64,000 nucleotides of DNA from the NCBI GenBank assembly GCA_003213135.1, contig QCNT01000004.1, positions 12,956 to 76,955 of the forward strand, given 5' to 3'. Numbering within the stretch: position 1 is the first letter of the stretch; each line of letters opens with the position of its first letter. Below the pieces are notes generated by a model, which saw nothing but the letters and a program-made list of their open reading frames with translations, was not told where the DNA came from and ran no database searches. Positions 1-64,000 of the stretch are shown piece by piece. The position numbers and the translations under genes are program-made. The DNA is from Pelagibacteraceae bacterium AG-426-I15 (GTDB taxonomy: Bacteria > Pseudomonadota > Alphaproteobacteria > Pelagibacterales > Pelagibacteraceae).

Positions 1-1535
1 CTTACAAAATAAAACTTTTTATTAATGAAGGTGACAGGTGTTTAATTTTATCAGAAAATAGACCCTACTGGTTAATATCTGACTTGGCCATCATGAATGC
101 TGGAGGAATATCTGTTCCAATATTTACAACCTATTCACCAAATGATTATGAATATATTTTAAATGATTGTAGACCATCATTAATAATTGTTTCAAACGAA
201 AGTCAATTTCAAAAAATTAAAAATTTTGTAAATCCAGAAGTTAAGAAAATAATATCCTTTGATAAAATCAAAACAGAAAGTTTATTAATTTCAGATATTT
301 TAAATGAGGAAAAATTTGAAAAAAAAATAAACAAAAATTTAAAAAGAAATACACCAGCATGTATAATTTATACCTCAGGAACCTCAGGAAACCCAAAAGG
401 AGTAGTTTTAAGTCATGGGGGCATTCTAGCAAATTGTGAAGGGGCTCAGGATATTCTTGATCCGTTAATAAAAAATAAAAGTCCAGTATTTTTAACATGG
501 CTTCCCCTTTCACATTCATATGAGCATGCCGTCCAATTCATACAAATACTACTTGGAGCAAAAGTTTTTTATGCAGAAAGTTTAGAAAAACTTATTTCAA
601 ATATGTCTCAGGCAAAACCAACCATTATGACAGCAGTTCCTAGATTTTATCAAAATTTATATAATAAAATTAACGCTAATTTTAATAAGCAATCAGGTTT
701 TAAAAAAACTCTTATAAATAAGACAATTATGTTAGGCAAAAAAGTATTAAAAAAAGAGAACTTAAAATTACACGAAAAAATAACAAATTTTCTTTGCCAA
801 ATTTTAGTACGAAAAAAAGTTCAAAAACAGTTTGGAGGAAATTTACAAGCCTTTGTCTCAGGTGGTGGCGCCCTAGATAAAAATGTTGGAGAATTTTTAA
901 ATGCGGTTGGGTTACCAACATTACAAGGTTACGGATTAACCGAAACTTCTCCAGTTGTTAGCTGTAATTTACCAGGAAATATAAAGATAGAAACTGTTGG
1001 CCCACCGTTTAAAACAAATAAAGTCAAAATAGCTGATGATGGTGAAATTTTAGTTAAAGGAGAAAACGTTATGCTTGGATATTGGAAAAAAGAAAAAGAG
1101 ACAATTGAAATATTAAAAGATGGTTGGTTGCACACTGGTGATATTGGAGAAATAGATTCTAATGGTTTCTTAAAAATTACCGACAGAAAAAAAGATATTA
1201 TTGTAAATCACGGCGGTGATAATATTTCTCCAAGTAAAATAGAAAATTTTCTTTGTAATAATGAAAAAATTAAACAGTGTTTAGTCTTTGGAGATAAAAA
1301 AAATTATTTAGTTGCTTTAATAGTTGTTGATGAGAAAGATAAAAACGATTCAACCATAAGAAGTATTCTTGAAAATTTAAATAAAAACTTATCTATTATT
1401 GAAAAAATTAAAAAATTTAAGTTAATAGTTGATGAATTTACTATTGAGAATGGTTTTATGACTCCAACATTAAAGTTGAAAAGAAAAAAGATTATTGAAA
1501 AATATAAACAAGATTTAGAAAAACTTTATAGCTAG
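1..1535 (+). CDS. AMP-dependent synthetase/ligase, long-chain acyl-CoA synthetase-like (5' end cut by window edge)
   Basis: The ORF-track frame stays open back to nt 3 (..GDRCLILSENRPYWLISDLAIMNAGGISVPIF..). AMP-binding motif IIYTSGTSGNPKGVVLSH is present, as is the C-terminal GWLHTGDIG..ITDRKKD motif. Confidence 0.85.
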   Translation, partial: YKIKLFINEGDRCLILSENRPYWLISDLAIMNAGGISVPIFTTYSPNDYEYILNDCRPSLIIVSNESQFQKIKNFVNPEVKKIISFDKIKTESLLISDILNEEKFEKKINKNLKRNTPACIIYTSGTSGNPKGVVLSHGGILANCEGAQDILDPLIKNKSPVFLTWLPLSHSYEHAVQFIQILLGAKVFYAESLEKLISNMSQAKPTIMTAVPRFYQNLYNKINANFNKQSGFKKTLINKTIMLGKKVLKKENLKLHEKITNFLCQILVRKKVQKQFGGNLQAFVSGGGALDKNVGEFLNAVGLPTLQGYGLTETSPVVSCNLPGNIKIETVGPPFKTNKVKIADDGEILVKGENVMLGYWKKEKETIEILKDGWLHTGDIGEIDSNGFLKITDRKKDIIVNHGGDNISPSKIENFLCNNEKIKQCLVFGDKKNYLVALIVVDEKDKNDSTIRSILENLNKNLSIIEKIKKFKLIVDEFTIENGFMTPTLKLKRKKIIEKYKQDLEKLYS

Positions 1536-1665
1536 AAATATTTTAGTACTTTAAAAAAAATTAATTAAAACCGTTGGTATTGCTTGTTTTTTATTAATCA
1601 AACTTTTATTTATTATTAAAAAATTATTTTAATTAATTTTTTAAAATTTGTTATTTAATTTATGT

Positions 1666-1697
1666 TTGACATCCATGTAAAAAAACTTAAATATAAA
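1666..1697 (+). promoter_or_regulatory. Candidate sigma70-type promoter for the microprotein unit
   Basis: TTGACA at 1666-1671. A/T-rich -10 candidates (AAATAT/ATATAA/TATAAA) lie 17-20 nt downstream at 1689-1697. It sits inside an unusually long non-coding gap. Confidence 0.35.
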
Positions 1698-1746
1698 AAT
1701 ATCAAACGAATCACTTAGATTTGTTTTTAAAAAAAGGGAGATAAAG

Positions 1747-1818
1747 ATGGCTAAAAGACGTAAAAAGAAAAAAGGTAAGAAAAAGAAGGCTAAAAAAAGA
1801 AGAAGAAGAAGAAGATAA
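1747..1818 (+). CDS. 23-aa poly-Lys/Arg microprotein MAKRRKKKKGKKKKAKKRRRRRR (hypothetical; below ORF-track length cutoff)
   Basis: ATG at 1747 is preceded by GGGAG (1736-1740) at 6-nt spacing. Stop TAA is at 1816-1818. A GC-rich hairpin terminator follows 13 nt downstream. Confidence 0.5.
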   Translation: MAKRRKKKKGKKKKAKKRRRRRR

Positions 1819-1831
1819 ATAGTTTTCTTAA

Positions 1832-1868
1832 AACGCCCTTTCCAAATCTCACGGAAGGGGCGTTTTTT
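1832..1868. terminator. Bidirectional rho-independent terminator between the microprotein ORF and convergent carD
   Basis: Stem AACGCCCTTTCC / GGAAGGGGCGTT with one G-U pair and a 9-nt loop. T6 follows on the + strand and TTTT on the - strand. The carD stop codon lies at the hairpin edge. Confidence 0.75.
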
Positions 1869-2532
1869 ATTCTGGTTCTATATTTTGATTTCTTCCTAAA
1901 GCTTTATCCATTTTTTTTCTTGATTCCTCAGTAGATATTTTTAAAACAGCCTCAAATTCGCTTTGAAGTCTTTCATATGCTTTTTCAAAAAGTTGTCTTT
2001 CACTATAAGATTGTTCAGCAATAGCATTCGAATTTTTGTTAAGATCTTTCACAACCTCTGCAAGTTCATAAATTTTACCAGAATTTATTTTTTGTTCATA
2101 TTCTTGCGAACGTCTACTCCACATTGTCCTTTTTATTTTTGGCTTACTTTTTAATATCGATACACATTTGTTAATTTGGTTTATTGAGGCTATAGGTCTT
2201 AAATTCGATTGTTGATTTATTGGGATTGTCAAAGTTAATTTATCTTTATCAATAAAAACTTTGTAAAAATTTATATCAATATCCCCAATAACAGCTTTTT
2301 CAATTGCCATGATTTTTCCTACACCATGTTTTGGGTAAACTACATGATCATTGAGATTATAAACTCTTTTTTCTGTAGGCTGTTTTTTAATCTTTTTTAT
2401 AACTATTTTTTCTTCATCCGCTGCACTTTTTTGTGAACTGCTTTGCTTTTTAACTTGTACAGCTAATTTCTTTTTTTTATTGATTTTCTTTAAATTGGTT
2501 TTTATTTTTGTTTTTTTATTTTTTTTTCTCAT
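1867..2532 (-). CDS. carD: CarD/CdnL-family RNA-polymerase-binding transcription factor with ~60-aa Lys-rich N-terminal extension
   Basis: HVVYPKHGVGKI..FYKV..LTLTIP..LRPI core and the C-terminal SYSERQLFEKA helix region are typical of CarD_CdnL_TRCF. It lies downstream of fdxA as in other alphaproteobacteria. Confidence 0.85.
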   Translation of the reverse strand: MRKKNKKTKIKTNLKKINKKKKLAVQVKKQSSSQKSAADEEKIVIKKIKKQPTEKRVYNLNDHVVYPKHGVGKIMAIEKAVIGDIDINFYKVFIDKDKLTLTIPINQQSNLRPIASINQINKCVSILKSKPKIKRTMWSRRSQEYEQKINSGKIYELAEVVKDLNKNSNAIAEQSYSERQLFEKAYERLQSEFEAVLKISTEESRKKMDKALGRNQNIEPE

Positions 2533-2540
2533 AAAAAAAT

Positions 2541-2882
2541 TTATTTTCCTGGGTTTTTAGAAAAATGTTCATTGAATTTATTTTTTATTTTTCTAAATTT
2601 TTCATTTTCAGGTAGTGGCTCCTTTCTCTTCGTAATATTAGGCCAAATTTTAGAATAATCCTTGTTAACCTCTAACCACTTATCCTTGTCTTCTCCTTTG
2701 TAATCAACATCCGCAACAATTGCATCGATCGGGCATTCAGGTTCACAAACCCCGCAATCTATACACTCGTCAGGATTTATTACAAGCATATTTTCTCCTT
2801 CGTAAAAGCAGTCGACCGGACAAACTTCTACACAATCAGTTAATTTACACTTTATACATTCATCTTTAACAATATATGTCAT
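2541..2882 (-). CDS. fdxA: 7Fe ferredoxin (3Fe-4S + 4Fe-4S), FdxA type
   Basis: [50 protein letters not shown] carries the classic FdxA cysteine pattern. Confidence 0.92.
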
Positions 2883-3308
2883 ATTTTTTTTTCATTCAAA
2901 GCTTCTAGTTTTGCTTCACCAATTAATTTATCTTCCACATAAAGTAAACCTCCAATTCGTCTCATCAGCGTGCTTTCATACATATCAGATTTTCCATCTG
3001 ATAATATTATCTTCCACAAAATCTTTATTACTTCTTTCTTAAATTCTAAAGTATTTTTTTTTTATTTCTTGAGTAAATTTCAAAATCTGATTTGAATTCT
3101 GCTCTTCTAATTCTGCCTTGTTTACAATTTCTTCAATATTTTTTTTAACTCCAATAGATTTTAAAAAGTTAATTATAATCATTTTTTCGTTATCTGTATA
3201 ATTTTCATCTATTTTCGCAGCATGTATTAATAATGCAGTGATTTTAATAAAATCATTAACACTACTAGCGTTTTCTTTGTTTTCATTTTTATTAAATATA
3301 TCTAGCAT
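2879..3308 (-). pseudogene. TerB-family (tellurite-resistance TerB-like) protein, frame broken once in a coding-strand A10 run
   Basis: The N-half ORF 3039-3308 reads ALLIHAAKIDENYTDNEKMII. An unlisted C-half frame down to TGA 2881-2879 reads EVIKILWKIILSDGKSDMYESTLMRRIGGLLYVEDKLIGEAK. Together they give the two-repeat TerB layout of ~142 aa. The break is at T10 on the + strand, 3054-3063. Confidence 0.8.
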
Positions 3309-5779
3309 TATTTAAAACTTAACGACTCTAATTTTTTAAATGGATTATCATTTTTTTTAGCAAATTTTCTAAATTTTTTAATCTTTTTTTCACCTTTATA
3401 TACAAAAGTATTATCTTGATTCGCTCTATCTTTTTTATAATTCATATAGTCCATTAATTGAACAAAATTTTCTTTTTTACACCCCAAAAGGTTCATCATG
3501 CTGGAATCTATATCAAACTTTCCATTTTTGCTTTTTTCGATTATTTTTATGAAAAGTTTTTCAAGAATATCAACCCTTACATAAAAATTTTTAAATCTTT
3601 CAAAACCACAAAGTAACAAGAATTTTTCATTTAACTGTTTTTTTTGATCAACCACAAAATTCAACCCAGATTTAGGAATTTTATCTTTGAGTGTATTATT
3701 ACTAAAAAATTTCCATAGTAAAATTCTGAGACTTACTGCTTTAGGTTTTAGCATCTTCGGTAGGAAAACATGGTAACGGCCTAACTTTATACCTAGAGTT
3801 CTGAACTGTTTCCTTTCCTCTTTTGAAACTTTTTTTAAAATTTCTTCAACCCCTTTTCTTTTTAAAATTCCATTATTTTCATATAGTCTGAAAGCTGTTG
3901 CTCTTATATACTGATTATTATTTTTAAGTTTAATAAGATTTATTAAGTGTTCTAATTCTTCAGAAATATAAGCATTTAACCAGTTGCTTAAAAAAATAAA
4001 TAAGTTTTCCTGAGTTTTTTGATCAAGAGCATCATCTGCAATAATTTCTAAATCAGGAGCAAGATAATTTTTACCTTTACGAATTCTTGCAATCGGATTA
4101 TTTTTCCAATAAATTTTATAATCATCTCTTAAATCAACCTCCTTTTCATTAACAATATTATTTACTCTATTCTTTAGTTCTTCACTTATACCTTGCTTGG
4201 CAGCTTTTTTTAAAGATTTAATATCAGTATCCAAAGTTCCTTTTGTGAATTCCAAATTTAACTTTAAACCTTTTAGTTTTCCAACTAGTTGATTATCTAT
4301 AATAACTTCATTGTTTAAATTGATTTCTGTATTTAATTTTATATCTTGTTTGAGATTTCTGGATAAAACACTTATCCTCTTATCAATAAAACTTTTAGTA
4401 AGCTCATTATGTAATTTATCAGATAGATTATCTTCAATATTTTTACTTAATTGTATCCAATAATCTGCATTTTCTACCCAATTTTTTTTATTAGCTACAT
4501 AAGACCAAATTCTAACATTTGAAATTTTATTTGCTATCATATCAATATTTCCCTTATATTTTTCTAAACCCTTTAATTGTGCCTTCATGTAATCATTTGG
4601 AATTCTTTTTTTATTTGAACTTAAGAAATTAAAAACTTTAGAGACTACATCTATATGATTAAAAGATTTTTTTTGAAAATCAGGAATCTGGCAGCATTCC
4701 CATAATAATTTAAGGTTATTTTGTGACACTTTAAGTTTTTTATCCCGCAAAAGGTATTTCAAAACGTTTTCGTCAATTGAGTCTGAAATTTTAATAAAAT
4801 TTTTACTTTCCGACTTCTTTTCTAAAGATTTAATGAATTTTTCTGGACTACTAAAATCTAAATTTGAATTTCTCCAATAAAGAAATTTAATATCATCCAG
4901 TTTATGATTTTGAATTTTTTCAATCTCGTCAGGCTGCAAATTTTCACAATTACCTGTTACTCCGAAAGACCCGTCGACTTTATACCTGCCAGCTCTTCCA
5001 GCTATTTGTGAAATTTCAGTAGTTCTAAGTTTTCTTGTTTTTTTTCCGTCAAATTTTTTTAGGCTAGAAAAGCTTATTTGTTCAATATCCATATTAATTC
5101 CCATTCCTATTGCATCAGTTGCAACCAAATAATCAACATCACCAGATTGATATACTCCAACCTGAGAGTTTCTTGTTTTTGGACTCAAAGATCCCATAAC
5201 AACTGCCGCCCCTCCTTTTTGTCTCCTAACTAGTTCTGCAATTGCATAAACTTCCTCAATAGAAAAGGCAATCAAGGCGCTTTTTCTTTCCAACCTAGAA
5301 ATTTTTTTATGCCCATTATAAGAAAGTTTTGAGAAACGTTGTTGTTCAACAAATTTTGTTTCAGGTATTATTATTGAGATCATATCTTTCATAATTTGAG
5401 AACCAAGAAACATAGTTAATAATTCACCTCTTAAATTAAGCAATCTATCAGTAAAGATATGCCCTCTTTCTCGATCACCACACATTTGAATTTCATCAAC
5501 AGCAACAAAATCTACTAATTTATCTTTAGGCATTGCCTCAACTGTACAAATAAAATATTGAGCAGAGTTAGGAACAATTTTCTCTTCACCTGTTATTAGT
5601 GCAACTTTATTTTCTCCTACTTTACTAACGCACTTATCATAAACTTCTCTTGCCAATAATCTTAAAGGAAATCCAAAAATACCAGAATTAAATTCCAACA
5701 TTTTCTCAATGGCCATGAAGGTTTTACCGGTGTTTGTAGGCCCAAGAACTGCAATTATTTTACTTTGAGAGGTTTCCAT
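3308..5779 (-). CDS. ATP-dependent helicase, Suv3-like superfamily 2
   Basis: Walker A GPTNTGKT, DEIQ box, ATDAIGMGIN and QIAGRAGR motifs, followed by a long C-terminal extension. Its stop overlaps the TerB-like start (TAATG). Confidence 0.85.
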   Translation of the reverse strand: METSQSKIIAVLGPTNTGKTFMAIEKMLEFNSGIFGFPLRLLAREVYDKCVSKVGENKVALITGEEKIVPNSAQYFICTVEAMPKDKLVDFVAVDEIQMCGDRERGHIFTDRLLNLRGELLTMFLGSQIMKDMISIIIPETKFVEQQRFSKLSYNGHKKISRLERKSALIAFSIEEVYAIAELVRRQKGGAAVVMGSLSPKTRNSQVGVYQSGDVDYLVATDAIGMGINMDIEQISFSSLKKFDGKKTRKLRTTEISQIAGRAGRYKVDGSFGVTGNCENLQPDEIEKIQNHKLDDIKFLYWRNSNLDFSSPEKFIKSLEKKSESKNFIKISDSIDENVLKYLLRDKKLKVSQNNLKLLWECCQIPDFQKKSFNHIDVVSKVFNFLSSNKKRIPNDYMKAQLKGLEKYKGNIDMIANKISNVRIWSYVANKKNWVENADYWIQLSKNIEDNLSDKLHNELTKSFIDKRISVLSRNLKQDIKLNTEINLNNEVIIDNQLVGKLKGLKLNLEFTKGTLDTDIKSLKKAAKQGISEELKNRVNNIVNEKEVDLRDDYKIYWKNNPIARIRKGKNYLAPDLEIIADDALDQKTQENLFIFLSNWLNAYISEELEHLINLIKLKNNNQYIRATAFRLYENNGILKRKGVEEILKKVSKEERKQFRTLGIKLGRYHVFLPKMLKPKAVSLRILLWKFFSNNTLKDKIPKSGLNFVVDQKKQLNEKFLLLCGFERFKNFYVRVDILEKLFIKIIEKSKNGKFDIDSSMMNLLGCKKENFVQLMDYMNYKKDRANQDNTFVYKGEKKIKKFRKFAKKNDNPFKKLESLSFK

Positions 5780-5927
5780 TTATTTGTGCTATATTTTTTT
5801 TTAAATACTATATATAGATTGCCCGTGAGAACAAAAGAAGATTAAATCATGACCGAATCACTTTGTCAAACGTTCTATTTTTGCCATTTATCTTTAGTAA
5901 AATTTATTTTGTTTTAAGATCAAATAT

Positions 5928-7163
5928 ATGAAAGATTTTACAAAAAAAAATATTAAATCTTTAAAGCCTTCAGCAACTTTGGCAATAAATGAAAAATCAA
6001 AAGAACTAATTTCTAAAGGAAAAAAAGTTTATAAATTTGGTTTTGGCCAATCTCCCTTTCCAGTACCTAACTCAGTAATCTCAGCTTTAAAAAATAATGC
6101 TGATAAAAAAGATTATATGCCAATCCAGGGTTCATTATCGTTAAGACAATCTGTTGCAGAATATATAAACAAAAGAACATCGAATAATTTTAGTTCAGAA
6201 GATATTATTATCAGTCCTGGATCGAAGGAGTTAATGTTTTTATTGCACTTAGGTTTTGATGGCGAGATTTTATTACCCGCACCAAGTTGGGTATCATATG
6301 AACCTCACGCAATTATAGGGCAAAACAAATTTCACTGGATTGAAACTTCAGTAGAGAATAATTGGTTTCCTACATCTAATCAACTAGAACAAAAAGCCAA
6401 AGAATTAAAAAATAAAAATATAATTTTAATTCTTAATTCACCAAATAATCCGGCGGGATCAAGTTGTAAAAATTTTGAAGAAATTGCAAATATTGCAAAA
6501 AAAAATAATTTTATAATTTTATCAGACGAAATTTATACCGAACTTACTTTTAATCGAAAGTATAATTCTATTTCAAAATATTATCCTGAAGGCACCATAA
6601 TAAGTAGCGGTCTAAGTAAATGGTGTGGAGCAGGCGGTTGGAGGCTCGGGTTTTTTGCAGTACCAAAAAACTTAGGCCAAATACTTAAAATGTTAAAAAT
6701 ACTTGCAAGCGAGTCATTTACTGCAGTTAGCTCACCAATTCAGGCAGCAGCTATTGAAGCTTTCAAAGGCGATCATACAGAATATTTAAACAGTACAACT
6801 GGAATTTTAGATGCAGTAGGTAATTATGTTTACGAAAACTTAAAATCAAATAAAGTATTAATACAAAAGCCTGAGGGAGGTTTTTATTTGATGCCCGAAT
6901 TTTTAAATTCAAAGTTTAAAACATCCAAAGAAATGTGCGATAATATATTAGATAAATCTGGTGTCGCTTTATTACCCGGTTCAGATTTTGGTTTTAAACC
7001 TAATAAAATGTTAGCCAGGTTGAGTTATACAGACTTTGATGGAAAAACTTTTTTACAAAATATAGAAAGTGGTAAAAAACCAGATCATGAAAAGATTAAA
7101 AAGTTTGCACCAAATATTGTAGAGGGAACTAAAAGACTTATTGAATGGTCAAAAACTCTCTAA
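5928..7163 (+). CDS. Class I/II PLP-dependent aminotransferase (aspartate/aromatic aminotransferase-like)
   Basis: NSPNNPAGS, SDEIY and SGLSKW..GWRLGF (PLP-lysine region) motifs. Confidence 0.8.
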   Translation: MKDFTKKNIKSLKPSATLAINEKSKELISKGKKVYKFGFGQSPFPVPNSVISALKNNADKKDYMPIQGSLSLRQSVAEYINKRTSNNFSSEDIIISPGSKELMFLLHLGFDGEILLPAPSWVSYEPHAIIGQNKFHWIETSVENNWFPTSNQLEQKAKELKNKNIILILNSPNNPAGSSCKNFEEIANIAKKNNFIILSDEIYTELTFNRKYNSISKYYPEGTIISSGLSKWCGAGGWRLGFFAVPKNLGQILKMLKILASESFTAVSSPIQAAAIEAFKGDHTEYLNSTTGILDAVGNYVYENLKSNKVLIQKPEGGFYLMPEFLNSKFKTSKEMCDNILDKSGVALLPGSDFGFKPNKMLARLSYTDFDGKTFLQNIESGKKPDHEKIKKFAPNIVEGTKRLIEWSKTL

Positions 7164-7203
7164 TTTAAAGTTAATATTAACGTCCAAATTAAGCTATTTA
7201 CAC

Positions 7204-7232
7204 TTACATTACCTATTCCGAATTGGTAAAAT
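7204..7232 (+). promoter_or_regulatory. Candidate promoter of the TAXI-TRAP operon
   Basis: TTACAT (7204-7209), a 17-nt spacer, then TGgTAAAAT (extended -10, 7224-7232). A strong SD AAGGGGGG at 7243-7250 precedes ATG 7255. Confidence 0.4.
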
Positions 7233-7254
7233 TTAATTAACTAAGGGGGGAATT

Positions 7255-8259
7255 ATGAAAAAAATAATCTCAACAATCTCAGCTGCAATTATGCTTTTTG
7301 CATTGTCTTTACCGATGATGTCAGTAGCAAAAGCTGCTGAGTTTTTTACAATTGGAACAGGTGGACCAACTGGAGTTTATTTCCAAACTGGTAACGCCAT
7401 TTGTAAAATGTTACATAAACAAGCTATAAGTGCTGAGCACGGAAGAAAAAAAGGTACAAACAAAGCATATAGATGTACCGCACCTTCAACTGGTGGATCA
7501 AACTATAATATTGGTCAAATCAAAGCAGGTGAGTTTCAATTTGGTGTTGCCCAGTCAGACTGGCAGTTCCATGCTTATAATGGTTCAAGCAAATGGGAAG
7601 GAAAGCAGTTCGGAGACTTAAGAGCTGTGTTTTCTGTTCACAATGAACCTTTTCAAATTTGGGCTAGTAAAAAATCTAAAATTAAAGATTTTAAGAGCTT
7701 AAAAGGAAAAACAGTAAACATTGGTAACCCAGGTTCTGGTCAAAGAGGAACTATGGAAGAATTAATGAAAGCCATGGGAGCAGATATGAGCATGTTCAAA
7801 GCAACTACAGAACTTACTTCATCTGAACAAGTAAAAGCTCTTTGTGATGGAAAAATAGATGCATTCGGATATTCAGTAGGATTTCCTAATGGTGCTATGG
7901 AGCAAGCAGCAACTTGTAAAGCAAAAGCTAGCCCAATTAATTTAACTGGTGCGCCAGTTCAAGGTTTAATTGATGGAGCTGACTATTATGCTAAAGCTGT
8001 AATTCCAAAAGGGACTTACTCAAATCAGAAAAAAGACGCTACAACGTTCGGTGTAAAAGCTACTGTTGTAACAAGTGCTAATGTTTCTGAAGAGCTTGTG
8101 TACTTAGTAACAAAAGCAGTTATGGAAAACTTTGATGATTTCAGAGCTCAACATCCCGCTTTTGCACCACTGGAAAAGAAAAATATGATAGCTGATGGTT
8201 TATCAGCTCCATTACATCCAGGTGCTGCTAAGTATTATAAAGAAGCTGGCTTGATGTAA
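7255..8259 (+). CDS. TRAP transporter solute-binding protein, TAXI family
   Basis: Signal peptide followed by FFTIGTGGPTGVYFQTGNAIC, plus the C-terminal PLHPGAAKYYKE motif typical of TAXI receptors. Confidence 0.88.
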   Translation: MKKIISTISAAIMLFALSLPMMSVAKAAEFFTIGTGGPTGVYFQTGNAICKMLHKQAISAEHGRKKGTNKAYRCTAPSTGGSNYNIGQIKAGEFQFGVAQSDWQFHAYNGSSKWEGKQFGDLRAVFSVHNEPFQIWASKKSKIKDFKSLKGKTVNIGNPGSGQRGTMEELMKAMGADMSMFKATTELTSSEQVKALCDGKIDAFGYSVGFPNGAMEQAATCKAKASPINLTGAPVQGLIDGADYYAKAVIPKGTYSNQKKDATTFGVKATVVTSANVSEELVYLVTKAVMENFDDFRAQHPAFAPLEKKNMIADGLSAPLHPGAAKYYKEAGLM

Positions 8260-8282
8260 AAATATTTACATTTTAAATTAAA

Positions 8283-8313
8283 AAGGCCCAATATTTATTG
8301 GGCCTTTTTTTTT
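8283..8313 (+). terminator. Intra-operon rho-independent terminator/attenuator after the TAXI receptor gene
   Basis: AGGCCCAAT-ATTT-ATTGGGCCT perfect 9-bp stem followed by T8-9. Confidence 0.8.
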
Positions 8314-8335
8314 AGAATAATGTATCTTAATTAAA

Positions 8336-10438
8336 ATGAATCAAAATGTTCAAAGTAAGATTAAAGACAAAATTCAAGAAGATATTTCTCCAACTCGTAA
8401 TTTAAAAGGAATTCATTTAAAAATAGTTTTTGGTATCGCTATTCTCTGGACATTCTTTCAACTTTGGTATGCTTCTCCTTTTCCTTTTTGGTTTAATTTT
8501 GGAATGTTTAAAGGTTTACCCGCAAGAGCTATTCATTTAGGTTTTGCTTTAACTTTGGCTTTTTTGATTTTTCCAGCTGTTAGAGGAAAGAAAATCTCAG
8601 CAATCGATATTTTAATTAGCATAGTTGCTGCGTTTTGTTGTTTATATATTTATTTTTTTTATGATGATCTTGTCAATAGAGGAGGAATACTTTTAGTCAA
8701 AGAAATATTTGGATTTAAAGTTCCAGTAGAACTTATTATAGGTGCAATTGGTATTTTAATTCTTTTAGAAGCTACAAGACGAGCGATTGGTTTACCTTTG
8801 GTAATTATTGCAGTTTGTTTTTTACTCTTTTCTTATTTCGGCAAATATGCTCCTGATATAATCTCTCATGGTGGTCTTTCTGTAAAAAGATTAGTTGGTT
8901 TTCAATGGTTTGATCAAGAGGCAATTTTTGGAATACCAATAGGAGTGTCAGTTGATTTTATATTTTTATTTGTTTTATTCGGAGCCTTGTTAGAAACTGC
9001 TGGTGGAGGAAAATATTTTTTAGACTTAGCTTTTGCCATGGTTGGTAAAATGCGAGGAGGTCCAGCTAAGGCTGCAATATTAGGATCTGGAATGACAGGT
9101 ATGATTTCAGGTTCATCAATAGCAAACACTGTTACGACTGGAACTTTCACAATTCCAATTATGAAAAAAACTGGGTTCTCCCAGGAAAAAGCAGGAGCCA
9201 TCGAGGTTTCCTCTTCAGTTAATGGACAAATAATGCCACCAGTAATGGGAGCAGCTGCTTTTGTTATGGCTAGTTTTATTGGCGTAACTTATTTTGAAGT
9301 TGTTAAGCACGCTTTTTTGCCAGCTATTATTTCGTATATTGCTTTGTTTTATATATCTCATTTGGAGGCTCTTAAATTAGGTCTAAAAGGCATGGACGAC
9401 GCTGATGTTCCACATCTTAAGAAAACTTTTTTGTCCGGATTACATTTTTTAATACCAATTTTTGTTTTAATTTTTTTACTTGTTTATATGAGATATACCG
9501 CTGGGTTTTCAATTTTTTATGCAACTCTTTCTTTAGTCTTAGTAAATTTAGTAAGCTGTATTATTAAAAACTCAGATTTTAAAACTGGTTTAATTGATTG
9601 GTATAATCAAACTATCATTGGTCTTCAGAAAGGCGCAATCAACATGGTAGCAGTTGGAATCGCGATTGCTACTGCCGGTATAATAGTAGGGGCGGTTGGC
9701 TCTACAGGATTGAGTACTAACTTGATTATAGTTATAGAGACAATAGCTAGAGACAATGTAATAATATTAATACTACTAACCATTATACTTTGTTTGCTTT
9801 TAGGAATGGGTCTTCCAACAACTGCAAATTATGTTGTTGTAGCATCGCTTATGGCAACAGTTCTTGTTGATGTTGGGAATGCTTCTGGTTTCATCTTTCC
9901 ACTAATAGCAGTCCATTTATTTGTATTTTATTTTGGTTTGATGGCTGATGTAACGCCACCAGTTGGATTAGCTTCTTACGCAGCTGCAGCAATTTCAGGC
10001 GGTGACCCATTAAGAACTGGACTGCAGGCAATTTGGTATAGTTTAAGAACAGGAATTTTACCTATTGTATTTTTATTCAATCATGAACTTTTGTTAATCG
10101 GTGTAGATAGTTTTTGGCAAGCTTTAATTGTAATAGTTACTTCTTTAATAGGAATATTAGTGTTTACTTCTGCTACTCAACAATGGTTTATAAATAAATT
10201 AAAATGGTATGAAACTATAGCATTTTTAATAATTTCATTATCATTTTTGGCTCCAGATTATGTTTTAAGTAAATTCTATCCAAAATTTAATGAGCAAAAA
10301 CTTTCAGCAGAAACTATTCAAAACCTCTCTTTTGATCCTGCCAAAGAAGTTCACATTAAAGTAACCAGGGTTTCAGAGTACGGAGAAAGATATAAGTTAT
10401 TTGTTGTTGATAAAAGAAAATTTGAAAAAAGAATATAA
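8336..10438 (+). CDS. TRAP transporter fused 4TM/12TM permease (TAXI-associated); C-terminal domain continues in another frame
   Basis: 700-aa polytopic membrane protein directly downstream of the TAXI receptor, with the typical fused DctQ/DctM-like architecture. Confidence 0.88.
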   Translation: MNQNVQSKIKDKIQEDISPTRNLKGIHLKIVFGIAILWTFFQLWYASPFPFWFNFGMFKGLPARAIHLGFALTLAFLIFPAVRGKKISAIDILISIVAAFCCLYIYFFYDDLVNRGGILLVKEIFGFKVPVELIIGAIGILILLEATRRAIGLPLVIIAVCFLLFSYFGKYAPDIISHGGLSVKRLVGFQWFDQEAIFGIPIGVSVDFIFLFVLFGALLETAGGGKYFLDLAFAMVGKMRGGPAKAAILGSGMTGMISGSSIANTVTTGTFTIPIMKKTGFSQEKAGAIEVSSSVNGQIMPPVMGAAAFVMASFIGVTYFEVVKHAFLPAIISYIALFYISHLEALKLGLKGMDDADVPHLKKTFLSGLHFLIPIFVLIFLLVYMRYTAGFSIFYATLSLVLVNLVSCIIKNSDFKTGLIDWYNQTIIGLQKGAINMVAVGIAIATAGIIVGAVGSTGLSTNLIIVIETIARDNVIILILLTIILCLLLGMGLPTTANYVVVASLMATVLVDVGNASGFIFPLIAVHLFVFYFGLMADVTPPVGLASYAAAAISGGDPLRTGLQAIWYSLRTGILPIVFLFNHELLLIGVDSFWQALIVIVTSLIGILVFTSATQQWFINKLKWYETIAFLIISLSFLAPDYVLSKFYPKFNEQKLSAETIQNLSFDPAKEVHIKVTRVSEYGERYKLFVVDKRKFEKRI

Positions 10439-10664
10439 TTTAGAGGAATACGGCGTATCTTTGATAGACCAAAATGATCAAGTCGTTGTGGAGAAATTAA
10501 ACTGGAAAGGGGAGGCAAAAAAATCTGGAATGCAGATGGGTGACATTATAAGTAATTTTAAAATTGAAAATCCCGAAAGACCAAATAAATCAATCGTTTA
10601 TCCTTTTGCATTTTTTGCTTTATTAATATTTGGTTATTTAAATTACAGAAGAAAAAATATTTAA
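10365..10664 (+). pseudogene. Detached C-terminal (DUF3394-like) tail of the TRAP fused permease, offset by one base
   Basis: The frame opens at 10365 and overlaps the permease 3' end. It reads ..EYNLEEYGVSLIDQNDQVVVEKLNWKGEAKKSGMQMGD.. and ends with a final TM helix and RRK, like the tail of long TAXI permeases. Dropping one A of the A6 run at 10425-10430 joins it to the permease. Confidence 0.6.
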
Positions 10665-10666
10665 TT

Positions 10667-11068
10667 TTATTTATTTATTTTTAAAATTTTCCAAACACCA
10701 GATGTAACTGCCACTATGCCTTCAGCATTAACAATTTCACATGTTAGAAAAACTAGTGTCTTAGTTTTTTTTTGAACCTTTACCTTTGCTACTAATTTAT
10801 CTCCAAGTTTAGCAGCAGATATAAACTTCATTTCCAAGGATATGGTCACACATCTTTTATTATCAGCTGATTGATGTGCAGCGTTTCCCATCCCAGTATC
10901 TGCAATAAAAGTAAGAAATCCTCCGTGTGCCATCCCGGCAGTATTCAGATGCATCTCTTTAACTTCTGTTTCGTACTCAAAGGTAGTACTATTTATCTTT
11001 TTACCTTTAAGTCCACCTACTTGTTTTGCGTAGCCTGAATTAGTTTCGTCCATATCTTCTTTTATCAT
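10667..11068 (-). CDS. PaaI/4HBT-family hotdog-fold thioesterase
   Basis: HLNTAGMAHGGFLTFIADTGMG motif at ~130 aa. Confidence 0.75.
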   Translation of the reverse strand: MIKEDMDETNSGYAKQVGGLKGKKINSTTFEYETEVKEMHLNTAGMAHGGFLTFIADTGMGNAAHQSADNKRCVTISLEMKFISAAKLGDKLVAKVKVQKKTKTLVFLTCEIVNAEGIVAVTSGVWKILKINK

Positions 11069-11942
11069 ACAAAGGAGCCAGTTGTGAGAAAATAACAGCT
11101 GCTAAGATAATTATAATTCCTAAGATTTTATATTCGTTAAGAAACTGGTCTAATATTATCCATGCAGCTACTGATCCAAATACGCCTTCCAGGGAAAAAA
11201 TAATTGCTGCTGGAGCAGGAGATATATTTTGTAAAGCAAAAATTTGAAGCATAAAGGCAATTCCACTTGATAAAACTCCTGCATAAAGTAATTCAGCCGC
11301 TTCCAATGATAAAACTTTTAATGAGACATATTCATAAGCAAACATCGGAACAGAAGAAAATATTGCAGCAGTAAGACATTGAAAAGAAGCAATAGTAATC
11401 GGAAAATTGAAAACTTTTAAAAATTTAGAAATATAAACAATATGAAAGGCCCAGAAAAAAGCTCCAATTACTACAAGAGTGTCACCAAACCTAACTCTAA
11501 GATTACCCAATTCACTAAGAAGAAAACCACCTATTAAACACATCATTACTGATGGCCAAACAGATTTATGAATTTTTTTTGAAAAAAGAAAAAAAGCAAT
11601 TATTGGAACTATAACTACATACAAAACTGTAAAGACCGCTGAGTTTGCTACATCAGTATAAATTAGAGAAATCTGCTGTAAAATATTTCCTCCAGCTAAT
11701 AAAAAACCTAAAAAAAATATATAACCTACAACAAATTTATAATTTAATTTTGACTGTTTGATTTTTTTAAACTCAAAAATAAAAAAAAATGGTAGTAGTG
11801 CCAAGAAGCCTAAAATTAAACGAGCCGCTGAGAATGTCCAAGGGCCAATATAATCCATTCCCATGTCTTGGGCCACAAAAGCTGTACCCCAAAGAAAAGA
11901 GCATCCAACCGCACAAGTTAATGAAAATATTTTTTTATCCAT
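11040..11942 (-). CDS. DMT-superfamily (EamA-like) transporter
   Basis: 10-TM, 300-aa protein with two EamA-like halves. Confidence 0.7.
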   Translation of the reverse strand: MDKKIFSLTCAVGCSFLWGTAFVAQDMGMDYIGPWTFSAARLILGFLALLPFFFIFEFKKIKQSKLNYKFVVGYIFFLGFLLAGGNILQQISLIYTDVANSAVFTVLYVVIVPIIAFFLFSKKIHKSVWPSVMMCLIGGFLLSELGNLRVRFGDTLVVIGAFFWAFHIVYISKFLKVFNFPITIASFQCLTAAIFSSVPMFAYEYVSLKVLSLEAAELLYAGVLSSGIAFMLQIFALQNISPAPAAIIFSLEGVFGSVAAWIILDQFLNEYKILGIIIILAAVIFSQLAPLYDKRRYGRN

Positions 11943-13196
11943 TTAAACTGCAAGCTTGAATGCAAAATCTTTACCTAGACTTTTAGATAAGTGCACACAA
12001 AATCTGGCACCTTCTGCACCATCAATGACTCTATGATCATAAGATAAAGATATTGGGAGCATCTTTCTCACAATAAATTGACCGTTAACCTTTTTAATTT
12101 TATCAAAAGTTTTACCAACACCTAAAATAGCTACTTCTGGAGGATTAATAATTGGTGTGAAAAAATTTCCTCCAATACCTCCTAAGCTTGAAATTGTCAT
12201 TGAACCCCCAAAAAATTCCTTCTTATCTATTTTAAGCTCTTTACATTGTTTACTTACTCTTCTTAATTCTTCATAAATTTCCTTTAATCCCAATTGATCA
12301 ACATTTCTAATTTTTGGAACCATCAAACCGTGCGGAGTATCAACCGCAAAACCAATATGGTAATATTTTTTAAAAATTAATTTATTTTTCTCAGGATCTA
12401 TAGAAGAATTAAAATTTGGATATTCTTTAAGTGCATTTACTACAGCTCTAGTTATAAATGCCAATGGACTTATTCTTATTCTATCTCCAGAATAATTATC
12501 GATTAATGTTGTTCTAAACTGTTCCATTTCAGTAATATCTATTTCATCATGCTGAGTTACATGCGGAATTTCGGTCCAAGATCTTACAAGTTGAGGACCA
12601 GAAAGCTTTTTAACTCTTGGAAGATCTTTTTTTTCAATTTCACCAAATGCTTCATGAGGATATTCATCCTTGTAAATTTTCTTTTCAACCTTTCCTTCAT
12701 TAACTGATACCTGAGATCTTACAAATTTTTTCACATCATCTTCAGTAACTCTGCCAGCTCTTTGTGATCCAGGTATCTGAACGATATCAGCACCTAGTTC
12801 TCTAGCAAATTTTCTTACCTTTGGACTTGCAGATGATATGCCATCTTTACTCAATTTATTCACTACAGGAGCTATTTCTTTTGGAGTTTCAGTTACTATT
12901 TTCTTTTCAGGAATATTTTCTTTTACCTCAACTGCTTTTTTACTCTCTTCCTTTTTACTTACAGAATCTAATGATAATATTTCACTTCCTTCTGAAACTT
13001 TGTCACCAACTTTAACAATAATCTTATTGATTTTTCCTTCATCAGTTGCAGGAACTTCTACACTTGATTTATCACTTTCCAAAGTTATTAAGGGATCATT
13101 TTTTTTGATCTGTTGTCCTGACTTAACTAATACCTCAATCACTTCAACATTTTTAAAATCTCCGATATTTGGAACTAATAATTTTTTTTCAGCCAT
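11943..13196 (-). CDS. aceF: Dihydrolipoamide acetyltransferase, pyruvate dehydrogenase E2 (single lipoyl domain)
   Basis: Lipoyl motif TLESDKSSVEVPA, peripheral-subunit-binding domain SPKVRKFARELGADI and catalytic SLSYDHRVIDGAEGARF. Confidence 0.92.
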   Translation of the reverse strand: MAEKKLLVPNIGDFKNVEVIEVLVKSGQQIKKNDPLITLESDKSSVEVPATDEGKINKIIVKVGDKVSEGSEILSLDSVSKKEESKKAVEVKENIPEKKIVTETPKEIAPVVNKLSKDGISSASPKVRKFARELGADIVQIPGSQRAGRVTEDDVKKFVRSQVSVNEGKVEKKIYKDEYPHEAFGEIEKKDLPRVKKLSGPQLVRSWTEIPHVTQHDEIDITEMEQFRTTLIDNYSGDRIRISPLAFITRAVVNALKEYPNFNSSIDPEKNKLIFKKYYHIGFAVDTPHGLMVPKIRNVDQLGLKEIYEELRRVSKQCKELKIDKKEFFGGSMTISSLGGIGGNFFTPIINPPEVAILGVGKTFDKIKKVNGQFIVRKMLPISLSYDHRVIDGAEGARFCVHLSKSLGKDFAFKLAV

Positions 13197-13202
13197 TTAA
13201 CA

Positions 13203-16200
13203 CTATAATTTTGTTGGAAAAACTTTTGTTTGATCAATATTGTATTTTTTAATTGCTTTTTCTGCATGATCTGAAGCCATCAATTGTTCTTTTGCTAATG
13301 CGCTTAAAGTGTATGTAACAATATGCTTTTTATCAACTTCAAAAAATTTTCTTAATTCTTTTCTTGTATCACTTCTTCCAAAACCATCAGTTCCCAATGT
13401 ATAGAATGGTTTATTAAGATATGGTCTTATTTGGTCTGTATGTGATCTTATATAATCTGATGCTGCAAATATAATACCTTCTTGCGAGTCTAAACATTTT
13501 TGTACATAACTTTTTTTAGGCTTCTCTTTTGGATTTAACAAATTTCTTCTTTCAACTTCCATACCATCTTTCTTTAATTCATTGAAACTAGTAGCACTCC
13601 AAACATTACAATCTACTCCGTAATCTTTTGATAAAGTTTCAGCAGCTTTAATAACTTCTCTTAAAATTGATCCTGAACCAAGCATTTGAACTTTAGCTTT
13701 GCCTTTTCCTTTGTAGTTTTTAAATAAATACATCCCTTTTAAAATTCCCTGATCTGAACCAGTAGGTTTTTCTGGATGAGTATAATTTTCGTTCATTGCA
13801 GTTATGTAGTAATAAATATTTTCCTTTTTCTCATGCATCCTTTTTAATCCATCTCTAAAAATTACCGCCATCTCATATGCAAATGTAGGATCGTAGCTTA
13901 CACAGTTAGGTATTGCCGATGCCATAAGGAGACTATGTCCATCTTGGTGTTGTAATCCTTCTCCTGCTAAAGTTGTTTTTCCAGATGTTGCTCCAATTAA
14001 AAAACCTCTTGTTTGAGAATCTGCAGCGGCCCAAGCTAAATCTCCAATTCTTTGAAAACCAAACATTGAGTAAAATAAATATATAGGAACCATTTCTAAG
14101 TCATGGTTAGTGTAAGAAGTTCCAGCTGCAATCCATGACGACATTGCTCCGGCCTCTGTAATACCTTCCTGTAAAACTTGGCCACTTTTATCTTCTCTAT
14201 AAGAGCTTAATTGTTCTGAGTCCACTGGTTCATATTTTTGACCTTCGTGTGCATAGATACCAATTTTTTGAAAAAAACCTTCCATACCAAAAGTTCTCGC
14301 TTCATCCGCGATGATAGGCACTAGTCTTGGCGCAACGTTTTTATCTCTTAGTAAATTCGCAAGCATTCTTACAAGAGCCATGGTCGTAGACATTTCTTTT
14401 TCACCTGTAGACTTCATAAAACTTTCAAAGATATCTTGAGGAGGTGTTTTAACTGGCTTTGCAAAAGTAGTTCTCTCAGGAATATTTCCACCAAGCTTAT
14501 GTCTACAATTTTTTAAATACTTTATTTCTGGCGAATTTTCTGACGGTTTGTAATATTCAATATTTTTTACCTGCTTGTCTGTAAGGGGTACATTAAATCT
14601 ATCTCTGTAAAACAACAAATCTTCTTCATCTAGTTTCTTTTGTTGGTGTGTGGTATTTATACTTTCACCAGATTTACCCATACCGTAACCTTTAATTGTT
14701 TTAGCTATTATGACTGTTGGCTTTCCTTTGCAACGCACAGCAGCGTGATATGCTGAATAAACTTTGTGTGGGTCATGTCCACCTCTATTTAATTTCCAAA
14801 TATCTGCATCTGTCATATTTGCCACTAATTCCTTCAGTTCAGGATATTTTCCAAAAAATTTCTCTCTTACGTAAGCCCCACCTTTTGCTTTGAATGCCTG
14901 ATATTCACCATCGACTGCTTCAGTCATTCTTTTAACTAGTAAACCAGTTTTATCTTTAGACAAAAGCTGATCCCAGTAAGAGCCCCAAATTACTTTAATT
15001 ACATTCCAACCCGAGCCTCTAAATCTTCCTTCAAGTTCTTGAATAATTTTTCCATTTCCTCTTACAGGCCCATCTAATCTTTGAAGATTACAATTGATTA
15101 CAAAAATCAAATTATCTAATTTCTCTCTTGCTGCTAGCCCCACAGCTCCAAAACTTTCAGGTTCATCCATTTCACCATCACCTAGATGACACCAAATTTT
15201 CCTATCTTGATCTTTTAGAAGACCTCTATTTATTAAATACTTAGTAAACCTAGCTTGATAGATTGCCATCATAGGACCAAGTCCCATGGACACAGTTGGG
15301 AACTGCCAAAACTTAGGCATCAACCAAGGATGCGGGTAAGAAGACAATCCACCTTTCTCAACTTCTTGTCTAAATTTATCTAGTTGTTTTTCTGTAATTC
15401 TTCCCTCTAAAAATGCTCTTGCATACATACCTGGTGCGCTATGACCTTGAAAATAAACCAAATCACCGCCGAACTTATTATTCTTTGCTCTCCAAAAATG
15501 ATTCATACCAACGTCATATAATGTTGCTGCAGAGGCGAAAGTACCTATGTGACCACCTAATTCTGGATTTTTTTTATTCGCCTTAACGACCATGGCAGCT
15601 GCATTCCATCTTATGTAAGCTCTAATTTTTCTTTCTAAATTTTGATCTCCTGGCGATCTTATATCTGCAGTGGCAGGTATTGTGTTTATATAAGGAGTAG
15701 TTCTAGTGTCAGGCAAAGTTAATCCCTGCGTGTAAGCTTCATCAATTACTTTTTTGAGCAAATAACCTGCTCTTGACGATCCATCTGTCTTTACTACCGC
15801 TCTAAGTGAGTCAAGCCATTCTTGTGTTTCTGAAGGATCTATATCGTCCTTAGAAACAGGCTGAGCATAAATTGTTTCTTTTCCATTTCTTAAGCCATTT
15901 GTTTTCTCTGTGTTTGGAATTATATCGTTTTTAATTTTTTTTATTTCTTTTATTGGGGCAATAGTTTCTTCTTTTTTTTCAATTCCACTATCTAAAGTAG
16001 CCAAGATACTTCCCTTTGATACTTTATCTCCTATTTTAACTTTTAGTTGAGATATTTTTCCTTCATAAGGAGATGGCACCTCAACACTTGATTTGTCACT
16101 TTCTAAGGTAACTATTGGATCATTTTTCTTTACTTCGTCCCCAGGTTTTACAAGAACTTCAATTATTTCAACGTCTTTGAAATCACCAATATCGGGCACA

Positions 16201-16217
16201 GGAATATTCTTAGCCAT
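13203..16217 (-). CDS. aceE: Pyruvate dehydrogenase E1, homodimeric AceE type, with N-terminal lipoyl-attachment domain fusion
   Basis: Residues 1-77 form a lipoyl domain (TLESDKSSVEVPSP). From about residue 125 onward the sequence is AceE-like (ETQEWLDSL.., GGHIGTFASAATLYDV, GDGEMDEPES). Confidence 0.9.
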   Translation of the reverse strand: MAKNIPVPDIGDFKDVEIIEVLVKPGDEVKKNDPIVTLESDKSSVEVPSPYEGKISQLKVKIGDKVSKGSILATLDSGIEKKEETIAPIKEIKKIKNDIIPNTEKTNGLRNGKETIYAQPVSKDDIDPSETQEWLDSLRAVVKTDGSSRAGYLLKKVIDEAYTQGLTLPDTRTTPYINTIPATADIRSPGDQNLERKIRAYIRWNAAAMVVKANKKNPELGGHIGTFASAATLYDVGMNHFWRAKNNKFGGDLVYFQGHSAPGMYARAFLEGRITEKQLDKFRQEVEKGGLSSYPHPWLMPKFWQFPTVSMGLGPMMAIYQARFTKYLINRGLLKDQDRKIWCHLGDGEMDEPESFGAVGLAAREKLDNLIFVINCNLQRLDGPVRGNGKIIQELEGRFRGSGWNVIKVIWGSYWDQLLSKDKTGLLVKRMTEAVDGEYQAFKAKGGAYVREKFFGKYPELKELVANMTDADIWKLNRGGHDPHKVYSAYHAAVRCKGKPTVIIAKTIKGYGMGKSGESINTTHQQKKLDEEDLLFYRDRFNVPLTDKQVKNIEYYKPSENSPEIKYLKNCRHKLGGNIPERTTFAKPVKTPPQDIFESFMKSTGEKEMSTTMALVRMLANLLRDKNVAPRLVPIIADEARTFGMEGFFQKIGIYAHEGQKYEPVDSEQLSSYREDKSGQVLQEGITEAGAMSSWIAAGTSYTNHDLEMVPIYLFYSMFGFQRIGDLAWAAADSQTRGFLIGATSGKTTLAGEGLQHQDGHSLLMASAIPNCVSYDPTFAYEMAVIFRDGLKRMHEKKENIYYYITAMNENYTHPEKPTGSDQGILKGMYLFKNYKGKGKAKVQMLGSGSILREVIKAAETLSKDYGVDCNVWSATSFNELKKDGMEVERRNLLNPKEKPKKSYVQKCLDSQEGIIFAASDYIRSHTDQIRPYLNKPFYTLGTDGFGRSDTRKELRKFFEVDKKHIVTYTLSALAKEQLMASDHAEKAIKKYNIDQTKVFPTKL

Positions 16218-16361
16218 AAATCATTATACACAATTTTTGACACAATTTATCCGATTTTTTGACACTTATATTTAGCAATGTATTTTATGCATTTTTTAAG
16301 ACTTATTTTTAAAAGAAATAGAGTTGAGATAGACTCTAAGTTATTAATTCAAAAAATCTTA

Positions 16362-16514
16362 CTAAGAAAATACCTGGCTAAAACCAATTAGTAAAACTAC
16401 TAAAATTATAGCTCCGTAGTAGTACTGGTATCCTCTTACCGTAAAAGGAACTTTTTTTATCACTCTATTTTTTAAATTTTTTCTTGGTTTAATAAACCGT
16501 TTATTAAGTTTCAT
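16362..16514 (-). CDS. Hypothetical 50-aa basic, C-terminally membrane-anchored protein
   Basis: ATG at 16514-16512 overlaps the thiolase TGA (ATGA). Sequence is MKLNKRFIKPRKNLKNRVIKKVPFTVRGYQYYYGAIILVVLLIGFSQVFS. The ORF-track start at 16559 lies inside the thiolase gene and is unlikely. Confidence 0.4.
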   Translation of the reverse strand: MKLNKRFIKPRKNLKNRVIKKVPFTVRGYQYYYGAIILVVLLIGFSQVFS

Positions 16515-17692
16515 TTTCTTTCTATACACATTGCTATACCCATTCCTCCACCAATACACAATGTGGCTAAACCTTTTTTAGAGTCTCTTTTGAGCATTTC
16601 ATGTATGAGTGTGACAAAAACTCTCGTACCAGATGCGCCAATAGGATGACCCAAAGCTATCGCTCCACCATTTACATTTACTTTTTCAATAGGCAAACTT
16701 AACTCTTTAACTACAGCACAACTTTGAGCGGCAAAGGCTTCATTTGCTTCAATTAAATCTAAATCTTTAGATTTCCAACCCGCGATTTCCAAAGCTTTGT
16801 TTGAAGATGGTATAGGGCCAGTTCCCATTACCGAAGGATCAACACCACAAGATGCCCATGATTTAATTTCAGCAAGTGGTTTAATACCTCTTTTTTCAGC
16901 CTCACTTTTCGACATTAAAACTACTGCAGCCGCACCATCATTGATTCCAGATGAGTTACCCGCAGTAACTGTCCCATCTTTTTGAAAAACTGTTTTAAGT
17001 TTTTCTAATACATTTATGGATATCCCTTCACGCGGATGTTCATCCTTTTTAAAAATAGAACTTCCTTTCTTGGACTTTATTTCAAATGGCACAATCTCTT
17101 CATCAAATTTATTTTCTTTCTGTGCTTTTAAAGCTTTAGTTTGAGAATCAAATGAAAATTTATCTTGATCTTTTCTTGTTATTTGAAATTTTTGCGCAAC
17201 ATTCTCTGCAGTGTTACCCATATGGTAACCATTAAAAGCATCCCACAATCCATCTTTAATCATAGAGTCTATTAGCTCTGTATCTCCTAATTTTTTACCA
17301 TTTCTTAAGTGAACTACGTGCGGAGCTTGCGACATGCTTTCCTGTCCTCCAGCAACAACAATATTAGAATCGTTGGAGATAATTGATTGAAATCCTGAGA
17401 CAATCGATCTTAAGCCTGAACCACAAACTTGATTCACCACATAAGAAGGGATTTCTCTTGGAACTCCTGACTCCATCGATGCTTGTCTAGCAGGATTTTG
17501 ACCAGCACCTCCAGTTAAAACTTGACCCATAATAACTTCGTTTACTTCAGTTGGTTTTAAATTTGATTTCTTAATTGCGCTTGAAATAGCAGTAGATCCA
17601 AGTTTGTACGCTGGAACATTTTTAAGTGTACCACCCAAAGAGCCTATCGCAGTTCTTACAGCTGATGTTATTACGACTGTTTTATTATTCAT
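16511..17692 (-). CDS. Acetyl-CoA C-acetyltransferase (thiolase II)
   Basis: NQVCGSGLRS (active-site Cys), NEAFAAQ, NVNGGAIALGHPIGASG and CIGGGMG motifs. Confidence 0.92.
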   Translation of the reverse strand: MNNKTVVITSAVRTAIGSLGGTLKNVPAYKLGSTAISSAIKKSNLKPTEVNEVIMGQVLTGGAGQNPARQASMESGVPREIPSYVVNQVCGSGLRSIVSGFQSIISNDSNIVVAGGQESMSQAPHVVHLRNGKKLGDTELIDSMIKDGLWDAFNGYHMGNTAENVAQKFQITRKDQDKFSFDSQTKALKAQKENKFDEEIVPFEIKSKKGSSIFKKDEHPREGISINVLEKLKTVFQKDGTVTAGNSSGINDGAAAVVLMSKSEAEKRGIKPLAEIKSWASCGVDPSVMGTGPIPSSNKALEIAGWKSKDLDLIEANEAFAAQSCAVVKELSLPIEKVNVNGGAIALGHPIGASGTRVFVTLIHEMLKRDSKKGLATLCIGGGMGIAMCIERK

Positions 17693-17761
17693 TTATATAG
17701 GTCTCATAATATAGATTTAAACTCTTTAATTACAATAGTTTCTTTGATATCTGATTGTTAT

Positions 17762-17838
17762 GCGCCTGTAGCTCAACTGGATAGAGCGTTTGGCTACGGA
17801 CCAGGAGGTTCTGGGTTCGAATCCTAGCAGGCGCGCCA
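17762..17838 (+). tRNA. tRNA-Arg (anticodon ACG), CCA encoded
   Basis: Hand-folded cloverleaf. Acceptor GCGCCTG/CAGGCGC, D stem GCTC/GAGC, anticodon loop CTACGGA, T arm CTGGG-TTCGAAT-CCTAG, discriminator G plus CCA. Confidence 0.9.
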
Positions 17839-17839
17839 T

Positions 17840-19024
17840 ATGAGATTAAATAACAATAAGTTCTTAATACTTTTATTTTTATTAACAGTCTTAAGCAGAC
17901 TATTTTCAATCTATTTTTATGGCGATACAGATCTTGTAAACGAATGGCGAGTAATTTTACTAAATTTTGAAAATGATGGTATATTTGGATCAAGAACCGT
18001 TGACGGCGAAGTTGTACCGAATATATTTATGCCTCCTCTTTATGGCATATTCTTAGTTTCATTAAATTATTTTATTGGAAACATCGAGATTTTAACCCTT
18101 ACGGTTTTGTATATTCAATTAATTTTGTCAACGTTGTCTGTTTTTATTATTTTTAATATACTAAAAAAGTTTTTTTCAAAAAAAACTTGTATAATTTCTA
18201 CATTAATTTTTTCTCTATTTCCATTACACGTATATTCAGTTGGTCAAATATCTTCTATAACACTGCAAATATTTTTTTTAACAATTTTTTTCTATTTTAT
18301 TGTAAAATTAACTGAGTTTAATAATTTAAAGTATTTTATACTGCTCTCGGTCATATCTTCTACTTTAATTTTACTAAGAGCTGAATTTGTTTTATTTTTT
18401 ATTTTATCACTTATTTATATTTATTTTAATAAAAAAAATTTTAAAAAAATTTTAATCTCTTTTCTCCTAACGCTTATATTAATATCACCATATTTGGTGA
18501 GAAATTATATAATATTTGACAAGATAGTTATTACACAGTCTTTTGGGTATAATTTGTGGAAGGGTAATAATGAAAATTTAAATGTTGATGGTTATTACCC
18601 AGATTTAAATGTTAATCTAAATAAAAAAATTAATGATCTTGGATATAATGTTAAATATGATTTATTAATAGATAAGATATACCAACAAGAAGCGATAGAA
18701 TTTATTAAGAAACACCCTTCTGATATTACGATTCTATATTTTAAAAAGATATTTTCTTTTTTGTTTTTGGACTTGAATTCAAATTATCCTAATTATTACA
18801 ATTTTGCACATATAATACCGAAAATTTTGATTTCTTTTACTACACTATTTGGAATGTACTACGGACTAAGAAACAAAATATTTGGTTACTTCTCATCATA
18901 TTTTTTAATTAATATATTGGTAATATCTATTTTTTTTATTTTACCCAGATATAGTCTGGCACTATTTCCATGCCAAATTATATTAACATCAATATACTTT
19001 GATAAGTTTTTCAAAAATACCTAA
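17840..19024 (+). CDS. GT-C fold glycosyltransferase, ArnT/PMT (family 39/83-like) polytopic membrane protein
   Basis: About 11 TM segments, a PPLY loop, and an SFGYNLWKGNN motif after the TM bundle as in ArnT/PMT_2-type enzymes. Confidence 0.6.
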   Translation: MRLNNNKFLILLFLLTVLSRLFSIYFYGDTDLVNEWRVILLNFENDGIFGSRTVDGEVVPNIFMPPLYGIFLVSLNYFIGNIEILTLTVLYIQLILSTLSVFIIFNILKKFFSKKTCIISTLIFSLFPLHVYSVGQISSITLQIFFLTIFFYFIVKLTEFNNLKYFILLSVISSTLILLRAEFVLFFILSLIYIYFNKKNFKKILISFLLTLILISPYLVRNYIIFDKIVITQSFGYNLWKGNNENLNVDGYYPDLNVNLNKKINDLGYNVKYDLLIDKIYQQEAIEFIKKHPSDITILYFKKIFSFLFLDLNSNYPNYYNFAHIIPKILISFTTLFGMYYGLRNKIFGYFSSYFLINILVISIFFILPRYSLALFPCQIILTSIYFDKFFKNT

Positions 19025-19027
19025 AAA

Positions 19028-20373
19028 CTATTTTTTATTTACTAAGGCGACAACGAACGACATAGATAAAAAAATTATTAAAGAATTACCAGTAGTAAAA
19101 AAACTACCTGATGATTTGATTGGGAATGCTTCTATAAAAAAAATATAAAAAAAGGGACTACTTAGGGTTTTGTAAACATTATTATTAAATTTAAAATAAA
19201 AGTCATAAATTATTTTGAGAAAAATAAAAAATACTATCACAAAACCCACAATCCCTATTTCTGAAAATATTTCTAAGTAATAATTATGAGGATGCGTATT
19301 ACAAGTAGTTCTCTCTAGTTTTGGATCAACAGGCCTTTTGGGGCATAGAAGTCTAAAAGATTTTATACCTCCTCCTATCAAAGGATTCATTTTCCATGTC
19401 TCGTAAAAAGTGTCAAATTCCATGACATGGTGAGGAATCTTTTTCCCCTCAGGATCAGCAACTAAAGTTCCAAGAAAGTTGGGTTCTCTTTTTTCTCCTA
19501 TAATTCTTTTTTTATAAACATCTAAAATATTCAAAGAGTAATGAAAGAAAGCATTATAATGATTAAAAAAGTTTTTGTTTGTTCCAATGAGAGAACCAAA
19601 AACTAAGGTAAAAAATAAAATTATAAAAATTAAATTTCTCCTTAAAGTTTTCGTTGTGACCAAAATTAAAATATTTGCTAATATAAATAAAGCAAAAGGC
19701 ATTCTGTTTCCGGAAAAATATAAGCTAGCTAAAACTAAGGAAAACACAGAACATAATAATATTATTAAAAAAATTTTTTTTTTAAATTTGAAAAAAATAG
19801 GAAAAAGATACAATATAAAAAAAGAAAATCTTTGTATAAAGCTCCCAGCTATTGCTTCATCGTAAAAAATACCAGTTGTTTTTACCGGAAACGGACTAAC
19901 TAAACCTAATAAATTTTTTCCGTTATAAAACTGGTAAAAAATATCGATACATACTGAAAATAGTAATGCAGAGTATGTAAAAAAAAATTATTTTAAAATT
20001 TATAATATTATTATCAACAAATAATCTTATAGCAAAGTATAGTATCAAATATCTTAAATATAAAAATGATTTTAGTAAAACAGTATAATCATCTTTATTA
20101 AACTCATTAATATAGTTTTCAATTGTATTCCAAATTGAATTGAAAATAATAAAAAAAAAATAAAAATACTATAGCTTTATCAATGAAATTTAATTTAATT
20201 CTAAAACCTTTAAAATATAAAAAAATACCTGAAACTAAAATTAAAGTAATATTTAAATTTAGAAAAGAATTACCAACCATATAACATATCGGTACTAAAG
20301 AAATAATAATTGAATTTAGAATAATAAAAATATTATTTTTTTCTTTTGAGATTTTACTTATTGATAAGCTCAT
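19028..20373 (-). pseudogene. O-antigen ligase / O-antigen polymerase family (Wzy_C) membrane protein, frame broken twice at homopolymers
   Basis: Three consecutive frames read as one membrane protein. N part is 20119-20373. The middle part is an unlisted frame (..IIFNSIWNTIENYINEF..LRYLILYFAIRLF..). C part is 19028-19813, with NPLIGGGIKSF and THPHNYYLEIFSEIGIVG Wzy_C motifs. Confidence 0.75.
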
Positions 20374-21397
20374 CTAAAATGCCGGTAGTCGAAAATTTTT
20401 GTTTCCATTTTGGGTAATGTTTTTTAAATTTTTTCATGTCAGATATATACCAAATGTGGTCTCCGACTCTATTATTTTTAATATAAATTTTTTTTACTTT
20501 TAAATTCATTTTTTCTTCAACATAATTAATTGCTTCTATAATACTGCAATTAGACTTTCTGCCACCTCCGATATTGTAAAATTCCCCTCTTTTTGGTTTT
20601 TTATAATATTCCCAAAAACAACCTACCAAGTCTTCACTATGAATGTTATCTCTTACTTGTTTACCTTTGTACCCAATAAGATTGTATCTTTTATTTTTTA
20701 TTATTGTTTTGACCAAAAAAGATAAAAAACCATGAAGTTTTGTCCCGGAGTGCAAAGGTCCCGTGATGCATCCAGCTCTAAAACAAACTGTCCTAAGACC
20801 TATGTTCTTTCCGTACTCTTGAACCAAAAGGTCGGCATATGTTTTTGAAACCCCAAAAAAACTGTGAACAGCATTATCAATATTCATATTTTCAGTTATT
20901 CCATTATAAAATTTATGATTTGATTTAATTTCCCACCTAGTTTTTTTCTCAACCAAAGGTAACTTATTTGGGTTATCACCATAAACTTTATTAGTGGACA
21001 TAAAAATAAAAGGCGAATCAGGGCAGTATGTTTTTGTTAATTCTAATAAATTTAGCGTTCCCTTAGCGTTTATATCAAAGTCAACCTGCGGTTTTTTTAA
21101 AGCCCAATCATGAGATGGTTGAGCAGCGTTATGAATTATAACTTTTATTTTTTTTTTATATTTTTTGAAAATTTTTTCTAATTTACCATAATTTCTAATG
21201 TCAATACTATAATGGTCATATTTTTTGTAATTTTGAATTAAATTACTTTTTACCCAATTATTGTCACCATCTTTGCCAAAAAAATATTTTCTTTGATTAT
21301 TATCAATTCCAATTATATCAAAACCTTTCTCGTGAAATAATCTAACTGACTCAGCTCCCACCAAACCACATGATCCTGTTATCAAAGCCAAACTCAC
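20354..21397 (-). CDS. NAD-dependent epimerase/dehydratase (extended SDR)
   Basis: N-terminal ITGSCGLVG Rossmann motif and a YADLLVQEYG region (YxxxK-type). Confidence 0.8.
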   Translation of the reverse strand: MSLALITGSCGLVGAESVRLFHEKGFDIIGIDNNQRKYFFGKDGDNNWVKSNLIQNYKKYDHYSIDIRNYGKLEKIFKKYKKKIKVIIHNAAQPSHDWALKKPQVDFDINAKGTLNLLELTKTYCPDSPFIFMSTNKVYGDNPNKLPLVEKKTRWEIKSNHKFYNGITENMNIDNAVHSFFGVSKTYADLLVQEYGKNIGLRTVCFRAGCITGPLHSGTKLHGFLSFLVKTIIKNKRYNLIGYKGKQVRDNIHSEDLVGCFWEYYKKPKRGEFYNIGGGRKSNCSIIEAINYVEEKMNLKVKKIYIKNNRVGDHIWYISDMKKFKKHYPKWKQKFSTTGILDELINK

Positions 21398-22422
21398 AAG
21401 AAGAACCTTTTAAGTTTTTTATTCATTTTTATCCAATTAAAAATATCGTTTATAATATCTTTTTTAGAATACCTGGGTGCCCATTTGTAATATTTTTTAA
21501 TCTGAGAATTATTGGTCACATAATAAGGTATATCATACAAAGATGTATTTTTTTTTCTTGAGAAAGAAATTTTTGTTTTTGTTAATTCCTGGCAAAATAA
21601 GGTAAGCTCATTCAATGAAATTGCATTTCTAAGTCCGCCACCTATATTAAAAGTTTTATTGTTCACTTTATTAAATAGCTTAATCTGTTTTAAAATAATA
21701 TTACATACATCTTTTATATGGATAATATCTCTAACTTGATTACCTTTACCACCAAAGCCGATATAAGATAATTTTCTTTTAAAAATATGTCTTCCAACCC
21801 ACATTGAAACGAAGCCTTGATCTTGCTTTCCAAATTGCCAAGGTCCGGTTATTACACCCAATCTATTAATTATGTATTTTATATTAGAAACATAGTTAAA
21901 TTCTTTTATAAGTTCTTCAGAACTTAATTTGCTCAAACCATAAAGTGACTTTACCCCTTGTGTTGAAAAATTTTCATCAATTTTTTTGTTAATTTTTAAT
22001 TTTTTATTTAAATTTAAATTTTTAACAATTTTTCTTAATGCAGATATTGAATAGACTCTACTAGATGATAAGAAGATTATTTTTGCATTATCATTAATGC
22101 ATTTTTTTAGAATGTTATAGGTTCCCAAAAAGTTAGTATTTATAACTCTATCTGGGTCTTTTTTTGAAACTTCAATAGAGGGTTCGGCACAACAATCTAA
22201 AACTAAATCTATTTTAGGCAGTCTTTTAATTTTATTATAATTTTCAATATCATATTTAAAGTTTTTAATTTTGTGAAAATTAATCCTCTTAAGATTTACT
22301 TCTGAACCCTTTCTAAATAGATTATCTAAACTGATAATTTTAGAACTTTTTAATTTTTTTTTTAAAAAAATAGCCAAATTTGAGCCAACAAAGCCACATC
22401 CCCCTGTTATAAGTATTCTCAT
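21394..22422 (-). CDS. NAD-dependent epimerase/dehydratase (extended SDR, CDP-paratose-2-epimerase-like)
   Basis: MRILITGGCGFVGSNLA Rossmann motif and YGLSKLSSEELI catalytic YxxxK. Confidence 0.8.
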   Translation of the reverse strand: MRILITGGCGFVGSNLAIFLKKKLKSSKIISLDNLFRKGSEVNLKRINFHKIKNFKYDIENYNKIKRLPKIDLVLDCCAEPSIEVSKKDPDRVINTNFLGTYNILKKCINDNAKIIFLSSSRVYSISALRKIVKNLNLNKKLKINKKIDENFSTQGVKSLYGLSKLSSEELIKEFNYVSNIKYIINRLGVITGPWQFGKQDQGFVSMWVGRHIFKRKLSYIGFGGKGNQVRDIIHIKDVCNIILKQIKLFNKVNNKTFNIGGGLRNAISLNELTLFCQELTKTKISFSRKKNTSLYDIPYYVTNNSQIKKYYKWAPRYSKKDIINDIFNWIKMNKKLKRFFL

Positions 22423-22463
22423 TATTAAATATTTACCCTATTAATTAGGAAAAATAAAATTAT

Positions 22464-23180
22464 ATGCTAACTATTTTAATTCCATTAAGAGATGAAGTTG
22501 AAAATTTACCTCATATTGTGAGAAGTTTTGAGGAAAACATCAAAGATATAAATTATGAGGTAATTTTAATTAATGATTTTAGTAAAGATAAAACTTTTGA
22601 GGAATCAGAGAAAATTTGTGCAACGAATAAAAATTACAAGATACTTGATAATAAAAAAAAGGGTTTAGGCGGAGCTTTAAATTTAGGTATCAGTGTAGCA
22701 AGAGGAGATTTTATTTGTATAGTTATGGCAGATTTATCTGACGATGTGAATGATATCAAGAGGTATTACCACACAATCAAGGAAAAAAAAATGGACGCAG
22801 TATTTGGTTCAAGATTTTTAAAGTCATCTAAAGTAGAAGGTTACGCAATAAATAAATTAATCTTAAATAGAATTTTTAATTTTTTTGTAAAAATTTTATT
22901 TTTAAGTCCATATAATGATTTTACAAATGCTTTTAAAATTTATAAGTCTGAAGTTTTAAAAAGTTTTTTACCGCTAATTTCCGAGAGTTTTAATATTTTT
23001 TTGGAAATGCCTCTTAAAATTATATCAAGGAAATATAGTTATGAAATTATCCCAATTAATTGGTACAATAGAAAAAAAGGTAAGAATAAATTCAATATTA
23101 AAGAACTACGATCAAAATATCTTTTCACATTAATCCATTGCTTTACAGAAAAAATACTATTAAGAAAAAGGATAAAATGA
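22464..23180 (+). CDS. Family 2 glycosyltransferase, polyprenyl-phosphate sugar synthase-like (ArnC/Dpm1-like)
   Basis: ILIPLRDE..EVILINDFSKDKT..GLGGALNLG..ADLSDD motifs at ~240 aa. Confidence 0.75.
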   Translation: MLTILIPLRDEVENLPHIVRSFEENIKDINYEVILINDFSKDKTFEESEKICATNKNYKILDNKKKGLGGALNLGISVARGDFICIVMADLSDDVNDIKRYYHTIKEKKMDAVFGSRFLKSSKVEGYAINKLILNRIFNFFVKILFLSPYNDFTNAFKIYKSEVLKSFLPLISESFNIFLEMPLKIISRKYSYEIIPINWYNRKKGKNKFNIKELRSKYLFTLIHCFTEKILLRKRIK

Positions 23181-23260
23181 ATCTATCTTTAAAAAATGCA
23201 GTATTAATTTTTTTTGTAATAGTACTATTGATACTGTTTATTCTATCAATCGTATTATAA
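23177..23260 (+). CDS. Hypothetical 27-aa single-TM micro-ORF (MNLSLKNAVLIFFVIVLLILFILSIVL)
   Basis: Its ATG overlaps the GT2 stop (ATGA at 23177-23180). The sequence is uniformly hydrophobic. No other support. Confidence 0.25.
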   Translation: MNLSLKNAVLIFFVIVLLILFILSIVL

Positions 23261-24023
23261 GTAAACTAGGGAAAGTAAAAATAAACCTAGTATAATTCTG
23301 TATCCCAAAATTAAATTTAAGTTAAATTTTTTTAAATAAACTAAAAAATATTTAATAGATAAATACGAGAATATAAATGTTAAAAAAATAGTTAATATTG
23401 ATTGCAAATTAAGGAAAGTGTCATTTTTTTCAGCTAAAGCATATAAACCATAAATGCCTGTACCTGATAAAGCTGGTATCGAAAGTAGAAAAGAAATTTT
23501 TGCAGCATCTTCTCTTTTAAAATTTAATATTCGAGCACCCGTCATTACGATACCAGATCTACTTACACCAGGTATAATTGCTAAAACTTGAAAACAACCA
23601 ATAATAACAGCATTTTTTTTTTGTAAAATGTTTTTTTATATTTTTATTAGAATTAAATTTATCTGCAAAAAACAGCAAGATACCAAAAACTATTGTTGTC
23701 CAGCCAACAATTTCATAAGTTCTTAAATTAGGTATCAAATTGTAGCTTACAGTAATATATCCAAATATAAACAAAGGCAGAGAAGCCGCAATCACCTTAA
23801 AAAACAATTTTTTGTTTCTCCCAAAATTTATAATTTCATCCTTAAAGAAAAAAGTTACCGCAAACAACGAACCTATGTGGGCGCTGATATTTAGTAATAA
23901 CTCTGTTTCTTTAAAACCAAATAAATTTGCAAGTAAATTTAGGTGCGCCGATGAACTCACTGGGAGAAATTCAGTTATACCCTGAACTATTGAAATAATA
24001 ATAATTTGAAAAATATTTTCCAT
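23255..24023 (-). pseudogene. uppP: Undecaprenyl-diphosphatase UppP/BacA, frame broken once in a coding-strand A10 run
   Basis: The N part (23559-24023) has QGITEFLPVSSSAHL. The correct continuation AVIIGCFQVLAIIPGVSRSGIVMTGARIL is in the next frame and runs into ORF 23255-23545. The break is at T10 on the + strand, 23613-23622. Confidence 0.85.
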
Positions 24024-24186
24024 TATAGGGCTATTGAGTTATATTTAATTCAACTACTGAGATCATCCTAAAAATAGCATACCTGATATGCGTCAGTAAA
24101 AACCATTTAAAAATAAGGATATTTGTAATTAAGGTCAGCATTGTTGTCATAAATATTCTTCTCATTTAATAATTTTTAATTTATCT

Positions 24187-25635
24187 TTGAAAATTATGTC
24201 AGAAAAAATGCTAAAATTTGTTGAATTAGGTCAACAGTCCCCACCTAAAAGATCTGTCAAAAACAGAAACCAGGATTTCAAGGAAATATACGAGGACTTC
24301 ATCAACAGAAGTGCAAAAGAGCAATCGAGCAGATGTTCACAATGCGGAGTACCTTTTTGCCAAGTCCATTGTCCACTACAAAATAATATTCCTGATTGGC
24401 TAAAACTTACAGCTGAGGGAAGACTTCAAGATGCATACGAGCTATCACAAAGCACAAATAATATGCCAGAAGTTTGTGGCAGGATATGTCCTCAAGACAG
24501 ATTATGTGAAGGTAATTGCGTGATCGAACAGTCTGGACATGGAACAGTTACAATTGGTTCAGTTGAAAAATATATTACTGATACAGCATGGGAAAAAGGT
24601 TGGGTAAAGCCAATAAAAGTAAAAAAACAAAAAAAACAATCCGTAGGTATTATTGGAGCAGGACCAGCCGGATTGGCATGTGCTGAGGAGTTGAGAAAAT
24701 CAGGATACCAAGTTACCATTTACGATAGATACGATAGACCAGGAGGACTTTTAATTTATGGAATACCAAATTTCAAATTAGAAAAATTTGTAGTAGAGAG
24801 AAGGACTAAACTTTTAAAGGATAGTGGAATTAAATTTGTACAAAATTTTGAAGTTGGTAATGATAAAACTTTATATGATTTACAGAAAAAACATGATGCA
24901 ATCTTAATTGCAACAGGTGTTTATAAAGCAAGAGAAATAGACATTCCTGGTCAAAAACTTGAAAATATTTTTCCAGCAATGGAATTTCTTACAGCATCCA
25001 ACAGAAAAGGTTTAGGTGATAAAGTGGAATTATTTGATGACGGTACCTTGAATGCAGAAGGAAAAAATGTTGTTGTAATCGGCGGCGGAGATACAGCTAT
25101 GGATTGTGTAAGAACTTCAGTTAGACAAAAAGCAAAATCAGTTAAATGTTTGTATAGAAGGGACAGAGAAAATATGCCAGGCTCATCAAGAGAAGTTGAA
25201 AACGCAATTGAAGAAGGAGTCAAGTTCATTTGGTTAACAAGCCCAAAACAATTTATTGGTGACAAAAAAGTAAATGCAGTCGAGGTAAGTAAAATGAAAT
25301 TAGGAAACCCTGATACTACTGGAAGGAGAACACCAGAAATTATAAAAGGATCGGAATATGAAATCCATGCAGATTTAGTAATAAAGTCATTAGGTTTCGA
25401 TCCAGAAAATATACCAAAATTATTTAATGCTGAAGAATTAGCAGTTTCTAAATGGGGAACAATAAAAATTGATTTAAAATCTATGGAAACAAATTTAAAG
25501 GGTGTATTTGCTGCTGGGGACATAGTCAGAGGAGCCTCGTTAGTGGTGTGGGCTATAAAAGACGGAAGAGATGCAGCAGTACAGATTGAAAAATATTTAA
25601 ATTCTTTAGAAACTAAAAAAATTAAAGCAGCATGA
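24187..25635 (+). CDS. gltD: Glutamate synthase (NADPH) small subunit
   Basis: RCSQCGVPFCQ..CP Fe-S motifs and the GAGPAGLACA FAD/NAD fold. The likely true start is ATG 24196. Confidence 0.93.
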   Translation: MKIMSEKMLKFVELGQQSPPKRSVKNRNQDFKEIYEDFINRSAKEQSSRCSQCGVPFCQVHCPLQNNIPDWLKLTAEGRLQDAYELSQSTNNMPEVCGRICPQDRLCEGNCVIEQSGHGTVTIGSVEKYITDTAWEKGWVKPIKVKKQKKQSVGIIGAGPAGLACAEELRKSGYQVTIYDRYDRPGGLLIYGIPNFKLEKFVVERRTKLLKDSGIKFVQNFEVGNDKTLYDLQKKHDAILIATGVYKAREIDIPGQKLENIFPAMEFLTASNRKGLGDKVELFDDGTLNAEGKNVVVIGGGDTAMDCVRTSVRQKAKSVKCLYRRDRENMPGSSREVENAIEEGVKFIWLTSPKQFIGDKKVNAVEVSKMKLGNPDTTGRRTPEIIKGSEYEIHADLVIKSLGFDPENIPKLFNAEELAVSKWGTIKIDLKSMETNLKGVFAAGDIVRGASLVVWAIKDGRDAAVQIEKYLNSLETKKIKAA

Positions 25636-28600
25636 ATTTATATCTAAAAAATAAAAATTTTTTAAAAAAAAACCATTCTTATTATCAGTCATTAGAGCAT
25701 GATGCGTGTGGAGTAGGTTTAATAGCCTCTCTAGATGGAACGAAAAAAAGAGAAATAGTTGAATATGGAATTAAATCATTAAAAGCAGTTTGGCATAGAG
25801 GAGCCGTAGATGCTGATGGAAAGTCAGGGGATGGCGCAGGACTATGTGTTGAAATTCCAAAAGACTTTTTTTTAGAAAAAATAAGGGATACCGGACATGA
25901 GCATAAGGGGGAAGAAAATATATGTGTTGGAATGATTTTTCTCCCACGCACAGAGTATTCTGACCAGGAAAAATCCAAAACAATAGTTGAAAGAGTTTTA
26001 TTAGAAAGTGATTTTTACATTTACGGATGGAGACAAGTGCCTGTAAACCCTTCAATTTTGGGAAAAACCGCGGACTCTAATAGGCCTGAAATTACACAGG
26101 TTATTTTTAAAAGCAAAAAACCATTAGATAGAAATGTTTTGGAGCGTTTACTTTATGTGGCCAGAAAAAAAATATTGAAAATTACCCGAAGCCAGCAAAT
26201 TAATGACTTCTATATTTGCTCATTAAGCTCAAGATCAATTATTTACAAAGGCATGTTTTTGGCAGAGGCATTATCAGATTTTTATCCAGATTTAAAAGAT
26301 AAAAGATTTATTTCTCGTTTTGCAATTTTTCACCAAAGATTTTCAACAAATACTTTTCCAAGTTGGAAGCTTGCCCAACCATTTAGATGCTTAGCGCATA
26401 ATGGAGAAATAAATACATTAAAAGGTAATATTAATTGGATGAAAATTCATGAACAAGATATGTCAAGCAAACTTTTTAATAATGTTGAAGATTTAAAACC
26501 TGTAATTACACCAGGCAATTCAGACTCTGCAGCTCTCGACAATGTTTTTGAATTACTAATTCATTCAGGTAAAACTGTGCCTCTCATTAAATTGATGATG
26601 ATGCCGGATGCTTGGTCTAAAAGAAGTAAAGTTCTGCCAAAAACTCATCAACAACTTTTTGATGTATTAAATAGCACAATCGAACCATGGGATGGTCCAG
26701 CAGCAATATGTGCAACAGATAGTAAGTGGGCAATAGCTGCTACAGATAGAAATGGTTTACGTCCGTTAAGATATTCAATTACCTCTGATAATATTTTTTG
26801 TGCTGGATCCGAGACCGGTATGGTCAAAATTCCTGAAAACAAAATAATATCAAAAGGAAGACTTGGACCAGGACAATTAATTGCTGTTAATCTAAAAAAA
26901 GGAAAAATTTATAAAGATAAAGAAATTAAAGACCACCTATCAAAAGATTATAAAAAATTTCATAAACAAATTATTCATTTAGACAAGAAGATTCAAACGG
27001 AGAAAGAAATAGTAAATTTTACAAATGAAGACTTAAGAAGAAGACAATATATTTCTGGTTACAGTATTGAGGATTTAGAATTAATTCTTCATCCAATGGT
27101 AGAGGACGCAAAAGAAGCTACAGGATCAATGGGTGACGATACTCCAGTTGCTGTTCTATCAAATCATTACAGGCCTATCTCTCACTATTTCAGACAGAAT
27201 TTTAGCCAGGTTACAAATCCACCTATAGATTCATTAAGAGAAAACAAAGTAATGAGTTTAAAAACCAGATTTGGAAATCTTGGAAATATTTTAGATTTTG
27301 AAAATTTAACTAAAGAAAACATATATGTTTTAGATAGTCCTATATTATCAAATTCTGAAATAAGAAAATTTAAAAATATATTTTCAAAAAAAATAGGGAT
27401 TATAGATTGTACATTTAATATAAATGAAAGCCTCAGAACAAGAATTGAAAAAATTAGAGAAGAAGCTGAAATAGCTGTAAGAGGAGGCACAAATCACTTA
27501 ATTCTCTCAGATCAAAATGTATCCGAGGTAAGAGCAACTGTTCCAATGATTTTAGCAGTTGGTGCTGTACATTCAAATCTAGTTAAACTAAGTTTAAGAG
27601 GGTACGCCTCAATAAACGTTCAAACTTCTGAAGCAATGGACACACATTCATTTGCGGTTCTTTTAGGAGTTGGAGCTACAACAATAAATCCTTACCTTGC
27701 AATCGATAGTATATACCAAAGATATCAAAAAAATTTATTTGGAAAATTAGATTTTGAAAATTGTATTGATAGGTTTAAAAAATCTATCAACGCAGGTTTA
27801 TTAAAGATCATGTCAAAAATGGGCATTTCAGTATTAAGCTCCTATAGAGGAGGCTGTAACTTTGAGGCCGTTGGTTTGAGCAGAGGTTTAGTTGATGATT
27901 ATTTTCCAGGCATGATATCAAGAATCTCAGGCATTGGAATTTCAGGAATTGAGAAGAAAGTAAAAGAGCTACACTCAAAATCATATCAAAAAAACGTAAT
28001 AATGCTGCCCATCGGTGGCTTATATAAGTACAGAAAATCTGGTGAAGAACACCAATTCAGAGGTAATTTAATACATTTATTACAAAGTTCAGTCGGAAAC
28101 AATTCATACGAAACTTTCAAAAAATACACTAGCGGCATTAACAATTTAGATCCGACAAATTTAAGAGATCTACTTGAGTTTAGAAAAATAAATAAAAAAA
28201 TAAACGTCGAAGAGGTTGAACCGATTGAAAAAATTACCCCAAGATTTGGAAGCGGAAGCATGTCACATGGAGCTTTATCTTCAGAGGCACATGAAACCTT
28301 AGCAATTGGTATGAACAGAATAAAGGGATCATCTTGTAGTGGCGAAGGCGGAGAAGATGAGAAAAGATTTGTTATACAAAAGAACGGTGACTCCTCAAAT
28401 TCAAAAGTAAAACAGATAGCCTCTGCAAGATTCGGTGTAACAGTTAAATATTTAAACAATTGTGAAGAAATAGAAATTAAAATAGCACAAGGTGCCAAGC
28501 CTGGAGAAGGCGGTCAACTACCTGGTTTTAAAGTCACAAAAGAAATAGCAAAATTAAGACACTCAACACCTGGAGTAACACTAATTTCACCTCCGCCGCA

Positions 28601-30131
28601 TCATGATATATATTCTATAGAAGATTTAGCCCAATTAATTTATGATTTAAAACAAGTAAACCCAAAAGCAAGAGTTGGAGTAAAATTAGTTGCATCAACT
28701 GGAATAGGAACAATTGCTGCAGGAGTAGCTAAAGCAAAAGCAGATGTTATTTTAATTTCTGGCCACTCCGGCGGTACTGGTGCTAGTCCTCAAACAAGCG
28801 TAAAGTATGCTGGCATACCTTGGGAAATGGGATTGACTGAGGCTAATCAAATTTTAACTCTTAATCAGCTAAGACACAAAGTAACATTAAGGACTGATGG
28901 AGGTATAAAGACTGGAAGAGATGTAATCATTGCAGCAATGATGGGAGCAGAGGAATTTGGCATGGGCACTTCATCATTAATAGCTATGGGATGCATAATG
29001 GTAAGGCAGTGTCATTCGAATACTTGCCCTGTTGGAGTTTGCACACAAGACGAAAAATTAAGAGAAAAATTTTCTGGTACACCAGAAAAAGTAGTAAATT
29101 TTTTTAAATTTGTAGCAATGGAAGTAAGAGAAATTCTTGCCTCATTAGGCTTTAAATCCTTAAATGAAATAATTGGTAGAACTGATTTGCTACATCAAGT
29201 TAGTAGAGGTTCCCCTAATCTTGATGATCTAGACCTTAATCCATTATTAGTTCAAGCTGATCCTGGGGACAACAAAAGGTATTCAAATAAAGATTTAATT
29301 AATAAAGTTCCAGACAATAGTGTAGATGAAAAAATATGGGCAGATGTTAAAAATAAACTTAAGGAAAATAAAAAAATATTCATTGAGTCAGAAGTAAAAA
29401 ATACTGATAGAACAGTTGGCACAAAGCTATCACATTATATATTCCAAAAATTTGGTGAAAATTTTGCTGAGCGTATTCTTAATTTAAAATTAACAGGTTC
29501 AGCTGGTCAATCTCTAGGAGCTTTTCTTTCAAAAAATATCAAAATAAATTTGATTGGAGACGCTAATGATTATGTAGCGAAGGGTTTATCGGGGGGTACC
29601 ATAATTGTAAGACCTTCAGAAGATAACAAATTCAAAACAGACGAAAATACAATTATTGGAAATACAGTTTTGTATGGGGCAACCTCTGGAAAATTATTTG
29701 CTTCAGGTAAAGCAGGCGAGAGATTTTCTGTAAGAAATTCAGGCGCTTTAGCAGTAATAGAAGGTTGTGACGCAAATGGTTGCGAATATATGACTGGAGG
29801 AGAAATAATTATATTAGGGAAAGTAGGAGATAATTTTGGCGCGGGTATGACAGGGGGAATGGCTTTCGTATATGATCCAAATAATTCTTTCGGGAATTAC
29901 GCGAATCCTGCTTCAATAATCTGGCAAAAACCCGAAACTAAATTTTGGAAAGATAGATTAAAAAAAATATTAGAAGAGTACACCGTTGAAACTGATTCCA
30001 AAATATCAAAAAATATTCTAAAGGATTTTTCTAATGAAATTAAAAATTTTAAACAAGTTTGTCCTATAGAAATGTTGGATAAACTAGAAAATCCAATTAG
30101 TTTAAAAACTAAAATTTCTAAAGCTATCTAG
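25632..30131 (+). CDS. gltB: Glutamate synthase large subunit
   Basis: 1499 aa with an N-terminal CGVG amidotransferase nucleophile, an FMN/3Fe-4S domain and the C-terminal GXGXG domain. ATGA overlap with gltD. Confidence 0.95.
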   Translation: MNLYLKNKNFLKKNHSYYQSLEHDACGVGLIASLDGTKKREIVEYGIKSLKAVWHRGAVDADGKSGDGAGLCVEIPKDFFLEKIRDTGHEHKGEENICVGMIFLPRTEYSDQEKSKTIVERVLLESDFYIYGWRQVPVNPSILGKTADSNRPEITQVIFKSKKPLDRNVLERLLYVARKKILKITRSQQINDFYICSLSSRSIIYKGMFLAEALSDFYPDLKDKRFISRFAIFHQRFSTNTFPSWKLAQPFRCLAHNGEINTLKGNINWMKIHEQDMSSKLFNNVEDLKPVITPGNSDSAALDNVFELLIHSGKTVPLIKLMMMPDAWSKRSKVLPKTHQQLFDVLNSTIEPWDGPAAICATDSKWAIAATDRNGLRPLRYSITSDNIFCAGSETGMVKIPENKIISKGRLGPGQLIAVNLKKGKIYKDKEIKDHLSKDYKKFHKQIIHLDKKIQTEKEIVNFTNEDLRRRQYISGYSIEDLELILHPMVEDAKEATGSMGDDTPVAVLSNHYRPISHYFRQNFSQVTNPPIDSLRENKVMSLKTRFGNLGNILDFENLTKENIYVLDSPILSNSEIRKFKNIFSKKIGIIDCTFNINESLRTRIEKIREEAEIAVRGGTNHLILSDQNVSEVRATVPMILAVGAVHSNLVKLSLRGYASINVQTSEAMDTHSFAVLLGVGATTINPYLAIDSIYQRYQKNLFGKLDFENCIDRFKKSINAGLLKIMSKMGISVLSSYRGGCNFEAVGLSRGLVDDYFPGMISRISGIGISGIEKKVKELHSKSYQKNVIMLPIGGLYKYRKSGEEHQFRGNLIHLLQSSVGNNSYETFKKYTSGINNLDPTNLRDLLEFRKINKKINVEEVEPIEKITPRFGSGSMSHGALSSEAHETLAIGMNRIKGSSCSGEGGEDEKRFVIQKNGDSSNSKVKQIASARFGVTVKYLNNCEEIEIKIAQGAKPGEGGQLPGFKVTKEIAKLRHSTPGVTLISPPPHHDIYSIEDLAQLIYDLKQVNPKARVGVKLVASTGIGTIAAGVAKAKADVILISGHSGGTGASPQTSVKYAGIPWEMGLTEANQILTLNQLRHKVTLRTDGGIKTGRDVIIAAMMGAEEFGMGTSSLIAMGCIMVRQCHSNTCPVGVCTQDEKLREKFSGTPEKVVNFFKFVAMEVREILASLGFKSLNEIIGRTDLLHQVSRGSPNLDDLDLNPLLVQADPGDNKRYSNKDLINKVPDNSVDEKIWADVKNKLKENKKIFIESEVKNTDRTVGTKLSHYIFQKFGENFAERILNLKLTGSAGQSLGAFLSKNIKINLIGDANDYVAKGLSGGTIIVRPSEDNKFKTDENTIIGNTVLYGATSGKLFASGKAGERFSVRNSGALAVIEGCDANGCEYMTGGEIIILGKVGDNFGAGMTGGMAFVYDPNNSFGNYANPASIIWQKPETKFWKDRLKKILEEYTVETDSKISKNILKDFSNEIKNFKQVCPIEMLDKLENPISLKTKISKAI

Positions 30132-30878
30132 CTCTCTAACAATTTTTTTTAAATTTTTCATTTGCGATAAGCTATGATCACCATTTTTGACAACAACAAT
30201 TTTTTTTTTTGCCTTTGTAAACAAAGATAAAACTTTTCTCGAAAACGAAACTGGAACAACCTCATCTTTTTGACCATGAAACATAGTAACATTTATTTTA
30301 AGGTTTATTTTTTTAGATAAAACTTTATTTTTCCTTCCGTCTTTAATTAATTGATAAGTTACAGGATATTCATATTGTTTTTGTCTAAATTTTGGGTCTC
30401 CGTGTTTAATTATACTCACACCCTTTTCTATTATTTCTTTCTTTATTTTTTTTGGAAATTTTTTCCACATTAATTTTTCTAGAAATTCGGGTGCAGACCC
30501 AATACCAATAAAACCTTTAATTTGTTTTTTAAAATATTTAAACTGATTCAAAGAAATCCATGCTCCCATGCTTGACCCAATTAAAATAAAATCATTTTTT
30601 TTTACCACTTTTTTTATTATTTTTTTTGCATCGGTAGACCACTCTGTGATGTTTCCTTTTGTAAATTCTCCTGATGATTTTCCGTGACCAGAATACTCTA
30701 AAGCTAGGTAGCCTAATTTTTTTCTTACCGCATATTTTCTAAATGCAGTAGGTTTTTCTCCTTCAATGTCAGACATAAAACCAGGAAGAAAAACGATATA
30801 TAGGTTTTTCTTGTAATAGTTGTCTAAAAATCTAAGTTTTTTTGTTTTGGAAATTTTAAGGTATTTAAATTTTTTCAT
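30102..30878 (-). CDS. Alpha/beta-fold hydrolase
   Basis: GSSMGAW nucleophile elbow (GxSxG), with distal D and GDH residues. Confidence 0.7.
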   Translation of the reverse strand: MKKFKYLKISKTKKLRFLDNYYKKNLYIVFLPGFMSDIEGEKPTAFRKYAVRKKLGYLALEYSGHGKSSGEFTKGNITEWSTDAKKIIKKVVKKNDFILIGSSMGAWISLNQFKYFKKQIKGFIGIGSAPEFLEKLMWKKFPKKIKKEIIEKGVSIIKHGDPKFRQKQYEYPVTYQLIKDGRKNKVLSKKINLKINVTMFHGQKDEVVPVSFSRKVLSLFTKAKKKIVVVKNGDHSLSQMKNLKKIVRELDSFRNFSF

Positions 30879-30921
30879 TTAAAGTTTATCTAACTAATCT
30901 GTTACTATATATCTTAAACAT

Positions 30922-32080
30922 ATGTTTTCTAAAATGAAAGTTTTACAAGTTATACCAAAATTAGGCTATGGAGGAGCAGAGACAGGGTGTTACGATCTCG
31001 CACATTTTCTGGCAGAAAAAGATTGTAAATCTTATATAGTTACTAGTGGAGGGCCATTATTAAAATTTATAAAAAAAAATAAAGTTAAAGTTATAAGACT
31101 TCCAGTTCAATCAAAGAATCCAATTTTAATTTTATTAAATACTTTAATTTTAACTTTAATTATATTATTTCTTAAAATTGATATTGTTCATGCGAGAAGT
31201 AGAGCTCCCGCCTGGTCTTGTTTGCTTTCCTGTTTTTTTACCGGAAGAAAATTTGTAACAACTTTTCACGGGACTTATAACTTTAGCAATAAAGTAAAAA
31301 AAATTTTATAATTCAGTAATGGTTCGTTCAGATCTTGTAATTGCAGGATCAAATTTTATTTTTGATCATATACATGAAAATTATAATGATCTTTTAACAT
31401 CAAAAAAACGAATTCTAGTTATTTTCAGAGGGATTAATACAGACTACTTTAGCAATTCCTCGGTAACTAATGAAAAAATAAGCAAAATAAACTTAGACTT
31501 AAAATTGAGTCCTGAAACTTTTAAAATATTACTGCCCGGAAGACTCACAAAATGGAAGGGACAAGAAATGTTTTTAGAGTCACTCAGTTTACTAAGAGTC
31601 AAGTATGGTAGAGATAACTTTCAAAGTATTATATTAGGAGATCATCAAGGTAGAAAAGTATATTTTAAAAAATTATTGTCCATGGTCGAACAGTATCGCT
31701 TAAATAAAAATGTAATTTTTGTTCGTCATTTAAGTGAAATGCCAGTCATTTATTATATATCAGATGTTGTTGTTTCTTCATCAATCGAGCCAGAAGCTTT
31801 TGGAAGAGTTTCAGTAGAAGCCCAGGCTATGCAAAAACCAATCATAGCAAGTGACCTGGGAGGATCCAAAGAAACAATCAAAGATAAAAAGAGCGGATTT
31901 TTATTTAAAAACAATAACCCAGATTCTTTGGCAGAAAATTTAAATAATTTAATTGATATGGGCAAAGACAAGTTGCAATCGATAGGAAATGAGGGTAGGA
32001 AAAACGTATTAATTAAATTTGATGTTGAAAAAATGTGTCAAAGTACTTTTGCAGAATATAAAAAGTTGTTAAAAATTTAA
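30922..32080 (+). pseudogene. Family 4 (GT-B, group 1) glycosyltransferase, frame broken once at an A8 run
   Basis: The N half (30922-31311) reads KVLQVIPKLGYGGAETG..FVTTFHGTY. The C half (31319-32080) has EAFGRVSVEAQAM..P.IASDLGGSKE. Removing one A at 31296-31303 gives ..NKVKKFYNSVMVRSDLVIA.. and a 385-aa protein. Confidence 0.8.
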
Positions 32081-33997
32081 ATGCCTGAAATTAAACTTTT
32101 AGATGGAAAAAAAATTTCATTCACGAAATCAATCAATGGTTTTGATATAACAAAAAAAATAAGTAAATCTTTAGAGAAATCCGCTTTGATTATGGAAGTA
32201 AATGGAGAATTAAAAGATCTTAGTTTTCAAATTAAAAAAGATTCGAAAGTTAAAGTTATCACCGATAAAGACAAAGAAGGTTTAGATGTAATGAGACATG
32301 ATGCTGCTCACATTATGGCGATGGCAGTTCAAGAATTATATCCAGGGACACAAGTAACAATCGGCCCCGTTATTGAAAATGGTTTTTATTATGATTTTGC
32401 AAGAAAAGAACCATTTACAAGTGACGACTTAAAAAAAATTGAAAAAAAGATGTCAGAAATAATTGATAGAGACGTCAAAACAAAAAGAGAAGTTTGGGAA
32501 AGAAATAAGGCAATATCACATTTTAAAAAAATAGGAGAAAAGTACAAGGCCGAAATTATTGAGAGTATACCAGAAAGTGAGGAACTTTCGGTATATCATC
32601 ATGGAGATACCTGGCACGATTTGTGTCGAGGCCCACACTTAGTCTCTTCAAAACAAATAGGCAAAGCTTTTAAATTAACAAAAGTTTCAGGAGCGTATTG
32701 GAGAGGTGACTCAAACAATGAAATGTTACAAAGAATTTACGGAACATGTTGGAGTTCTAAAAAGGAATTGGATGACTATTTAAACAGATTAGAAGAGGCC
32801 GAAAAAAGAGATCATAGAAAGTTAGGTAAAGAAATGGATTTATTCCATTTTAGAGAGGAAAGTCCCGGATCAGTGTTTTGGCATGAAAAAGGTTGGAATT
32901 TATTTCAGAGATTAATTGAATATATGAGACTAAAGCAAAGAAATGCAGGTTATAAAGAAATTAATACACCCGAATTATTAGACAAAAGTCTTTGGGAAAA
33001 ATCAGGACACTGGGATAAATTTGGCGAACTGATGTTTACATCTGAAACTCCGGATAAAAAAACTTTTGCAATTAAACCAATGAATTGTCCTGGATGTGTT
33101 CAAATATTTAAACAAGGTTTAAAAAGTTATCGTGATTTACCTCTTAAATTATCTGAATTTGGAAAAGTTCACAGGTATGAACCTTCAGGAGCGCTACATG
33201 GCCTTTTAAGAGTAAGAGCATTCACCCAAGACGATGCCCATATATTTTGTACAGAAGAGCAAATTACAGACGAATGTATAAGTGTAACAAATTTAATATT
33301 GGATATTTATAAAAATTTAGGTTTTACAAAAGTATTTTTGAAATTTTCTGACAGGCCCGAAAAGAGAGTGGGAGATGACAGTATTTGGGATAAGTCTGAA
33401 AAAGCTTTATTAGCTGCCATTAAAAAAACTAAATTAGAATTCGAGACAAACAAAGGTGAAGGAGCTTTTTACGGTCCGAAGATAGAATTTGTTTTAAGGG
33501 ATGCAATTGGTAGAGATTGGCAATGTGGAACCTTACAGGTAGATTTGAATTTACCCGGTAGACTGGGAGCAACTTTTGTAGATAAAGATGGATCTAAAAA
33601 AACACCTGTCATGCTACACAGGGCATTATTTGGGTCTTTAGAAAGATTTATTGGAATATTAATTGAAAACTATGCTGGGAAACTTCCGTTTTGGCTCAAT
33701 CCAACACAAGTTGTTGTATTGCCCATCTCAGAAGAACACAATAAGTACGCAAAAAAAATATTTGAAGACCTCTTCAAAGAAGGTATAAAATGCGAAGTGG
33801 ATTTAAGAAATCAAAAAATTAATTATAAAATAAGAGAACATTCTTTGGCGAAAGCTCCTTTATTATTTATATGTGGCGATAAAGAGATCAAAGAGAATAG
33901 CGTAACTATTAGAAAACTCGGATCTGAAAAACAGGAAAAAATTAAGTTAGATAAAGCAATAAATAAAATGAACTTACTCAACAAATTACCTATTTAA
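32081..33997 (+). CDS. thrS: Threonine--tRNA ligase
   Basis: TGS domain, HDAAHIMA editing motif and class II core (FHFREESPG, RVRAFTQDDAHIF). Confidence 0.95.
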   Translation: MPEIKLLDGKKISFTKSINGFDITKKISKSLEKSALIMEVNGELKDLSFQIKKDSKVKVITDKDKEGLDVMRHDAAHIMAMAVQELYPGTQVTIGPVIENGFYYDFARKEPFTSDDLKKIEKKMSEIIDRDVKTKREVWERNKAISHFKKIGEKYKAEIIESIPESEELSVYHHGDTWHDLCRGPHLVSSKQIGKAFKLTKVSGAYWRGDSNNEMLQRIYGTCWSSKKELDDYLNRLEEAEKRDHRKLGKEMDLFHFREESPGSVFWHEKGWNLFQRLIEYMRLKQRNAGYKEINTPELLDKSLWEKSGHWDKFGELMFTSETPDKKTFAIKPMNCPGCVQIFKQGLKSYRDLPLKLSEFGKVHRYEPSGALHGLLRVRAFTQDDAHIFCTEEQITDECISVTNLILDIYKNLGFTKVFLKFSDRPEKRVGDDSIWDKSEKALLAAIKKTKLEFETNKGEGAFYGPKIEFVLRDAIGRDWQCGTLQVDLNLPGRLGATFVDKDGSKKTPVMLHRALFGSLERFIGILIENYAGKLPFWLNPTQVVVLPISEEHNKYAKKIFEDLFKEGIKCEVDLRNQKINYKIREHSLAKAPLLFICGDKEIKENSVTIRKLGSEKQEKIKLDKAINKMNLLNKLPI

Positions 33998-34000
33998 TAA

Positions 34001-34546
34001 GTGCAAAAACCTAAAATAAATTATTTCCGAAGAAAACCAAAGATTGATTTGCCAAGAACAAATCACAGAATCCGAAGCATTGATGTACAAGTTATAAATA
34101 GTGCTGGAGAAAACCTTGGTATACTTCCAATTAAAAAAGCTATTGAAATTGCAAAAAGCGAAGAACTAGATCTAATTGAAATCTCACCAAACGCTACACC
34201 TCCTGTTTGTAAAATTATGGACATGGGAAAATATAAATACGACATGCAAAAGAAGGCAAGTAAAGCAAAAAAAAATCAAAAAACTGCAGCATTGAAAGAA
34301 CTTAAATTGAGACCTGGAACAGAGATACATGATTATAATTTTAAAATTAAAAATGCAAAAAAATTTTTAACTAAAGGTGATAAAGTAAAATTTACAGTTA
34401 AATTTAAAGGAAGAGAAATGCAGTTTACCCAACAGGGAAGAGATTTAATGGACAGAATAATAGAGGACACAAAAGAACTAGGCAAAGTAGAGCTAAATCC
34501 AAAATTTGAGGGTAGACAGATGATTATGATCATTCAGCCTAATTAA
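34001..34546 (+). CDS. infC: Translation initiation factor IF-3 (non-AUG start)
   Basis: NHRIRSIDVQVINSAGENLGI, PPVCKIMD and KELKLRP motifs. There is no in-frame ATG upstream of the conserved core. Confidence 0.92.
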   Translation: MQKPKINYFRRKPKIDLPRTNHRIRSIDVQVINSAGENLGILPIKKAIEIAKSEELDLIEISPNATPPVCKIMDMGKYKYDMQKKASKAKKNQKTAALKELKLRPGTEIHDYNFKIKNAKKFLTKGDKVKFTVKFKGREMQFTQQGRDLMDRIIEDTKELGKVELNPKFEGRQMIMIIQPN

Positions 34547-34603
34547 ACTCACCTTTGTTTAAACTTGTAAACTAAATTTAAACTATATATAAATCCGATA
34601 CTT

Positions 34604-34810
34604 ATGCCAAAATTGAAAACAAAAAGCTCAGCAAAAAAAAGGTTTAAAATTACAAAATCCGGTAAGGTTAAAATGCCACAAGCAAATAAAAGACACGGGA
34701 TGATTAAAAGAACTAATTCACAAATAAGAAAACAAAGAGGCTCTACAATAATGTCTAAACAAGACTCTAAAATTGTAAAATCTTACATGCCTTATAGCTT
34801 GAGAGGATAA
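34604..34810 (+). CDS. rpmI: 50S ribosomal protein L35
   Basis: [15 protein letters not shown].. signature, positioned between infC and rplT. Confidence 0.93.
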
Positions 34811-34811
34811 A

Positions 34812-35168
34812 ATGGCCAGAACTAAAAGAGGAGTAATAAGTAGAGCAAGACACAAAAAAGTTTTGAAAGCTGTTAAGGGACAATTTGGCAGAAGAAAAAA
34901 TACAATCCGTATTGCTAGACAGGCCATGGAAAAAGCTCTTCAATATGCTTATAGAGATAGAAGAAATAAAAAAAGAGAATTTCGTTCTCTGTGGATTCAA
35001 AGAATAAATGCAGGAGTAAGATCTGAAGGTCTAACTTACTCTAAATTCATAAATGGTTTAAATAAGTCAAAAATTAAATTAGACAGAAAAGTTTTAGCTG
35101 ATTTAGCCTATAATAATCCAGAAGCCTTCAAGTCATTGGTTAAAAAAGTTCAGTTATCAATAAAATAA
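34812..35168 (+). CDS. rplT: 50S ribosomal protein L20
   Basis: [26 protein letters not shown] signature. Confidence 0.95.
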
Positions 35169-35208
35169 ACTTGTTTTTTCTTTCACAAAGTTAGAGTAAA
35201 AACTAACA

Positions 35209-36264
35209 ATGGTAGATTTACGAGAATTAATTCAAAAAGTATCACAGGCCAAAAGTAAGTTAGAGTTGCAAAACCTAAAAACTCAATTTTTGGGAAAAAA
35301 TAGTCAAATCAATCAAGAATTTAAAAAACTTGGATCTTTAAATGAAAATGACAGAAAAATCCTGGCAACTTCTCTTAACAATGAAAAGCAAAAAATTTTA
35401 GATGCTATAAATAATAAGTTTAAAGAATTAGAAAAAAATGAAATTAATCAGAAACTACAAAAAGATAAAGTCGATGTTACATTACCTGGTAGAGAAAGAC
35501 CAAATGGAAAAATACACCCTGTCTCACAGGTCATAGATGAAATTTCTTCAATATTTTCTGAAGTTGGCTTTTCTGTAGCCGAAGGCCCAGATGTAGAAAC
35601 TGAATATAATAATTTTACTGCATTAAATACTCCCGAAAACCATCCTGCCAGAGATATGCATGATACTTTTTATTTAGACGATAACAAAAAAATTTTACTA
35701 AGAACCCACACTTCCCCAGTTCAAATTAGAGCTATGTTAGCTGGAAAGGCTCCATTTAAAATTATTGTTCCTGGAAGGACTTACCGATGCGATAGTGACC
35801 AAACGCATGCGCCAATGTTTCATCAACTTGAAGGTTTACATATAGATAAAAATATAACTATGGGACATCTAAAAGGCTGCTTAGATTATTTTGTAAAGGA
35901 ATTTTTTGAAGTAAAAAATATTCGAATGAGATTTAGACCAAGCCATTTTCCTTTCACAGAACCTTCAGCAGAAGTTGATATTGGTTATAGATTAGAAAAT
36001 GGAAGAATTATTGTTGGTGAAGGAGATAAATGGCTCGAGATATTAGGTTGTGGGATGGTTCATCCAAATGTTTTAAAAAATGCAAAAGTTGATACAAAAA
36101 AATTTCAAGGTTTTGCATTTGGAATGGGAATAGATAGACTTGCGATGCTTAAATATGGAATAAATGATCTTAGATCTTTTTTTGAAGCTGATTATAGATG
36201 GTTAAATTATTTTGGATTTGATCCATTAGATGTTCCTACAAATTATAGAGGCCTAAGCAGATGA
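35209..36264 (+). CDS. pheS: Phenylalanine--tRNA ligase alpha subunit
   Basis: [27 protein letters not shown] and [14 protein letters not shown] motifs. Confidence 0.95.
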
Positions 36265-38663
36265 TACTAACTTTGTCATGGTTAAAAAACCATCTTACAA
36301 CTAACGCTAATTTGACAAAAATAATTGATAAACTTACATCCATTGGACTGGAAGTAGAGGGTATAAAAGAAACTAATAATAGTTTGTCAGATTTTAAAAT
36401 AGCAAAAGTTATAAAAGTGGATAAACATCCTAATGCAGACAAACTTAAGCTTTGCGATGTAAGCCTTGGAAAAGATAAGATAATAAAAGTTGTTTGTGGG
36501 GCTGCTAATGCAAGAAATGGACTTATTACAATATATGCTCCCCCAGGTTCAGTAATTCCAAAAACTAAAATGAAATTAAAAGTAGCAAAAATAAGAGGGG
36601 TAGAATCATATGGGATGCTTTGCTCTGAGAGTGAACTTAATATTTCAGAAAAAAGTGATGGAATAATCGAGTTAAAAAATACCGAGAAAGATATTGGAAA
36701 AAATTATTTTAAAAGCTCAGGAGAAAAATCTATTGATATATCAATAACCCCAAACAGGCCAGATTGTTTAGGTATCCGAGGTATTGCTAGAGACCTAGCA
36801 TCTTCTGGTTTAGGTAGGTTAAAAAAACAACCTTCAATAAAAATACTTCAAAAATTTAAAAGTCCAATCAAAGTTTCAATTAAAAAAGAAAAGCATCAAG
36901 GATGCGGTATTTTCGGAAGCGTATACATTAAAAATGTTAAAAATAAAGAAAGTCCTGACTGGTTAAAAAAAAGAATTATATCTTTAGGATTAAAACCTAT
37001 CTCAGCAATTGTAGATACAACTAATTATGTAATGTATGATTTGAATAGACCTTTGCATGCTTATGATGCAGATAAAATTGACAAAGAAATTATTGTTAGA
37101 AATTCAAATATAGGGGAAACTTTTGAAGCTTTAGACAATAAGAAATACAAACTTCAAAACAATATGTGTACTATTAGTGACAAATCAGGGGTACTCGGGT
37201 TGGGCGGAATAATTGGAGGAACTAGGTCAGGGACAGAGCTTTCTACTACAAATATTTTATTAGAGTCTGCTTATTTTTTTCCATCGTCAATTAGAAAAAC
37301 TTCTAAAAGTTTAAATATCGATACTGATGCAAAATATAGATTTGAAAGAGGTATAGACCCAGATTCTGTAAGATTAGGCTTAGAACTGTCAATGTGCATG
37401 ATTCTTGATATGTGTGGCGGTGAAGCCAGCAAGTTTTCAATTGCAGGAAAAATAAAAGACACAAGACGAACCATTGATTTAGAAATAGAAAAGTTTTTTA
37501 AAGTTATTGGATTTTCAATTACAATTTTAGAAATTAAAAAAATTTTAATTTCTCTTGGATGCTCATTAAAGATTAGCGGTAAAAAAATTAAGGTTTTACC
37601 ACCCAGCTGGAGACCTGATTTAAAAGAAGATGTTGACCTAATAGAAGAACTTATAAGAATAAAGGGGTTTGATAAAATTTCATTAATCCACCCTGAAAAG
37701 ATTAGATCAAAAGAAACACTTAATTTTAAACAAAAGTTATTTCATCTTTCCCAAAGAGCAGTTGCAAATAAAGGATATTTAGAGGCAATTACTTGGTCAT
37801 TTACCGATTCTAAAATTGACAAATACTTTTCAAATGGAAAAAAAGATATAGAAATAACTAATCCAATATCAAGTGACCTTAATGTTTTAAGACAATCGAT
37901 ATTTTCAAATTTGATTATTTATTTGAAAAAAAACCAAGACAGAGGATATCTGGATGTTTCTTTGTTTGAAATCGGCCCAACCTTTTCAGGTAATAAACCA
38001 GGTGATCAACAAACGGTAATTGGAGGTTTAAAATCCGGTGTCACAAACAGAAAAAGCTGGGATAGCAAAGCAAGAAACATAGATGTTTTTGATATAAAGG
38101 CAGATGTAACAAAAACTTTAACAGAACTTGGTATTAATGAAAATGATTTGTTTATTAGTGACAAAACTCCAAACTATTATAACCCAGTTAGATCTGGGTC
38201 TGTTAAATTAAAGTCAGAAAATGGGATACAGTTAGCTATATTTGGAGAAATCCATCCTGGTATAATTTCGAATCTAGATTTAAAAGAACAAAATATTTGT
38301 GGATTTGAAATTTTTTTAAAAAATATTCCTGAGCCAAAAAGAAAATACCGATTTGAAAAAAATAATTATACTGTTTCTGAGTTTCAAAAATCGGAGAGAG
38401 ATTTTGCTTTTGTAATTGACAAAGACTACAAAGCTGGTGAAATAGAAAAATTAATTAGAGGAGCCGATAAAGATTTAATCAAAAATGTTTTAATATTTGA
38501 TGTTTTTGAGGGTGGTAATATGCCTGAGGGAAAAAAATCTATTGCAGTTAGTATAACTATTCAATCTATGGAAAAAACACTTTCAGAAAAAGATATTAAC
38601 GAAGTAAGTCAAAAAATTATTAATATTGTCAAAACCAGGACTGGTGGAACAATAAGATCATAA
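36261..38663 (+). CDS. pheT: Phenylalanine--tRNA ligase beta subunit
   Basis: 800 aa with tRNA-binding, B3/4, B5 and FDX-ACB domain order. ATGA overlap with pheS. Confidence 0.93.
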
Positions 38664-40465
38664 TGTCAGACATCAAAAGAATAAGAAATTTTGCGATTAT
38701 CGCACATATCGACCATGGCAAGTCCACCATTGCAGACAGAATGATCCAAATTTGTGGAGGACTCGCAGAAAGAGAGATGAAAGAACAAGTTTTAGACTCT
38801 ATGGATATCGAAAGAGAAAGAGGAATTACAATAAAAGCTCAGACGGTAAAACTTAAATACAAATCAAAAGATGGAAGTGAATACATACTAAACATTATTG
38901 ATACACCTGGGCACGTAGACTTTAGCTACGAGGTAAGCCGATCACTACTCGCTTGTGAGGGATCCGTATTAATTGTTGATAGCTCACAAGGTGTTGAGGC
39001 CCAAACTTTAGCAAACGTGTATCAGGCTTTAGATTCAAATCATCATATTATTCCGGTTTTAAACAAGATAGATTTACCAGCTTCTGATACTGAAAAAGTA
39101 AAAAAACAAATAGAAGATGTAGTAGGAGTAGATACTTCAAAAGCGATTTCTTGTTCAGGAAAAACAGGAGAAGGTATCGGGGAAATTTTAGAATCAATAG
39201 TTAAAGACCTTCCATCACCCAAGGGTAACCAGTCATCCAAATTAAAATCTTTACTCGTCGACAGCTGGTACGATAGTTATTTGGGAGTAGTAATTCTTGT
39301 GAGAATTCTTGATGGAAAAATAAAAAAAGGAATGAAAGTAAAGTTAATGTCAACAAACAAAGATTATGAAATAGAAAAAGTTGGTATTTTTACTCCAAAA
39401 GCAAAAGACGTTGAAGAATTAAATGCGGGGGAAATCGGATTTATTATTACTGGAATAAAAAGTTTATCAGAAACTAAGGTAGGCGATACTATCTGCGATT
39501 CTGCTAATTCTATCGAAAAACCTTTGCCGGGTTTTAAACCAAGTAAGCCAGTTGTTTTTTGTGGATTATTTCCTGTAGACAATTCTGAATATCAAAAGCT
39601 TAAGGACGGAATAGCAAAATTAAAATTAAATGATTCTAGTTTTTCATATGAACCAGAATCTTCTACTGCATTAGGTCTAGGGTTTAGATGCGGATTTCTT
39701 GGTTTACTTCATTTAGAAATCATTACTCAAAGACTTGAAAGAGAATTTGATATAAATTTAATAACAACGACACCTGGAGTTGTATACAAGATTAATAAAA
39801 TAGATGGTTCTGTAATTGATTTGCAAAACCCAACAAGTATGCCCGATCCCACAAAAATAAAATTTATCGAGGAACCATGGATTAAAGCTACGATAATTAC
39901 GCCCGATGAATATTTGGGTGCAATAATGAAAATTTGTCAGGATAAAAGGGGGGTTCAAAAAGATTTGTCTTACTCAGGCAGTAGAGCAGTTATAGTTTAT
40001 GAAATACCATTGAACGAAGTCGTGTTTGATTTTTATGACAGACTAAAATCTATAACAAGTGGTTATGCAAGTTTTGATTATGAAATCATAGGTTACAGAG
40101 AAGGTAACTTAGTTAAACTTGGAATTTTAGTAAACAATGAACCTGTAGATGCCTTATCAATGGTGATACACCAAGAATTTGCTCAAAAACAAGGCAGATT
40201 AGTATGCGAGAAGTTAAAGGATTTAATACCTAGACACAACTTCATGATACCAATTCAAGCTGCAATTGGGGGAAAAATTATTGCTAGAGAGACTATTAAA
40301 GGTTATAAAAAAGATGTTCTAACTAAAATTCACGGCGGCGGAGCTCTTGATCGTAAAAGAAAATTACTTGAAAAACAGAAGAAAGGTAAAGCTCGAGCAA
40401 AACAATTTGGTAAAGTTGAAATACCCCAAGAAGCATTTATTGGGGTACTTAAAATAGATAAGTAG
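38663..40465 (+). CDS. lepA: Elongation factor 4 (LepA)
   Basis: [24 protein letters not shown] and NKIDL GTPase motifs, plus the LepA C-terminal region. Confidence 0.95.
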
Positions 40466-40467
40466 AA

Positions 40468-41724
40468 ATGAAAACTTCAATTTACAACAATTCTGGAAAA
40501 CTAGTATTTGTTTTATTATCTATCAGCTTGTTTTTAAGTTTCATTTTTGGAATCGATTCGATTGGAAGCGGCGGAATGATTGCAGATTTTTATAGCACAT
40601 GGCCATATGTTGAAATCTTATCTAAAGAATTTTATGCTTTGGGCGGAAAATATTCAGACATAACGCCGCTAGGATATATGGTTTTATCCTGGTTTTATTA
40701 TATTTTTCAAGATCAGACTATAGTTAGACTAATTTACTGTTTTTTATCTATTTTACTGCCTGTCTTATTTTATTGTGCATTAAAAAATAATTATGAAAAA
40801 CTAGATAGTAATTTTTTACTACTTTTTGCATCATTACTTTTTTTATTTCCATCTTTTAGATCCGGCGCAGTTTGGGCTAATAATAATGTACTTGCAGATA
40901 TATTTTTTGTTTCTTTTTTAATTTTTTATATTAAATGGCTTAAAAAAAAAGATTTTGAAAAAATTCGGTTAAATTTATTTTTCCAATTATTATTTTTAGC
41001 ACTAACTGTATATACAAGGCAGTATTATGCAATCTTCTATTTATATGCTATGTATATTTATTTTCAAAAATTAAGTTTTAAAAATTTTATTATTACTTCT
41101 TTTATTGTTTTTATCCTGGCAGTTCCAGGTTTATTGATGGTATTTTCTGATGAAATTTTATTAAGAACAACAATATTTAGTCCAAAAATTTATAATACTA
41201 TTCTTATCAGTCCATCAATTATGACTTTATACTTATTACCAATTTTCTTTTTACTATTTGTTCAAAAAAAATATATTATTGATTTTAAAAATAAAAATTT
41301 TATATTACCATTTTTTTTTATAAGTTTATTAATTTTAATAATCTCCTATTTTTTTGATTATAATATATCTCATGGCGGTGGTTTCTTCATAAAAATATCA
41401 CATCTTTTTTTTAAAAATAATTTTCTTGGAATTATAACGGCTATTCTTGGTTTATATATTTTATATACAATAGCCAAAGAAAATAAAAATGATGCTATAA
41501 TTATATTACTATTAATTTTTGCTTTTCCGGCTAGATATATTCCTCAGAAATATTTTGAACCTATGTTTTTTATTTTTTTCTTTTTAATGCTAAATTCAAA
41601 ATTTCCAAAACTTTTTTTAAGTAATAAAAAAAATATTATTTATTTAGCCATATACTTATTGATTTATTTGTCTTCTGGAATTCTAAACGATATATTCAAA
41701 ATAACTAAAACGTTTGTTATTTAA
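40468..41724 (+). CDS. Hypothetical polytopic membrane protein, possibly a GT-C-like glycosyltransferase
   Basis: About 12 predicted TM helices. The architecture resembles ArnT-like enzymes, but I recognise no diagnostic motif. Confidence 0.35.
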   Translation: MKTSIYNNSGKLVFVLLSISLFLSFIFGIDSIGSGGMIADFYSTWPYVEILSKEFYALGGKYSDITPLGYMVLSWFYYIFQDQTIVRLIYCFLSILLPVLFYCALKNNYEKLDSNFLLLFASLLFLFPSFRSGAVWANNNVLADIFFVSFLIFYIKWLKKKDFEKIRLNLFFQLLFLALTVYTRQYYAIFYLYAMYIYFQKLSFKNFIITSFIVFILAVPGLLMVFSDEILLRTTIFSPKIYNTILISPSIMTLYLLPIFFLLFVQKKYIIDFKNKNFILPFFFISLLILIISYFFDYNISHGGGFFIKISHLFFKNNFLGIITAILGLYILYTIAKENKNDAIIILLLIFAFPARYIPQKYFEPMFFIFFFLMLNSKFPKLFLSNKKNIIYLAIYLLIYLSSGILNDIFKITKTFVI

Positions 41725-41729
41725 AAAAA

Positions 41730-41818
41730 GGAGAGATGGCTGAGCGGTTTAAAGCGCACGCTTGGAAAGTGTGTATACTCTCTGAGTATCGTGGGTTCGA
41801 ATCCCACTCTCTCCGCCA
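41730..41818 (+). tRNA. tRNA-Ser (anticodon GGA), long variable arm, CCA encoded
   Basis: Acceptor GGAGAGA/TCTCTCC, anticodon stem CACGC/GTGTG with loop TTGGAAA, variable arm TATACTCTCTGAGTATC, and T arm GTGGG-TTCGAAT-CCCAC. Confidence 0.9.
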
Positions 41819-41889
41819 CCTAAAATATGTACTTGTCCCCTAAGTAAAATAATAAACCGAGTGCAATGCCATAAAGCACGTATCTCATT

Positions 41890-42633
41890 TTAAACTCTCC
41901 TAATACTAGTTACTCTTAAATTAGCAGTTCTTTTAATTCTTTCAATTGTTCTGTTTATATCCATTATAACAACTTTTTTCATAGGGCCATAAGCATGTAT
42001 TAATTTACTTTTTGATAATACTAAAGCAACATGACCTTTCCAAAAAATCATGTCATATTTTTTTATATTTTTAAAATTTACCTTTTTTCTAAAAAATTTT
42101 TCCTGGTCAATCGAATCTCGCGGACAATATTTATTATTTTGATTGAAAAAAATTTGAATTAAAGCTGAGCAATCAATGCCTTTATAACTTTTACCTCCCC
42201 ATAAATATTTTATATTTTTGAAAAGCATTATATCTTTAAAAATATTTTTGTTTTTAAATTGAATTTTTCTTAAATCTGAAAACTTAATCCAGTATTTTCC
42301 AAATTTAGCAAACTTTCCGTTCTTATATGATATTTTAAGTATCGACGAATACGGAAGAAATTTTTGCAATTTTTTTTTAAAGTTAGGCTGGCTATATAGT
42401 CTTGCTTTTAGAACCGAAACTTTAAAATTTGATTTAATCGGCTCAGAAAAGTTTTTAGTTTTAATATACCCAACATATCCATCTTTTTTTATTCTAATTT
42501 TATTCCACCCTCTATATTTTTTAACAACTTTAAAATTGTCGCCATATAGTAACTGTGTATCAACTGGAGATTTAAAACTCCTTTTTTTGTAGAGATTAAT
42601 TATTGGAAAATTATTTCTAAAATTATTTTTCAC
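41890..42633 (-). CDS. NlpC/P60 (C40) family cell-wall peptidase with N-terminal SH3-like region
   Basis: YLWGGKSYKGIDCSALIQ (catalytic Cys) and GHVALV..HA (His) motifs. Confidence 0.8.
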   Translation of the reverse strand: MKNNFRNNFPIINLYKKRSFKSPVDTQLLYGDNFKVVKKYRGWNKIRIKKDGYVGYIKTKNFSEPIKSNFKVSVLKARLYSQPNFKKKLQKFLPYSSILKISYKNGKFAKFGKYWIKFSDLRKIQFKNKNIFKDIMLFKNIKYLWGGKSYKGIDCSALIQIFFNQNNKYCPRDSIDQEKFFRKKVNFKNIKKYDMIFWKGHVALVLSKSKLIHAYGPMKKVVIMDINRTIERIKRTANLRVTSIRRV

Positions 42634-43999
42634 TTAATTTGATATCGTTTTTAATAATATAAAGAAAAATTAAAGATGGTATAACCATAATGGCTGTGAT
42701 TAAAAAAAATATTCCCCAGTCACCATTTAGCCAGTCAACCATAGCACCAGAAGAAGCCGCTAAAGTTGTTCGTCCCGCTGTTCCGATGGAAGCTAATAAT
42801 GCGTACTGTGTAGCTGTATAAGTTCTATCAACCAACATTGATATAAAAGCAACAAATGCAACTGTTGCAAATGCAGCAGCCATGTCATCAAATATTACAG
42901 CTAAAGCAAATAACCATTCTGATTTCCCAGACCAGGCCAACAATGAAAATAGAAGATTTGTTGATGCCATTAATATACCGGATACAAACATAGCTTTTAT
43001 TACTCCGGAGCGTATTGCAAATAATCCTCCAAGCAATGTAAAAACAACAGTTGTTATCCAACCCAAACCTTTAGAAAAAAGAGCGATATCTGATTTTGAA
43101 AATCCTATCTCTTTATAAAATATTATAGACATTCTTCCTAAAAAAGCTTCTCCAATTTTAAAAAGAAAAACAAAACTTAAAATTCCTAAAGCAATTTTAA
43201 ATCCATTCTTTTTAAAAAAACTTATGATTGGACCTACAACTGTACCAGTAATCCATGCAACAGATTTTGTAGCAACATTTGAAACTCCTAGCTTTTTTTC
43301 TATCATCTCATCTGTTCTTCTCTGTGATTCTTTTCGGTTTGTGGGTTGATCTTCTTTCACAAACATCAAACCTATGTTGCAGGCAATAATAATTAACCCA
43401 AGAATTAAAAATGTTAGTTGCCAGTAGTTTTCAAAACCTAAATTCTGAAAATATTCGGCTGAATTTAATGAAATTACCCCTCCTAATTTGTAACCTGTCC
43501 ACCAACCAACGACTGCCATAGCCGCTCCTGCTTGCATAGATTTTCCTTCACTCTCACCAATCTGTTCAATTCTTAAAGCATCAACAGTGATATCCTGAGT
43601 AGCTGATGCGATTGCAATAATCAGTCCTATTGCAATAACTAAAACAAGATTAGCAGTGGGATTTACTAAACTCCAAAAAATCAAACTTAATAAAATAATC
43701 AATTGCATTAAAACAATCCATCCACGTCTGTGCCCAATCTTATTTGTTAGCCAAGGAATACGAATTCTATCTACTAACGGAGCCCAAAGGTAATTAAACG
43801 CATAAACCGCAAATATTAAACCTGCCCAACCAACTGCGGTACGGCTAAGCCCATCTTCTTTAAGCCAAAGACTAAGACTACTTCCGATAAGAACCCATGG
43901 AAAGCCACTTATAATTCCTAACAATAAAATGCGCAGCATTCTTCTATCAAAATAGATTTTGAAAGAGTCTTTAAAAGATTGTTTTTGATAAATTTTCAT
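42623..43999 (-). CDS. ampG: AmpG-family MFS muropeptide permease
   Basis: LLGIISGFPWVLIGSSLSLWL..YLWAPLVDR..GHRRGW signature of AmpG. Confidence 0.8.
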   Translation of the reverse strand: MKIYQKQSFKDSFKIYFDRRMLRILLLGIISGFPWVLIGSSLSLWLKEDGLSRTAVGWAGLIFAVYAFNYLWAPLVDRIRIPWLTNKIGHRRGWIVLMQLIILLSLIFWSLVNPTANLVLVIAIGLIIAIASATQDITVDALRIEQIGESEGKSMQAGAAMAVVGWWTGYKLGGVISLNSAEYFQNLGFENYWQLTFLILGLIIIACNIGLMFVKEDQPTNRKESQRRTDEMIEKKLGVSNVATKSVAWITGTVVGPIISFFKKNGFKIALGILSFVFLFKIGEAFLGRMSIIFYKEIGFSKSDIALFSKGLGWITTVVFTLLGGLFAIRSGVIKAMFVSGILMASTNLLFSLLAWSGKSEWLFALAVIFDDMAAAFATVAFVAFISMLVDRTYTATQYALLASIGTAGRTTLAASSGAMVDWLNGDWGIFFLITAIMVIPSLIFLYIIKNDIKLSEK

Positions 44000-44019
44000 T
44001 TTTAAGATTATAGATTAAT

Positions 44020-45465
44020 TTATGATCTCCAGAAAGATGGCAAAAACAACACCAGTACTGCAAAAATTTCTAATCTTCCCAGCAACATTGCAAAAGAAAG
44101 AATCCATTTAGATACATTCGAAACCTCGCTAAAATTTCCATTTGGACCTATCATTTCCCCAAGTCCTGGACCAACGTTAGATAACGAAGTTGCTGCTCCA
44201 GATATTGCTGATAAAAAATCAAGTCCTGTAATTGATAAAAGCACAGCTATTAAAATGAATAAAAATAAGTATGAAAAAATAAAAACAATTACTGAATTTA
44301 TAAAACTATCTTCTATTTTTTCATTATTGTAGTTAAGAACAAGAATTCGGTTTGGATAAATCAATTTTTTTATTTGATTTTTAATAAATAGAAATAATAT
44401 TTGTAACCTAAAAACTTTAATACCACATGTTGTAGAACCCGCACATCCACCAATAAACATTAGAAAAATAAAAAATATTAAGGGGAATTCTCCCCAAAGA
44501 CCAAAATCATCTGTTACATAACCTGTTCCTGATAGAATTGAAAGAACATTAAAAGATGAAATCCTTAAGTTATCCTGAAAAGAATGATCATTATTATTTA
44601 TGAATAAATAAATAAACATAATTAAAATTGAAATTAGCAATAAGTAAACAAAGCCTCTAATTTGAACGTCCTCGTGAAAGATTTTTTTATTTCCTTTTAT
44701 AAATTTTAAATACGCTATAAAGGGTATGCTTCCTAAAATAATAAATATTGTTGCTGTAATTTCAATTCCCGGATTCTTAAAGTAACCAATAGACTCGTTG
44801 TGGGTTGAAAAACCTCCTGTTGCCAAAGTTGTAAAAGAATGAGCGATACTGTCGAAAATATTCATACCTTGAAACCAATACACCGCTGCACATAACGATG
44901 TTAAAGTTAAATAAATTGTTATTATAGTTGCTGCAACCTCAATAGTTTTAGGTAAAATTTTTTCTGTCCCACTTGAATCGGTTTTAAAAAGTTGCATTCC
45001 GCCAACCTTTAAAAGAGGGAGCACTGTTGTTGCCATTACAATTATACCTATACCTCCTAACCACTGCATTATTGCCCTCCATAATAAAATACTTTTTGGG
45101 GAGGAGTCTAAATCTAAAATTACAGTAGAACCAGTTGTGGTTATCCCTGACATACTTTCAAAAAAAGCATCACTAAAAGATAGTTTTAAGTTTGAAAGCA
45201 TGAACGGTAAACTACCAAATATTGCGATACTAACCCAAGCAATAACAGAAAATAAAAAAGCTTGTTGGAGATTTAACTGATTATCCTTTTTAAGGTTAAT
45301 CAGTATTATCAAAATGCCTATAAAAATTGTAACGATAGATGAAGCTAAAAAACTATTGTTATTTTCACTATAAATTATCTGTATCCCGTAGGGTACTGTC
45401 ATGAAAATACCCAAAACTACTACAAGAATACCAGTGATAAAAAAAACAGTTTTGTTTGATCCCAT
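44020..45465 (-). CDS. trkH: Trk-type potassium uptake protein TrkH
   Basis: 481-aa polytopic protein with repeated selectivity-filter-like TTTG/ATGG/GTGY/NVGPGLG segments. Confidence 0.85.
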   Translation of the reverse strand: MGSNKTVFFITGILVVVLGIFMTVPYGIQIIYSENNNSFLASSIVTIFIGILIILINLKKDNQLNLQQAFLFSVIAWVSIAIFGSLPFMLSNLKLSFSDAFFESMSGITTTGSTVILDLDSSPKSILLWRAIMQWLGGIGIIVMATTVLPLLKVGGMQLFKTDSSGTEKILPKTIEVAATIITIYLTLTSLCAAVYWFQGMNIFDSIAHSFTTLATGGFSTHNESIGYFKNPGIEITATIFIILGSIPFIAYLKFIKGNKKIFHEDVQIRGFVYLLLISILIMFIYLFINNNDHSFQDNLRISSFNVLSILSGTGYVTDDFGLWGEFPLIFFIFLMFIGGCAGSTTCGIKVFRLQILFLFIKNQIKKLIYPNRILVLNYNNEKIEDSFINSVIVFIFSYLFLFILIAVLLSITGLDFLSAISGAATSLSNVGPGLGEMIGPNGNFSEVSNVSKWILSFAMLLGRLEIFAVLVLFLPSFWRS

Positions 45466-45560
45466 TAAATTTAAGACAATATTTAAATAGTTGTAAAATT
45501 CAACTTATTCAGTTGTAATTTTGACTATATTTTATCCTAAAAATTTTATAAACCTTATTA

Positions 45561-47126
45561 ATGTTAGAATCTAGCCTAATTCAGTCTACATCTTCATGGC
45601 CATTCGTAGAGATACGAAAACTTTTAAAAGAAAGAAAGGCCATAATTGAAAAAAAAAATAAAATCACTTTTCAAACAGGATACGGACCAAGCGGGTTACC
45701 ACACATAGGGACTTTTGGAGAAGTTTCTAGGACCTCGATGATGATTAATGTTTTAAGCCACATAAGCAAAATAAATTCTGAATTAATTACTTTTTCGGAT
45801 GATATGGATGGGCTTCGCAAAGTTCCCGAAAACATTCCAAATTCAAAAATATTACATCAAAATCTTGGTAAGCCTTTAACTGATATTCCTGATCCATTTA
45901 AAAAATTTTCAAGCTATGGAGAGCATAATAACAAACTACTCATCGAATTTTTGAAAAAATTTAAATTTAATTTTATTTTCAAAAGTTCTACAGAGAATTA
46001 TAAAAAAGGTGTTTTTAATAACGGTATTAGTAGAGTTGTAGAAAAATATGATGATATTATGAATCTTATCCTACCGACTCTAAGAAGTGAAAGAAGAAAA
46101 ACTTATTGCCCATTATTACCAATATGCCCTGATACCGGAAAAGTTCTAGAAATACCGCTTGAAGAAATAAATAAAAAAAATAATTCAGGAGTTTTTAATA
46201 ATAACGGAAAAAAAATTCAAATAAACTTTCTAAATGGAGGATGCAAACTTCAATGGAAAGTTGATTGGGCTATGCGCTGGTTTACTTTTGATGTTGATTT
46301 TGAAATGTATGGAAAAGATTTAACTGAAAGCGCAATAATATCTAGTAAAGTTTGCGATATATTGGGAAAAAAACCACCCAGTGGATTTGCCTATGAATTA
46401 TTTTTAGATGAAAAAGGAGAAAAAATTTCAAAATCAAAAGGAAATGGAATAACAATAGACCAATGGTTGAGGTACGCATCCCCTGAAAGTCTCTCATTGT
46501 ACATGTATCAAAATCCCAAAAGAGCAAAAAAACTTTATCCCGAGGTAGTTCCAAAAGCTGTTGATGAATATTTAAGTTTAATAGACAAATACCCCAAGCA
46601 AAAACCTGACGAAAAAATTTCAAATCCAGTTTGGCATATTCACAACGGCTCTCCCCCAAAAGAAAAGATAATTATGCCTTTTTCTATGCTTTTAAATATT
46701 GTGGGTTCAAGCAATGCAAAAAATAAAGAAGTTTTATGGAAATTTATCAAAAAATTTCATAGTGAAATAGAGGCCAAAGACCACAAAATTTTGGATGAAC
46801 TCACCTCTTATGCAATAAATTATTTTGTTGATGAAGTTGAACCAAAAAAGAAGTTTAAAAAACCAAACAAGGGTGAAAAAAAAGCACTGGAGAATCTTAT
46901 TTCTAAATTGAAAAAAGTGACTCAGGATACTCCGGCCGAAGAAATTCAGACTTTAATATACTCGACTGGAAAAGAAAATGGTTACACCGAAAATCTTCGC
47001 GATTGGTTCAGACTTATATATCAAGTTGTCTTTGGAGAAGAAAATGGCCCAAGAATGGGTTTTTTTATAAGCTTTTTTGGCGTTAAAGAGACAATTGATT
47101 TAATGGAAAAAAAGTTGAATATATAA
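45561..47126 (+). CDS. lysK: Lysine--tRNA ligase, class I
   Basis: GYGPSGLPHIGTFGE (HIGH-type) and KISKSKGNG (KMSKS-type) motifs at ~520 aa. Confidence 0.9.
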   Translation: MLESSLIQSTSSWPFVEIRKLLKERKAIIEKKNKITFQTGYGPSGLPHIGTFGEVSRTSMMINVLSHISKINSELITFSDDMDGLRKVPENIPNSKILHQNLGKPLTDIPDPFKKFSSYGEHNNKLLIEFLKKFKFNFIFKSSTENYKKGVFNNGISRVVEKYDDIMNLILPTLRSERRKTYCPLLPICPDTGKVLEIPLEEINKKNNSGVFNNNGKKIQINFLNGGCKLQWKVDWAMRWFTFDVDFEMYGKDLTESAIISSKVCDILGKKPPSGFAYELFLDEKGEKISKSKGNGITIDQWLRYASPESLSLYMYQNPKRAKKLYPEVVPKAVDEYLSLIDKYPKQKPDEKISNPVWHIHNGSPPKEKIIMPFSMLLNIVGSSNAKNKEVLWKFIKKFHSEIEAKDHKILDELTSYAINYFVDEVEPKKKFKKPNKGEKKALENLISKLKKVTQDTPAEEIQTLIYSTGKENGYTENLRDWFRLIYQVVFGEENGPRMGFFISFFGVKETIDLMEKKLNI

Positions 47127-47131
47127 ATTTA

Positions 47132-48184
47132 ATGTTTTCATATGCAAAGCCTTTTATATTTAGTTTAGACCCCGAAAAGGCACACAATTTAGCAATAAAG
47201 TCCATTAAATATAATTTTCTACCAGAAGGATTTTTTAATGTAGAAAATGAAGAAATCTTAAATCTTAAATTATTTGGAAAATATATTAAAAATCCAATAG
47301 GTCTAGCAGCAGGATTTGATAAAAGTGCCGAGGTTTACAATCAAATGTTTAAATTAGGTTTTGGTTTTGTAGAAGTTGGCACGATTACACCTAAAAAACA
47401 ATATGGAAATCCAAAACCAAGAGTTTTTAGATTAGAAAAAGATTATGCTTTGATTAATAGATTAGGTTTTAATAACGATGGATCCGAGATAGTAAAAAGA
47501 AGAATTGAAAATAATTTACCTAAAAGTCTTTTGGGGATTAATATAGGGCCTAATAAAGAAACAGCAGATATGAGCGAGGATTTTTTAAAATGTGCAGAAA
47601 CATTTTTCACATTAGGCGATTACATAACAATAAATATATCATCACCGAATACAGCGGGACTTAGAGACTTTCACAAAACAGAATTTTTAAAAGAATTATT
47701 GAAAAAAATTAATGAAATAAGAGAAAAAAGCAGCTTTAGAAAGTCATTTTTATTAAAGATTTCACCAGATCTAAACGAAACAAATATAAATGAATTAATA
47801 AATTTAATAATTGATTATAAGATTGATGGAATTATTTTAACTAATACAACGGATAGTAATAGAGAAAATCTTTTAAGTGAACATAAATCTGAGACGGGTG
47901 GTTTATCTGGCAAACCCTTAAGAGCTCTTTCAACTAAATTAATAAAAGTATTTTACAAGAGTCTTAAAGGGAAAGTTCCAATTATAGGTGTAGGTGGGGT
48001 AGATTCCGGAAAAGCAGCTTTTGAAAAAATAGCAGCAGGAGCGTCTGCCCTACAGCTTTATACTGGAATGATATATAGGGGACCCATGATCGTAAAAGAA
48101 ATAAAAAAAGATTTGATTAAAATACTTAATGAGCAAGGCTTCAAGAATATCAAAGAAGCAATTGGATCTTATTCCTCTATTTAA
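47132..48184 (+). CDS. pyrD: Dihydroorotate dehydrogenase (quinone), class 2
   Basis: GLAAGFDK, EVGTITP, NRLGFNN, NISSPNT and GGLSG motifs. Confidence 0.93.
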   Translation: MFSYAKPFIFSLDPEKAHNLAIKSIKYNFLPEGFFNVENEEILNLKLFGKYIKNPIGLAAGFDKSAEVYNQMFKLGFGFVEVGTITPKKQYGNPKPRVFRLEKDYALINRLGFNNDGSEIVKRRIENNLPKSLLGINIGPNKETADMSEDFLKCAETFFTLGDYITINISSPNTAGLRDFHKTEFLKELLKKINEIREKSSFRKSFLLKISPDLNETNINELINLIIDYKIDGIILTNTTDSNRENLLSEHKSETGGLSGKPLRALSTKLIKVFYKSLKGKVPIIGVGGVDSGKAAFEKIAAGASALQLYTGMIYRGPMIVKEIKKDLIKILNEQGFKNIKEAIGSYSSI

Positions 48185-49266
48185 TTAAATATTTTATATT
48201 TTTTAATATCATATCTAATATAATGAATTAATTCTCTAGCATATGAAAAGCTGGTGCCAATTAAAATCACAACAATTATAGAAATGAAACCATAAACAAT
48301 AGGATAATTGTTAGATAAGTCGAAAACTATTTCTCCTAATCTATTATCAATTACTCCAGATTTGCTTTGTATAAACAAACTATCCTCCAATACAAAAGTT
48401 TCAACTCCCATAATTAAACCTATTGATAATAGAAGAATTGCTAAAAGAGTTTTATATTCTGATGCATTCAGTTTTTCACTCACTTTAAGACCAATATGTA
48501 AACCTACTATAGAACCAAAGATTAATGTTAAGACTAAAACAAAATCTATTGTTTGAAACTGAATGGCATGGCCTATAACCACAAGTGCAGTTATGAAAAT
48601 TGTAACAAAAAGCGAAGTTCCAGGAACCAGTTTTGTTGGCATACCAATTATATAAATCATTGCAGGAACCATTAAAAAAGCTCCGCCGACTCCCATAATA
48701 GTTGCAAAAATTCCGACTATTAAGCCTAACATCATTGGCACAATAGCGCTTTCATAAAGCCTTGATTTATGAAATCTCATTCTAAAAGGTAAACCATGTA
48801 TCCAATAGTGATCATGAATTTTTCTTTTAACAACTATTTTTTTCCTTATGTTTATAAGTTCTTTAGCGCTTCTGGCGAACATTAAGGTACCGACAATTAC
48901 CAACATATATACATAAGCAAGTGCAATTATATTATTTATAATTCCAATTTTTTTTAAGTAATAAAAAATAATCATTCCAATAAATGTTCCTACTACACCC
49001 CCGCATACAATTACTATTCCCATTTTGTAATCAAGCGTTTTTCTAAACCAATGGGTTAAGGCTCCCGAAACAGATGTGCCTAAAATATTGTTAGCTTCAT
49101 TTGCAACTGCAAACGCTGGAGGTATACCTAAAAATATTAATACTGGGGTCATTAAAAATCCCCCGCCAATTCCGAATAAACCTGAGATAAAACCAACAAG
49201 GAAACTTAAAAAGACAATTATACTTAAATCTATCTTGACTTGAGCAACTGGCAGGAAAAATTCCAT
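48181..49266 (-). CDS. TauE/SafE (DUF81) family anion exporter-like membrane protein
   Basis: Two repeated GIGGGFLMTP / GVGGAFLMVP motifs in a polytopic protein. Confidence 0.7.
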   Translation of the reverse strand: MEFFLPVAQVKIDLSIIVFLSFLVGFISGLFGIGGGFLMTPVLIFLGIPPAFAVANEANNILGTSVSGALTHWFRKTLDYKMGIVIVCGGVVGTFIGMIIFYYLKKIGIINNIIALAYVYMLVIVGTLMFARSAKELINIRKKIVVKRKIHDHYWIHGLPFRMRFHKSRLYESAIVPMMLGLIVGIFATIMGVGGAFLMVPAMIYIIGMPTKLVPGTSLFVTIFITALVVIGHAIQFQTIDFVLVLTLIFGSIVGLHIGLKVSEKLNASEYKTLLAILLLSIGLIMGVETFVLEDSLFIQSKSGVIDNRLGEIVFDLSNNYPIVYGFISIIVVILIGTSFSYARELIHYIRYDIKKYKIFN

Positions 49267-49360
49267 TTAATCTAATATTCTCTGCGCGAAATATTGTCAA
49301 TAGGTATATATTATCTTGATTAAATGATAATCAGGGCTTATATAACAGTCGGAGATTTTT

Positions 49361-49636
49361 ATGACAAGAATTTGTGAACTAACAGGAAAAAAGCCCCTCA
49401 AAGGACACAAGGTTAGTCACGCTAACAATAAAACTAAAAGAAGGTTTCTTCCCGGTATTAAAAAAGTTACTTTTAAAAGCGATTTTTTGAAAAAAAACAT
49501 TAGTTTGAACGTTTCAAATGCTGCTTTACGAACAGTAGATTTCAAAGGTGGTATTGATAAATTTCTAAAAAAAGCAAAGTCCCATCAACTTTCTAAAAAA
49601 GCAAAAAAAATAAGAAATAATATTTTAACAAAGTAA
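49361..49636 (+). CDS. rpmB: 50S ribosomal protein L28
   Basis: [29 protein letters not shown] signature. Confidence 0.93.
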
Positions 49637-49637
49637 A

Positions 49638-50225
49638 ATGTATAAAAATTATCTAAGCTTATTTGGCACTTTAGCTATAGCGATGGCATTGTTGGTAACA
49701 GTTTCTAATTTTTTAGTTCAATATCCTGTCAATTATTTTAATCTAAACGAGATATTGACTTATGGAGCCTTTACTTATCCAATTACATTTTTAATTACAG
49801 ATTTAGCCAATAGAAGCTATGGTTTAAAAAATGCAAGAAAAATAGTTTATATAGGTTTCTTTTTAGGTATTTTACTAACCTTATTCTTTTCAACAAATTT
49901 CGATGATTTAATTTCTATAAGAATTGCTTTTGGTTCAGGCGTAGCCTTTATTGTTGCCCAACTTTTAGACGTAAAAATTTTTGATAATTTAAGAAAAAAA
50001 ACTTGGTACATTGCACCGCTAACATCATCATTTTTCGGCTCACTCGTTGATACTATTTTATTTTTTTTTATATCTTTTTATAAAACTGGAATACCATGGA
50101 CCACGTTAGCAATTGGTGATTTTTCAGTTAAACTTTTGATTGCTCTTTTAATGCTGATACCTTTTAGATATTTGTTAGGAATATTTAAAGACAATTCAAA
50201 GGTATATTTTAAACAATACAATTAA
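49638..50225 (+). CDS. yhhQ: Queuosine-precursor transporter, YhhQ/VUT (DUF165) family
   Basis: YPITFLITDL...YG and AQLLDV.IF motifs, with 6 TM helices. Confidence 0.75.
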   Translation: MYKNYLSLFGTLAIAMALLVTVSNFLVQYPVNYFNLNEILTYGAFTYPITFLITDLANRSYGLKNARKIVYIGFFLGILLTLFFSTNFDDLISIRIAFGSGVAFIVAQLLDVKIFDNLRKKTWYIAPLTSSFFGSLVDTILFFFISFYKTGIPWTTLAIGDFSVKLLIALLMLIPFRYLLGIFKDNSKVYFKQYN

Positions 50226-50228
50226 CTT

Positions 50229-52043
50229 TTAGTGCAAAGATTTTTTTTCTGAAAACAGATCACCTAACTGGTTTATCATTACGTCACCTAAATCTTGAAC
50301 ATCTGTAATTTTCACTGCCCTATTATAATATCTTGTTACGTCGTGCCCAATTCCAATAGCGACCACCTCTATTGATGACATTTTTTCAATGAATTTGACT
50401 GTATTTTTTAAGTCATTTTCTAGATAATCACTAGAATTAGTAGACAAAGTCGAATCATCAACTGGCGCACCATCAGATATTATCATTAAAATTTTTCTTT
50501 CTTCTTTTCTTTTTTTCATTTTATTATAAGCCCATCGCAAAGCTTCTCCGTCAATATTTTCCTTTAACAGACCTTCTTTGAGCATAAGGCCCATATTTTT
50601 TTTTATTTGCCTCCAAGGAACATCTGCAGATTTATAAATTATGTGTCTCAAATCATTTAGTCTACCAGGATTTTTAGGCTTGCCGTTTGCATTCCAAACT
50701 TCTCGACTTGATCCACCTTTCCAGTGTTTTGTTGTAAAACCAAGTATTTCAACTTTGACAGAACATTTTTCCAAAGTTCTTGATAAAATATCAGCGCATA
50801 TTGCTGCAACAGAGATAGGTTTTCCTCTCATTGATCCAGAGTTATCTATTAATATTGTAACAAGAGTATCCTTAAATTCAGCGTCCTTTTCTTTTTTAAA
50901 TGATAATGAATTAAAAGGGTCCATTATAACTCTTGTTAATTTAGACGTGTCAAGGGTACCCTCTTCCAAATCAAATTCCCAGGATCTATTTTGTTTTGCG
51001 AGCAATTTTCTTTGTAACTTATTTGCTAATTTTGATATAAAGTTTTTTAATTGTAGCAATTGTTGATCTAATGAAGATCTTAATCTAATTAGCTCTTCCT
51101 CGTTTTCAAGATCTTCGGCTTTGCTAAACTCATCGAATTTATTTGTAAAGACTTTATACTTAATTTTATTATTATAAAATTTTTTCCCCACTTGTTTTTT
51201 TGAAACTCCATTCTCATCCTCTACCTCTTGAAATTTATCCTCATTACTATTCTTTTCACTTAAATGATTATCCTCTGGAAGGTCTGCATTTATATTCAAT
51301 TCTTGTTCGTCTTTATCTTTATCGGTTTTTCCCTCTTTTTTATCATTATCTTCTTGCTTATCTATATTTTCATATCTTTCCTTGTTAGAGCCATCATCAT
51401 TTTCACTTTTTTCTTCATCAATATTAATATCCGATATTATTTTTGCAATTACTTGATTAAAAACTTTTTGATTTTTAAGATTATTCTTAAGCAAATTAAC
51501 GTCTTGAAGAAATTTTTTATCCCAAAGTTTTTTTAATTTTTTTATTTGAGGAGAAATTTTTTTATTATCTTTAAAGTCAAAAAAAATATTTCTCAAATAA
51601 GCATCAAAATTTTTTTCGATTAAAACTTCCTTCTTTTCTTTTTTTGAATTATCTGAAATTCTCAGACTTTTATAAATAGTTTTAAAAGCATATGAAATAT
51701 TTTTTTCTATACCTTTAAATTCATCACTACCAATTCTTTCATATCTTATTTTTTCAGCAACATTATATAGCTTATTGGCAATTTCACCTTCGGGTTTATA
51801 TAATTCTAGCACTTCTTTATTGCTATATTTTAATCTGAGCGCTTCCGAATCGGCTTTTGCTCTAATATTCGTGGCATCCTCTAAATTTTCCAGCTTTTTT
51901 AAATCAGGTAGATTTATACTATTTTCTGAAACATTTTCGGCGTTACCAAATTTAATATCATAATCTTTTTTTTTGGAAATTGACTTTATTGTTGAAATTA
52001 AAGCACGTTTAAAGTCCTCTAAAAGATTTTCCTCTTTTTTCAT
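50229..52043 (-). CDS. cobT: CobT-like protein (acidic low-complexity linker + C-terminal von Willebrand A domain)
   Basis: CobT-like N-terminal region, a D/E/K-rich insert, and [11 protein letters not shown] (MIDAS) in the C-terminal VWA domain. It is paired with a CobS-like ATPase. Confidence 0.8.
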
Positions 52044-52049
52044 CTCTAA

Positions 52050-53030
52050 TCAAGTGATTTTTACATTAACCGATGACTCTGGCAGCTCTTCGCCAAAGCA
52101 TCTTTGATAATATTCAGCAATTATTTTTCTCTCAAGTTCATCACACTTATTTAAAAAAGTTAATCTAAATGCAAAACCTACATCTTTAAAAATTTCAGAA
52201 TTTTCAGCCCAATGTATAACAGTTCTAGGACTCATAACTGTAGAGATATCTCCATTAATAAAACCATTTCTTGTTAAATCAGCTACCTTGATCATATTAG
52301 AAACTTTTTCTTTGCCCTCTCTATTATTTAAAGCTTTGTTTTTTGCTAAAACGATTTCTAATTCTTTATCAAATTTTAAATAATTTAATGTTGCTACAAT
52401 ATTCCATCTATCCATTTGACCTTGGTTAATTTGTTGTGTTCCATGATAAAGACCAGTGGTATCTCCCAAACCAACAGTATTTGTCGTAGCAAACATTCTG
52501 AAAAATTTATTTTGTTCTAAAACTTTATTTTTATCCAATAAAGTAAACTTTCCGTCACTTTCAAGAATTCTCTGAATTACAAACATAACGTCTGGTCTGC
52601 CTGCATCATATTCATCAAAAACTAACGCAATAGGGTTTTGAATAGACCATGGTAAAATTCCTTCTTTAAATTCTGTTACTTGTTTTCCATCTTTTATAAT
52701 AATTGAGTCTTTGCCAATTAAATCTATCCTGCTTATATGACTATCAAGGTTAACCCTAATGCATGGCCAATTTAATCTTGCCGCGACTTGCTCAATATGA
52801 GTTGATTTTCCTGTGCCATGGTAGCCTTGTATTAAAACTCTTTTATTAAATGAGAAACCAGACAAGACAGCCAATGTGGTATCCCTATCAAATTTATAAT
52901 GACTATCAATTTTTGGGACAAATTCATTTTTCTTAGAAAATGCGTCTACTTCCATATTTGTATCTAAACCAAATGTTTGTTTAACTGATATTTTTATATC
53001 TGGTTTTTGAGTTTCTAAATTTGTGTTCAT
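52050..53030 (-). CDS. cobS: CobS-like AAA+ (MoxR-class) ATPase
   Basis: [13 protein letters not shown] Walker A and LVFDEYD Walker B, at the ~326 aa typical of CobS. Confidence 0.82.
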
Positions 53031-53545
53031 TTTGTTTTTTCCATACTTAGTCTAAGCTGGCTGTAAGCCAAAGTGATTTTTTTTAATAAATCTTCATATT
53101 TTTTATTACCTTGATTTTTATCAGGATGATACTTCTTTACAAGGGTTTTAAATTTTTTTTGAATATCGGGCCATTTTGTCTCCTCTCTTAGACCCAAAAC
53201 TTGTAGTGCGTGCCTATCTTTTTCAGAAAATCGTGATTTTTTAAAACCTTTAAAGTTTGAATTAATAAAAAAACTGGTTTTATCGTCTAGTGTATTTTGC
53301 CATAATATCTTAAAAAAATTTTCTGAAGAGCTAAAACTTTTTGTAGGTTTGTGCCAAGTAATATCGGACTTAATAAAATGTTCAATTTCAGTTTCGTTCA
53401 TATCTGAGAAATAATTCCAACTTTTATTAAATAATTTAATATGTTCAAGACAAAGAAGTCTGAATTTTTTACTATTATCTTTCTCTATCGGCGCTTTATA
53501 TAATCCGATTTCTTTACATTTTCCCCAATCACAAATATTTTTCAT
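53027..53545 (-). CDS. J-domain protein (C-terminal DnaJ domain)
   Basis: [22 protein letters not shown] contains the HPD motif. The N-terminal Cys/His-containing region is uncharacterised. Confidence 0.75.
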
Positions 53546-53580
53546 AAAAAGTGATCATTATATAGTAGAATTATATTTTT

Positions 53581-53835
53581 ATGAAAAATTTTATTAAAGA
53601 TTTAGAGGATAAATTAAAAAAAAATATCCAATTAAGCAAAATTGAAATAATAGACAATACCCATTTACACAGAACACATAAGTATTTTAAAAAAGGAAAA
53701 TATCATATTAGTTTAATAATTACATCAGAAGAGCTTAGGCTGTTAAATAAGATTTCAGCTCATAAAAAAATAATGAAGGTTTTATCGGTCGAGATTAAAA
53801 ATAAAATACACGCTTTAGAAATTAAAATTAAATAA
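53581..53835 (+). CDS. bolA: BolA-family protein
   Basis: 84 aa with D.T..H......HF.. and ..R..H..I...L...IHAL-type motifs (IDNTHLHRTHKYF, ISAHKKIMKVL, IHALEIK). Confidence 0.8.
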   Translation: MKNFIKDLEDKLKKNIQLSKIEIIDNTHLHRTHKYFKKGKYHISLIITSEELRLLNKISAHKKIMKVLSVEIKNKIHALEIKIK

Positions 53836-54937
53836 TCTTTTTAATTAACAAATTCATTTTTTTAGGACTAAGCTTAACTGCATTTGGTCTCGTTGTTTTC
53901 CCAATATTTTTTAAAAGAATTAAGTTTATACGAGAGTCTTTGTTCTTTTTATCACTTTTCATATGTTCAACAATTCTATTTAACTTTTTGTTTAAAGAAT
54001 ATTTTTTTAAACTATTTGGCAAATTATTTATTTTATAAAAATTAATAATTTTATTTAATGTCGAAATAGAGCATATTTTTTTATGAAATGATAATTTAGT
54101 TGCTAGAAGCATTCCAATTAGTACAGCTTCACCATGATTAACTTTTTTTGAGAAATTACTCGCCGCTTCTATTCCATGTGCAAAGGTATGACCAAAGTTT
54201 AATATTGCCCTATCACCCTTCTCTCTTTCATCTCTTGTGACAAAGGAAATTTTAATTTTACAGCTTTTTAATATTGCAGAATTTATAATTAAATTATTTC
54301 TTTGTTCTATAATTTTTTTTGTATTTTTCTCGATCCAATTAAAAAATTTTTTATCACTTATAAAAGCATGTTTTAAAATTTCTGCAAAACCACAAATCAT
54401 TTCTCTTTTTGGCAGCGACTTTAAAAAACTCAATTCACTTATAACTAACTTAGGTTGATAAAATGTACCAATTAAATTTTTTCCTTTAGAAGAATTAATT
54501 CCAGTTTTACCACCTATAGACGCATCAACTTGCGATAAAAATGTTGAGGGTAAATTTATAAAGTTTACACCTCTCTTTAAAATACTAGCAACAAAACCTG
54601 CAAAATCACCGATTACCCCACCTCCAATTGCTACAATTAAATCATTTCTATTAAAGTTTTTTTTAATTAGCTCTTCATTTAATTGATTAACATTTTTAAA
54701 AGATTTTAGTTTTTCATCTACAAAAAATTGGTAAGTGTGAACTTCATAATTTGAAACTTGTTGTTTAACCTTAGTCTTTAATTTATTTGGTATTCTTTTA
54801 TCAAAAATTAAAGCTACTTTTTTTGTTTCTGGACAAACCAAACCAATCTGCTTTCTAAGGAGCTTAATTGCTCCAAGGCCTATAAAGATAGAATATTTAG
54901 CACTGTTGTTTTTAAAATTTGTTTTAGATATTTTCAT
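53828..54937 (-). CDS. aroB: 3-dehydroquinate synthase
   Basis: GGGVIGDFAGFVA, DASIGGKTGIN and LNFGHTFAHGIE motifs. Confidence 0.93.
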   Translation of the reverse strand: MKISKTNFKNNSAKYSIFIGLGAIKLLRKQIGLVCPETKKVALIFDKRIPNKLKTKVKQQVSNYEVHTYQFFVDEKLKSFKNVNQLNEELIKKNFNRNDLIVAIGGGVIGDFAGFVASILKRGVNFINLPSTFLSQVDASIGGKTGINSSKGKNLIGTFYQPKLVISELSFLKSLPKREMICGFAEILKHAFISDKKFFNWIEKNTKKIIEQRNNLIINSAILKSCKIKISFVTRDEREKGDRAILNFGHTFAHGIEAASNFSKKVNHGEAVLIGMLLATKLSFHKKICSISTLNKIINFYKINNLPNSLKKYSLNKKLNRIVEHMKSDKKNKDSRINLILLKNIGKTTRPNAVKLSPKKMNLLIKKII

Positions 54938-55433
54938 AAATTTTTTCTATTTCACTAGATATATCTTCAATTTTTTTCAAATTACAATCTAATTTATAAT
55001 CTGCTAATGCATATATTTTTTTTCTGTTTAAGTAAATATTTTCTACATCTTTTTTTGAATCAGTATTTTTTAAAAGCGGTCTATTCTTATTTTTTTTGAT
55101 TCTTTCAAAAATTTTATCTGGAGCCAAATCTAACCAAATAGAAAAACAAGTTTTTTTAATTTGTTCTCTCAAATTATTATTTATAAAAGTTCCGCCACCC
55201 AAAGCTATTATTTTGCCATTATCTTTTATTATTTTTAAACATTCACTCTCCTCAATACTCCTAAAGTAAGCCTCCCCCTTTTTGTCAAAAATCTCATAAA
55301 TTTTCAGTGATTCTCTCATCTCAACTCTTTCGTCTAAATCTTCAAAAGGTTTTTCAAGACTTTTAGATAAAAGTCTACCAATAGTAGATTTTCCTACTCC
55401 CATCATTCCAATCAAAACAAGGTTTTTTTTCAA
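54924..55433 (-). CDS. aroK: Shikimate kinase
   Basis: LIGMMGVGKSTIGRLL Walker A and LGGG motif. It overlaps aroB. Confidence 0.9.
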   Translation of the reverse strand: MKKNLVLIGMMGVGKSTIGRLLSKSLEKPFEDLDERVEMRESLKIYEIFDKKGEAYFRSIEESECLKIIKDNGKIIALGGGTFINNNLREQIKKTCFSIWLDLAPDKIFERIKKNKNRPLLKNTDSKKDVENIYLNRKKIYALADYKLDCNLKKIEDISSEIEKIYENI

Positions 55434-55506
55434 TTTATGCCAAAAATTTTAATTTGATTAATCACAAATTTGTCTTAATTTCCGAGTTTAAATATATTTT
55501 TTAACT

Positions 55507-55689
55507 ATGCAACATAGATTAAACCCACTTAGAAAAAAAAACAGTTCTTTAACAAATACTTTGATAAAAGCGTTTATAATTCTTTCAATTCTCGGTTTTA
55601 TTTTTTACTTTTTAGAGAAAATTGAGCTGCCATCACCAAAAAAAGAAATTCAACAAGATGTTACCGACAAAATTATCAGAATTAAATAA
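55507..55689 (+). CDS. Hypothetical small single-TM protein
   Basis: The ORF has one central hydrophobic helix (AFIILSILGFIFYFL). No recognisable family. Confidence 0.35.
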   Translation: MQHRLNPLRKKNSSLTNTLIKAFIILSILGFIFYFLEKIELPSPKKEIQQDVTDKIIRIK

Positions 55690-57427
55690 AAATAATAAAG
55701 TATTAATATTTTTATTTTTACTTTTTTTTATTTTTCCAAAAGCATCAATTTCAAATGAGCCAGTTGATATTTGGAATAAAACTAATGATGTTAAAATTGA
55801 AAAAAAAGAAAATTTATCAAATCAAACTATCAAAGAGAATAAAATTAATTTTTCAAAAATTAAAAATAAAGAAATTGACGAAATCGAAATAACAGAAGAT
55901 GATCAAGAAAAAAACGCGGAAATAAAACTAGTAGGTCTTTATGATCCACAAGAAAATGATTTCAATTTGGACATGTGGGTTAATACGGACGGAGAAAATA
56001 TAAAGAATACATTCAAAAGAATTGACAAGATCAAGTTATCCTCATTTTCTGAGAAAATTTTCATAAATACAATGATGACGTATTCTTTCGCACCAAAAAA
56101 CAAGTTATCAGAAAACGAATTTTTAAAACTAAAATTAAATTGGTTAATTAAAAACAATAAAAATGATGTTATTGAAAATTTTTTAAATAATAATTTAGAA
56201 TTCAACGGAAAATCAAAATTGATAAAACATTTAGTAGATTATTATATTTCTTTAGGAGATATATCAGAAGGTTGCAAAAAATCGACTTTCATAAGCAAAG
56301 AAATTAAAGATAGTTACCTTGAAAAATTTAGAATTTATTGTCTAGTTTTAAACAAAAAAAATGAAGAAGCAATTTTAAACTTTGACCTATTAAGGGAACA
56401 GGGTAGATCAGACAAGTTTTTTGATAATAAAATTCTATTTTTGTTAGGAATAGAAAATAAATCTAGTAATAAAATTTCAGACAAAAACCTTTTAAATTTT
56501 TATCTTTCCTCAATTACAGTAGAAAATTTTAAATATGAACCGACACAAAAAACTGATAAGAACATATGGAAATATTTAACTGAGTCGAATTTAATCTCTA
56601 TAGACAAATTAGAAGATCCAGAAATAATAAAAAAATACGAAATCGCCGCAAGCCAAGGAAATTTTGATAAAGAAAAAATTTTTGAAATTTACCTTTCAGT
56701 TCCGTTTAATATTGGGCAATTGATTAATGCAAATACAGTCTATCAAAGTCTAGAAGGATATGAATCTAGAGCTCTGATATACCAAAAAATATTATTGTCA
56801 GATAATCTGAAAAATAAACTTGATCTATTATTTTTGCTTGAAAAATTATTCAAGAAGGATGGATTACAAGATATTTATTCTGAATTTTTAAGCAACAACT
56901 TGAAAGAAATATCTTCAGAGGATATTCCCGAAGAATACTTAAAAATTGTTGAAAAAAATATAATTATAGAAAAAAGTGATGAACTCGGCAAAATAAAATA
57001 TGACGATAAAATTTTGCACCGTTCAAAAGTTTTAAAAGTTTTTACTGAGCAAGAAGCAAACAAAGATAAGATTAACAAAGATCTTGATAAAATTTATAAA
57101 AAAATTAAAAAGAATAGAAAATATTTTTTTTCTATAAAAGATGTAATTCTTTTGGAATCTTTGTCATCAGATGGAATAAAGTTGCCAAAAGATCTCAATA
57201 TTGAAGAACTTTCCAAAAATTTGACAGTTCCATCAAATATCAATTCTCTTGTAGACAACGGTGAAATTGGAATGCTTATGTTTAAGCTAGTTGAGATAAT
57301 TGGAAGTGATGATATAGAAAATTTAGATCCAGAAACATTGTATTTCATTATAAACGTTTTAAACAAAGCACAAATTAAAAAGGTCAGAAATCAAATTCTT
57401 AATCTCACACTACCTTTAAGAGTGTAA
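55658..57427 (+). CDS. Hypothetical exported protein (~589 aa, N/K/E-rich, helical-repeat-like)
   Basis: ATG at 55658 gives a plausible signal peptide (VLIFLFLLFFIFPKASIS). The ORF-track TTG at 55622 is less likely. No family recognised. Confidence 0.55.
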   Translation: MLPTKLSELNKNNKVLIFLFLLFFIFPKASISNEPVDIWNKTNDVKIEKKENLSNQTIKENKINFSKIKNKEIDEIEITEDDQEKNAEIKLVGLYDPQENDFNLDMWVNTDGENIKNTFKRIDKIKLSSFSEKIFINTMMTYSFAPKNKLSENEFLKLKLNWLIKNNKNDVIENFLNNNLEFNGKSKLIKHLVDYYISLGDISEGCKKSTFISKEIKDSYLEKFRIYCLVLNKKNEEAILNFDLLREQGRSDKFFDNKILFLLGIENKSSNKISDKNLLNFYLSSITVENFKYEPTQKTDKNIWKYLTESNLISIDKLEDPEIIKKYEIAASQGNFDKEKIFEIYLSVPFNIGQLINANTVYQSLEGYESRALIYQKILLSDNLKNKLDLLFLLEKLFKKDGLQDIYSEFLSNNLKEISSEDIPEEYLKIVEKNIIIEKSDELGKIKYDDKILHRSKVLKVFTEQEANKDKINKDLDKIYKKIKKNRKYFFSIKDVILLESLSSDGIKLPKDLNIEELSKNLTVPSNINSLVDNGEIGMLMFKLVEIIGSDDIENLDPETLYFIINVLNKAQIKKVRNQILNLTLPLRV

Positions 57428-57445
57428 TTATAATATAAATTTAAA

Positions 57446-57970
57446 ATGACAGTAAGAAAGATTTTAACATTACCAGATCCAGTATTACGAAAGAAATCTG
57501 ACAAGATAAATAAAATTGATTCCAATATTAAAAGTTTAATGGATGATATGCTTGAAACAATGTACGCCGCTCCTGGAATCGGTTTAGCAGCAATTCAAAT
57601 TGGTGTTCCAAAAAGAGTTGTCGTAATTGATTTATCAAAAGAGACAGAAAAAAAAACTCCAATATATTTTATCAATCCGGAAATTACTTGGAAATCAAAC
57701 TCGAACTCTTCTTACGAGGAGGGTTGTCTTTCAATTCCAAATCAATTTGCAAAAATTGAGAGAGCAGAGCAATGCAAAGTAAGATATCTTGATTACAATG
57801 GTAACAAAAAAGAGATAAAAGCCGAAGGTTTATTGTCAACATGCATTCAACATGAAATTGACCACTTAAATGGAATTTTATTTATAGATTATTTATCAAA
57901 ACTAAAAAAAGATATAATTTTAAAAAAAATTTCAAAAAATAATAAAGAACTAGAAAGAGTTATAGTATAA
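57446..57970 (+). CDS. def: Peptide deformylase
   Basis: GIGLAA.Q, EGCLSIP and QHEIDHLNG motifs. Confidence 0.95.
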   Translation: MTVRKILTLPDPVLRKKSDKINKIDSNIKSLMDDMLETMYAAPGIGLAAIQIGVPKRVVVIDLSKETEKKTPIYFINPEITWKSNSNSSYEEGCLSIPNQFAKIERAEQCKVRYLDYNGNKKEIKAEGLLSTCIQHEIDHLNGILFIDYLSKLKKDIILKKISKNNKELERVIV

Positions 57971-57982
57971 ATTTTAAACTTA

Positions 57983-58903
57983 ATGTCAAAAAAAATAGTT
58001 TTTATGGGAACGCCCGAGTTTGCAGTTCCATCCTTAAATGCACTAAAGAATAATAATTATAATATTTCGGTAGTTTATACGCAGCCCCCAAGTATAGCAA
58101 ATAGAGGAAAAAAATTAATAGAGTCAAAAATAGAAACTTTAGCAAAGAAATTTTCATTAAAAGTAAGAAATCCAAAAAAATTAGATAATGAAAACGAATA
58201 TAACTATTTTAAATCTATCGAACCAGATCTTGTAATTGTTGTTGCCTACGGCCAAATCATTCCAAAGAGATTTTTAACCGTTCCAAGGTTTGGTTTTATT
58301 AATGTACACGCATCTTTATTACCAAAATGGAGAGGAGCCGCTCCAATACAAAGATCAATCATGAATTTAGATAATGAATCAGGAATAAGCATTATGAAAA
58401 TAGCAGAGAAACTTGACGCCGGCCCAATAATGTATCAGGAAAAAATTAAAATTAATGAGAATATAAACTCTCAAATTTTGTCTAAACTCTTGTCCCAACT
58501 CGGGGCAAAATCAATGATTAGCGCTATAGATAAAATTGAAAAAGGGGAAGAAAATTTTGTAGAGCAAGATCATAGTATGGCAACTTACGCTAAAAAAATT
58601 TCTAAAAAAGAAGCACAAATTAATTGGAACGAAAGTTCAAGAAAAGTTTTAGCTCAAATAAACGGTTTAAATCCTAATCCTGGTGCATGGTTTAAGATTA
58701 ACAACAAAAGATACAAGGTTTGGAAGGCAAAAATTGTTAAAATCAAAGGACGTCCTGGCGAAATACTTAATGATAAATTAGTTATAGGCTGTGATGATTT
58801 TTCAATAAAAATTATTGAGATTCAAAAAGAAGGTAAAGACAAGCAGTCAATAGAAAAATTTTTACTTGGTAATAAAATAAAAAAAGGTTTAATTATTAGT
58901 TAA
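57983..58903 (+). CDS. fmt: Methionyl-tRNA formyltransferase
   Basis: IVFMGTPEFAVP, NVHASLLPKWRGAAPIQ motifs. Confidence 0.95.
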   Translation: MSKKIVFMGTPEFAVPSLNALKNNNYNISVVYTQPPSIANRGKKLIESKIETLAKKFSLKVRNPKKLDNENEYNYFKSIEPDLVIVVAYGQIIPKRFLTVPRFGFINVHASLLPKWRGAAPIQRSIMNLDNESGISIMKIAEKLDAGPIMYQEKIKINENINSQILSKLLSQLGAKSMISAIDKIEKGEENFVEQDHSMATYAKKISKKEAQINWNESSRKVLAQINGLNPNPGAWFKINNKRYKVWKAKIVKIKGRPGEILNDKLVIGCDDFSIKIIEIQKEGKDKQSIEKFLLGNKIKKGLIIS

Positions 58904-59458
58904 TTAAGGTTTTGTTAATGGATTGTCACTTTTGCTATTCATATAAAGCATAACAGAAGCTCTATCTTTTTCACTCTTTAAACCTGCGAATGCCATTTTA
59001 GTTCCTTTTATGTGAGCTTGAGGTTTTATTAAATACGCATTCATTTCATCATAAGACCAGGTTTTACTGTGAGCTATTAAAGCTTTGGAGTATTTATAAT
59101 CGGATATTGATGCTGATTTTCTACCCATAACACCATAAAGTGCAGGACCTATTTTATTTTTTCCACCTTTAGCTACTACGTGACATGCGCTACATTTTTT
59201 AAATACTTTTTGGCCATGTTCTACAGTGCCCATAGATAATAATTTTGCAATATCAACCGTGCTTGCATTGTTTGATGAACTTGAAACCTTAAGAACTGGA
59301 GCTTCAACAACATACGCTGGTTGAGCTGGTTTCTCTACGTAGAAAAGATAATCTGTGAATTTTCCAACTCCAAATACAAGTAAAACTCCAATAATAACTG
59401 CTGCTACTATTTTATTTATTTCAAAACCATCCATAAATTTGATAATTAGGTATAGCAC
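58904..59458 (-). CDS. Membrane-anchored class I cytochrome c (CycM-like)
   Basis: N-terminal TM anchor, CSACH haem-binding motif, GPALYGV and a distal M ligand region (KMAFAG). Confidence 0.85.
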   Translation of the reverse strand: MLYLIIKFMDGFEINKIVAAVIIGVLLVFGVGKFTDYLFYVEKPAQPAYVVEAPVLKVSSSSNNASTVDIAKLLSMGTVEHGQKVFKKCSACHVVAKGGKNKIGPALYGVMGRKSASISDYKYSKALIAHSKTWSYDEMNAYLIKPQAHIKGTKMAFAGLKSEKDRASVMLYMNSKSDNPLTKP

Positions 59459-59503
59459 GAGTTTATAAAAAAAACTTTAATTAAATTTACCCTTATTGCG
59501 TCT

Positions 59504-60256
59504 TTGAGCCGCATTAATATTATGAGCAGCACAGTTGTTATAATCCCTTCTAGACTTCAGGCTAAAAGACTTCCCAATAAACCCCTTAAGATTATTAATC
59601 AAAAGGAAATGATTTTACATGTTCATAATTTGGCAATGGAATCTAAAGTGGGAGAAGTTTTAGTCACAACACCCGATAAAATTATTTTTGATCTTATAAT
59701 AAAAAATGGAGGTAAATCTTTTATTTCAAATAATATTCATGAGACTGGGACAGATAGAGTTTTTGAAGCATTTCAAAATTTCTACTCTAACAATCCCCAA
59801 ATTATTATAAATTTACAAGGAGACATGCCAAATTTAGATCCAAAAGATATTTCGAGAATAAAAAATTATATTCTTAAGGGTAATTGTGATATTTGCACTT
59901 TAGCATCAAACATAGAGAATTCTGAGGATATTAAAGATAAAAATATTGTAAAAGTTATAACTAAAAAAAGTATAAATAATGCAAATTTTTCCGAAGCTTT
60001 TGATTTTAAAAGAGAAGTTAGTAGAGAAGACGACAAAAATATTTATCATCATATTGGAATTTATGGCTTTACTAGTGAAGCTTTAATAAGATATGTAAAC
60101 TTGAAAAGAAGTAAGTTAGAGTTAGAGAGAAATTTAGAACAAATGAGGGCGATGGAAAATGGTATGAAAGTTCATGTTGGTTTTACAGACTCCAAGCCCT
60201 TAAGTGTCGATACAGAAAAAGATTTTTTAAAAATAAAAAAAGTTATGGAAAAATAA
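59504..60256 (+). CDS. kdsB: 3-deoxy-manno-octulosonate cytidylyltransferase (CMP-KDO synthetase)
   Basis: VVIIPSRLQAKRLPNKPL, TGTDR, NLQGDMP and HIGIYGF motifs. The likely true start is ATG 59522. Confidence 0.9.
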   Translation: MSRINIMSSTVVIIPSRLQAKRLPNKPLKIINQKEMILHVHNLAMESKVGEVLVTTPDKIIFDLIIKNGGKSFISNNIHETGTDRVFEAFQNFYSNNPQIIINLQGDMPNLDPKDISRIKNYILKGNCDICTLASNIENSEDIKDKNIVKVITKKSINNANFSEAFDFKREVSREDDKNIYHHIGIYGFTSEALIRYVNLKRSKLELERNLEQMRAMENGMKVHVGFTDSKPLSVDTEKDFLKIKKVMEK

Positions 60257-61101
60257 TGAAAAAAATCAAAATTGCATTCCAAGGAGAGATGGGAGCCTAT
60301 TCTCATTTGGCTTGCGAAGAACTTTTTCCAGGTAGCCCAATAAAAGCCTGCCCAACTTTTGAAGAAACTTTTAAAACAGCATATGAAGATGAAGATTATA
60401 AAATTGTAATTCCAATTGAAAACTCTTTAGCTGGGCGAGTAGCTGATATTCATTATTTATTACCAAAATATCAATTACAGATACATGCTGAACATTTTCA
60501 AAAAGTCGAACACAACCTTTTGGTAAAACATGATGCAGAGTTCAAAGATATAAAGTATGTAAGAAGCCATGCACAAGCAATAGACCAATGTCAAAAAATT
60601 ATTTTAAAAAATAAATTTAAAACAATAATCTCTGCTGATACTGCTGGATCTGCTAAAGATTTATCAAAAACAAATGATAAATCTATCGCAGCAATCGCAT
60701 CTAAACTTTCAGCAAAAATTTATAATCTAAAAATATTAATGAAAAATATCGAGGACGAAAGTCAAAATACAACCCGTTTTATAATTATGTCTAAAAAAAT
60801 TAATCAACCTGAGCATGATAAAAATAAAAAATATATTACTACTTGCACTTTTAGATTAAAGAGTATTCCAGCCGCGTTATATAAATGCCTAGGCGGATTT
60901 GCTACTAACCAAGTAAATCTAACAAAATTAGAAAGCTTTTCTGTAAAGAATACTTTTGATCAAACAAACTTTTATTTGGATTTAGAGGGACATATTGAAC
61001 AAAGACAAGTTCAAAAAGCATTAGAAGAACTGGGTTTTCATACTGAAAGTTTAAATATTTTAGGGGTTTACGAAGCCTCTGCTTTTAGACAAAAAAAATA
61101 G
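60256..61101 (+). CDS. pheA: Prephenate dehydratase
   Basis: IAFQGEMGAYSH, ENSLAGRV and TRF (ESRP-like region) motifs, plus a C-terminal ACT domain. Confidence 0.9.
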   Translation: MKKIKIAFQGEMGAYSHLACEELFPGSPIKACPTFEETFKTAYEDEDYKIVIPIENSLAGRVADIHYLLPKYQLQIHAEHFQKVEHNLLVKHDAEFKDIKYVRSHAQAIDQCQKIILKNKFKTIISADTAGSAKDLSKTNDKSIAAIASKLSAKIYNLKILMKNIEDESQNTTRFIIMSKKINQPEHDKNKKYITTCTFRLKSIPAALYKCLGGFATNQVNLTKLESFSVKNTFDQTNFYLDLEGHIEQRQVQKALEELGFHTESLNILGVYEASAFRQKK

Positions 61102-61124
61102 TCCACAAAACTCAGATTCAAGGC

Positions 61125-61154
61125 TTGTAGATTTCAATTTTATATTGATATAAT
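61125..61154 (+). promoter_or_regulatory. Candidate sigma70 promoter of the SRP RNA gene
   Basis: TTGTAG (61125-61130), an 18-nt spacer, then a perfect TATAAT (61149-61154). The predicted RNA 5' G is 6-7 nt downstream. Confidence 0.55.
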
Positions 61155-61159
61155 AATTT

Positions 61160-61248
61160 GGAGGCCATTCAGGCGATTTTAATATGTTCAATGTGTCAGG
61201 GTGTAAAAACAGCAGCACGGACTTTTGAAAGCGGGTTGTCTGGTCTCC
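61160..61248 (+). ncRNA. ffs: Signal recognition particle RNA (small 4.5S type)
   Basis: A single long hairpin. The 5' GGAGGCCA pairs with the 3' UGGUCUCC. The apex GUGU-CAGG-GUG-UAAA-AAC-AGCA-GCAC has the same layout as E. coli domain IV GGU-CAGG-UCC-GGAA-GGA-AGCA-GCC. It occupies the classic position immediately upstream of dnaX. Confidence 0.72.
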
Positions 61249-61252
61249 TGAT

Positions 61253-62935
61253 ATGAATAATAAAGACAATATAAAAATTTTGGCATTAAAATACAGGCCA
61301 AAAAAATTCAAAAGTCTAATTGGCCAAGAAGTAATTGCTGAAACAATTTTAAATGCCATAAGGATTGGCAAAACACCAAACGCTTATTTATTAACTGGAA
61401 TTAGGGGCGTCGGTAAAACGACCACAGCTCGTTTAATTGCAAAAGCATTAAATTGTTTAAAAAATCAAAATGAAAACAACTTATGTGACTCTAGTGACCA
61501 ATGTTCTCATTGTAAGGAAATACAGGATTCTAACCATATAGATGTTCTTGAAATGGATGCTGCCTCGAAAACAGGAATTGACGATATTAGGGAATTAATA
61601 GAAAATTCAAAATATAATCCCACAAGCGCAAAATTTAAAATTTTTATAATTGATGAAGTCCACATGCTTTCAAAACAAGCTTTTAATGGTTTGCTTAAAA
61701 CTTTGGAAGAGCCACCTAGTAAACTTAAATTTATATTGGCAACCACAGAGGTTAGAAAAATACCTGTAACAATTTTATCAAGATGCCAAAGGTTTGATCT
61801 TAAAAGAGTTAGTTTAGATAAAATTTTTGATCATTTAAAAGATATATTAAATAAAGAAAAAGGAAAAATATCTGATGATGCTTTAAAATTATTATCTAGG
61901 GCTTCCGAAGGATCTGTTAGAGACTCTATATCCTTACTAGATAGGGCTATAATTTTTCAAAGCTTAAATCCAAACCAAACACTTGAAGAGCTAGATGTTA
62001 GAAAGATGCTAGGTTTAGCGGATAAATCAAAATTAATTCAGCTACTAGAAAATGTATTTAAGGGTGAAGAGGCCAGTGCATTAAAAATTTTGAGAGAATT
62101 CATTGAAGAAGGCCTAGATGCAAAAATTTTTTTAAATGATATTTTAGAACTAATTTATTTGTTCAGCAGAAGAGTAAACCTAGGACCTATTGAGAAAGAG
62201 CTTTTTGTTTCTGAGTCTGAGCTAAAGTTAATAGACAAAGCTAGCCAGGGTCTTAAAATCCAAGATCTAGGTTTATTTTGGCAGTTAACTTTAAAAACTA
62301 TAGAGGATTTAAATATTACATCTAATGAAATAATAACTCTAGAAATGTTTGTAATACAGCTAGCACATGTGAAAAATATTGATGATAAATTTGAAGAAGA
62401 TGATATTTCGAATAAAGAAGTTGCAAAAGCAGTTGCAGATGAGAAAGTATCTTCAGATAACAAAAAAAACTTTAAACCGAGCAGTATTCTAAAAGAGCAA
62501 TTAAAAAATGTAGAACAGATCAAGACACAAGAAAAAAATGACTTGGAGACAAAAATTGTTACTTCAAAAACAACTCAAATAAAATCCCCCAAAGATTTAA
62601 TCTTCTTAGTTGAAAAAAATAGAGAAATAGAGCTAAAATATGACCTAGAACGAAACGTAAAAATTGCAAATTTTGAAGATGGAAAAATTAATCTAAACTT
62701 TAATGAAAATCTTAATAAAAATTTTATAAAAAGATTGTCCCAATGCTTATACTCATGGACAGGAAAAAGATGGATTATAAGTTTAAGTAAAGATGAAAAC
62801 ATTAAAACTATTTATCAAGAAAGAATTGACAGTAAAAAAAATTTTTTAGATAAAGAGAAAAAAAGTGATATTTCAAAAGAAATATTAAAAAATTTTCCTG
62901 ATGCAAACCTTATCGATGTGAAAAAAGATGAATAA
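61253..62935 (+). CDS. dnaX: DNA polymerase III subunit tau/gamma
   Basis: KYRP..F..LIGQE, GIRGVGKTTTAR, a Cys4 zinc module (C..C.HCK), DEVHML and SRCQRF motifs. Confidence 0.93.
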   Translation: MNNKDNIKILALKYRPKKFKSLIGQEVIAETILNAIRIGKTPNAYLLTGIRGVGKTTTARLIAKALNCLKNQNENNLCDSSDQCSHCKEIQDSNHIDVLEMDAASKTGIDDIRELIENSKYNPTSAKFKIFIIDEVHMLSKQAFNGLLKTLEEPPSKLKFILATTEVRKIPVTILSRCQRFDLKRVSLDKIFDHLKDILNKEKGKISDDALKLLSRASEGSVRDSISLLDRAIIFQSLNPNQTLEELDVRKMLGLADKSKLIQLLENVFKGEEASALKILREFIEEGLDAKIFLNDILELIYLFSRRVNLGPIEKELFVSESELKLIDKASQGLKIQDLGLFWQLTLKTIEDLNITSNEIITLEMFVIQLAHVKNIDDKFEEDDISNKEVAKAVADEKVSSDNKKNFKPSSILKEQLKNVEQIKTQEKNDLETKIVTSKTTQIKSPKDLIFLVEKNREIELKYDLERNVKIANFEDGKINLNFNENLNKNFIKRLSQCLYSWTGKRWIISLSKDENIKTIYQERIDSKKNFLDKEKKSDISKEILKNFPDANLIDVKKDE

Positions 62936-63248
62936 CTTTACAGATATACTTTCTAAAGCAAAACAAATGCAAGAAAAAATGAAAGAAGTTCAGGACAGTT
63001 TGAAGAATATAGAAGTTGAAGGTGTATCAGGGGGAAATCTAGTAAAAGTTACATTAAAAGGAAATTACGAGATGAAATCTATATTTGTTGATGAAAATGC
63101 TAAAAAAGAAAAATTTGAAGTAATAAATGATCTAATAATTGCAGCATACAATGACGCAAAAGATAAACTGAAAAAAAAAACGTCAGAAGAAATAGCAAAA
63201 GCAACTGGTATGCCCAATTTGCCTTTTGATATGAAGATGCCTTTTTAA
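62928..63248 (+). CDS. ybaB: YbaB/EbfC-family nucleoid-associated protein
   Basis: 106 aa with the MQEKM..VEG.SGGG.VKV..G motif, positioned between dnaX and recR. Confidence 0.88.
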   Translation: MNNFTDILSKAKQMQEKMKEVQDSLKNIEVEGVSGGNLVKVTLKGNYEMKSIFVDENAKKEKFEVINDLIIAAYNDAKDKLKKKTSEEIAKATGMPNLPFDMKMPF

Positions 63249-63254
63249 AATTAA

Positions 63255-63863
63255 ATGGACAATAACATTCCAGAAATAGACGAGCTGATCAAACAATTTT
63301 CTAAGTTGCCAGGTCTTGGACCAAAATCAGCAAAAAGAATAATTTTGAAACTAATTAATAATAAAGAGAATATGGTAAAGCCATTAGCTAAGTCTCTAGC
63401 AAATGTATATAAAACTATAATTCGTTGCGGAATTTGTGGTAATCTTAAAATTGTACATAAAAAATGTATTTGTGAAGATAATACCAAAAATTATGACAAA
63501 CTTTGTGTTGTTGAAAATTTAGCTGACATGTGGGTAATCGAGTCGTCTGATATTTTTAAGGGTCATTTTCATATTTTAGGAGGCACAGTAAATCCCAATG
63601 AAGATCACAACCAAAAAAATTTGTTAATGGACTCCCTTGTTAGAAGAATTAGAAATAACAATATCAAGGAGGTCATTATAGCTACTAGTGCAACAATCGA
63701 GGGACAAACAACTGCTCATTATATAGAAGATATAGTTAAAAATGGAAAAATTAAAGTTTCAAAGCTTGGACAAGGTCTACCAGTTGGAGGCGAAATAGAA
63801 CAGCTAGACGATGGAACATTAGTTTCAGCTTTTAAAAATAGAGTTCCAGTTTCTAGTGATTAG
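63255..63863 (+). CDS. recR: Recombination protein RecR
   Basis: [11 protein letters not shown] helix-hairpin-helix, Cys4 zinc finger (C..CGN...C.IC) and Toprim domain. Confidence 0.93.
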
Positions 63864-64000
63864 ATTTTCTTTCAAGTCTTCTTTTATGTAATAATGGTTC
63901 AGTATATCCCGAAGGCTGTTCTCTACCCTTGAAAACTAAGTCACATGCTGCCGCAAATGCTATTGATTTTTCAAAGTCTTTAGACATTGGCTGATAGTTT
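63853..64000 (-). CDS. 3' end of an unidentified convergent gene (extends beyond window)
   Basis: The - strand frame is open from the window edge to TAG (63855-63853). It reads ..[47 protein letters not shown]. The composition looks protein-like but I recognise no family. Confidence 0.3.

Follow-up and report, generated by a model that had tools for sequence, protein, structure and literature searches.

A probable micro-gene for an all-basic peptide is conserved downstream of carD across SAR11 bacteria

Introduction

SAR11 is the ocean's most abundant bacterial lineage and a model of genome streamlining, with a genome of 1.3 Mb. A stretch of 64,000 nucleotides from Pelagibacteraceae bacterium AG-426-I15 (contig QCNT01000004.1, positions 12,956 to 76,955), referred to here as the window, contains a reading frame of 23 codons rich in Lys and Arg. 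The initial annotation took it for a stand-alone promoter–SD–terminator unit, encoding a micro-protein that standard gene callers would miss, and compared the product with tiny ribosomal proteins. Two questions are raised by this locus, namely whether so short a frame is a gene at all and, if it is, to what kind of molecule its product would belong.

Results

The micro-ORF and its expression signals

The micro-ORF occupies positions 1747–1818 of the plus strand and comprises 23 codons followed by TAA (1816–1818). It encodes the sequence MAKRRKKKKGKKKKAKKRRRRRR, in which 19 of the 23 residues (83%) are Lys or Arg. In the 64-kb window, no other small ORF of 12 aa or more reaches a K+R content of 60%. 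The flanking genes encode a FadD-type acyl-CoA ligase and, in convergent orientation, carD (Pfam CarD_C and CarD_TRCF_RID), followed by ferredoxin FdxA. The parts listed in the initial annotation, including TTGACA, GGGAG 6 nt before the ATG, the 23-aa ORF, and a hairpin with a T-run, were all found as described.

The −35 box TTGACA is situated at 1666–1671 of the plus strand. Its TTGAC is invariant in 28 of 28 orthologous units; the distance to the downstream ATG is 77–81 nt in 26 of them and 89 and 94 nt in the other two. A putative weak −10 element, AAATAT (1689–1694, plus strand), follows after a 17-nt spacer and is represented among the units by AAWGWT-like hexamers in which A2 and T6 are kept. 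A consensus promoter scan makes no call at TTGACA 1666, because the hexamer at 17-nt spacing is only AAATAT, with 3 of 6 positions matching. TATAAA is also present downstream of TTGACA, at 20-nt spacing.

A 5′-leader hairpin (AAACGAAUC / ACUUA / GAUUUGUUU) is predicted at 1704–1726 of the plus strand and recurs at the same place in 24 of 24 distinct leaders, its arms being altered yet pairing in L016, L017, L025, and L026. The A-rich region containing the SD and the AUG is predicted to be unpaired in all leaders but L025, in which part of the SD region pairs. The Shine–Dalgarno sequence GGGAG (1736–1740, plus strand) is shared by 27 of the 28 orthologues. It is stronger than any SD among the 48 long ORFs of the window, where a 4-mer core occurs in only 4 and a 5-mer in none; rpmI, the bL35 gene in the window, has no SD.

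Downstream of the stop codon, an intrinsic terminator (1830–1868) is formed by a 14-bp hairpin (1830–1866) and a T-run extending to 1868, with a folding energy of −21.7 kcal/mol (z = −5.9; an equally stable fold in 0 of 200 shuffles). With AAAA on one side of the hairpin, TTTTTT on the other, and the carD stop codon (1867–1869, minus strand) overlapped by the T-run, the terminator is bidirectional and serves the convergent carD as well as the micro-ORF. In 28 of 28 units, a G+C hairpin runs into a T-run, with at least four different stem sequences that all pair, i.e., covary. A leader peptide or transcription attenuator was considered and rejected, because carD is convergent, no co-directional gene exists, and the transcript contains a single stable terminator and one small 5′ hairpin with no alternative pairing.

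Conservation across SAR11

The carD loci were taken from GTDB genomes, one genome per species, and the best 27 loci all belong to Pelagibacterales; the top carD matches are SAR11 genomes with 59–84% amino-acid identity. The micro-ORF unit is present in 27 of 27 SAR11 species at the convergent position downstream of carD, 23 units being recovered by the initial scan and the remaining 4 by direct reading of the loci. This recurrence, together with the fact that no other such ORF is found in 64 kb, indicates more than chance. At 53 non-SAR11 alphaproteobacterial carD loci, no syntenic basic micro-ORF was found, only spurious Arg-rich off-frame ORFs.

The SAR11 peptides are 21, 22, 23, 24, 27, or 38 aa long, and this range is produced by the gain and loss of K/A repeats, each indel being in frame. 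All begin with MAKR or MAKK and terminate in an Arg- or Lys-rich run, with the stop codon immediately after. Between species, the mean identity of the leader and ORF is 68–70%, compared with approximately 50% in the spacer just upstream of the −35 box. The synteny comparison across Pelagibacterales, proposed in the initial annotation as a check, therefore speaks for a gene, since the ORF is kept in 28 of 28 units with in-frame indels and synonymous changes. As to the frame-breaking indels or losses of ATG or SD that had been named as counter-evidence, the ATG and an in-frame stop are retained in 28 of 28 units and GGGAG in 27 of 28, and the indels are in frame.

Reading frame and codon choice

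Polypurine (A/G-only) DNA contains no stop codons in any forward frame, and the openness of such a tract therefore proves little; hence, frame-specific evidence was sought. Over 24 distinct coding sequences (560 codons), frame 0 is composed of K (305), R (149), A (84), T (17), and G (5) and of no other residue, with neither an acidic (Asp/Glu) nor a hydrophobic residue and with 0 stops. Off-frame, 115 Glu appear in frame +1, and 73 Glu and 99 stops in frame +2. Simultaneously, K and R interchange among the SAR11 orthologues and codon identity is variable, with synonymous variation among AGA/CGT/CGA, AAA/AAG, GCT/GCA/GCC, and GGT/GGA, and the Arg codons vary at the same positions.

Codon choice is also skewed. 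AAG accounts for 26% of Lys codons in the micro-ORFs versus 15% in the long ORFs of the window, and GCT and GCA are used 79 and 4 times versus 319 and 393 times genome-wide. Through this skewed choice of AAG and GCT, the longest A-run is held at no more than 8 nt in every micro-ORF coding sequence, whereas codons drawn at genomic frequencies give an expected mean maximal A-run of 10–14.6 nt for 23 of the 24. Short A-runs of this kind would be expected under selection against slippage on poly(A), be it in transcription or in translation, and such selection matters only if the message needs accurate reading.

The micro-ORF is very probably a real coding gene. At the level of sequence, the SAR11 comparison shows a free-standing micro-gene in which selection favors both an all-basic peptide and its accurate, efficient translation. 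The stand-alone expression unit of the initial annotation is strongly supported as a real micro-protein gene, but not in every part, since its terminator is common with carD and its promoter is not called by the scan.

Similar micro-ORFs beyond SAR11

A metagenome scan with the pattern MAKRRKKxKK and CGN arginine codons, chosen to avoid SAR11, returned 7 matches, 2 of which are complete micro-ORFs. The first, on the 44-kb contig L087 (60% GC), encodes MAKRRKKAKKAKKAKKTKKRRKKKKAM and possesses an AAGAGG SD and a terminator hairpin. Its neighboring VOC-family gene led to 3 further contigs with the same gene order as L087, sdhA–sdhB–VOC–micro-ORF–acetyltransferase–AFG1. The peptides on the four contigs are 26, 27, and 29 aa long, with in-frame indels, and are encoded by CGT, CGC, AAG, GCG, and ACC codons that are not polypurine. 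The same kind of peptide in wholly different codons at 60% GC argues that the peptide is selected, and not polypurine DNA. The neighborhood differs from that in SAR11, with no carD nearby. Only the neighboring sdhAB and AFG1/ZapE genes and the GANTC signal described below suggest an alphaproteobacterium as the source of L087, L094, and L095.

In L094 and L095, gene calling gave ORFs of 67–70 aa that are probably over-extended, as they lack an SD and overlap predicted leader hairpins, and an SD precedes the internal MAKR start. VOC homologues on L097–L099 (73–74% identity) were rejected as further carriers, given their different gene context and the absence of a micro-ORF. The second complete example, L092 (49% GC), encodes MAKRRKKAKKVKKVKKVKKVKRAKKARRRR with a GGGAGGAGG SD and a downstream hairpin; a promoter-like TTGCTT-N17-TATACT is present, and two tRNA-Ala genes adjoin. 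Matches of the pattern scan in viral contigs were confined to the N-termini of long phage proteins, none being a micro-ORF. Because the search pattern fixed the first 10 codons of the non-SAR11 examples, homology between the 60%-GC micro-ORF and the SAR11 gene is plausible but not proven. The micro-gene family probably extends past SAR11.

A GcrA/CcrM-type motif in the leader

At 1707–1713, the leader contains CGAATCA, whose minus-strand reading TGATTCG places a GANTC (CcrM) site in the best-ranked context for GcrA binding; C-AATCA is invariant in the alignment. TGATTCG is present in 27 of the 28 SAR11 leaders and occurs just 30 times in 166 kb of SAR11 loci; hence, nearly all copies are the leader copy. 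In Caulobacter, it is the consensus GcrA-binding, CcrM-methylated site, with the general form YGAKTCK (PMC4647560). Meanwhile, GANTC is depleted across the SAR11 window, with 121 sites observed against 164 expected.

At 60% GC, all 4 TGATTCG copies per 5.4-kb locus of L094 and L095 are located within 630 nt upstream of the micro-ORF, and L087 contains a single copy in 10.9 kb, in the leader. GANTC is enriched 3–4.5-fold upstream of the 60%-GC micro-ORF (P ≤ 0.01). TGATTCG is absent at L092 (49% GC). Both lineages share an arrangement of −35 box, 17-nt spacer, and weak −10, followed 12–17 nt further by an imperfect GANTC palindrome, and a promoter-proximal YGAKTCK is found in the SAR11 leaders and in the 60%-GC leader.

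A CcrM homologue exists in SAR11 (PMC3973325; PMC7987155), and SAR11 has been analysed among the GcrA-bearing orders, with few convincing GcrA targets in Pelagibacter (PMC7987155). Neither gcrA nor ccrM was found among the 20 window ORFs scanned. The link of the micro-gene to a GcrA/CcrM motif was unexpected. We infer that the micro-gene may be under GcrA/CcrM control, methylation included. The conservation of TGATTCG could also stem from an RNA element, as the site overlaps the 5′ arm of the predicted leader hairpin.

Database searches

Four peptide variants matched 0 Pfam families at E ≤ 10, PF08213 (the bS22/mS38 domain) included, and the window peptide matched 0 NCBIfam families at E ≤ 1. 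Among all PDB chains, searched by phmmer and with a 17-sequence profile, 0 matches were obtained at E ≤ 10, including bL37 and Thx. Short low-complexity queries have low power, so that these null family searches only weaken homology to bS22/mS38/eL41. In an exact look-up of 16 peptide versions, N-terminally extended and gene-call forms included, 0 were found in a collection of 15 billion proteins, the ten SAR11 versions among them being likewise absent, which bears out the expectation that gene callers overlook the micro-ORF.

For the RNA, the SAR11 unit comes closest to atoC in Rfam 15, scoring 28.4 bits where the gathering score is 50, and the match looks terminator-like. The whole window yields two tRNAs only at the gathering score, and the 60%-GC leader matches no Rfam family. 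No prior description of the sequence was found in the literature, nor of it among SAR11 small proteins or as an alphaproteobacterial bS22, and the gene family appears to be undescribed so far.

Discussion

A proposed function

The product of the micro-gene is probably a nucleic-acid-binding polycation of some kind. In the proposed mechanism, a sigma-70-type promoter, with the invariant TTGACA, a weak −10, and the GcrA/CcrM-type TGATTCG approximately 12 nt further downstream, would drive an mRNA of approximately 165 nt. The mRNA would carry the small 5′ hairpin and an unpaired A-rich stretch with the unusually strong SD, and would end at the terminator common with carD. Met1 would probably be removed, giving a peptide of 20–37 residues with a net charge of approximately +19, in which Lys/Arg alternate with Ala, Thr, or Gly at every third to fifth residue. 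Such a peptide may act by charge alone, binding and neutralising nucleic-acid phosphate, and may contribute to nucleoid compaction and opportunistic RNA binding in the manner of a protamine or a histone-H1 tail, with its synthesis coupled to replication and growth via a methylation-sensitive promoter. Transcription start, translation, abundance, and molecular target are all read here from sequence; trypsin-based proteomics is blind to the micro-peptide, which makes published proteomes uninformative.

Low complexity and variable length, together with the replication-linked promoter motif, slightly favor nonspecific, protamine-like binding, and a nucleoid-type polycation acting by charge only is tentatively preferred, if only by a little, to a fixed ribosomal site. 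A nucleic-acid-condensing peptide would be at least as likely as a ribosome-binding one. As observations on the other side of a charge-only view, the −10 is weak, the promoter is uncalled, and the polybasic micro-proteins of known function are ribosomal. A bolder proposal, which we regard as speculative and rather improbable, is that the micro-gene founds an unrecognised alphaproteobacterial family, widespread and protamine-like, whose micro-proteins are timed by CcrM/GcrA and produced as DNA replicates; if true, no smaller nucleoid-compacting proteins would be known from cells, and the most abundant bacteria of the ocean would carry them unseen by gene callers and tryptic proteomics.

Alternative explanations

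The micro-protein might instead be a dedicated ribosomal component, stoichiometric with the ribosome and forming a single helix in an rRNA pocket, where it would take over from Mg2+ or polyamines the stabilisation of rRNA. One candidate site would be the pocket at the h44/h45/h27–H68 interface, which other lineages fill with bS22, eL41, or mS38. The adjoining gene gives this explanation weak support, CarD being an rRNA-promoter factor. To our knowledge, the characterised free-standing conserved cellular polybasic proteins below approximately 35 aa (eL41, bS22, Thx, and bL37) are all ribosomal; the strong SD, the stand-alone layout of a highly expressed type, and the MAK start fit as well, and small residues spaced i+3 to i+5 would allow a helix with one flat face. 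The explanation has the strongest precedent in bS22, which went unannotated in Borrelia, contains 61% K/R, and occupies a pocket structurally conserved across bacteria (PMC10618245). However, Borrelia bS22 differs by a single substitution across the genus (PMC10618245), whereas repeat gain and loss give 21–38 aa here within one order, a poor fit to a fixed rRNA pocket. Furthermore, the peptide resembles neither PF08213 nor any ribosomal PDB chain and has none of the W, H, M, or L residues that eL41, bS22, Thx, and bL37 conserve, and a GcrA-type motif is unexpected for ribosomal protein genes. A ribosomal role is thus possible but on the unlikely side.

An improbable explanation is that translation itself is the function, the decoding of Lys/Arg codons or the polybasic chain in the exit tunnel reporting Lys/Arg-tRNA supply or modulating ribosomes; as a further option, it could control read-through antisense to carD, the released peptide being irrelevant. 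The whole peptide is indeed shorter than the exit tunnel, it contains runs of two amino acids, and the terminator is common with the convergent carD, but this terminator follows directly, with neither a co-directional downstream gene nor antiterminator pairing. In addition, K and R interchange freely with codon identity unconserved, the codons avoid slippery A-runs instead of building a stall site, and the 60%-GC lineage retains the peptide in another neighborhood without carD. That same lineage bears on a non-coding explanation, in which the ORF is incidental and what is conserved is a polypurine (ARN)n tract with a role as sRNA, Hfq-type binding site, or structural element of the DNA. A/G-only DNA is open in all forward frames, AGA/AAG repeats match the ARN pattern, and a transcript with a 5′ hairpin and a terminator is sRNA-like; yet at 60% GC the polypurine character is lost and the peptide is kept. 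The frame dependence is strict, with 0 Glu in frame 0 versus 115 and 73 in the others, the ATG, SD, and in-frame stop are conserved across units (GGGAG itself in 27 of 28), and no Rfam family reaches or approaches its gathering score. The structured or antisense-acting small RNA that the initial annotation offered as an alternative is disfavored on the same grounds of different codons and the lack of an Rfam match, and a non-coding element is very unlikely. What little remains is left to explanations outside these four, among which the charge-only polycation is the one preferred.

Significance

Presence in every SAR11 species examined, in a streamlined genome, suggests that the micro-gene is presumably important to SAR11. 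It costs nitrogen-rich Lys and Arg in a nitrogen-economising organism; nevertheless, none of these species has lost it, and no other translation signals in the region are as good. Its absence from the protein collections checked and its invisibility to standard proteomics illustrate a systematic blind spot for ORFs below 30 codons. Should the product prove ribosomal, the bacterial class that gave rise to mitochondria would gain a new, lineage-specific component of the ribosome. A nucleoid polycation controlled by CcrM/GcrA would instead be a bacterial chromatin component of a new type, and its gene would count among the few clear GcrA targets of SAR11.

Comparison with known systems

The promoter resembles GcrA/CcrM-activated sigma-70 promoters in that TGATTCG (YGAKTCK) lies beside a sigma-70-type promoter with a weak −10; it is at promoters of this kind, with a weak −10 and an adjacent methylation site, that GcrA promotes open-complex formation (PMC4647560). 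Unlike in those promoters, the SAR11 site lies shortly after the predicted start and coincides in part with one arm of an RNA hairpin.

Among the tiny polybasic proteins, bS22, eL41, and mS38 (PF08213, COX24_C/DUF1713) bind rRNA by charge as a single helix, and the free-standing bS22/eL41 forms are 25–33 aa long with 60–70% Lys/Arg, encoded by stand-alone genes that are often unannotated (PMC10618245; bioRxiv 10.1101/2023.03.31.535098). The SAR11 peptide is likewise tiny, Lys/Arg-rich, and encoded by an unannotated stand-alone gene. The differences are that it is more basic (83% K/R), contains no His, Trp, Met, or Leu, is length-polymorphic and of low complexity, and matches no profile; in place of the near-fixed length and conserved non-basic residues of the bS22 type, it varies from 21 to 38 aa and has only A, T, and G besides K/R.

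In size and charge, the SAR11 peptide is also similar to the actinobacterial bL37 and the Thx of Thermus and Bacteroidota. The N-terminus of bL37 is also MAKRGRKK, and both bL37 and Thx contain specific Gly, Pro, His, or aromatic residues. The resemblance to these proteins is, however, confined to 4–5 N-terminal residues, with no PDB match.

Protamines, histone-H1 C-terminal tails, Chlamydia Hc1, Pseudomonas AlgP, and adenovirus Mu share a low-complexity K/R/A(T) composition, a repeat-driven length, and a reliance on charge density and not on a fold. The SAR11 peptide is like them in composition and in the gain and loss of repeats, being of low-complexity K/R/A composition without acidic residues and with repeat-like length variation. 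Compared with the bacterial H1-like proteins, it is far smaller and is encoded by a free-standing gene instead of forming the tail of a folded domain; we know of no bacterial nucleoid protein of such small size. Taking these comparisons together, the micro-protein would be best classed with the tiny polybasic nucleic-acid-binding proteins.

Conserved DNA upstream of the basic micro-ORFs

In the metagenomic loci with 60% GC, 500–600 nt of highly conserved non-coding DNA lie 5′ of the micro-ORF, on the minus strand at 10429–10934 in L087, 3071–3700 in L094, and 3060–3690 in L095. This region contains a candidate promoter, TTGGCA-N17-CGATAT, together with several hairpins and 8–14 GANTC sites, and the Rfam search of the region returned no match. 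Automatic gene callers place extended genes of 67–70 aa (MMGIFGIEPK...) on the minus strand at 2990–3193 in L094 and 2970–3182 in L095, which correspond to the micro-ORF lengthened at its upstream end. Because the extension lacks a Shine–Dalgarno (SD) sequence and overlaps the predicted leader hairpins, these calls are probably mis-annotations.

On the 49%-GC metagenomic contig L092 (1–1103), a 30-aa K/V/R micro-ORF of a similar kind directly follows two tRNA-Ala genes. Between and after these genes are tRNA-like 3′ ends, such as ...GGTTCGAGTCCCCTCATCTCCACCA near 405–433, which ARAGORN does not call.

Gene neighborhoods and SD use in the window

SD sequences are scarce in the window. Within 18 nt of the start, the 4-mer SD core is present in only four of the 48 long ORFs, and the 5-mer core in none. 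The canonical infC-rpmI-rplT-pheS-pheT cluster occupies 34001–38663, with the infC start read as GTG and an SD absent from rpmI (34604–34810); the scan of the window at the Rfam gathering threshold yielded no match for an L20 leader. Downstream of fdxA and carD, an ORF encoding an 89-aa TerB-domain protein (3039–3308, minus strand) overlaps by one base a gene for an 823-aa Suv3-like DEXQ helicase (3308–5779, minus strand), forming an unusual pair.

TGATTCG in the leaders and GANTC across the window

The leader of the SAR11 micro-ORF contains an invariant CGAATCA (1707–1713), the reverse complement of TGATTCG, which matches the Caulobacter GcrA/CcrM consensus in sequence (PMC4647560). Across 166 kb of SAR11 loci around carD, TGATTCG is nearly confined to this leader. 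In the 60%-GC lineage, the motif is clustered 5′ of the micro-ORF in L094 and L095 and also occurs in the L087 leader. A further copy at 5854–5860 may mark another candidate GcrA-type promoter; it sits in the 148 intergenic nt that separate the Suv3-like helicase gene from a divergently oriented aminotransferase gene (5928–7163, plus strand). Across the window, both GANTC (121 observed versus 164 expected) and YGAKTCK (27 versus 43) are under-represented, and this overall depletion would fit active methylation by a system of the CcrM type.

What the first reader, a model, noticed from the sequence alone, without database searches (positions are those of the whole stretch)
17840..24023. Polyprenyl-phosphate-linked envelope glycosylation cluster in which three genes carry homopolymer frame breaks
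The cluster contains an ArnT/PMT-like GT-C transferase, a Wzy_C-family O-antigen ligase/O-oligosaccharyltransferase-like protein and two extended-SDR sugar-nucleotide epimerase/dehydratases. It also has a Dpm1/ArnC-like GT2, a possible 27-aa TM peptide and UppP. Together they form a plausible self-contained pathway. The steps would be: modify a nucleotide sugar, load it onto undecaprenyl phosphate, flip it, transfer it to lipid A, LPS core or a protein in the periplasm, and recycle the carrier. The ligase has two frame breaks and uppP has one. A further GT4 gene at 30922-32080 is also interrupted at an A/T run of 8-10 nt. In other bacteria, homopolymer tracts in surface-glycan genes act as phase-variable contingency loci. 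In SAR11-like cells surface glycans are thought to be major phage and grazer targets. If the breaks are real, this would be a poly(A)-based switchable envelope-modification system. If not, it is still an uncharacterised Arn-like pathway.
Basis: inference. Interest (0 to 1): 0.65.

Follow-up and report, generated by a model that had tools for sequence, protein, structure and literature searches.

The report
SAR11 envelope-glycan genes with single-base frame breaks
A real but uncharacterised cell-envelope sugar-transfer gene cluster of the ocean bacterium Pelagibacter carries one-base insertions in A/T runs that are private to this genome record. Only two of them recur in a second assembly of the same clone, and wild relatives are almost always intact, so a programmed on/off switch is not supported.

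Summary

Every frame break is one extra base in an A/T run:
- ligase: A9 at 19979 and A10 at 20151
- uppP: T10 at 23613
- GT4: A8 at 31296

The 19936 tract is not a break. A fifth identical break (T10 at 3054) hits a TerB-domain gene that has nothing to do with glycans.

Near-identical (at least 99.3%) metagenome contigs cover 55.7 kb of the window. These five +1 runs are the window's only indel differences from them, and those contigs carry the in-frame lengths. The one exception is a wild contig with A9 at 19979.

Three contigs from one public run match the window with 0 mismatches in 13 kb. They reproduce the 19979 and uppP breaks but have the in-frame length at 20151 and in GT4.

Long runs are not enriched in these genes.

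Best reading: a mix of real, recent slippage mutations in one clone and consensus errors. This is not a demonstrated contingency switch. Interest is moderate to low.

The parts
17762..17838 (+). tRNA-Arg(ACG), ending one base before the GT-C start codon
   Evidence: ARAGORN. The same tRNA sits just upstream of the GT-C gene in the syntenic SAR11 locus L011.
17840..19024 (+). GT-C fold membrane glycosyltransferase (PMT_2 family, 394 aa, no periplasmic domain), intact
   Evidence: Pfam PMT_2 at 30.8 bits. AlphaFold model has pLDDT 87 and pTM 0.88. Foldseek PDB hits with E<=0.001 are all STT3/AglB oligosaccharyltransferases; PMT, PglB and ArnT follow at E 0.003-0.02. There are 1448 homologues of about 395-406 aa in marine metagenomes. 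E35/W36 are invariant in the first loop.
19028..20373 (-). Wzy_C-family protein (O-antigen ligase / O-oligosaccharyltransferase / polymerase family). It is 447 aa when intact and is split here by two +1 runs
   Evidence: Pfam Wzy_C. It is 447 aa and intact in 10 near-identical contigs. The repaired window protein is identical to that of L002.
19979..19987 (.). A9 run (T9 on the coding strand): +1 frame break in Wzy_C
   Evidence: A8 in 10 distinct near-identical contigs and in the Logan contigs of 9 runs. A9 in the same-clone contig L062 and in wild contig L023.
20151..20160 (.). A10 run: second +1 frame break in Wzy_C, not reproduced elsewhere
   Evidence: A9 in 11 of 11 near-identical contigs, in 9 runs, and in the same-clone contig L062.
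20354..21397 (-). Extended SDR sugar-nucleotide epimerase/dehydratase (SDR1, 347 aa), intact
   Evidence: Pfam Epimerase. The closest solved relative is CDP-tyvelose 2-epimerase, E 1e-37.
21394..22422 (-). Second extended SDR (SDR2, 342 aa), intact
   Evidence: Pfam Epimerase. The closest solved relative is CDP-tyvelose 2-epimerase, E 9e-32.
22464..23180 (+). GT2 polyprenyl-phosphate glycosyltransferase-like enzyme (238 aa, no C-terminal membrane helices), intact
   Evidence: Pfam Glycos_transf_2. NCBIfam hits to AglJ and ArnC are below cut-off. PDB: Dol-P-Man synthase 5mlz at E 3e-17, then GtrB and ArnC.
23177..23260 (+). 27-aa single-helix membrane peptide (MNLSLKNAVLIFFVIVLLILFILSIVL). Its ATG overlaps the GT2 stop codon (ATGA)
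   Evidence: Translation. A 28-aa homologue sits in the same position after GT2 in L011 and is absent in L012 and L013.
23255..24023 (-). UppP/BacA undecaprenyl-diphosphate phosphatase. It is 255 aa when intact and is split here into 154 + 96 aa
   Evidence: Pfam BacA on both pieces. The full-length match is 210 bits when repaired. The break separates the EFLPVSSSAH motif from the PGVSRSG motif.
23613..23622 (.). T10 run (A10 on the coding strand): +1 frame break in uppP
   Evidence: T9 in 10 of 10 near-identical contigs and in 7 runs. T10 in the same-clone contig L009.
30922..32080 (+). GT4 glycosyltransferase. It is 385 aa when intact and is split here into 129 + 253 aa. It abuts thrS
   Evidence: Pfam Glyco_transf_4 plus Glycos_transf_1. 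It is intact in 8 contigs that hold the whole gene, including the same-clone contig L048.
31296..31303 (.). A8 run: +1 frame break in GT4, not reproduced elsewhere
   Evidence: A7 in 9 distinct contigs, in 3 runs and in the same-clone contig L048.
2879..3308 (-). TerB-domain gene (142 aa when intact), outside the finding. It is broken by the same kind of +1 run at 3054-3063 (T10 versus T9)
   Evidence: It is 142 aa and carries Pfam TerB in 10 of 10 near-identical contigs. The repaired reading is open.

Best explanation
THE LOCUS. This is a conserved Pelagibacteraceae envelope-glycan cluster beside tRNA-Arg. It has two modules.
- Module 1: two tyvelose-epimerase-like SDRs tailor a nucleotide sugar. 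A membrane-helix-less DPM1/ArnC-like GT2, probably with its coupled 27-aa membrane peptide, loads the sugar onto polyprenyl phosphate. A compact GT-C enzyme then transfers it to an envelope acceptor on the periplasmic side.
- Module 2: a Wzy_C-family enzyme handles Und-PP-linked glycan, and UppP dephosphorylates the released Und-PP.

THE FRAME BREAKS. They are not a built-in switch. Each is a single extra base in an ordinary A/T run, private to this genome record.
- Two breaks (Wzy_C at 19979 and uppP at 23613) are most likely real, very recent replication-slippage mutations of this one clone. Such slips are common in an AT-rich lineage reported to lack MutS/MutL. They are tolerated because these functions are dispensable or redundant in that clone, and they may leak through transcriptional slippage on the A10/T9 runs.
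- The other breaks (Wzy_C at 20151, GT4 at 31296, probably TerB at 3054) are most likely consensus errors of the assembly, or later slips.

SHOWN VERSUS INFERRED.
- Shown: gene families, the GT-C fold, the exact break sites, the tract lengths in relatives and in the second assembly, and the lack of tract enrichment.
- Inferred: the pathway order, the donor and acceptor, that the second assembly is the same clone, the mutational origin, and any leakiness.
For: - Families and fold.
- Synteny: the same gene set around tRNA-Arg in another SAR11 species (L011), but with Wzy_C on the other side of tRNA-Arg and GT-C and much higher divergence than the flanks. Wzy_C is 35%, GT-C 40% and UppP 50% identical, against 84% for gltD.
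- Near-identical metagenome contigs cover 55.7 kb of the window. Apart from scaffold N-gaps and divergent contig ends, the only indels against them are five +1 runs in the window.
- One base removed per tract restores ORFs identical to the wild proteins.
- Three Logan contigs of one run (L062, L009, L048; 13,055 nt) have 0 mismatches to the window. They share A9 at 19979 and T10 at 23613 but carry A9 at 20151 and A7 at 31296.
- Wild contig L023, on a different SNP haplotype, also has A9 at 19979.
- There is no tract enrichment.
- mutS and mutL are reported missing in SAR11 (PMC12374537).
- Frameshifts inside A/T runs can be rescued in part by transcriptional slippage in other AT-rich bacteria (PMC3017870).
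- GT4 sits in a gene block conserved across the genus.
Against: - The platform and origin of both the window's genome and the second run are hidden, so 'independent' and 'same clone' are inferences. They rest on 0 mismatches in 13 kb and on low contig numbers.
- If both records derive from one amplified DNA preparation, the shared breaks could be amplification artefacts.
- All five differences are +1, which could indicate a systematic technical bias.
- No raw reads or RNA were available, so heterogeneity within the culture and transcript slippage are untested.
- A real null of uppP would need a second Und-PP phosphatase. That cannot be checked in a 64-kb window.
Confidence: 0.5

Rival explanations
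1. All five breaks are technical artefacts. They would be homopolymer miscalls, or polymerase slippage during whole-genome or library amplification, in the data behind this genome record. The organism's genes would all be intact.
For: - Every break is a one-base length error in a run of 8-10. The genes are otherwise perfect and identical to wild proteins.
- Five broken sites in about 55 genes would be an extraordinary pseudogene load for a streamlined free-living bacterium.
- The load is typical of error-prone assemblies. Nanopore Pelagibacter genomes carry 1-88 such frameshifts each (bioRxiv 10.64898/2026.04.03.716430).
- Two of the four tracts that could be tested are not reproduced in the second assembly of the same clone.
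- A non-glycan gene is hit too.
- All five differences are +1, suggesting a systematic bias.
Against: - A9 at 19979 and T10 at 23613 are reproduced by an independent k-mer assembly of another run.
- A9 at 19979 also occurs in a short-read metagenome contig of a different haplotype.
- No housekeeping gene and no intergenic run in the covered 55.7 kb is affected, although the four runs of 10-11 that are not broken (in SDR1, SDR2, an alpha/beta hydrolase and LysRS) sit in intact genes. This selectivity is only weakly significant, about p 0.05 by my count.
- In the nanopore study, assembly frameshifts concentrated in long essential genes, which is not the pattern here.
Confidence: 0.22
2. The tracts in Wzy_C and uppP, and perhaps GT4, are true contingency loci. 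Reversible slippage would switch the surface glycan on and off within SAR11 populations, giving subpopulations that escape phages or grazers.
For: - Two records of the same clone differ at 2 of 4 tracts. Fast switching would produce exactly that.
- The off-length at 19979 has arisen on two different haplotypes.
- The genes affected in the replicated cases are a functionally linked pair, since a Wzy_C ligase releases the Und-PP that UppP recycles.
- The cluster is low in GC and evolves fast, as expected of a phage-exposed surface trait.
- SAR11 lacks mismatch repair, which raises slippage rates.
Against: - In-frame lengths are found in 9-11 distinct near-identical contigs per tract and in every metagenome run with a spanning contig. 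That is 9 runs for the ligase tracts, 7 for uppP and 3 for GT4.
- Only one wild off-state contig was found.
- Long runs are not enriched in these genes over codon-shuffled expectation.
- The uppP tract is not positionally conserved in another species.
- A TerB gene carries the same lesion.
- Longer runs in the same genes never vary, for example the T10 at 19774.
- Contigs cannot show minority alleles, so this is only weakly tested.
Confidence: 0.15
3. The out-of-frame uppP (A10) and Wzy_C (T9) alleles are stable and functional. RNA polymerase slippage on the run would restore the frame in a fraction of transcripts, as in Buchnera and Blochmannia, giving reduced but sufficient expression.
For: - There is a single indel inside a run of 9-10 in an otherwise undamaged gene.
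- This is the precedent described in PMC3017870, where about 30% of transcripts were full-length.
- uppP is normally important, yet the clone evidently grows.
Against: - The frameshift is not conserved. Every wild relative has the in-frame DNA length, unlike the conserved endosymbiont cases.
- No RNA data hold the cluster.
- This explains tolerance of the lesion, not its origin.
Confidence: 0.08

Closest known systems
Polyprenyl-phosphate-sugar modification systems built on a GT2 synthase plus a GT-C transferase. Examples are ArnC/ArnT (lipid A Ara4N), GtrB/GtrC (O-antigen glucosylation), Rhizobium RgtE/RgtA-D (GalA on lipid A and core) and Francisella FlmF2/FlmK.
   Same: - A DPM1/ArnC/GtrB-like GT2 lies next to a GT-C fold membrane transferase, with sugar-nucleotide tailoring enzymes beside them.
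- The host is an alphaproteobacterium, as in the Rgt system.
   Different: - The GT2 lacks membrane helices and is instead followed by a coupled 27-aa membrane peptide.
- The GT-C is only 394 aa with no periplasmic domain. By fold it is no closer to ArnT (rank 20, TM 0.42) than to oligosaccharyltransferases and PMTs.
- There is no flippase and no ArnA/B/D.
- The SDRs resemble CDP-tyvelose 2-epimerase rather than ArnA, UXS or LpsL.
- The donor sugar and the acceptor are unknown.
Homopolymer phase-variable (contingency) surface-glycan genes, for example Campylobacter poly-G LOS/capsule genes, and Haemophilus and Neisseria lgt/lic genes.
   Same: - One-base length changes in a homopolymer inside surface-glycan ORFs.
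- An off-length is seen on two haplotypes at one tract.
   Different: - The tracts are ordinary A/T runs at the density expected from composition.
- In-frame lengths dominate in all natural samples examined.
- A non-surface gene is hit as well.
- No within-clone length distribution has been measured.
Poly(A)-tract frameshifts rescued by transcriptional slippage in AT-rich endosymbionts (Buchnera, Blochmannia; PMC3017870).
   Same: - An AT-rich reduced genome.
- A single indel within a run of 9-10 in otherwise intact genes.
   Different: - Here the frameshift is private to one clone and is not conserved across populations.
- No transcript data exist.
Assembly-induced homopolymer frameshifts in Pelagibacter genomes (bioRxiv 10.64898/2026.04.03.716430).
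   Same: - Split genes at A/T runs.
- A comparable density.
   Different: - Two of the breaks recur in an independent assembly.
- None of the breaks lies in the long essential genes that such errors usually hit.

Membership tests
Phase-variable contingency locus (simple-repeat switch) | A slippage-prone simple repeat lies inside the ORF or promoter | tested here: met
   The in-frame alleles carry runs of 7-9 and the window carries runs of 8-10.
Phase-variable contingency locus (simple-repeat switch) | Tract length varies at high frequency and reversibly within a clonal population | not testable with these tools
   Only contigs were available, not raw reads. As an indirect hint, two records of apparently the same clone differ at 2 of 4 tracts.
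Phase-variable contingency locus (simple-repeat switch) | Both on and off lengths are common among natural strains and populations | tested here: not met
   In-frame lengths occur in 9-11 distinct near-identical contigs per tract and in all 3-9 runs with spanning contigs. There is one off-state wild contig (L023, at 19979). Minority alleles are invisible in contigs.
Phase-variable contingency locus (simple-repeat switch) | Repeats are over-represented or maintained in the switching genes beyond what composition predicts | tested here: not met
   Codon-shuffle test for runs of 8 or more: Wzy_C 4 observed versus 3.0 expected (p 0.34), UppP 1 versus 0.9 (p 0.62), GT4 1 versus 1.2 (p 0.74). The uppP tract is not positionally conserved in L011.
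Phase-variable contingency locus (simple-repeat switch) | Confined to surface or host-interaction genes | tested here: not met
   The same +1 lesion is found in a TerB-domain gene at 3054-3063.
Arn-type lipid A aminoarabinose pathway | ArnC-like GT2 that makes the Und-P-sugar | tested here: inconclusive
   A GT2 of the DPM1/GtrB/ArnC superfamily is present. It scores 43.9 bits against the ArnC equivalog cut-off of 529, is closer to Dol-P-Man synthase, and has no membrane helices.
Arn-type lipid A aminoarabinose pathway | ArnT-like GT-C transferase | tested here: inconclusive
   The GT-C fold is clear. ArnT is only rank 20 (TM 0.42), there is no PDB sequence hit, and the periplasmic domain is absent.
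Arn-type lipid A aminoarabinose pathway | ArnA (formyltransferase/decarboxylase), ArnB aminotransferase, ArnD deformylase and ArnE/F flippase | tested here: not met
   None is present among the ORFs at 17.8-24.0 kb. The SDRs are closest to CDP-tyvelose 2-epimerase.
UppP/BacA undecaprenyl-diphosphate phosphatase | Full-length BacA domain with the conserved E/S-x-H and PGxSRSG motifs | tested here: met
   The repaired protein matches PF02673 over positions 2-256 of 257 at 210 bits. EFLPVSSSAH and PGVSRSG are present. In the window the break separates the two motifs.
Wzy_C family (WaaL ligase / PglL O-oligosaccharyltransferase / Wzy polymerase) | Wzy_C domain within a protein of about 10-12 membrane helices | tested here: met
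   PF04932 at 56-60 bits against a cut-off of 31.7. The sub-type was not resolved: TfpM scores 25 bits, far below its cut-off, and there is no PDB sequence hit.
Frameshifted genes rescued by transcriptional slippage (endosymbiont type) | The frameshift is conserved across populations with no further gene decay | tested here: not met
   There is no further decay, but the frameshift is absent from all wild relatives apart from one contig at one tract.
Frameshifted genes rescued by transcriptional slippage (endosymbiont type) | A mixed mRNA pool containing in-frame transcripts | not testable with these tools
   No RNA run holds the cluster.

The most novel reading that the evidence does not exclude
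The A/T runs at 19979 (Wzy_C) and 23613 (uppP) are genuinely hypermutable in mismatch-repair-deficient SAR11. On/off variants of a surface-glycan ligase and its carrier-recycling phosphatase would arise recurrently and persist as a minority in wild populations. That would give the ocean's most abundant bacterium a stochastic route to change a phage or grazer target without gene exchange.
Probability: 0.15. Interest if true: 0.7.

Novelty: new member of a known kind. Interest (0 to 1): 0.38.

Why it matters
SAR11 surface glycans are thought to be the main targets of its phages. So far their variation has been explained by gene replacement in hypervariable islands.

If the ligase and uppP breaks are real, they show a second and faster layer of variation: slippage in long A/T runs in a lineage without mismatch repair. 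They would also show that a cultured clone can differ from its wild population in envelope chemistry. That matters for phage-host and physiology experiments done with such a strain.

If the breaks are artefacts, the practical lesson is that split envelope genes in AT-rich genomes must be checked against population data before they are interpreted.

Either way, the cluster itself is a widespread and experimentally untouched envelope-modification system. It consists of the GT2, a 27-aa peptide, a compact GT-C and two tyvelose-epimerase-like SDRs.

Tried and rejected
1. Identifying the source genome and its sequencing platform.
   - The window's own record is absent from the genome, contig and run look-ups.
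   - The run id is in no paper, and read laying refuses it.

2. Raw-read tract-length distributions.
   - All listed runs are kept only as contigs.
   - Minority alleles could therefore not be measured.

3. RNA evidence. No RNA run holds more than 2% of the cluster's words.

4. A two-tract pattern scan of metagenome contigs.
   - It returned a single contig.
   - That contig was informative, but it is no population sample.

5. Looking up the repaired GT4 protein.

6. Looking up the fragment ORFs for the ligase N-terminus, the TerB fragment and the GT4 N-terminus. None is on record.

7. Contig L042, which carries the GT4 C-terminal ORF alone. It turned out to be a chimeric assembly with the in-frame A7, not a second broken allele.

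8. The split kdsB in wild contig L034. The contig carries a scaffold N-gap in that region, which probably explains the split; it is not evidence of a frameshift.

9. The functional-clustering argument, that breaks hit only glycan genes. It was weakened by the TerB break. By my count the selectivity against housekeeping genes is only about p 0.05.

10. The idea that the 27-aa ORF at 17744-17827 is a peptide. It overlaps tRNA-Arg. The real 27-aa peptide is at 23177-23260.

11. Whether the cluster is the tRNA-Arg boundary of the genus-wide hypervariable region. This could not be decided, because no rRNA gene or large island is visible in the window's ORF map.

Full report
WHAT IS THERE

The window is about 29% GC. 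Its closest genomes in the species collection are Pelagibacteraceae single-cell genomes.

- 17840-19024 (+): a 394-aa PMT_2 protein.
- 19028-20373 (-): a Wzy_C protein, split into three ORFs.
- 20354-21397 (-) and 21394-22422 (-): two extended SDRs.
- 22464-23180 (+): a 238-aa GT2.
- 23255-24023 (-): BacA/UppP, split into 154 and 96 aa.
- 30922-32080 (+): a GT4, split into 129 and 253 aa, directly abutting thrS.

Further details:
- The PMT_2 protein has no sequence relative in the PDB. A model built on 35 homologues is confident (pLDDT 87, pTM 0.88). The 14 fold matches with E<=0.001 are all STT3/AglB oligosaccharyltransferases. Other GT-C enzymes (PMT, PglB, ArnT, ALG, Emb) follow at weaker E-values, with ArnT only at rank 20.
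- The GT2 is closest to Pyrococcus dolichol-phosphate mannose synthase, then GtrB and ArnC. It lacks their C-terminal membrane helices.
- A 27-aa single-helix peptide (23177-23260) starts on the GT2 stop codon (ATGA).
- Both SDRs are closest to CDP-tyvelose 2-epimerase (E 1e-37 and 9e-32).
- A tRNA-Arg(ACG) ends one base before the GT-C start.

HOW THE CLUSTER VARIES AMONG SAR11

- In SAG AG-349-F08 (L011) the same gene set lies between the thiolase gene and gltD, but Wzy_C is on the other side of the tRNA.
- Identities there are far lower than in the flanks. Wzy_C is 35%, GT-C 40%, UppP 50%, GT2 63% and the SDRs 62-71%, against 84% for gltD and 75% for thiolase.
- In two other species the SDR-SDR-GT2 trio sits inside large glycan islands. 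Those islands hold UDP-glucose dehydrogenases, GT4s, a Wzy_C, a DegT aminotransferase and methyltransferases.
- The GT-C family has more than 1400 marine homologues of about 395-406 aa. Their sources call them hypothetical or 'ArnT-like'.
- The cluster is therefore a real, fast-evolving, low-GC envelope-glycan locus with no experimental characterisation.
- It is not self-contained. It has no flippase, no priming transferase or Wzx, and no ArnA/B/D.
- From established enzymology, UppP serves the Und-PP released by a Wzy_C-type enzyme, not the Und-P released by a GT-C.

THE FRAME BREAKS

I aligned the window to near-identical metagenome contigs fetched through six of its proteins.
- 29 contigs in the first comparison cover 55.7 of the 64 kb. 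Twenty-seven are 99.4-100% identical and two are more divergent (96.8% and 97.3%). Later look-ups added more contigs at 99.2-99.98% identity.
- Apart from scaffold N-gaps and divergent contig ends, the only indels are five. In each the window has one extra base in an A/T run.

Tract by tract:
- 3054-3063: T10 in the window, T9 in 10 of 10 contigs. It breaks a TerB-domain gene (142 aa when intact).
- 19979-19987: A9 in the window, A8 in 10 distinct contigs.
- 20151-20160: A10 in the window, A9 in 11 of 11 contigs.
- 23613-23622: T10 in the window, T9 in 10 of 10 contigs.
- 31296-31303: A8 in the window, A7 in 9 contigs.

Other points:
- Removing one base per tract restores complete ORFs with no other damage. 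The repaired UppP and Wzy_C are identical to the proteins of the wild contigs.
- Logan contigs of metagenome runs agree with the in-frame lengths. Nine runs agree at the two ligase tracts, seven at uppP and three at GT4.

TWO OBSERVATIONS THAT ARGUE AGAINST 'ALL ARTEFACT'

First, three Logan contigs of a single run (SRR7041150: L062, L009, L048) cover 13,055 nt of the window with zero mismatches.
- The next-best wild contigs typically differ at about 2-8 sites per 10 kb, although one 4.6-kb contig also has none. This run is therefore very probably the same clone.
- These contigs carry A9 at 19979 and T10 at 23613, as in the window.
- They carry A9 at 20151 and A7 at 31296, the in-frame wild lengths. 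GT4 is an intact 385-aa gene there.

Second, one wild contig (MDTG01077307.1, L023) carries A9 at 19979 on a different SNP haplotype. Contigs L006 and L008, which share the flanking SNPs, have A8. The off-length at this tract has therefore arisen at least twice, or that assembly is wrong at that point.

The only other tract-length variant seen among the wild contigs is intergenic (34633-34640 in L047).

IS IT A SWITCH?

The evidence is mostly against a dedicated contingency system.
- In-frame lengths dominate every natural sample examined.
- A non-glycan gene carries the same lesion.
- Longer runs in the same genes never vary, for example the T10 at 19774 and the T10 runs in both SDRs.
- Runs of 8 or more are not enriched in Wzy_C, UppP or GT4 compared with codon-shuffled versions (p 0.34-0.74).
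- The uppP run is not positionally conserved in another species.
- GT4 belongs to a block with thrS, infC, rpmI, rplT and pheS that is conserved in at least 121 of 135 Pelagibacter genomes. A null allele of it is implausible, and it is indeed intact in the second assembly.

Limits of this test:
- Contigs cannot show minority alleles.
- No raw reads or RNA were available.
- High-frequency switching within cultures is therefore untested.

MOST LIKELY MECHANISM

SAR11 is reported to lack mutS and mutL (PMC12374537), and this window alone holds 108 A/T runs of 8 or more. In such a background, replication slippage at long runs should be the commonest mutation. That expectation is my inference from general knowledge of mismatch-repair-deficient bacteria.

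A clone started from one cell will then carry a few private frameshifts in genes whose loss it tolerates. I read the replicated Wzy_C (19979) and uppP (23613) breaks this way.
- They hit a functionally linked pair.
- They are the sole lesions in those genes.
- They may be leaky, because RNA polymerase slips on runs of 9-10. The precedent is the Blochmannia and Buchnera cases, where about 30% of transcripts were full-length (PMC3017870).

The unreplicated breaks (20151, 31296, and probably 3054) are best explained as consensus errors in this genome record. The density of split genes matches what error-prone assemblies of Pelagibacter show, 1-88 per genome. Later slips in a subline cannot be excluded.

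I give this mixed explanation 0.5, all-artefact 0.22, adaptive phase variation 0.15 and slippage-rescued stable alleles 0.08.

COMPARISON WITH KNOWN SYSTEMS

- The cluster works like the GT2 plus GT-C polyprenyl-phosphate-sugar systems (Arn, Gtr, Rgt, Flm).
- It fails the Arn membership test on ArnA/B/D/E/F, and the tests on ArnC and ArnT identity are inconclusive.
- It differs from those systems in its helix-less GT2 with a coupled micro-peptide, its compact GT-C, and its tyvelose-epimerase-like SDR pair.
- The breaks resemble contingency loci only in being homopolymer indels in glycan genes. Three defining features tested here are not met, and the decisive one, within-clone length variation, could not be tested.

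VERDICT

The annotation is right. 'Self-contained Arn-like' and 'switch' are not supported.
- Novelty: a new member of known kinds.
- Interest: 0.38.
- The most novel surviving reading is real hypermutable on/off variation of a surface-glycan ligase and its phosphatase in SAR11. I give it about 0.15 probability; it would be worth about 0.7 if true.

Noticed in passing
window 2879-3308 (run at 3054-3063): A TerB-domain gene (142 aa in 10 of 10 near-identical wild contigs) is split in the window by a T10 run where the wild contigs have T9. It is the same kind of lesion as in the glycan genes, but in an unrelated gene.
   Followed up: yes
window 17762-17840; L011 6581-6665: tRNA-Arg(ACG) ends one base before the GT-C start codon. 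The tRNA/GT-C adjacency is conserved in another SAR11 species, but there Wzy_C lies on the other side of the tRNA. This suggests gene replacement or rearrangement at a tRNA-anchored islet.
   Followed up: partly
window 23177-23260; L011 about 10700-10790: A 27-aa single-helix peptide is translationally coupled to the helix-less GT2 (ATGA overlap). It is conserved where the GT-C is adjacent (L011) and absent after GT2 in L012 and L013. It could be a membrane anchor for the GT2, analogous to DPM3.
   Followed up: partly
L012 7821-10738; L013 7869-10709: The SDR1-SDR2-GT2 trio recurs in other SAR11 species inside large surface-glycan islands next to UDP-glucose dehydrogenase genes. This hints that the donor sugar derives from UDP-glucuronate. 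In L013 the GT2 copy appears N-terminally truncated (the match starts at residue 57).
   Followed up: partly
window 34633-34640 versus L047: An intergenic A8 run between infC and rpmI is A9 in one wild contig (MDSY01106176.1). Besides L023, this is the only homopolymer length variant seen among the wild contigs.
   Followed up: no
window 23630-23636 (run X9): A low-depth Logan contig (depth 2 against about 10) in one metagenome run lacks one base in the neighbouring T7 run of uppP. It may be a minority frameshift allele or just read error.
   Followed up: no
window 40468-41724: A 418-aa ORF at 22% GC has no Pfam match. It lies between lepA and tRNA-Ser(GGA), is rich in long A/T runs, and is intact and identical in 13 metagenome contigs.
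   Followed up: no
L042 (ERZ842407 NODE_315396) 1-99: The first 99 nt of this metagenome contig are an inverted copy of window 31086-31184 joined to 31274 onward. This assembly chimera mimics a truncated GT4 gene.
   Followed up: yes
runs X3 and X17: A 2014 'marine metagenome' run and a 2018 run labelled with an organism name give contigs with identical depth (5.65), identical SNPs and the same longest record (224,584). They look like the same data deposited twice, so they are not independent witnesses.
   Followed up: no
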